A DNA stretch of 32,827 bases. It comes from Ionaspis alba. Taxonomy: Eukaryota. The notes under the pieces are model-generated. The model saw nothing but the letters and a program-made list of their open reading frames with translations, was not told the origin of the DNA and searched no databases. Shown here piece by piece: positions 1 through 32,827 of this stretch (positions are counted from its first letter, which is position 1; each line of letters begins with the position of its first letter). Where the stretch lies: positions 1-32,827 of the forward strand of contig CAXUUL010000099.1 of the NCBI GenBank assembly GCA_964255285.1. The letters are read 5' to 3'. The translations under genes and the position numbers were made by a program.

Positions 1-761
1 ACCCTAACCCTCTCTCCTCTTCCCCGACCACGCCGAAACCTCAATCCGACCTCCCCCTCCCCAACCAACCACCTCCACCGCCTTCCCAAACTCCCCGCAT
101 CCGTCCCCAGCGCCTCAGCACACTCCTCCCAGTCATGGCGCGATAGACGCAACTTCGAGAGGACGAGATCAACGAGGGCGTGATCGTCGATATCTGTCCA
201 TTCATCGTCTCTACCCCTGCAGTATCCCGAGTTGTCGAAGTCGTCTGTTTTCGTGGCTGGTCTGGTGTGCGTTAATGAGTTGAGTGTCGGTGTCGGCAGA
301 GGCTGTAGGGTTTGGAAATCGGAGCAGCGGAGACCAAGAGGAATGGAGGGAGGTGCGCGACGCTGACGCTTGGGTGTTTGGTAGGGATTTTCTTTGTCGA
401 GCAATCGGTCTGGCGCATCGCTCTCAAAAAGGATACGGGATCGCTTCTTGCTTGCTGGTGGAGGTGTGCAGAGTGCTCTTCTCGATTGGATGCTGTGCGC
501 GCGCACAGGTAGCGTAGGAGGTGTCTGTGGGGCTGACAGAGGATATCTGTTTGTTGGTGTTGAGGATTTAGAGGCTGTGGTCGGGAAGGGTGGTTGCGTG
601 TTTAGCAGAGAATGGAGGGCTCGACAAGAGGCTAGAATTCCGTTAATGCTCGGGGCTGCGGGCGAGAGAGGTGGTGTGTTGATGGGTGGAGGTTTGATGT
701 AGGGTTGGGAGCGCCGGAGAGGAGGACGGATGTCGCAAGGGAGGGCGGAAGGGAGGAGCAT
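1..761 (-). CDS. Hypothetical protein, Pro/Ser-rich with a C-terminal Myb/SANT-like helical segment; runs off the left edge
   Basis: ATG at 761 (MLLPSALPCDIRPPLRRSQPY...) opens a frame with no stop to position 1, which is why the ORF track omits it. Contains TPKRQRRAPPSIPLGL and WTDIDDHALVDLVLSKLRLSRHDWEECAEALG...LGRRWRWL. Confidence 0.7.
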   Translation of the reverse strand, partial: MLLPSALPCDIRPPLRRSQPYIKPPPINTPPLSPAAPSINGILASCRALHSLLNTQPPFPTTASKSSTPTNRYPLSAPQTPPTLPVRAHSIQSRRALCTPPPASKKRSRILFESDAPDRLLDKENPYQTPKRQRRAPPSIPLGLRCSDFQTLQPLPTPTLNSLTHTRPATKTDDFDNSGYCRGRDDEWTDIDDHALVDLVLSKLRLSRHDWEECAEALGTDAGSLGRRWRWLVGEGEVGLRFRRGRGRGERVR

Positions 762-1953
762 TGTCGGATGACAGAGAAAGAACCGTCGAGAGTAGTGGTG
801 TAGGGACGAATTGAGGAGAGGGCTGTTGTGCGTGAGTGCTCGCGATGAAGTCAGATCTATTGTTGTGGTTGCGAGGCGGTGAGCGATGCGCCGGAGGCGA
901 TGGAGATCGCAATATGAGAGCTGGCGATGCGCGAAGCGTGTCGATATATTCCTGAAACGTATGCGATCAAATTGATATAATTTCCATCATTGTCTACCTG
1001 GTGGTATTGGTGATGATGGTGACGGCCGTGGTGAGCGGTGTAGATTGGTGAGGAAGTTCAGAATATAGAATGCGCCGGGAGCGAAGGAAGAAAACGTGCC
1101 TGCAGGCTTAGCTGGCCCCTCGGCGTCCCAATGGCTTTATTCTTCCGCGTGCCTGCCCCTGTGACACATTCTATTCCTGCCCACAACGCGGATCCCAGGC
1201 TTTTCTTCCGTAGTCTTCGATCTACGGCACAGATTGAGATCTGGAGCAATTGTTGAGGTAGTAAAGAGATCGGTTAGGGGATAGTATGACCTCATCTGTT
1301 TACTCAAAGACTCTTCAGGCTTGTGGACGGGCTTTCTACTTGACTCCTGCCTCGAAAATACTCACCTTGGTCTATCCTGAGGGACTCGGGTCGATGGAAG
1401 GAAGAGACAGAGTTGTATCTCCATGGCCACAAACATGGAACCTGTCCTCTCCATCAAAGAGAATCAAGTTCTTCGCCAACTTCTATTCTACTCTAAATCA
1501 GTGTTTCTAGTCATGACGAGGAATCTGAACCATTTGCATCCCTATTGCGGCTTCTCAGCTCTATTCTGCAATACAAGAACAGAATCTGACCTTCTCTATG
1601 GCTGCACAACGCTTTACGCGCCGTTATTTATGAACGCGTCACTTTGAAATGCCGCGCGTCGGTTTCGCGCCAGAAAATGTAAACCAATTAGGCTTAGTCC
1701 ACCAAGGCTACCACAAATCTTACAATCTTCGAGTGCTACAAAATCACTTTCTTTCAACATGCGAGCGATAACACTTAGTGACGCGTATATTCAGCTAAAG
1801 AGTGTGCTTTCTCTATAGTAGCATGACTGCGCTGCGACTGCTCCATCGCCACCCTCCCGCGTTCCTTAGTTTAAGTGACAGCAGTCGTGAAAGCTATGAT
1901 ACGGATCTCGAAAAGATGATGGAGGAAATTGATTATCAAAGCTTGTCAAAAAA

Positions 1954-2739
1954 TTAAGTCTGAGCGTCTAGTACTGTCAGCAGTGCTTCCACGAGAATTG
2001 CAACGATGATTCTTACAAGCAGCATCTTCCTCAGAGTGCTTGGTCTGGGCGTCTAGTTCTCAATCAGTGTTGCTCATGCTTCAAAGAAAAAGGATATTGA
2101 TCCTACAGCTAGTATCTTCTTCAGAGCGCTTGGTCTGGGCATCTGATATTTGTATCAGCATTGCTCGATGTCAGGGTACGTGGGGGTTTTTTTACATGAC
2201 GTGTTGTCTTCGGCTGGGGTACGCTTCTTGGTCTGCGCATAGGCAGAATCGTCCTTAGCAGCATCACGCTTCTTGGTCTGGGCATAGGAAGTGTCGTCCT
2301 CGGCAGCATCACGCTTTTTGGTTTGGGCGTATGAAGTGTCGTCTTCATACGGGTCCCTTTTCTTGGTCTGGGCGTAAGCTGTATCGTCCACAGATGGGGT
2401 CCGTTTCTTGGTCTGAGCATAGGCCGTATCGTCCTCGGCAGAGTTCCGTTTCCTAGTCTGAGCATAGGCTGTATCTTCCACAGCTAGAGCTCGCTTCTTG
2501 GTCTGAGCATAGGCCGTATCGTCTACATTTGGAGATCTCTTCTTGGTTTGAGCATAGGCCGTGTCGTCCTCACCACGACGGATTACAGGACTCATGACCG
2601 CTTTGCCTGAAAATACCGTCAGTAAAGAATGATCGGACGTGCCCCAATCGACGAAGAACTGACCGTCCAGAGGGGCAGGCAGAGCCTGTACTCCAAAGGC
2701 AAAGATAGAGGCAAGGTAGATGATCTTGGTAAGCTGCAT
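1954..2739 (-). CDS. Secreted Kex2-processed repeat protein (KEP); putative dikaritin-type RiPP precursor, 190 aa, 11 core repeats
   Basis: Exons 2739-2664, 2606-2196, 2142-2107, 2052-2017, 1967-1954 total 573 nt, all introns GT..AG with branch sites. Signal peptide MQLTKIIYLASIFAFGVQA, pro-region ending in RR, then repeats such as EDDTAYAQTKKR; the last unit ends AAYAQT-stop (TAA 1956-1954). Confidence 0.92.
2196..2574 (-). repeat. Coding tandem repeat, about 45-bp unit, 8 full copies plus the start of a ninth
   Basis: The motif (t/c)ttggt(c/t)tg(a/g)gc(a/g)ta recurs at about 45-nt spacing on the + strand and encodes 15-aa units xxx[VEK][DE]D[TS][AS]YAQT[KR]KR; the first unit is 13 aa. Confidence 0.95.
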
Positions 2740-4482
2740 ATTGAGGAGTATCTGCAAGTCCTTTCAAGGAAAGAGTGTTATAGAGTTTTTTGGTATTGAA
2801 AATTGATTGTTAAGAGTCTGATGAAGATGAGATGTTTTCAATAATGGGTGGATTTGCTGGGGCTTTTATGTCCAGCTCTACTCCTCCGGAAAGCTGCCAC
2901 ATTGCTCCGAGTCATCGACTTTATCCGACTTTGAAATCGACGAGGTATTGCTGATTGCCGTCAGGATGTAGCTCATGCAAGCCTCGAACGCAGTATTATT
3001 CACCCAGATTGAATGAGATGCATTCGAGCCACTCCACTTCGACAATTTGTCTTCACCGCTATTCCAGAGGACGGAACTGATCCAATATCCGCCTGTCTCA
3101 ATTGACAGATGATATGTGGTTTTGCTGTTGCACTTGCCTTCTTCGACCTTTTGCATGGTCGATCGCCAATTGACGAAGGATTTATCAGCATGCCATGGCT
3201 CTCTAAGGCCTCCAGCGTGGTTTGAGCGGATCGAGCTAAAACCCCTCACGGTGATATGCTGCCGGTGGCCCACAGATGTTCAGGTGACCTTCGATCTGTG
3301 GTCGTCACCTCGGGGTATGGGTATGCTGACAGACCACGAGAACATCAACAGTGCCACGACTACCCCAAGCTCACTATCTAGGGGCAAGTGAGTGCCATAG
3401 GCTGTGAAGATACTGATGAAGCTGATCGCATATCTCATGACGATCCTCATGTCGTCGAATGGTTTGTCAGACATCTTCCTGTTTGAGCAATCCTTAATAC
3501 CTATTGTCAAGGACCAGTCCCTAGATGTAATCTTTGGGATCGAGCTCTCTCTGTCTCTACTCTACAAGCGTGTCCAGAACAATCGCTAGAATCTAATATA
3601 CAGTACACATAATTTGTGTCTAATACTTTTCCTGTCCCAAATCATCAATGTCAATATTTGAGAGGCTCGATTAACCTCGCGTAACAGCTACATTAGTGCC
3701 CGCTGTCATGCAGATAGCGAACCTTCCGTACTTGCATACTCTGAACCTACATGTACTCGAACCAAACGCACAATGACATCACTAGAGCAAATGCCTATGT
3801 ATGAGCATGCAGTTCCTCAAGGCCTCCCACCGTTGCGTCCATGCGTGCATCGTTCCAATCTGGTGTATCCAAGTGGTCTGCACTTGCAGGCGACTTCTTT
3901 CCGTTCCAAATTTGCAGATCTTGGGTACGTGCGGCGGAGTGAGAACCAATCGTTGCTCAAATATACTAGCTCCAGCCAGCGATGCTGCACTTCTCAATGT
4001 CGCGTTATTCGGGGCACTGCTATATTCTTGCCAGAGCCGACTTGGCGTAGTATTACCAATCTCTGCTGCAGCTTCGTGCTGAATCCTGAAGGAGTGTTCA
4101 TTCTTCAGCTACCTCAAGTATCACAGCACAATGTAATGCCGCCAGCATCATGCATGATTTCTATGGCCCTGTTATCAGTCTCCGCACTGGTACGATGATC
4201 ATTATCATTATCATACAGTTGATCCTTACTCAATCCAGATCGAAGCGGTGTATCCCAAAACTTGTTGATCTTGGGAGATAAGCGGAGCCAAGGCAAGAGC
4301 AAGACGTCGAGCCATCTGCTACAACAGACAACACCCACACACCGCAAGACAAGCCAAGATGGTCTGCACATATCAATCCCGGTTCAGGTTCCCCGGGCAC
4401 TCTCATGTTCTAAGGGACCTCTCCGGTGTTTGTCTTTATCTTCAATATCATCAAAACTTTCAGAGCAAGCTGTGCATTCACA

Positions 4483-5678
4483 ATGGAGAAATATGCCCCT
4501 TCGGATTCAAGTAGTGGCTCTGCCACAACCCCTTTCTTAGACAAAGAGTCAGACGTTGCAGTTGAAGAGGGAGCTTTGAGAGACATCCCAAATGCGAACG
4601 ACAATCAATCATCACGGCGGAGACTCCAAAGAGAATGGGCAATTGTGCACCTCGTTTTGATAGGGATCAATCTTTTCCTGTTTTTATCTTATTCTAGTTG
4701 GATGACAGCAAGGCAATCGCATGGTCCTCGGCTCATATACTGTAAGTATGCCCTTCGACCACATTGGCTATTTTCTGAATGCTTTGCACCAGCGCCTGCT
4801 CGTGATGTCCTGGACTTTCAAACAAAGCGATTCGAACTGGAAGTAATATACTTGTCGAACGGGTCTATGAATCCCGAGAAGCCAACGGACTTCAACGGCG
4901 AGCCCAGACCAGAGCTTGATGCAGCGTGGCAGAATCTTCTACACCGTAAAATCCCTTTCTAATTTGAGCCAGCGTCGAGAAGCTCACAGCCAATGCCGTA
5001 GACCAAAACATCCGTCTGAAGAAAGAGGAACTCGGAGAATTTGCCAATGACGACAGCCTCATTCAGCTCGCGGACGGCTCTGGATACTATGCGACGTTCG
5101 CAGTCTTCCACGCTCTGCATTGCATAAAGCGGCTACATCACTTCATCCATTTGGACCATTACTATCCAAACATCTCCGAGGCAGATGCTCGACGTCTGAG
5201 ACATCACACTGGTCAGTCACCTCCATAATACGCATTCTCTCTTCCAGGCCAGACATTCACTGATGTACGTGGCAGAGCATTGTCTTGATAGTCTGCGCCA
5301 AAGCGTGCAATGCAATGCCGATATAACAGTTTTCCCCTTGCACTGGGGAGCTGGGTATGCCTTTCACGCACTTGAGACAAAGATATCGTTCTAATATGCT
5401 GCAACAGTCAGCGGATCCCAATCGGCAGGGACACTGGCAAACACCAGTGCGTCAATTGGGATCGACTGAAGAAGTGGATGGAGGAGCGATCTTTCAATGC
5501 TTTTGAGCCTGGTCTGCTCGTACATCTAACCTTAGGTCAGTACCTAATGGATCCGAGGCGGGTACTTGTGTTCTTTGGACTGATCTGCCGACCAGGACCT
5601 GCATTCCCTGATGGCAAGGGAGAGGAAATTGGGATTTTGAAGGATTATAATCTGCATGTTGGAGGTCATCAAGGATAG
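4483..5678 (+). CDS. UstYa-like / DUF3328 oxidase (putative RiPP cyclase)
   Basis: Exons 4483-4741, 4793-4945, 5002-5211, 5276-5354, 5408-5535, 5596-5678. N-terminal TM helix (WAIVHLVLIGINLFLFLSY), YSPA, F-x-GEPRPELDAAWQNLL, VFHALHCIKRL, HHTEHCLDSLRQSVQCNAD, W-G, HQCVNWDRLKKW. These are the DUF3328 hallmarks, including both HxxHC motifs. Confidence 0.93.
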
Positions 5679-6354
5679 ATCAACATTGTACAAATAACAT
5701 ACTTTTGATGAAAATGGCAGCAAGGGCTTCTGTCGTGTCAATATATTGGATCTTGAGTTCTACTTCTCGTGCGTCGCCTCATCAAATCGTGCCTAGTTTC
5801 TGTGATCATCCCTTGTGATTAGACATTTGGTATATATTGGGATGTCATGTGATTCTCTTCCTAAGCTTCATCAAATTAGCCGGTGATGGGCGGGGAGAGG
5901 CGATCGATCTAAGGACCCTACGAGGTCCTGACCCCTAATCGCTGATCGAAGCATTCTCGGAAACAGAATACTATTGTATCTTACAACAGTACTTGGTTGC
6001 TCTGGAACAGCGTGGCCAATGGCCACGACGCCTCCTTTAGCCTGCTGGGAGAGTGGGGGGACCACCTTCACGAGGTCACGTGTGACACGGCTTTGTGGGT
6101 TGCAGATTGAGAGCCTCTTCGGGTATCATTAACGATGCAAGGCTCGCAAATGTATACATTGTGCCTTCTCCTGTCAATGAGTGCAAGTAGATTAGCGTAT
6201 GTTATATCATTCGTTTGACTAAGACTTCCTGAATTTGTGGCCCCGTCTTCCTCTGGATACACAGCGTTGTGATTGCCTTTGATGTGGGTTTGCATACGTC
6301 GACCCTCAAGCTCTGCATCAATAGACACCAACGTTATGCAACCCGGCGTCGCGG

Positions 6355-9300
6355 ATGTCGACATCATCTTCGAATGCCGTCACAAATCCGTTACCGCCTC
6401 AACGACAACTGCTCTCCATATCGGGGAAACGTACCGACACCATAACCTCCAAGCTTTACGAATGCATGCAAAGAATTGAAGAGTCCTACAAAGCCTTCAT
6501 CTGTCAGCATGATTTAGAACGTATTTGGTCCAACAATGAGGATTTCCGGAAAACCCTTCTACCTGCCGTGTGGACCGATGATGAGATTGTTGTTCTGAGA
6601 CGGGACTTCATCAAAATACTCTCTACACTCATCTTGATAAGCGCCTTCAATACTATCAAGAATTTCCGTTCAATCTTTTTCAATACAATCACCCATAATC
6701 AGCCTCTAAATGATCATAATTTACCTTTTACCCGAGAAAATCTCCGGTCGTTCCTAGATATCCGACATACACATCTGTTTTACGAAAAGCAGTTTGTCTT
6801 GATACCAGTACTACTGGAAGAGAGCGAGGAAAAGCCAAAGCTAGATTTTTCATCCGATTACCGACTTCCATTTGTCTATGAGAGACCAACGATCGGATTC
6901 GGTGGCTATGGCACAGTTGATGAGGTGGGTATTGCCCCGGGATACCTGGTGGATAAGGGAAGACCAAATTGGCCCAACGTGCGTTCCTCTCTATCCAGAC
7001 ACGCAGAGAAGTACTGAGATAATGATCGTCCAGATCGAAGCTGTTGCTTGCAAAAGAATCGAGACGAGCGCGAGCGAAGCCGATTACCTCAAAGAGGTTG
7101 CTAACCTCCAGATCCTGAAGCAGAGCCATACATCTCATCACAGGATCATGCTTCATCTTGCCACCATAATCCACGGTCGATCTTTCAATATCCTCCTACC
7201 ACTAGCGGTTCATGGAGACTTGGAGCTATTTCTCAATAGTGGCATCAGTTATGCTAATGGGGGGGATGGCGAAGTGATATATAACCCCAAAATCAGGTTC
7301 CCAAATTTGACGCCTGGCAATTTGCCCACGGCCCTCTTTGATGAATTCTTGCAACTAGCTGATGGCCTTCGGTGGCTTCACCACGAACTTCGCGTTGGCC
7401 CTGATGCAGACCTCTACGGTGCCCATATGGATCTGAAGCCCAGCAACGTTCTGGTCAACTCCCATCGATCCCATCCAGTAGGTAAATGGATGTTATCGGA
7501 TTTCGGAATATCTGTCTTCAAAGCGAGTACCGGGAGCCAAGAGACTCCCGTTGTTTCCATTAGGGATGTACACGAACAACTCACAATGAAGACAAGGGCA
7601 AAAAGAGGTCATGGACCTTATCAGGCCCCTGAAGTGCAGCCCAAGGGTGAAAAATCTGTAGGTCGCAGAAGCGATGTGTGGTCATTAGCGTGTATTTTCT
7701 GTGAGGTTCTTGCATTCGCGCTCAGAGGCTCCGAAGAACTCAACCACTTTCGAACGCAGCGACGGAATAGTGGGAACGATTATTTCTACAGCCCTCTTGT
7801 ATCGAACGACACTCTGGCTGTGAATCCGGCAGTCACAGAATACCAATTGCGACCCTCCGTTTGTGATTGGCTGGACAGGCTTCACACACGATACCTCCAA
7901 CCCCAAAGATGGTTGGAATGTTGTGTCGGTACTATCAAGAAGATCTTGCTCGTCGAAGGTCGGCCAGATGCAAAGGAAACCCAAAGGCTCCTAAGGCATG
8001 CAAGGGACCACCTCCGTGAGTCGCATGCCGACGCGGCTCAGACATGCCCCATCCTGAATCCGGAATCGACTTCTCAAGTCAATCCTACTCTGGTACGAGG
8101 AGACCATCGGAGACCTTCAGTCTCATTTTCTCCTGCCCCAGATGATCCGCAAGACTCTGCCGCTTCCGGAGCTTCCACGCATCGTTCTGAAGCAAATCGT
8201 GCGACTCAATCGTCCACGCCGAAAACGACAGAATCTCCGAGACCTACCCGACGCCCTCCACCAATACCTACCGCTCTTCCCGCTAGTATAGACACTCAAC
8301 AGACACCTATAGAGAAGCCGTTGAATAGCGATGAGTCTCTCGTGACACATCAACGGTCATCAAGTCTCGATAGTTCCATCGCAACCGGAGTCATGTCGCG
8401 TACAATTTTGTCCGATACGACTATGCAACTACCAGTACCCAAAGGCGACATCTTACACGTTGCGGTGAGCTCATCAGGCGAACGTGTCGCATGTCTGTTC
8501 AAGGATTGCATTTACGTCTATTCGATCGATGCTGGTACTGCGAGTAGGGGAGATGGTATACGGCTTCCTCTCAACCTTGACAAAGGATGGCAAATGCTTG
8601 CCCTGACTGGGCCATACATAGTCGCATGGGGATGGTCATCAACTAAACGCAAAAGACTAGTGAGTTGCCTCGAGTGCGAGTGCGATAGAATCCTGACATC
8701 CGTGAGATCTATATAGGGAAGCTCAATAGGTCTCCTTGTGAATTACCGGTTCCCGACCATGCGTTAACTGGTAATCTTTCTGGGGTTGCCATCTCAGCCC
8801 AAGGAGTGATTGCTTTCATTTGTGATCGGGAACTTAGACTATCGTTCCTCGAGTTAGTGCTTGGTCACCTTTCCTGTTTTACTGTCCGCTTACTGTGGAC
8901 TAAACAGGTCCCTTCGCGACGACGGTTATAAGAATGAGGAGACGAAGACGGCAGAGTCTGGTTACGTTTTCAGCCAAGCAGCTTTTAGTTCATCAGGCAA
9001 CTATCTCTATGCTTGGGCTTATGGTCAAAGCAAAGACTATCTCTATGTCTGGGAGATGCAAGAGAACAAAGCCACGCCATATCACGATGGTCCTTACACT
9101 GCAGTCAGTATTCATATCCTTCTTTTAGAGTTCTGGAACACTAACAGATTGCTAGAAACATTACGGTGATGCCAACGTTGGCCTGCTTCCTTACGAATCC
9201 TTCCTAGGCTGCATCGTCCAGACGCCAGAAAAAGCGTTATTCCCAGCCCAGTTCTGGAACTCGGAAGGGGATGGCAAGACTGTATTACCGAAGCTGGAGA

Positions 9301-9581
9301 TCATCCTGGCAAATCTCCACATCGCCTCCGTTTGCCAGAACCAGTCCCTGATCACCTTAGAACAGGGAAAGCTTAAAGTACATGCTCGAGTGTTCGAGTA
9401 TGCTCTAGGGAGCAAAGGAGGAAACCAGACGCTTCGACATAACGGAAAGGAATTGTGCAAGCTCGATAGCAAGGTTGGGAAACACTCGAGCATGACGGTA
9501 TTACGCTTGCACGATATGCTTGTCATCGTGGTTTGCAGCATCAGAGGAGTCGTCGAGATTGTGAAGCTTTCGCTATCATAG
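6355..9581 (+). CDS. Ser/Thr protein kinase with a Pro/Ser-rich linker and a C-terminal WD40/beta-propeller-like region
   Basis: Exons about 6355-6978, 7034-8659, ~8707-8852, 8908-9103, 9156-9581. Kinase motifs GFGGYGTV, VACK, HMDLKPSNVL, SDFG, YQAPE, SDVWSLACI. Tail has blade-like segments (VAVSSSGERVACL, VAISAQGVIAF, AAFSSSGNYLYAW, LYVW). Intron 2 boundaries are ambiguous (GAG acceptor at 8706, or weak donor 8664 with TAG 8716). Confidence 0.8.
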
Positions 9582-9998
9582 ATGAAGGTTCAGACTTGGA
9601 TGTAGTCACGCTGGACCCAATGAAGTCGGTACTAACTACAATAAAACAACGTTCCTTTGACATGCAATAAGTAAAATCCAAATCATGACATGCAGAGTTC
9701 ATCAACCCTTAATTCCATCCCTTGGATCACTTCATTGGACTAGCGTGTCCCAAAATACTCGCCCTCGGCTCTTTTACAACCGGAGCGGCGGCGTCATGCA
9801 TGTCGAACCTCAAACTCACCCTCAACGACTTGTTCGAAATCGCAATCTCTCTTCCACCAGATCAATCACACTCTCCTCGACTAACAACAACGCTCAGCGA
9901 CTCCTTCTGTAACTACGCTAGGATCGAGCTTCTCCAACGTCGCCCGAGGCCATTGCCGCCCTCCAATCTTTCAACAAGTGCGCCCCCCCACTTCCACG

Positions 9999-10552
9999 AT
10001 GAAGCCCGTCGTCTCGGCCCTCAATGCTTGGAGCTGGTAAGGCTCTCATCGCTTGGAGAGCACTAAATACAAGCTGCTGACAGCAACCTGCGTAGTATCG
10101 TTGTGTCTGTCTTCGCAATAGTGATTCTAAGTACGATCGGAGCTTTATTCAATGTATGTTATCTTTGCTCTTCCAGACCAGTCTCAGCTGCCATACACCA
10201 GTATCGCTCAAGTGCTGGCTTGGCTATCATTCACTAGTGAATAATTTGAATGTGAATATCATGCAAACGGGTGATTCTGGCAACGGCGAGCGAGTCCTAC
10301 TAACTTATTTGCATCACAGGCAAACCACCACGCTTTCACAGGTTCAACCGGAAGTCCAAAGGATGGAGGAGCAGTCGCTGGGACCGTGTTTGCGGCTGTT
10401 GTCGTCTATGCGGTAGGACTACATAAAACATCACCCTGTGCATTCATGCCGTTGCTGATAGAATCTATCGATAGGTCTTCCTGGTTTTCTGCAGTCTACA
10501 AGCCTTTTTGCACATACGGGAAAGTAGGAAGGGTCAGATATCGTTGAACTAG
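9999..10552 (+). CDS. V-ATPase V0 subunit f / RNase-kappa-like small membrane protein, 88 aa
   Basis: Exons 9999-10036, 10096-10153, 10320-10412, 10475-10552 splice to MKPVVSALNAWSCIVVSVFAIVILSTIGALFNANHHAFTGSTGSPKDGGAVAGTVFAAVVVYAVFLVFCSLQAFLHIRESRKGQISLN. Two TM helices, closely resembling yeast YPR170W-B as I recall it (MRPVVS..AWCC..LFN.NH...GS). Confidence 0.85.
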
Positions 10553-11127
10553 AACGGAGCTACTGAGATTGAAGACGGGCATGGCTGGTGGCCTAAAATG
10601 ACAGGTCGGAGTATAGAGGAGTTTTGGCGAGTTGTAGATTTGGCTGGTACTGCATATTATGACAGTAGAGGGTCTATCGAGAATCTGGAAGGTGGTGGTA
10701 TTTCACGTTGCTATTGCAATACGAAATTCTGTGGCATATTGGCCCCCTCACTGTGCCTTTCTGAGCTCATCCACTGGTGTATGCACTAAACACAGCCCTT
10801 TTCGCCTCTGCGCCGTTTACAGTTTTCCCTGGTCCTTCTGTACGTCCTGCAGGTATCGGCAATGACTTTGACCTGAGAACATCTGGCATCAGCTACAACT
10901 GTCTTCCACGATCCTGACGCCATACTTTTCGCGGCGTTTGCTCACAACAGCACTGGAGCCATTCTTCCTCAAGCCCTGTTGCCATTACAACTCGTGGCGT
11001 TTGGGACCACTCAGTCTCATCACGAGAGAAATATCCCCAAGTCTTATCCGTGCCTCTACCAATGCGGAGGCTTTCGTGCCGGTTCGAAAGTGAGCGCTTC
11101 AAGGTGGAAGGCCTCCACATAAGCTTT

Positions 11128-12870
11128 TCAATCGTCATCACTGTCATCCAAATCGACCTTTTCTACCAGCTTCGACATGTACGGTCCATCAAGTGAATAT
11201 CCCAATTTCTCATAATAGCTCCGCACCCCAACGCCAGAGATAACGCTAATCTTCCGGCTACCGTGCTCATCCCTAGCAATCCTCTCAGCTTCTTCCATCA
11301 ACAACGTCCCATATCCCTGATGCTGAAACTTCCTTGGATCCCTCGCATGCACGGGGACCGCAGATCCGTAGACGTGCAATTCTCTGACAAGACTCGTCTG
11401 CTGCGAGACTAGCTCAGGCCTGAACGTGTGCGTCTGGCTGCACTTGCGAAGCCGAAGCAGCGCAATCAGGATATCCTGCTTCGGGTCCTCGTAGGCAAGG
11501 AAGGTCTCCCAGCCACCGTTGGCAACATAGTCGCGTCGAACCAACTCCACCTGAGAGGGCCGGATCTTGTTCTTGACTTCATTGATGCCAACTTCCCGCG
11601 TGCGGACGTCTCTGCAGGTTGTACCGAAGTCTTTCATACGGCTGAGGGCCAGCTCGCGGAGGTTGCCATTCTCGACCCCTGAGGTCACGAGAGGCATGGG
11701 GATGTCGCGCTGCACTCTGTATATCCGAGTCCAAGGGGGAATAAGAGCGAGAATTCGAGCAACGAGATCGATGAGAGCATTCGGAGTGTAGTTCTTGTAT
11801 CTGCCTGTTCGCCAGAGCTCGTAGAGGCCAGTACCGCGGATCACGAGGGTCGGATATATCTTGAGGCCGTCCGTACGGAAAGCAGGGTTTTCGAAATATT
11901 CTCGGAATTGGTCGAGATCGCGCTCCATGCCAACGTTGGGTAGGTCTGGCATCATGTGACTGACAACTTTAAAGCCGGCGTCTTTGGCTAATCTGAAGGT
12001 CTCTGCCACTGCTGCGACGGTATGGCCCCTGTTCGTATCACGCGCGACGTCTTCATAGACAGATTGGACACCGATTTCCAGACGGGTACAGCCGTATCTT
12101 AGCATGCTGCTCAAATGTGGTTGCAGGCAGTAATCTGGTCTCGTTTCAATCGTAATTCCGACGCACTTTATATTGCTCATCTCCCCCGCTTCCACGGCTT
12201 CATCGACGTTCTCCCCTTGATAGCCACTTAAGGCATTATGTAGCTGAGAAATAAATCCATCTCGATAATCCTCTGGAAGTGACATGAATGTGCCACCCAT
12301 TATAATGTATTCCACTTTATCGACACTGTGTCCCAATGATTTGATCTGATCGACCCTTCCTCTTGCTTGCTCAAATGGATCATATCGAGCTCGAATGGCT
12401 CTCATTGATGTTGGCTCGTAGCCTGTGTATGATTGAGTTGAGTATTCAAAGTCGGAATCTGGTCCACCAGGACAGTAGACGCAAATGTTCCCAGTGTATG
12501 CAATATGTGGACATCTATGGGGCTTACACATTACTGCCACAACAGCAATCCCAGAAGACGTTCGTATCGGTTTTGCTATGAGCTTTGGTAGGATATATTT
12601 TTTGTAATGCTCAGGGACGGCTGCAATAATGGCTGTTAGTGGAGGTTGATTACTTAGTTTGTGCTTTTTTGACATCTGCCCTCTCAAACTGTTGAGATTG
12701 AGATCTTTCTTTGGCTTCGTATCATCTTGTTGAGCCTCATGATCTTGGATCAGAGCATTCGCGATGTCCGAGCAAGCTCTCATAAAACGCTCGCTCTCTG
12801 GAGGCAGCTTGAGATTCTTTGGCAATTTGATCTTGATAGCAGCCCTTTCAGTCACCGTCTCTGTAGCCAT
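11128..12870 (-). CDS. ELP3: Elongator complex subunit 3 (radical SAM + acetyltransferase), intronless, about 580 aa
   Basis: [89 protein letters not shown]. Start placed at ATG 12870 (MATETV). Confidence 0.97.
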
Positions 12871-13132
12871 GTTGAACAATGCTTGGGCAAGAGTTCTTCC
12901 TTGACCGACTGCTGGTTCGAAGAGCGGAGTCAAAATGTATCCAGACTCTGGCGACAATTTCCGTACGGGATGAAGCTCGGACCGACCAGTCTGTAGCGCT
13001 AGTGCGGCCGCGGCCGCGGCCTTATTCTGGATGCAGCTCCGCACTCTCTTTCGTACAGCACAGCTCCGGCTCCTATGATCATTCGTTCTCTTAACATTCT
13101 TCTTTGACCTTACCTTGAATCCAGTCGTAGCG
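12871..13132. promoter_or_regulatory. Short bidirectional promoter between ELP3 and LSC1
   Basis: Head-to-head start codons separated by 262 bp. Contains (GCGGCC)x3 at 13004-13021 and a pyrimidine-rich tract before the LSC1 ATG. Confidence 0.55.
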
Positions 13133-14495
13133 ATGCAAGCCTTCCGGAGCTGCACGGTGGCTGCACTGCAAGCTTCGACCCGGAGACAAGCTTATTCTAC
13201 TGCCTCCTCCGCCTACACTGCTACAGCTTCGAACCTCCGAATTAACGGCGACACCAAGGTGATTTTCCAAGGTTTTACGGGCAAGCAGGGAACGTGAGTG
13301 ATGTCAATGGATTTCTAATAGGGAACTTCGCTGAGTCCACTTTAGATTTCATGCACAGCAAGCTATCGACTATGGTACTACAGATGTCTCTTTCGTCTGC
13401 GACAAAATGGACAGGCCATTGACCTACAGACAGGCACCAAAGTTGTCGGTGGTACAAACCCCAAGAAAGCTGGAGAACAGCATCTTGGGAAACCGGTCTT
13501 CGCCAATGTTCGCGATGCGGTGCGAGAAACAGGCGCAACAGCTTCAGCGATTTTCGTGCCGTGGGTGATAGGTTGGTACTTGGCTTCGACGCCAGCTAAT
13601 TCGTATTAGCCCACCCGTAGCCGCAAAGGGTATCGAGGAAGCAATCGAGGCAGAAATACCACTGGTAGTCTGGTATGCATGGTAATATTGTTTCGCAGCT
13701 TCCACCCCGCTGATGTTGGGAACAGTATTACCGAAGGAATTCCTCAGCATGGTACTGATATCTATCCTTGAACATGGCAAAGGAAGTGGTTCTAATCTGG
13801 TCAGATATGGTTCGCATCACGGATATCCTAAAAACCCAAGGGAAGACAAGACTTGTTGGCCCGAATTGCCCTGGCATAATTGCACCGGTAGGGTTTTGAT
13901 CCGCTTGTGTTGGATTTCCACTTATTGGTCCATCAGGGACAATGTAAAATCGGTATCATGCCCGGTTTCATCCACAAACGTGGCCGCATCGGCATTGTCT
14001 CTCGTTCTGGCACACTGACATACGAGGCCGTCAATCAAACCACACAGACCGGCTTAGGACAATCTCTGGTGGTCGGTATTGGCGGCGATCCATTCTCCGG
14101 AACCAACTTCATCGACTGCTTGAAGGTCTTTCTAGAAGACGAAGAGACGGATGGCATAATTATGATTGGTGAGATTGGTGGATCAGCGGAGGAAGATGCT
14201 GCCGATTTCCTTAAATCGAACAACACTATGAACAAGCCCGCTGTCAGCTTTATTGCTGGAATATCAGCTCCGCCAGGAAGGAGAATGGGTCATGCTGGTA
14301 TGTGATCTTTCGTCATCTTTCAACAATGCTGCAATCTTTCGCTGACCACATCTAGGTGCCATTGTTAGCGGCGGAAAGGGAGGCGCAGATTCAAAGATTG
14401 CTGCGCTGGAAGCAGCCGGTGTGATTGTGGAACGCAGTCCGGCGTCACTGGGAAAGACGTTGCACGCTGAATTCGTCAAGCGTGATCTCATCTGA
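13133..14495 (+). CDS. LSC1: Succinyl-CoA ligase alpha subunit, mitochondrial, multi-exon
   Basis: Presequence-like [22 protein letters not shown], then [63 protein letters not shown] (phospho-His). Stop TGA 14493-14495. Confidence 0.95.
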
Positions 14496-14995
14496 GTGTT
14501 GTTCGATAGGCTTGGTTGCTGTTCTTGAGCTTTGTATATTCCCGTCGCGTTAGCACAGATACGCGAATGACCATTATTCATGCTTTACATGGTATGCGCA
14601 CTGAGTACCAGATAAATGTGAAGGCCATCTATCGTACAAGAACTCGCTTGCAAAGTCCAGGACCATCGCTTCGTAGCCCGATGATAGAGTTGGAAGAGCT
14701 GCATGTCGATTCATGCTTATGTCAGTGCGGCTACCATCTTCTTCACGATCCTCCCTCCGAGCCGCAGCACGATTCCCCTTGTCCTCGGGCGCTCCAACCA
14801 GTTCCCTGTCATGCCGAATCTGGCATATCATATCAAGCCATTGGCAATAATTCGCCGCAAGGAACAGCATTTACAGGGATTGCGCAACCCAAAAGCTCTT
14901 TGATCTCTTGGCATGATTTCCACTGTGCAAGGCTGCCAGGAAGCCCCATAGAATATATCTCAGCTTACGGTCAAGGCTGTGCATAAATCGCCGTC

Positions 14996-17408
14996 ATGGA
15001 GCCATCGACTGCTGCGCTTATAGAAGTACGGTTTCTGCGCTCCTTTTCACCTGTCGATTCATTGGTATTGTGTTGCCTAAGAAGCGGTGCTAATCGCGAG
15101 TCCGGATGGCGGACGAACCTGCATTGAAGTATGTACTCCGCTCCTAGGCATATTCAGCCTCACATATCCCGAGACCACTACCGAGACATCTTCAGATGCT
15201 AACTCAACACATAGGCAGAGACTGAGAGGCTGGCAGATCTTCGTATGTATCTCAGTTATATTCCGAAAATGTTGGTTCTGATTGACCGGTGGCATAGTTC
15301 ATTGCATCCAGTGGTGTCATCGGCGCCGGCATCTTCTCCAACGATGGCGAAGCTCTCGAGATCGCCGGGCCGGGCGGCTTCCTACTTTCCCTTTTTGTCA
15401 TCGGCCTCATCGCTATCGCGGTCATGGAGGGAGTCAGCGAGTTCGTTCAGCTTTTCCCAGCTCCGAATGCGATTGTCGAGTATATCGAAGCCTTTGTAGA
15501 TCCTGACTTGGCCCTGGTGATGGGCATTGCGTACTGGTGAGACCTCTCCGAAATCAGTTTAATTGAGAAGCAATGTAGGCTCACCATGCGTCGTCTAGGT
15601 ATACATATGCGTCTATCTTTGCAACACAGATCATTAGCGCGGCCAATATCTCGTCCTATTGGCATTTGGCGCAGATCTGGCAGACATTGGCCTTCTACGT
15701 CGTTTCTCCTATCGTTATTCTTGGCGTGAATTTTGCTGGCGTTGATGTACTTCCCCTTTGAGAACTGACGAGCCAGGTCGTGGCTGACAGCGCTATTAGT
15801 GGTTTGGCTGGCTGGAATCCGTCGGAGGTGTTTTGAAATTCTGTCTTGTCGTGGGAGGCGCAATACTCATGTATGTTATTGCGGGTAAAGGTAGGTGATC
15901 CGAATGTCGCCCCAGGAGAAAAGAGACTAATATTAGAATAGAAAATAATGGAACCTCTTCTGGATGTATGTCGCTTGGCTCAAGCCTTAGAGACGGTTAC
16001 TAATTATGACAAGATATCAACGATGGCTTTACAAACAACCCTAATTTTGCCGTAGATCACAATAGAGCGGTGTGGTAAGCAATGCTGCTGGAGAAACTCT
16101 TTGCCCTGCTGATCAGTCTTAGTTATGCTATACCATTGATCGCATACTCCTTTCTTGGAGTCGAGATTGTTGCAGTGACCGCCTTCGAAGCTCGAGACCT
16201 CAAGTCCTTACGTGGCTCATCTCAGATCATTGCCTACGTGATTCTGCTCATCTACTTCCTTTGTGCTATTGGCGAAACCCTCAACGTCAAGTGGACAAAT
16301 TCTGATCTGCCTGTGATATATGGAGGCGTCGGTAATAGCACGGCAACATCGACGACAAGCGACACGACAACAGGTTCCAGCAGTATGATCATCATCGCTG
16401 CCGTGAAAGCTGGCATTGCCAATATGCCTGGCTTCCTCAATGGGTGCTTGCTGTTCTCGGTTCTGAGTGCATCAAATACATCGTTATACGTCGCTTCTCG
16501 GACACTGTATGGGCTTACCCGCAAGATTCCACGGTCAGCGAATCCGTTCATGAAGATTTTCCACAGCTTCAGTTTTGTCATTCCGTCCACCGGTGTACCC
16601 GCGGCTGCACTCATTGTATCGGCCATTTCTTTCTTCTGGTTGCCTTTCCTTCAGCTCAAAGGTGGCTACGCGATCCAAGCTGTGAGTCGATCAAAACTTT
16701 CCTCGACAGGCACAATAAACTGAAAGCGTCACAGCTCGTTGAGATCATGGCTGTCTCCGCCAGCGTCAGTTGCCTTCTCGTCTGGGCTTCGTTATGTCTA
16801 GCTTTTATTAACTATGAGCGCTGGTACGGCACTCCTGCCCCACGAATACCGCACAACTGCTAACTATAATATCCAGGCTTAAGAAGTGCAAACACGATCT
16901 TGTGGGCGAATATGCTGTCTACAAGCGTCACTCCAAGACATACCGGCCCTTCACTCTCTTCGGATTTGCTCAGCCCGTGCCAGCTTATGTCGGTCTCCTC
17001 GGCAGTGTACTCGTGGTCTTTGGCTTCACGAGCGCAACGTGGTGGATCGGCGAGGTCACCTTTAGTAAAATTGCAGTTGCCTATGCTGCTGTAAGTCCGA
17101 TGTCTTTTCTACCTGATCTCCTCCGCGACCCTGCCCTTGCTGATGTTCTGCAGCCCATTGTTCTTCTGGTAATGTGGTTGATCGCCAAGATCGTCAATCG
17201 CAGATGGTGGGTTCAGATAGACAATGACTTCAACAAGCTATCACGGCGGCTGCGTAATCTACAATGGCTTAAGCCTGAGCAGAGGAAGAACTCGCCAGAA
17301 GCGCCGCTAGGAGTGCTTGGGCCGCAAAGAGCTAATGGGACGACTGAACATTTCCAGCAGCCGGGACAAGTTTCAACGTCGCAATTGATGACGCAGAATG
17401 GGGCTTGA
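14996..17408 (+). CDS. APC-superfamily amino-acid permease, many introns; start codon uncertain
   Basis: Spliced segments QRLRGWQIF / FIASSGVIGAGIFSNDGEALEIAGPGG...VMEGVSEFVQLFPAPNAIVEY..FVDPDL, IAYSFLGVEIVAVTAFEA, SVLSASNTSLYVASRTLYGL, TGVPAAA; many TM helices. Stop at 17408. Confidence 0.85.
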
Positions 17409-17679
17409 TGCTATCAGAGCTAAAAAGGGCTTTCTTATGAATATTTTCTGAGCTTTGTGTCTGTAGATTCACCTTTGAAATTAATGTAACGAGTGGATAA
17501 TAGCTCCATAGACTATTTCTCTATCGTCTCGATCCCTTAAACTACGGCCAATATGAAATCGTCGAAGCGATCGCTCCAGACATGATTCTACTATCTAATA
17601 TCCAAACAAAGTACTCTATCAGATCCCATCAATCCTCACGGGTTCCCCGTGTTACCAGGTCGATGCTCTTTTACTGCTT

Positions 17680-18208
17680 CTATGGGGCCGCGTTTGCGGC
17701 CGCCTCTCTAGCCGCAGCGGCTCTCTTGTACTTGTCGTCTATCTCATTTGCCCATTTCCTGTGGTAACCAAAGCGTAAGATTTGTGATCCAAGTCGTTTG
17801 TTATCTTCAAGTAGATGTAAATTGGCCACTTACGCCACTTTATTCTGCCCAAATAGTCAGTCAGTTGCATGCTTTATTAGGAAAAAAGGAGGGAACCTAC
17901 CTCGGGCACAATCTCAGGTGCATAGAAGTGCCAGCGCTCATTGAAGTGCTACTTTAAGAATTAGCGATGTGTACTCGGTCAGACCAATTTTATCCTCCTG
18001 GCCTTCTGATGCAACCTCGTGTACTTCTAAGGTCAGAAGGACAATCATGTAGCAGGATAGAGCATACTTCAACATTGAAGTTGATCCCAGGCCCGTATTC
18101 AGTCCTGAGAGCCTCCTCCAAGTCCTCTGCAGTAGGAATATACCGCGTGTGTCTTGGATTCACGACATTGAATTGAAGGGTTACGGCAGGGGTAGCAGGT
18201 GTGGCCAT
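17680..18208 (-). CDS. Small hypothetical protein, 92 aa, four exons including an 11-nt micro-exon
   Basis: Exons 18208-18068, 17948-17901, 17844-17834, 17758-17680 (279 nt; donors GTATGC, GTAGGT, GTAAGT) give MATPATPAVTLQFNVVNPRHTRYIPTAEDLEEALRTEYGPGINFNVEHFNERWHFYAPEIVPENKVAKWANEIDDKYKRAAAAREAAANAAP. Confidence 0.65.
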
Positions 18209-18873
18209 GCTTGCGGGTTAGGTCCTGAAAGGAAATGTTGTGTGGTACTGGACAAGGCACACTTCTCGAGAAGACTTAGAGCGATGGAAAGGAATCTACA
18301 GAACAAGCAGAGCAGTGCGGGCTTTTCATCATAATTCATAAGGCATCAATTTGCGGCTCTGTGTCAGAGGGATGGGTAGACTAGCATGTTCAGTAATACG
18401 CAGGCAGAAACCTCTCTACCCCAATGAACAGGGCAGCTGGTCAATGTGTGTGCGATGGGCAGCATCATCCAGAAAGCCTTGAGGTATGGGAGTGGTGTTA
18501 GTCTTGCCGATAGGCGCCTCGCATAGAAGTTGGCGTCCAGCTGAAGGGCAGCGTTCAATCAGGGCATTGGATGGCGCGGTGGCTGAGCTCGTTTTGGGTG
18601 GTGGCGCATGACATGGGTTATGCAAGGTTGCCTTCAAGAGCTTGTTGATAGCCCAAGACAGAGTGGGCGGGCAAAACCTGTCAGCCTCGCGGGCGACAAT
18701 TATTTGCCTCGCACGGCTCCTGTTATAAGAGACATGCCAGTTCAAAGACCACCGAGAGGAAGGCTTACGTGATTTTGACAGTCTTCGTTTTTGAAACCTG
18801 CATTCGCGAGACAACGAGCCTCTGGAAATTTTATATCCAGCCCATCTCTTGAAAGCCTTCGTTTTGTTCGGGC

Positions 18874-20699
18874 ATGCCAGATTTCGCAGGATGGGCCGAT
18901 TATCCGCTCAATTTGAATGATTATGACTCCGTGACTACAAATGGCAAGGAGTGGAAGACGCTGTTCGGAAAGTTGGCGACTGGAGGAACGCCGCCTTTGT
19001 TTTCTGACGAGGTGAAGGTCAGGGTTTGGGATATTGAGAAAGGAACTGGGGATAAAAATCTGGAGGCCGGTGCGTGTGATGCCATTTTGACAGAGTAATA
19101 AGGAGCGCAGCACTCATTGATAATTACAGGACTAATTGCATACATCGCACCATCATGCGTAGCCAGCCTGCTCACTACTGCTGCGGAGGTGGAAACGAAG
19201 TTGCTACAGAGCCCCAAACCACGAATACGGATAATGTGAGTTTGAGTCTCGATATAGATATTGTTTCACGCTGACCAGGAACGGCCAGATCAATCCAGTC
19301 GAAACGGACTATTTCACCGTTACAGATCAGTGCAGAGCTCATGCGGAAAATCCTCACATACTACCAAGTGGATCCTGAGTTTCTCCCTGTACTGTTCTCA
19401 TTCGGTGATGGACCGCATGTAGCAGAAGGAAGTAGTAGTAATCTCTCTATTCAGCCAACTGCGGGGAGCGATAGAAGTCAGTCTTCCCGATGTGTTATCC
19501 GGTCCTTATCCGGTCCTTTGCTCACAACTGAAGTAGAAATCGCATATCAAATCCGTCATGTAGAAGAGAATCGCAGGCCAGGAAGGGACCCTTGGTCTCT
19601 CCGACATACCGGGGTGTATCACCACCATACCACAGACTTCGATCTATGGATTCTCCTACAGCCGGTCGAAGACAGCGTGATTGAGAAAAGACTCTTAGAT
19701 CTACAAACGCTAGCTACACGGACAGCAGCGGAGTTAGAGAAGATAAAATTGGATCTAGAGCGAATATGCACAACCCCATTTCGCCTCCATGCCTTGATCT
19801 TCAACTCCTATCTCGACAACTGGCGCTGGTACTTCCGCCATCTCGGTGACCGCTTTGAGAAAGAGGTTAGTAGCACCCTTACCTGCGTAGACGCAAAGCA
19901 TGTACTCACTGTGGTTGGTGCTCAGAACGACAGGGCATTATCTTTGGACCGCAGATCGCCTACTACCAGTAGCTTGAGTTTCAAGCTCGTGCAGAGCCTA
20001 CGCAATTCTCACGACACTATTCTTTCCTCTCGTGCCTGCTGTAGCGGCGATCTCGATGTCCTGCAAGGCTTGACGAAGCATTGTCAGAGTGAGTTCAAAG
20101 ACATCTCCAGTATCCCGGCTATGGAGGGTCGACTCAAGGGCTACGTGGATAGCCTTGATGTGCTGCAGGGCCGCATCCGAAACACGATCGATCTGGTGCG
20201 TAGATTATGCATAAGCTGCATGGCAGACAGCAGTGGCGGTGTATTGGCCAAGCGCTGACAAGTGCACAGATCGGATATACTTTGAACCTCGTTGTCCAGG
20301 ACGGCGCGTCTGAGACGAATCAGCATCTTTTGACCTTGACGCAAGACACTGTGGATGACAGCGCCACAGTGAAGATTATCACCATTGCCTCAGCATTTTA
20401 CCTGCCAGGCAGCTTCGTCGCAGTATGCTAATGCCCTTCCTGAGCGCTCTCGCACTTTATTCGTGCCATACTGATAAGCGGTTTTTTTGCAGTCCATCTA
20501 CGGCATGAATTTCTTTGGCTTCGACTCGACTACCAATACTATAACCATCGGGAACGACTTCTGGATCTTTGCTGCTACGTGGCTGCCCTTAACACTGCTT
20601 ATGGTGGTGATTTATGGAATGACGGTATTCTTCAGTGCTCGGGCAAAGGGGCGACCTTTCTCATGGCCCTGGCAGCATAAGCCTGCAAAGACTGGTTGA
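18874..20699 (+). CDS. Fungal CorA-like membrane protein (two C-terminal TM helices, GMN motif)
   Basis: Multi-exon. N-terminal PLQISAELMRKILTYYQVDPEFLPVLFSFG, YQIRHVEEN.R...PWSLRHTGVYH; C-terminal VKIITIASAFYLPGSFVA/SIYGMNFF and DFWIFAATWLPLTLL. Stop 20699. Confidence 0.85.
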
Positions 20700-20906
20700 T
20701 ACTAGTTAGTTTCATTCTTTGCGTTATACCCCTGTAGCGGTAGCCTTTCCATATTTTTGTCACATACGAATAGTATTTCTTGCTTAGATTACGAAATCCT
20801 ACAAGATCTATTTACCACCATACCCCGTCATATACTCCACTCTGATATGCAACATCCCCCAAACGCCTTGCCTTTTTGAAGTCCTCCGAATACATGTGCT
20901 AATCTC

Positions 20907-22575
20907 TCAAAGCATGGGCTTCACGTCATCCGCAATTCTAAAAGGCGCTCCTGTTTTACTCTTGATCTCCTCAACGGTGACACCCTCAGCCAGCTCGATG
21001 AGGGTCAAGCCTTTTGAGAAATCAACATCAAACACACAAAGCTCGGTGATGATACGTGACACGCACGCCTTCCCCGTCAACGGGAAAGCGCAGAAAGGGA
21101 CAATCTTTGGATTGCCCTTCTTGTCAGTGTGCTCCATCGTGATGACGACTTTCGTCATTGACGGATTGGAGACGAGATCCATAGCACCTCCAAATCCTTT
21201 TATCTTGCCTGGAAGCATCCCTAGGTTAATGTCAATTTTTGCACAAGAAGTTGGAAAGGGGGAGAAGGGCACATACAGTTGGCAAGATCTCCATGTGCGC
21301 TCACTTGCATCGCACCCAATATAGTGAGATCAATTCTGCCACTTCTAATCATACCAAAAGACTCTTCCGACCCAAAGCAAGCCGCGCCTTTCAATAGAGT
21401 CACGGTCTCCTTGCCTGCGTTGATGAGATCCGGGTCCTCACTTCCTTCTTGTGGATAGGGGCCAAGACCCAGTATCCCATTCTCGGACTGTAGCTGCACT
21501 TCAACCGAAGGATCAACGAAAGAAGGTGCAAGCATAGGCATTCCGATACCCAAGTTGGCGTACATGCCGTTCTTGAATTCCTTCGCCGCCCGTCGAACAA
21601 TGCGTTCCCGCTTGTTGGCAGTCTCTCCGGCACCAAGAGCAAGTTTCGTTTGTTTCGCAGGATCCTTGGAATATGTTCTCTTTTCAATCTGCTTCTCCGC
21701 GGTACTCTGAATCACGCGATCTACGTAGATCCCAGGGACGTGAACGGCGGCGGGATCGATCTCGCCGGGCTCAACAATATGCTCTGCCTCGACGATTGTC
21801 ATCTTTGCAGCCCGAGCCATTGCACCGTTGAAGTTAGCGGCAGCATAGCGGAATTGACAGTTGCCAAGCTTGTCGGCTTTCCAGGCTTTGATGAAGGCGT
21901 AGTCGGCGTTGATAGCTTCTTCCATGATGTAGGATTTGTTGTTGAAGACTCTGACATCTCGTGCTCTACCATACTCTTTGACTGTGCCGTCTGAATTGTG
22001 TAGAAGAGGGAGTTCCCCAGTTTGTACTACCGTGCCGAAAGCAGCCGGTGTGTAGAAGGCTGGAATACCGGCTCCTGCAGCTCGACACCGTTCTGCCAAG
22101 GTCCCTTGAGGTGTGAGCTCGAGCTCAATTTCGCCGGAGAGGTACATCTTCTCAAAAGTCTTGTTCTCGCCCACATAGCTCGCTATCATCTTCTTGATTT
22201 GCTTCGAGGCCAACAGCAGCCCCAGCCCAGAGCCATCGATTCCTGCATTATTTGACACGGCCGTCAGACCATTGATATGAGGTGACTTCACGACCTCATT
22301 GATCAACGTGTCTGGCACTCCACAAAGACCAAAACCACCAGCGAGTAGTGTAACATCAGATTTCATGTCCTTGATAGCTTCGGCCGCAGAGGGCAGGACT
22401 TTATTGATTTCATAGCGGCAGGTGGAAGAGGCGAAGGTGCGAGCGAAGAGGCCTGTTGGCTGTGAAGAGAAAGTCAGCTCATCTTGTAGAGAAGATGCCA
22501 TGTCTGGGGTCTGACATTCGAAGAGTGTTTACAATATGCTTTTACAGTTCGACCAAGCAATGAAGCGGGTGACAT
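20907..22575 (-). CDS. Succinyl-CoA:3-oxoacid CoA-transferase (SCOT family; candidate 3-oxoadipate CoA-transferase)
   Basis: [44 protein letters not shown] (catalytic Glu), GGAMDL. Probable start ATG 22575 ([14 protein letters not shown], presequence-like), one 5-prime intron ending CAG before PTGLF, and one intron near 21222-21276. Confidence 0.9.
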
Positions 22576-23017
22576 TTTCGGGAAGCCAATGCGCCCAGCC
22601 AAGACGCATGCTGCGAATTGATTGCTCTATTAATAGCAAAGGTAGAAGCCTCGTAGGCTCTTTTGTAGGATCATTGATGTGGGCATTTAATCTCGAATGC
22701 ATGTAGGGACTTGGAAGTCCTCGAGCTATATAGCTCCAGTCCCTCCCGTATAAGCGGCAGGGAGTAAGGAAGCCGGCAGTTTGCGCGGGGGTGGGAGAGG
22801 GTTGCCTTCTGCCCCTGTTCCGCGCGGTCCATTATGACAGAGTCTCTTGACCGCGTGGAGATGCTAGAATCCAGGCACGCCATACGATTGACTGATTTCA
22901 AGTAAATGTATTGAGCATTGTTGTGCTATGGGTATCGTGGGTACGGAGAGCCCATCAAATAGGCTCCTGCCGCAATTGTTTGCCGGGCTAAAATCATGAT
23001 GCAGCTCCAATCTGATC

Positions 23018-24312
23018 TTATTCCCGAACGATCAAACTTGCCATGCCCATGCCAGTCCCTATGCACATGCTGATTACGCCAAGCTCCTGTCCTTGCCTCT
23101 CCAACTCTGGAAGGAGTGTAGCAAGCTGCCGAGCTCCTGTTGCGCCAAGTGGATGACCCAAGGCAATGGCGCCGCCTTTCGGGTTCACCTTCTCGACGTC
23201 GATACCCAATTTTCTGATACTGTAAAGAGCCTGGCTTGCGAATGCCTCGTTGATCTCCCAAATGCCCACATCGTTATTGTGAATACCTGTGGCCTGGAGT
23301 AGCGCTGGAATGGCGACAGCAGGACCAATCCCCATCTCATCGGGAGGTACCCCAACTACCTGTGTGCCCACCCACTTGCCAATAATGCTGTCGCGTAATC
23401 CCAGTGCTTCGGCGGTACTTCTCCTCATCATCAAAGCCGCTGCAGCACCATCAGAGACCTGGGAGGAGTTCCCGGCCGTGGAAGCTCCATCAGGTTTGAA
23501 AACGGGCTTGAGCTTAGCCATGGATTCGATAGAAGCATTGTGTCTGATGCCATCGTCTTTCGTAACTACTACTGTCTCCGGCGAGGCATCGGAGCCTTCC
23601 ATGGGTGGATTCTCCGCCTCAATGGATACAATCTCGCTGTCGAAAAGCCCCTCGTTCTGTGCTTTGGCAGCTTTGGTGTGGCTTGCGACTCCAAATGCAT
23701 CCTGATCTGACCTGTTGATCCCATACCGTTCAGCAACATTTTCACTTGTAATCCCCATTGACATGACACAGTCTCTTGCATCTTTCACGGGCGAATTCTT
23801 TAGCTCAGGCCAGAGAACAGCAGGTATTGCTTTAGAGTCGTAGTTCCTCGTCATGCTCTCCATTCCCGCACCAATTCCGACATCTATTCTACCAATGGCA
23901 ATCGAGTCGGCCACATTGGTGATTGCTTGTAGACTTGATGAGCAAGCCCGATTGACCGTGTAGAGAGAGGTTGTATTAGGGTAGCCGACGTGGCAGAGGG
24001 TCATCCGCCCTGCTTTTGAGCCACCGAGCTCGGAAAGCACTGTACCAACAGCGACATCTTGTACGCTGGCAGGATCGAGCTTGGGGTTCTTCTCGAGAGT
24101 TGCTCTCAGGACCTGAAAGCACGGGAGATGATGAGAAGCAATCAATGCGCTAGTAGGAGATCTCGTACAGTGGCGAGCATCTGCTCAGGGTATGCATTTC
24201 GTAGACCACCTTTGTACGCCCGCGTTACCGGTGTTCTAAGAGCTGATAGAAAGACAACGTCATTTGGGGTTTTCTGGAGAATGTTCTTCAAGCCTTTCTG
24301 AGCGTACGCCAT
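23018..24312 (-). CDS. 3-ketoacyl-CoA thiolase (candidate 3-oxoadipyl-CoA thiolase)
   Basis: Exon 1 24312-24169 (MAYAQKGLKNILQKTPNDVVFLSALRTPVTR), intron 24168-24113, exon 2 with NRACSS, GMESMT, STAGNSSQVSDGAAA, NEAF, GHPLGATG, CIGTG. Confidence 0.93.
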
Positions 24313-24612
24313 ACTGAACTATACACAATTCCACGCGAAGATGTTCCAAGAGGGACATTCTTGGCGAACAGATGTTCCGATATTGAGCTTCATCTATCAT
24401 TGCTCCAAACTGTGATTGCTCTAAATCAGTTTTGAAGCAGAGTCAGTCCAGCGGCTCCGCTGTGAACCTTGCCGGTTCATGGCTTGCAAAAGAGCTCGTG
24501 CCACAAATTACAGGGAGAACGAACCGTTCTGAGCACCCGGAGGCCGCCCAATAAAAGAAAGCTCTGGGCCGCGTGGCGGGCACCCAACTAAGTTACGGCT
24601 TTGATTTACTAA

Positions 24613-24910
24613 CAGTGTAGTCAAAAAAATTGAAATTGGTTAGAAATCGATTCCAATTTCAGCAATTTAAAATCGAAATCAATTTCAATTTCAACTATAA
24701 AATTCGATTTTATGTAAGATATGTATAGTATTCATAAATATTGCATAATTGTGAGGAACTATACAATAGCTGTCTCCCCCGAGGGGATACCCCGGGAGTA
24801 TCCCTATATATACCCCTATAGGAGGGTCTCAGCTATGAAATGCAGAGACCTTTACCACCTACTTTTAGGTAGTTTAGCTGAGTAGTATAGCCTCACCTAC
24901 TATTCTCTAA
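24613..24910. repeat. AT-rich patch with clustered short inverted repeats; possible transposon-end or MITE relic
   Basis: TGAAATTGG(24631-24639)/CCAATTTCA(24653-24661), repeated CAATTT, ATAAAAT-TCG-ATTTTAT, GGGATAC(24784)...GTATCCC(24804), GGTCTC...GAGACC, ACCTA-CTTT-TAGGT; many TpA dinucleotides. Confidence 0.4.
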
Positions 24911-25115
24911 CATCTGGTCAATTTTACTACACTGTTTACCAACTACTTTGCAAGGTGTGCCGGCGGTCGATAAAATCGTGCAATTCTGTACTCTGATCAG
25001 AATGATTTGCCACAGGGACGGCGTGTCAAGTAAATGGAAATGAATTTTGTTCTCATTGGCACATCGCTACACTAGACCGCATACTCTTTGTTCAGTAGTA
25101 GAAGGATGACGGCCC

Positions 25116-27691
25116 TTACCATAGAGCACCCTTCCCTAGCATGAATATGACAAAAGATGTAGCAAATTCTACTAGATATATACCTAGAAACCAACAGATC
25201 CAAGCAGAGCTGCCAGTACATATCCTATAAGCCATTGCGTAACAGCTTTGACAGATCCGGAAACATCGGCAGAGAGGCTCCCTAATGACCGCTTCAGCAC
25301 GAACACGTCGGATCCACTTAGGTGCTCCATGCGACCCTACATCCTCTGTACCAGATGAGTTATCATTATCCGTGAATCCCTCCCAGCTGACGTTTCGTGC
25401 TCGAACATCCGCGAGGAGCTCCTCAAACTTCTCGACAAATCCGTCCGGTGCATGGAGTTTGTGCCGAGCTATTTGCAAAGCAGTATTGCCTTCGTTGTCA
25501 CTTGCTTCTGTGTCGATCCCGCAAAGGCCGAAAGTAAGTAAAACTTCGAGGACTTCGAGACCACCAGACAAAGCAGCATAGTGGAGAATTGACCGTCGAC
25601 GATTGGAAAGTACGGTATAAGAAGCGCCGCGATGTAGCAGAAGTCGTGTCATGTCATCAGCATTGTGAAGTATTGCTGTACTCAGCGGATTGTAGCCTTC
25701 AGATTCTGAGCCATCGATTTCAGCTCCATAGTCTAATAGGATTTGAGCCAAGGCGAGATGGTTGTGGACCGCTGTGTCATTCAATGGCGTTCTTCCCTCA
25801 TAGTTCCGTCTGTTCACATCCACACCAGCTTCTGCAAGGCACTCGACGACATCTGCACCACTGTTAAAGGTTACTGCGATGTGTAGAGCATTATTTCCGT
25901 CATTGACAACCCTTTCAGTATCGGCACCAGCACCCAAAAGCAGTTTTATGCTGGTAGAGCTATTTGCGCGTGCAGCAGCATGCAATGCTGTACAACGAGA
26001 GTGGTTGAACACATCCACATCGGCGTGGGCTTTGATGAGATCTTTTACTGCCACAGTGTCACCAATCCGAGCCGCCCACAGGAGAGGAGTGTTGCCTTTT
26101 ATATCAGCACAAGCGACCAGGTTTTGGGAAGCTGTTCGTAACTCTTCCTTTAAGTCGTAAGAGAGGAGGCCAAGAACAATTTTATGGACTCTAGACAATT
26201 GATAATCTTCCAGGTAACCATTAGTATCAGGAAACAAAGCTCGAAGTGTTTCTTGATCTGCTGAATCTTCCAGAATGCAGTCCCAGGCGAGCTCAAAGGG
26301 TGTTCTATAGATTGTGAGATCGTGGTCTTTCGAGTGAAAGAAAGGTCTAGTGCTTACGGTCCCCCCCAAAATAGCTCGAGACGAGGATCTGCTCGAGCCT
26401 GAACCAGGAACTTGCAGGATTTCATTTTATGAAGCGTGATGGAAATCTATGTCGAATCGTTACCATGAGAAGTTACCTCATAACACTCTCCAACATGACC
26501 TACAGCTAGAGCTGATGCTCCATTGGGGCCTGAATCATCGGGGGACGCTAATCCCATACTGAAAAGGCGTTTCATGCCGTCCAGGTTCTCCGAAACTACC
26601 AATCGAAAGATCTCTGCGGTGACAGGAACAATTCGCCTAATGGTCAAAGACATACAAACTTGGCGTGAATGAGTGGTTGTGATTGAGAAAGCGAGAGCCG
26701 CTGTGAGAAACCAGTTTGGAAACATGTAATGCACGTAACTTCGGATTGTTGAACGACAATCGCAATCTATTTCTGTGCATCTTCGACAGTTCCTCACAGG
26801 GTATCCTGAGTAGCCGATGAACAGCGCTCCTATGACGTTCCTAGGCCAGGCTGGTGAACGGATTGCTCCCATGCCGTGGCAAACGCATCTGCAGTACAAA
26901 GTACATGGAGACCGTGGATACTTGGATACATGAGCTCGGATATGAATGATACAATTGAGAGGCCCGAGTCCATTCGCAGACACCAGTGCGGGATGGCGGG
27001 AGCTGCTGGAAGAGATTTGCTGAAGGAAAAGGTTTTGTAGGCTGCTTTGGCTACGTATAAGATTGGTAAGCAGCCTGGATTGCTCACCTAGCTGCTGGTC
27101 GATATGGATGCCGGCATAGCGCTCGCTCGCTCGCAGCTCGGTCGCAATGCCATGCATCTCATCAATTGAAAGCCCCATACGAGCCTGATAGGAGCTAAGG
27201 TATCTCAGCAAGACTCTCTTAAATAATGAGTGTGTGATTGGGGGTAGGGAAGCTTACAAGTTGGCCACTAATATCTGAGTTATGATGTCCAATTTTATGT
27301 CACGTAAGCACTGTTTGAACTCCGCGATAGTGGTTTTGGCTCTTGCCCATTCCGACCTTGAGACCTTGATTGATCCTGGAGGGTTCCCTAACCTTACGAG
27401 CCTGTACTGAATGAGCTCATCCAGCTGGAGTAACTTATCTTTCGCACGATTTGCCAGCGTTGAGACGTGTCCCAATCCTTCTCGAGATGATTCCCAGCTT
27501 TGTGTATTTCGAATGAGGTGTCTTTGAATACCGTCAAGAGTGACCTGGAAATCAGAGACTTCATTGATTAATGCCAATAGCTCGTCCGGCGCATTGCGAA
27601 GTCTCTTGATCTTCGCAAGTGATTTGGCAACACCCTCGGCAGCTCCTAGTACAGTAATGATGCCAGCAGCCACGGAGAAGGGGTCAGCCAT
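25116..27691 (-). CDS. Ankyrin-repeat protein with an N-terminal HeLo-like (fungal STAND N-terminal-type) helical domain and a hydrophobic C-terminus
   Basis: Four exons (donors at 27257, 26503, ~26357). Starts MADPFSVAAGIITVLGAAEGVAKSLAKIKRLRNAPDELLALINEVSD, has a CTLYCRCVCH motif, and ankyrin repeats GNTPLLWAA, TALHAAA, GNNALHIAV, GRTPLN, GYNPLSTAI, SILHYAA, GNTALQIA. Confidence 0.82.
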
Positions 27692-28890
27692 GACAATCAA
27701 GGAGATACGTCGTCCAGTCGGAGTCAGGCCGTCAAGGGTATATGAAGAAACAAATTAAGGGACTGAGAGGGATAATATAAATACCCGTTATCTCAATCTT
27801 CTGAAACCACCTGCTTGAAAATGAATGGAAGAAATGGGCAGCAACTTGTTCAGCTTGTACAAGTTCTCGAAGCAGTACGGCGCAGCATTCCTGAAGTCTC
27901 AAAGATCGACCATGACAACGAAGCTTAGGCAAAAGTCTGACAAGAGGAATGGAAGACTTTGCGTTCATATTGAGGCATGACATCGAGGCAGTAATGCCGC
28001 AGCCAGTCCTTTTGAATTGGTCGAAACATCAAGTGCAGACGGAGGGATACTGCCTTACACAATAGGAGAAGCCTTTGCACCGCCGTATAGTTGCTCTCAA
28101 GCGCTGAGCTCTTGTTCAAAGTTTTGGACCCTTTACCACTGTCATAACGAAGGTCCACCTATCATGGCATAACGACACACACCATTCCATTATTTGTATT
28201 CGGGCGAAAGTGTCCAATGTATCGTACAGTCGCTGCCTCTGAGCCCTGGAGGACTGAAATTGGTTATCTGAACTTCATTGTAAAACCCCAAGCTGTGTCC
28301 GTCTGGAGTCGCTCGGTCGTGAGCATTTCACGATTGGTGGTCTATATCCCATTCGCCATCAAAACGCCTGAGATTGAGAACGAGTGTGAGTATGTGAATT
28401 TGTATCGACCAAGCCATGACCACGAGAATGTAACTAACCGTGAGATTGTCGCGCACAAAAGCCTTTCGTGAAAACCCTCCACGAGCGCGTATTGGGCGAG
28501 GTCTCCTAATTTAGCGTCTGGACGCCCAAGAAGCCCCGTGGCCAGATGTGTCTTGCCTCAATTTTCTCAAGCAGACCACTCCTGTCCACCATGACGAATG
28601 CAGAATTGTCATATCTAGCTTTCCCCCAAACTTGACTTTCCTGACCCCGCCATTCGGTGACACAGTTTCAATAATTCATTGGGAAATATAGCTACTCTCT
28701 GCAGATGAAAATGAGAAATAATGGCATACGTATTAATCTGAGATCGATCGTGCTACACTCCACTTATCATAGACCTGCCTAGCAATTCTCGAGCTCTTTT
28801 TTCAGCTCAAATTACACTGTCTCGCTGAAATAACCAGAATCGCATTCAACGATACTGCTTTCAACTTCCTCATTTGCCTCATTTGGAAAC

Positions 28891-30017
28891 ATGGATCCCT
28901 CCCAGGTGGAGGTCCCTCCAATGAAAGACCTCACAATCATCAACATCACCGAAAATGTTCACGCTATAAACTCTCGCTGCCCTGATCCTCGAACGAAATA
29001 CCTCTTCGAAAGACTAGTGACTCACCTCCATGATTTTGCCCGTGAGACCCGCCTCAGCACTCCAGAATGGATGGCCGCAATCGAATTCCTGACAAAAGTT
29101 GGGCAGATATGTAGTGACGTCCGGCAGGTACCTATTGAGTTTCTTGATGGTCCTTAGAGCAGAGCAGCAACGAGCTAACGAGCTGCTCTGCAGGAGTTCA
29201 TCCTTCTATCTGACATTCTCGGCCTCTCTCTCCTCGTTGACTCGATTGACCACCCCAAACCCCCTCACTCAACTGAAGGCACTGTTCTTGGCCCCTTTCA
29301 CACGCATGAAGCCAAAAACCTCCCGAACGGTGATATCATGTCTGGGGACCCGGATGGCGAGCCCCTCCTAGTCCTGTGCACCCTCAAGAACACCAGTGGC
29401 AAACCCATTGAGGGAGCAAAGATAGACATCTGGGAAACAGACTCCAAAGGGTTTTATGATGTACAGTATGCAGAACGAGATGGTCCAGATGGGAGAGCCG
29501 TACTACATAGTGACAAAGAGGGAATGTTCTGGTTCAAGGCCATCGTGCCAGTTCCATATCCCATCCCGCATGATGGGCCTGTAGGGAAGCTGTTGAAAGT
29601 GCTGAGGAGGCATCCTTATCGGCCGAGTCATATGCATTTCATGTTTGAAAAAGAAGGATTTGACCATCTGATCACGTAAGTGCTTCATTATACACCTAGT
29701 TCTACGCCTCCATATTCAAAGACTATGTGTTGACTCCCCTGGCTAGAGCACTATATCTCCGCAACGATCCGTACGAGACTTCGGATGCCGTGTTTGGCGT
29801 CAAGAACTCGTTGGTCGTTGATCTGGGCATTGTAACAAAGGAAATGGTGCAGAAATACAGCGTTGCTCCCAATTCAAAATTGATGACTTATGATTTTGTT
29901 TTGGTGACGGACGACGAAGCCATGAGATTGAAGGAGCAGAAGGCAAGGGAAGCGATGGAGGCACAAGGGAGAAGGATGAAGTTCTATCATGGACTGCCAG
30001 TACCTGATGTGGACTAA
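28891..30017 (+). CDS. Intradiol ring-cleavage dioxygenase (hydroxyquinol/catechol 1,2-dioxygenase type)
   Basis: Exons 28891-29127, 29194-29675, 29747-30017. RQEFILLSDILGLS, TEGTVLGPF, iron-ligand motifs GFYDVQY, PYPIPHDGP, RPSHMHF, and SDAVFGVK. Confidence 0.93.
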
Positions 30018-30183
30018 TTTGAATGAATATCAAGAGTTACTTTATATAATGCAAGTCTTCGGATCTTGAACATCGGAGTGCTATCTTCCAATTGAATCAA
30101 CTGTGACTAAGCTAAGCGACCTAGCCATCTTCTGAGGTCCCGATTGAAATTCTGAGCAATGATGCCAAAGATCTCCACGTCTC

Positions 30184-31217
30184 TCATGCTCCAGCGTTAC
30201 GATAGACCTGAATCGAATTGATCGTCCAATACGCTCTGAAGAAATCCCCCGGATGATCTCTCACATACGTCTCACAAGAACCTCCATTCGCCTGGGCACA
30301 CCCACTCACCACCCAATCGGTCCCCGCCAATCCACAAAAGTCCGTTGCAATGAGGATCCGTGCATCATTCAGAAGCCCACCTATGGGAAATCCACCCCAG
30401 AAGAGCGCAAGTGGAAGGCCCCAGCCGCGTGGATTTGGTGACGCACTGGCGAGATCGGCAGGAGCAGATCCACGAGGCCAGAACCAGACTCTGATGACCA
30501 GGTTTGTCCATTCGACGGCGTAGAAACCGCCAGTGTCGCTGTTGAAGCCGGTGCCGTAGCTGTTTGGGTTGTTGGACCGGAAAGCGCAGCCCCCAGTGGT
30601 AGCGCAATTCGGGGAGAGGAGGGAAGAGCCAGAGAAAGCGTTGCCGGGAGCGATTGCGTAAGGCGTGGTGGTGCGGAGGGACATGAGGTTCTGGGAGGCC
30701 GTGTTGGTGCCAGACATGATACTGAGCTCAGATCCATTGGGGCTGAGGAGAGAACTAAATTGAGGTTAGAAAGCAGTTGGGCCAGGATTACAGACGAGTG
30801 ATTACATGGTAGGCCAGACACCACAGATTCCACCAGGCATGTGAGCTAGATCGAACACGAAGAGACCGCCGTGATAAGTTGTTAGGCTCTCTAGACGTAC
30901 AGTGCTGCGGCCGCGACCAGTAGCGGTGTTGGTGTGGTCGACACCGATGAAGACATTACCATTATCACCTGTGTTGATGATACCGTTTCTTTGAGCTGTG
31001 GTCTGGTCCGTATAGTTGACATAGCCGTTCTGCGGATCCGGACCCTTGAAGATCAGGTTAGTCTCTAAAAGTGAGAGAATACGGGTGGGTTGAGTCAAAC
31101 TGTGAAGAAGGAAAACTTGGACCAGAAATTCAAGTTGTAGTAGCGGTCTTCAAGAACATAACTGGCTGTGGTGAAAGAGAGGAGCCCTGCAACGACAACT
31201 AGAGTAGAAACGTGCAT
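30184..31217 (-). CDS. Secreted GH16 laminarinase/endo-1,3(4)-beta-glucanase-like protein with a degenerate catalytic motif
   Basis: Signal peptide MHVSTLVVVAGLLSFTTA from ATG 31217, F.FFT/GPDPQNGYVNY, GRGRSTVRLES, GLFVFDLAHMPGGICGVWP, YGTGFNSDTGGFYAVEW, VWFWPR, TDFCG, AYWTINSIQVY; two introns. Confidence 0.85.
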
Positions 31218-32113
31218 CTTGATAGGCCAGTGAAGGTGAAGAGGGATAAAGAAAAGAGTTATGAAGAGGAAGTGATCATTGTCATTTGAGTCAGAAGAAG
31301 AAGTAATTCACATTGAGAAAACAATGTCATTTTAGAATGATATAGCGAGTTTCAGGATGGCAATCTCATGATGTTGTTCGTTTGACAACGTGTGGGGTAA
31401 AGCCCTCTCATGGTCTCATATCCGACCGCGCAGCTGCAAGAACAGGAAGCTACATTGCAGATACCACGGACATACTGCTCCTTGTCTCCTCTGCAGAGAT
31501 ACCCCTGGCTCAGTCTGGCTAGAAAGGAAGCATATGGCGAGGTTTAGCTCCTGCCTCATGGAGTCGCCCTCCGTGCGCGAAGGCCGAACTAATCATCTTT
31601 TGTCACTTGGGTTGTAACCGTCCCAACTGTCTGTACTGGTATAACACAGACCATTTCTGCTCAAGACTGACTCTGCCAACCAGCACCAGCAATTGGATCC
31701 TTTTACTCTGGCTGACGTGCAAGAGGATCGTGAAGTCTGTGGGGTTCATGGGGATCAAAGCCCTGCATGGCATGGCACTAAGGTAAGGGCGGTGGCCGCG
31801 ATTAGCGGACCAATCAAACAATGCATTACCGTGGAGTAGCAATTCCCTCGGCATTGTTTATTAGATTTCTCTGCAATCACAGCCATAGAAACGAGGATAT
31901 AGACCTCCGAGTCGTCCTGATAGGTGAGAGTGGCGCTCCTTCTCTAAACTTGCCTGGCTCCAAATCCCCAGGCTGCTAGGCGGCTTCATTCCAACCTTCC
32001 CTGCACTCCTATGAGGTTTACATTATCCCTGAATCGCCTGTGAAAAGTCCTGCATACCTTTGTCATGATGCGATGCTTAGTTTGAAGCTGTAGGGAGGGT
32101 CTCGCACTCAAAG

Positions 32114-32827
32114 ATGGAACAATTTCACTACCTCCCTCTGCGTTCAGAATGAGTTTCGCCTGCTTCTCCTTCAACCCGGTGCAGAAGATGAGCATATATG
32201 CTGCGAATTGAAGCATATAACGCGTAGTACCCCTCTACGTGATGGCGTACTCAGTCTTACGTGAACTATATCACAGGTGGACCCTGTCCGCCATGTGAAG
32301 CACTATCTTATGCTTGGGGCGATTTGAAAGCTCCACGCATCCCGATAATGCCGGACGGAAAGGAGATGAAGTTCACCAAGAATCTCGAAGCTGCTCTTCG
32401 CCATCTGCGAATCGAAAGCCGCTCCAGGACTCTATGGGTGGATGCTATTTGTATAAATCAAAATAATGTGCAGGAGAAGAACGAACATGTGCTGCACATG
32501 AAAGCCATCTACGCCCTGGCGGAGCAAGTTCTAATTTGAATTGGCCGAGATATCGAGCTTGAAGATCAAGAACTAGACAACAATCCGGCATTCTCTCGAT
32601 TCGCCCAGTGGAATGTCAGCAATTTTGGCAATGGACCTGAAAGTACAGCGATGGCATTCGACTTGGTCAATAGGCTGGCCACCGCTGCCAAATCTGAGTC
32701 ATCGGATGGGATCATCGGATGAGAGAGGTTCGCTAAGGAACGATTGCCTAAACATCCGGACGTTCACGTCTCCATGTCTCGAAAATTGACGGCTGAGGAG
32801 GAAAGATGTTGGCTGTCTCTCGGACGA
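32114..32827 (+). pseudogene. HET-domain (heterokaryon incompatibility) pseudogene, runs off the right edge
   Basis: MEQFHYLPL, then a frameshift to NEFRLLLLQPG; EALSYAWG, TKNLEAALRHLR, RTLWVDAICINQNNVQEKNEHVLHMKAIY. In-frame TGA at 32537-32539 (where the motif has VxxWLG) and at 32720-32722. Confidence 0.8.

Follow-up and report, generated by a model that had tools for sequence, protein, structure and literature searches.

A secreted YAQT-repeat precursor gene divergent from an UstYa/DUF3328 oxidase gene: a probable two-gene, dikaritin-type RiPP module in a Pezizomycotina fungus

Ustiloxins and phomopsins, in which an Ile is cross-linked, bind tubulin with high potency. To our knowledge, no more than a handful of dikaritin-type compounds have been characterized so far, as against thousands of predicted KEP/DUF3328 pairs. 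In the literature, the ustiloxin precursor UstA is described as a series of YAIG repeats that have ED and KR at their flanks (PMC6514808), and the cyclization of both ustiloxin and phomopsin requires a tyrosinase (PMC7329392, PMC6514808); a dikaritin cluster in the sense of Ding et al. (quoted in PMC12048977) includes a tyrosinase of the UstQ/PhomQ type along with a methyltransferase. The DUF3328 proteins are described as membrane-anchored, lumenal, binuclear-copper, O2-dependent enzymes that form homodimers; they are defined by the copper-binding motif HxxHC(x)nHxxHC, and further lumenal Cys residues form disulfides in the family member CctR (PMC12435403). AprY, a DUF3328 peptide cyclase, is likewise copper- and O2-dependent (Chiang et al., cited in PMC12435403). 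In a survey of KEP genes, 1758 were listed as having a DUF3328 gene in their vicinity and 2560 as being without homologues; the frequency of DUF3328 genes peaks directly beside the KEP gene, and the DUF3328-accompanied KEPs are enriched in Tyr (65.6% vs 38.2%; PMC7329392).

The window considered here, that is, the whole stretch of 32,827 nucleotides that was analysed, contains two genes that diverge from each other, with their start codons 1743 bp apart. The head-to-head layout at about 1.74 kb that had been claimed in the original prediction is thus accurate when measured from ATG to ATG, and the architecture that it described, namely, a signal peptide, Kex2-delimited repeats and an adjoining intact UstYa/DUF3328 gene, is real. 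The shared divergent intergenic region of 1743 bp (2740..4482) presumably acts as a bidirectional promoter; the ORFs inside it match neither Pfam families nor the related loci. The intergenic ORFs at 2878-3474 on the minus strand were considered as a third gene and dismissed for want of a Pfam match, a valid in-frame intron and a counterpart in related loci. No tyrosinase, methyltransferase, P450, FMO, PLP enzyme, transporter, regulator or second DUF3328 gene was seen near the pair by Pfam in 129 + 27 ORF translations, the set consisting of all ORFs of at least 62 aa in 1-20.7 kb and, beyond, of selected larger ORFs (from about 137 aa upward). The pair of UstQ/PhomQ-type tyrosinase and methyltransferase, by which a dikaritin cluster is defined, is accordingly missing from this set.

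The precursor gene (1954..2739, minus strand) starts with the ATG at 2739, stops with TAA at 1954-1956 and encodes 209 aa, as judged from the splice model and its translation; it contains a 45-nt tandem array and belongs to no Pfam family. The splice model comprises four exons (2196-2739, 2107-2142, 2017-2052 and 1954-1967, minus strand) separated by three predicted introns, all of phase 1 and each located inside a Tyr codon. Intron 1 (2143..2195, 53 nt, minus strand) has GT..AG ends, and its removal restores both a TAT codon and the reading frame; introns 2 (2053..2106, 54 nt) and 3 (1968..2016, 49 nt), on the same strand, are also bounded by GT..AG. Each of the three contains a CTGAT or CTGAC branch-like site, CTGAT in the case of intron 1. 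The predicted signal peptide (residues 1-19; 2683..2739, minus strand), with a hydropathy maximum at residues 6-16, ends in VQA, which resembles a cleavage site, and is followed by a pro-region (residues 20-55; 2575..2682, minus strand), delimited from the translation and the dibasic sites, with RR at its end. A Pfam profile search gave no match to the precursor, MF_alpha and MF_alpha_N included; having no MF_alpha domains and being adjoined by a DUF3328 gene, it differs from the KEPs of the alpha-factor pheromone type.

The array proper (1957..2574, minus strand) consists of 11 units, in each of which a variable spacer leads to [DE][DN], then to [TSA][AS], to YAQT and, finally, to KKR, RKR, KR, KH or the stop codon; at 2221-2572, Tandem Repeats Finder detects 7.8 copies of a 45-nt period. 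Exon 1 holds eight units, and the last three are each split by a predicted intron in the Tyr codon. In the spliced translation, YAQT is invariant in 11 of 11 units, and the two residues that precede the Tyr are TA in five units, TS in four, SA in one and AA in one, which fits the core [TSA][AS]YAQT as originally proposed. The dibasic sites consist of one RR, at 54-55, and of nine KR (seven of them KKR, one RKR and one plain KR), with KH after unit 10 and the stop codon after unit 11; hence, the description of 11 units mostly closed by dibasic sites holds, with KR after 9 of the 11. Since the last unit reads YAQT-stop, its Thr marks the C-terminal boundary of the core. When all pairs of units are compared, all differences among the YAQT codons are synonymous (pS 0.675, pN 0), while pN/pS is 0.65 at the spacer positions -8..-5 and 0.035 over the YAQTKKR stretch, the KKR sites being strongly constrained. 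Thus, the repeats are old and the core is constrained: YAQT is under purifying selection.

On the opposite side of the intergenic region, the UstYa/DUF3328 gene (4483..5678, plus strand) encodes 303 aa in six exons (4483-4741, 4793-4945, 5002-5211, 5276-5354, 5408-5535 and 5596-5678, plus strand, in the predicted gene model), as indicated by matches to PF11807 and by a colinear alignment with the relatives P0001 and P0002. The model is colinear with a 303-aa protein of the lichen fungus Letharia columbiana, the source of the best named homologue, with identity at 128 of 297 aligned positions. PF11807 matches four separate exon ORFs, at 38.9 bits (profile positions 3-92), 48.9 bits (95-166), 37.4 bits (159-193) and 18.3 bits (201-220), which jointly span positions 3-220 of the profile; given the gathering score of 25 bits for this family, three of the four exceed the cut-off, the fourth remaining at 18.3, so that the proposed family is confirmed. 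Both HxxHC motifs expected of an intact gene are present in the 303-aa model. The first, HALHC (residues 174-178; 5109..5123, plus strand), is invariant in the alignment of UstYa relatives (A1); the second, HTEHC (residues 206-210; 5205..5283, plus strand), is split by intron 3 (5212-5275) and has its H and C columns kept in P0001 and P0002. The spacing between the motifs is n = 27, and C220 and C248 are conserved in the alignment with the same two relatives. A single transmembrane helix is predicted at about residues 52-73 (4636..4701, plus strand), preceded by the basic stretch RRRLQRE; the Kyte-Doolittle maximum of 2.02 falls on residues 52-71, the sole strongly hydrophobic 19-residue stretch of the protein. 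If the topology is that of CctR (PMC12435403), the N-terminus would face the cytosol and the catalytic domain the lumen. A comparison of the UstYa alignment with the PDB yielded no sequence match at E <= 1. In a single-protein tree built to place the window taxonomically, with 27 sequences chosen from 120 hits plus the window, the latter falls in a clade supported at 100/99. In the same tree, with class labels that were assigned by ourselves and of which two were checked, this clade is placed weakly (47/50) beside Sclerophora, which we take to represent the Coniocybomycetes, and lies apart from the Dothideomycetes, Eurotiomycetes and two Lecanoromycetes that were sampled.

Relatives of the oxidase are encoded in 11 metagenome loci, 7 of which include upstream DNA, and a small secreted-peptide gene lies divergently upstream in six of these seven informative loci (L002-5, L008 and L009; three lineages, all from metagenome contigs); the most distant relative, L011, has no leader-type gene upstream. 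When the leader of the window precursor was compared with 2455 candidate N-termini, the paired genes ranked first (phmmer E 1.9e-4, 4.5e-4 and 0.068), with the next, unrelated N-terminus at E 4.8. The four leaders, from the window, L002-5, L009 and L008, align without gaps over 27 residues, with the consensus MQ[LF][ST]KII...LG[AV]QA[AL]PAP. The linkage of peptide gene and oxidase, by which the original prediction could be judged, is therefore borne out, a leader-homologous peptide gene standing beside an UstYa relative in 6 of the 7 informative loci. Apart from these two genes, nothing is common to the window and the related loci; an MFS or ABC transporter gene occurs near the UstYa relatives in L001 and L008. 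By the criterion of recurrent divergent pairing, then, sequence comparison indicates that the peptide gene and the UstYa relative form a conserved two-gene module, found in three extra lineages, each known from metagenome contigs. The paired peptides of the relatives carry unrelated repeat cores: two lineages have DENWxF..C x2, and another has ADEAxDGKVV-like repeats lacking KR. There is no Tyr in any of these cores, which speaks against Tyr chemistry and suggests that the enzyme subfamily is not tied to it.

The YAQT core was not recognized in the original prediction from any characterized compound, and no report of it was found in the searchable literature, a body of text distinct from MIBiG, Nagano 2016 and Ding 2016. 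Within that literature, YAQT as a string is present in 41 papers, of which the 20 that were listed deal with unrelated matters, and it never occurs together with ustiloxin; neither the core nor the leader family of the window precursor was found in the searchable text. A word-index protein search for homologues of the precursor (99-317 aa) gave 17 candidates, none of them scoring; when 1.84 billion representatives were scanned with HMMER, 12 matches reached E <= 1e-3, with no secreted, KR-delimited YAQT protein among the nine inspected, which are repeat-driven matches inside long unrelated proteins; the remaining three (P0012, P0014 and P0016) are 547-967 aa long. In metagenome contigs, none of 77 pattern matches to the precursor was confirmed. 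Judging from sequence, the locus most likely joins the well-catalogued KEP/DUF3328 class, with a core for which we found no earlier report.

Since a gene for a secreted YAQT-repeat protein stands back-to-back with that of an ustiloxin-type copper oxidase, this is most likely another dikaritin/KEP-DUF3328 locus, and we consider it probable that the two genes of this Pezizomycotina fungus make up a self-contained RiPP-type module of the dikaritin (ustiloxin-type) kind. Starting from the gene models and the family membership of the oxidase, which are observed, we infer expression, splicing, Kex2 processing, the action of the enzyme on the YAQT peptide and the kind of modification along the following lines. 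The precursor would enter the ER by means of its signal peptide; in the late secretory pathway, Kex2 would cleave after RR and KR, releasing about ten peptides of 12-15 residues, and carboxypeptidases specific for basic residues would trim these to a C-terminal ...YAQT. The neighbouring DUF3328 protein, single-pass and with the lumenal binuclear-copper motif HxxHC(x)27HxxHC, could then oxidatively modify the peptide in the same lumen, after which peptidases would trim the N-terminus. The likeliest single chemistry, which by analogy we propose with somewhat less than even confidence, would be an ustiloxin-like aryl ether from Tyr1 to the beta-carbon of residue 3, closing a 13-membered ring; that residue 3 of the core is Gln and not Ile speaks against a Tyr ether.

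It is rather unlikely, albeit far from negligible, that the same two-gene module serves some other chemistry, such as beta- or gamma-hydroxylation, halogenation or a cross-link between residues other than Tyr. DUF3328 enzymes are described as hydroxylating, halogenating, isomerizing and cyclizing (PMC12435403, PMC12048977), the related oxidases are paired with cores that contain Trp, Phe, Cys or no aromatic residue at all, Gln3 differs from the Ile of the known Tyr-Ile ethers, and the ORFs screened around the pair include no tyrosinase; however, the Tyr of the window core is invariant in all 11 units and takes position 1 of a Y-A-x-x tetrad just as in YAIG, and the Tyr ethers to beta-carbons in asperipin-2a come from a single DUF3328 enzyme (PMC6514808). 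As for the possibility that an ordinary Kex2-processed repeat protein gives rise to linear secreted peptides, be they signals, pheromone-like or antimicrobial, next to a functionally unrelated DUF3328 gene, the divergent pairing of leader peptide and UstYa in 6 of 7 informative loci that share nothing else, along with the failure of MF_alpha or any other Pfam family to match the precursor, makes it quite improbable, even though 78% of the surveyed KEPs have no DUF3328 gene nearby (PMC7329392) and the screened window ORFs include no other tailoring, transport or regulator gene.

The repeat ORF might, finally, encode a secreted repeat protein, acidic or basic, of a structural or effector-like kind, or its 3' mini-exons might have decayed so that the gene ends within exon 1 (194 aa, 8 units). 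The introns are indeed predicted only, and the unspliced 194-aa ORF exists, but splicing at each of the three introns restores a Tyr codon, the frame and YAQT, and the spliced gene ends in a stop directly after YAQT; moreover, the confinement of pN 0 to the tetrad, together with the pN/pS of 0.035 over YAQTKKR, fits a processed core and not a structural repeat; we regard this explanation as highly improbable, and even with 8 units the interpretation as a precursor would stand. Returning to the dikaritin-type module, a bolder extension, which we consider doubtful, is that an undescribed UstYa subfamily is divergently paired to conserved-leader peptide genes whose cores have been swapped between lineages, so that the enzyme has been re-aimed at unrelated peptides, with most partners escaping KEP mining (fewer than three repeats or no KR) and with the YAQT product being a new Tyr-Gln ether macrocycle of the ustiloxin kind from Pezizomycotina.

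Comprising just two genes, with a single enzyme and a core of four residues, the locus offers a very compact test case, which could reveal how, where no tyrosinase takes part, a single DUF3328 copper enzyme acts on a Tyr-Ala-Gln-Thr peptide. The conserved leader and the swapped cores of the relatives amount to a natural series for the study of substrate recognition by UstYa enzymes; the same cores suggest that mining based on repeats and KR sites overlooks partners of these enzymes.

Compared with the ustiloxin B pathway (UstA, UstYa/UstYb and UstQ; Aspergillus flavus / Ustilaginoidea virens), the window precursor has in common with UstA a signal peptide and tetrapeptide repeats with Tyr first and Ala second, with acidic residues before them and KR after (YAIG in UstA, YAQT here; PMC6514808); in both cases, a PF11807 oxidase with two HxxHC motifs is found nearby, a likeness of profile and motifs as opposed to one with the UstYa sequence itself. 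The two differ in the number of DUF3328 genes (two there, one here), in core positions 3-4 (Ile-Gly there, Gln-Thr here), in the number of repeats (16 there, 11 here), in the tyrosinase, methyltransferase, P450, FMO and PLP enzyme, which were not found among the ORFs screened here, and in the three predicted introns inside Tyr codons that set the window precursor apart. The lichen 'dikaritin homologue' clusters are reported to have yielded no repeated-core precursors (PMC12048977), while the window locus has a textbook one, beside an oxidase whose closest named relative is lichen-fungal. The KEP-DUF3328 pairs of Umemura 2020 were defined by a DUF3328 gene within 15 genes of the KEP (PMC7329392); here it is the immediate neighbour. 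CctR, the DUF3328 hydroxylase of cyclochlorotine, shares with the window oxidase a disordered N-terminus, one transmembrane helix, a lumenal helical domain, the HxxHC(x)nHxxHC motif and further Cys residues, but it hydroxylates an NRPS product, whereas the presumed substrate of the window oxidase is ribosomal (PMC12435403). Asperipin-2a of Aspergillus flavus (aprA, aprY, aprR and aprT) differs in its FYYTGY core and bicyclic product, and also in the reductase and transporter, neither of which adjoins the pair here. As in the window, however, its cluster is a minimal one, with a KEP-type precursor, a single DUF3328 gene and no tyrosinase (PMC6514808, PMC7329392); the tyrosinase-methyltransferase pair, being absent from it, is not universal in dikaritin clusters, and there a single DUF3328 enzyme makes ethers from Tyr-O to C-beta (PMC6514808).

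Read from position 2739, the minus-strand ORF opens with a hydrophobic N-terminal stretch, after which come eight 15-residue units, each composed of a spacer, an acidic pair, [TS][AS], YAQT and KKR; in the DNA, this array has a 45-nt period and 7.8 copies (Tandem Repeats Finder). Past unit 8, the ORF reaches GTAAAA, and three GT..AG introns are predicted on the same strand (2143-2195, 53 nt; 2053-2106, 54 nt; 1968-2016, 49 nt), each carrying a branch-like CTGAT or CTGAC close to the 3' end and each splitting a Tyr codon after base 1; their predicted removal leaves the frame intact, re-forms TAT/TAC and yields three further YAQT units. In this splice model, TAA (1954-1956) directly follows the final YAQT, and the predicted precursor has 209 aa, with 11 YAQT units, nine KR sites and one RR site, unit 10 being followed by KH, not KR. 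Translation and the splice model thus bear out the coordinates, unit count and [TSA][AS]YAQT pattern of the original prediction, as well as its spacing of about 1.74 kb from the divergent oxidase gene (1743 bp from ATG to ATG). Since the predicted introns, which lie within 1968-2195, are alike near their 3' ends and share phase and codon, the last units probably originated when a unit was duplicated along with its intron.

Among the 11 units, each of the four core codons varies, always synonymously (TAT/TAC 7:4; GCT/GCC/GCG 5:5:1; CAA/CAG 2:9; ACC/ACT 9:2); the closing Arg is encoded by five different codons. In Nei-Gojobori counts over all unit pairs, YAQT has a pS of 0.675 and a pN of 0 (pN/pS 0), and pN/pS is 0.035 for YAQTKKR in the first eight units, 0.42 for positions -2 to -1 and 0.65 for the spacer at -8 to -5. 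Given this synonymous divergence, the array is old rather than recently homogenised. What selection retains is the YAQT tetrad and the dibasic site, the hallmark of a core peptide that is processed.

The oxidase gene (4483-5678, plus strand) is modelled with six exons and canonical introns of 51-64 nt, yielding 303 aa with HALHC (174-178) and HTEHC (206-210), the latter interrupted by intron 3; the gene is, as predicted, intact with respect to both HxxHC motifs. Its exon ORFs independently match the UstYa family PF11807 (38.9, 48.9, 37.4 and 18.3 bits), jointly spanning profile positions 3-220. In database searches, exon 3 is most similar to a 303-aa hypothetical protein from Letharia columbiana (57% identical across that exon), which is colinear with the oxidase over its full length (128/297 positions identical), the identities including both HxxHC motifs, Cys220 and Cys248. 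A second 609-nt contig in the source run (depth 17.8 versus 111), corresponding to 4068-4675 and spanning the oxidase promoter and first exon, has identical flanks but differs by one indel and 60 other changes (about 10% divergence); the sample may thus include another haplotype, strain or nucleus.

Besides the UstYa exons, a Pfam scan covering 27 large ORFs across the window, plus the remaining 129 ORFs of 62 aa or more in 1-20.7 kb, revealed a kinase-like gene (6845-8713), a V-ATPase subunit f-like ORF, ELP3, succinyl-CoA ligase, an amino-acid permease, 3-oxoacid CoA-transferase, thiolase, an ankyrin protein, catechol dioxygenase and, below the cut-off, a PigL_N/SesA-like N-terminal domain (27257-27754). 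These ORFs include no tyrosinase, methyltransferase, P450, S41 peptidase, MFS or ABC transporter, regulator or second DUF3328 gene; hence, the unit consists of two genes, precursor and oxidase. The 3-oxoacid/beta-ketoadipate:succinyl-CoA transferase and thiolase (21224-24184) and the catechol dioxygenase (29179-29676) lie within 9 kb and may form an aromatic-catabolism (beta-ketoadipate) group unrelated to the YAQT pair. The best matches of the CoA-transferase ORF show 91-94% identity, and named matches, which are scattered across several Pezizomycotina classes, reach at most 84%; in a tree, its clade has 100/99 support, with Sclerophora weakly adjacent. Downstream of the precursor, a 328-aa open frame without a Pfam family (3-986, minus strand) runs off the window start. 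The source run contains the window as DNA, and a second sequencing run has identical pieces of it at low depth.

Is the association of the two genes more than chance adjacency? Scanning JGI metagenome contigs with aligned UstYa relatives yielded 11 loci, seven of which have upstream DNA: L001, L006 and L007 begin within the oxidase gene, and L010, a duplicate of L008, has only about 0.7 kb. A small divergent gene lies upstream of the oxidase in six of these seven, namely L002-L005 (four near-identical contigs of one lineage), L008 and L009; at L011, whose oxidase is the most divergent (26-31% identity), no leader-type gene was found. The first 26-27 residues align gap-free with the precursor leader (window, MQLTKIIYLASIFAFGVQALPAPLDG; L009, MQFSKIISIIMALALGVQAAPAPVPE; L002-L005, MQLSKIISVFFALVLGAQAAPAPVPGE; L008, MQPQTLLTLMALLAIGAQALPTVAQN). 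Among all 2455 ATG-initiated N-termini of the window and the 11 loci, the window leader retrieves L009 (phmmer E 1.9e-4), L002-L005 (4.5e-4) and L008 (0.068), the next, unrelated N-terminus having E 4.8. Just behind the signal peptide, the paired genes have an intron, followed by quite different peptides. L002-L005 (~8950-9207, minus strand) and L009 (~261-506, minus) encode one-intron secreted peptides of ~70-75 aa with two KDENW[KDR]F...C units, one closed by KR or NR, which may constitute an unrecognised class of DUF3328 substrates with too few repeats for KEP mining to find. The ~150-aa secreted protein of L008 (3126-3651, minus), ~2 kb divergently upstream of the UstYa relative, has ~120 residues of imperfect [SE]xADEA[WL]DGKVV repeats without KR; an ABC transporter gene (TMD0 and ABC_tran) lies just beyond it. 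The window matches these loci nowhere apart from the leader gene and oxidase, and the genes around them are otherwise unrelated (HET, Pho88, XPA and striatin in L003; an MFS transporter in L001). A conserved leader and enzyme with a replaced core, seen in three lineages through a short signal-peptide similarity, is what a substrate-enzyme pair, not chance adjacency, would predict. The proposed linkage of precursor and oxidase thus gains a leader-homologous partner in 6/7 informative loci, although the partner cores differ from YAQT.

No homologue of the precursor itself was found among 17 word-sharing candidates from a 5.8-billion-protein index or in the JGI metagenome contigs, and of 12 matches in a 1.84-billion representative library, the nine inspected are repeat-driven chance matches. 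An unrelated 419-aa library protein that lacks a signal peptide (P0008) has six SAYAQPTRRR-like repeats before a globular domain; the likeness to the YAQT unit looks coincidental. In run X3 (organism C, same study), a contig of 24.9 kb carries an array of 45-nt period with two exact 32-33-nt matches, within 2250-2316, to the spacer-Tyr-Ala part of a unit; the letters after Tyr-Ala differ, and the array may encode a sister precursor whose core is another one.

In this class of pathways, cleavage by Kex2 after KR takes place in the late Golgi, and carboxypeptidases then strip the basic tail. In the splice model, the last unit of the precursor stops right after YAQT, which fixes the C-terminal limit of the core. 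UstA has been described as a series of YAIG repeats, each between ED and KR, that is cut into 13-14-mers ahead of cyclisation; in ustiloxins and phomopsins, the ring links Tyr with the Ile at position 3; and asperipin-2a, whose cluster contains a single DUF3328 gene, has Tyr side chains ether-linked to beta-carbons (PMC6514808; PMC7329392). By analogy, the most economical reading of a YAQT peptide would be a Tyr1-Gln3 ether, which we consider a tentative possibility. A serious rival is that the oxidase makes another modification: DUF3328 enzymes hydroxylate and halogenate too (PMC12435403), the relatives' paired cores have no Tyr, position 3 is Gln, not Ile, and the scanned ORFs include no tyrosinase. 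Overall, the original interpretation is partly supported and gains strength on linkage, while its Tyr-crosslinked product would be one of several possible outcomes.

The DUF3328 hydroxylase CctR is described as an O2-dependent homodimer whose disordered N-terminus lies in the cytosol and is followed by one TM helix and, in the lumen, a helical domain in which HxxHC(x)nHxxHC binds two coppers (PMC12435403). The sole strongly hydrophobic stretch of the window's oxidase (residues 52-71), behind an RRR-containing segment, fits this plan, and the predictions place both its catalytic domain and the precursor in the lumen. No mention of YAQT together with ustiloxin was found in 8.1 million CC-licensed PMC papers and bioRxiv. 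The survey reported in PMC7329392 lists an accompanying DUF3328 gene for 1758 of 7878 KEPs, while 2560 KEPs have no homologue; with such pairs common, an orphan core is the rule and no surprise. The original five-gene dikaritin definition, as quoted in PMC12048977, includes a tyrosinase and a methyltransferase; neither was found among the scanned ORFs around the pair, but the locus is a KEP with an adjacent DUF3328 gene, the operational definition, and it shares the precursor features of dikaritins.
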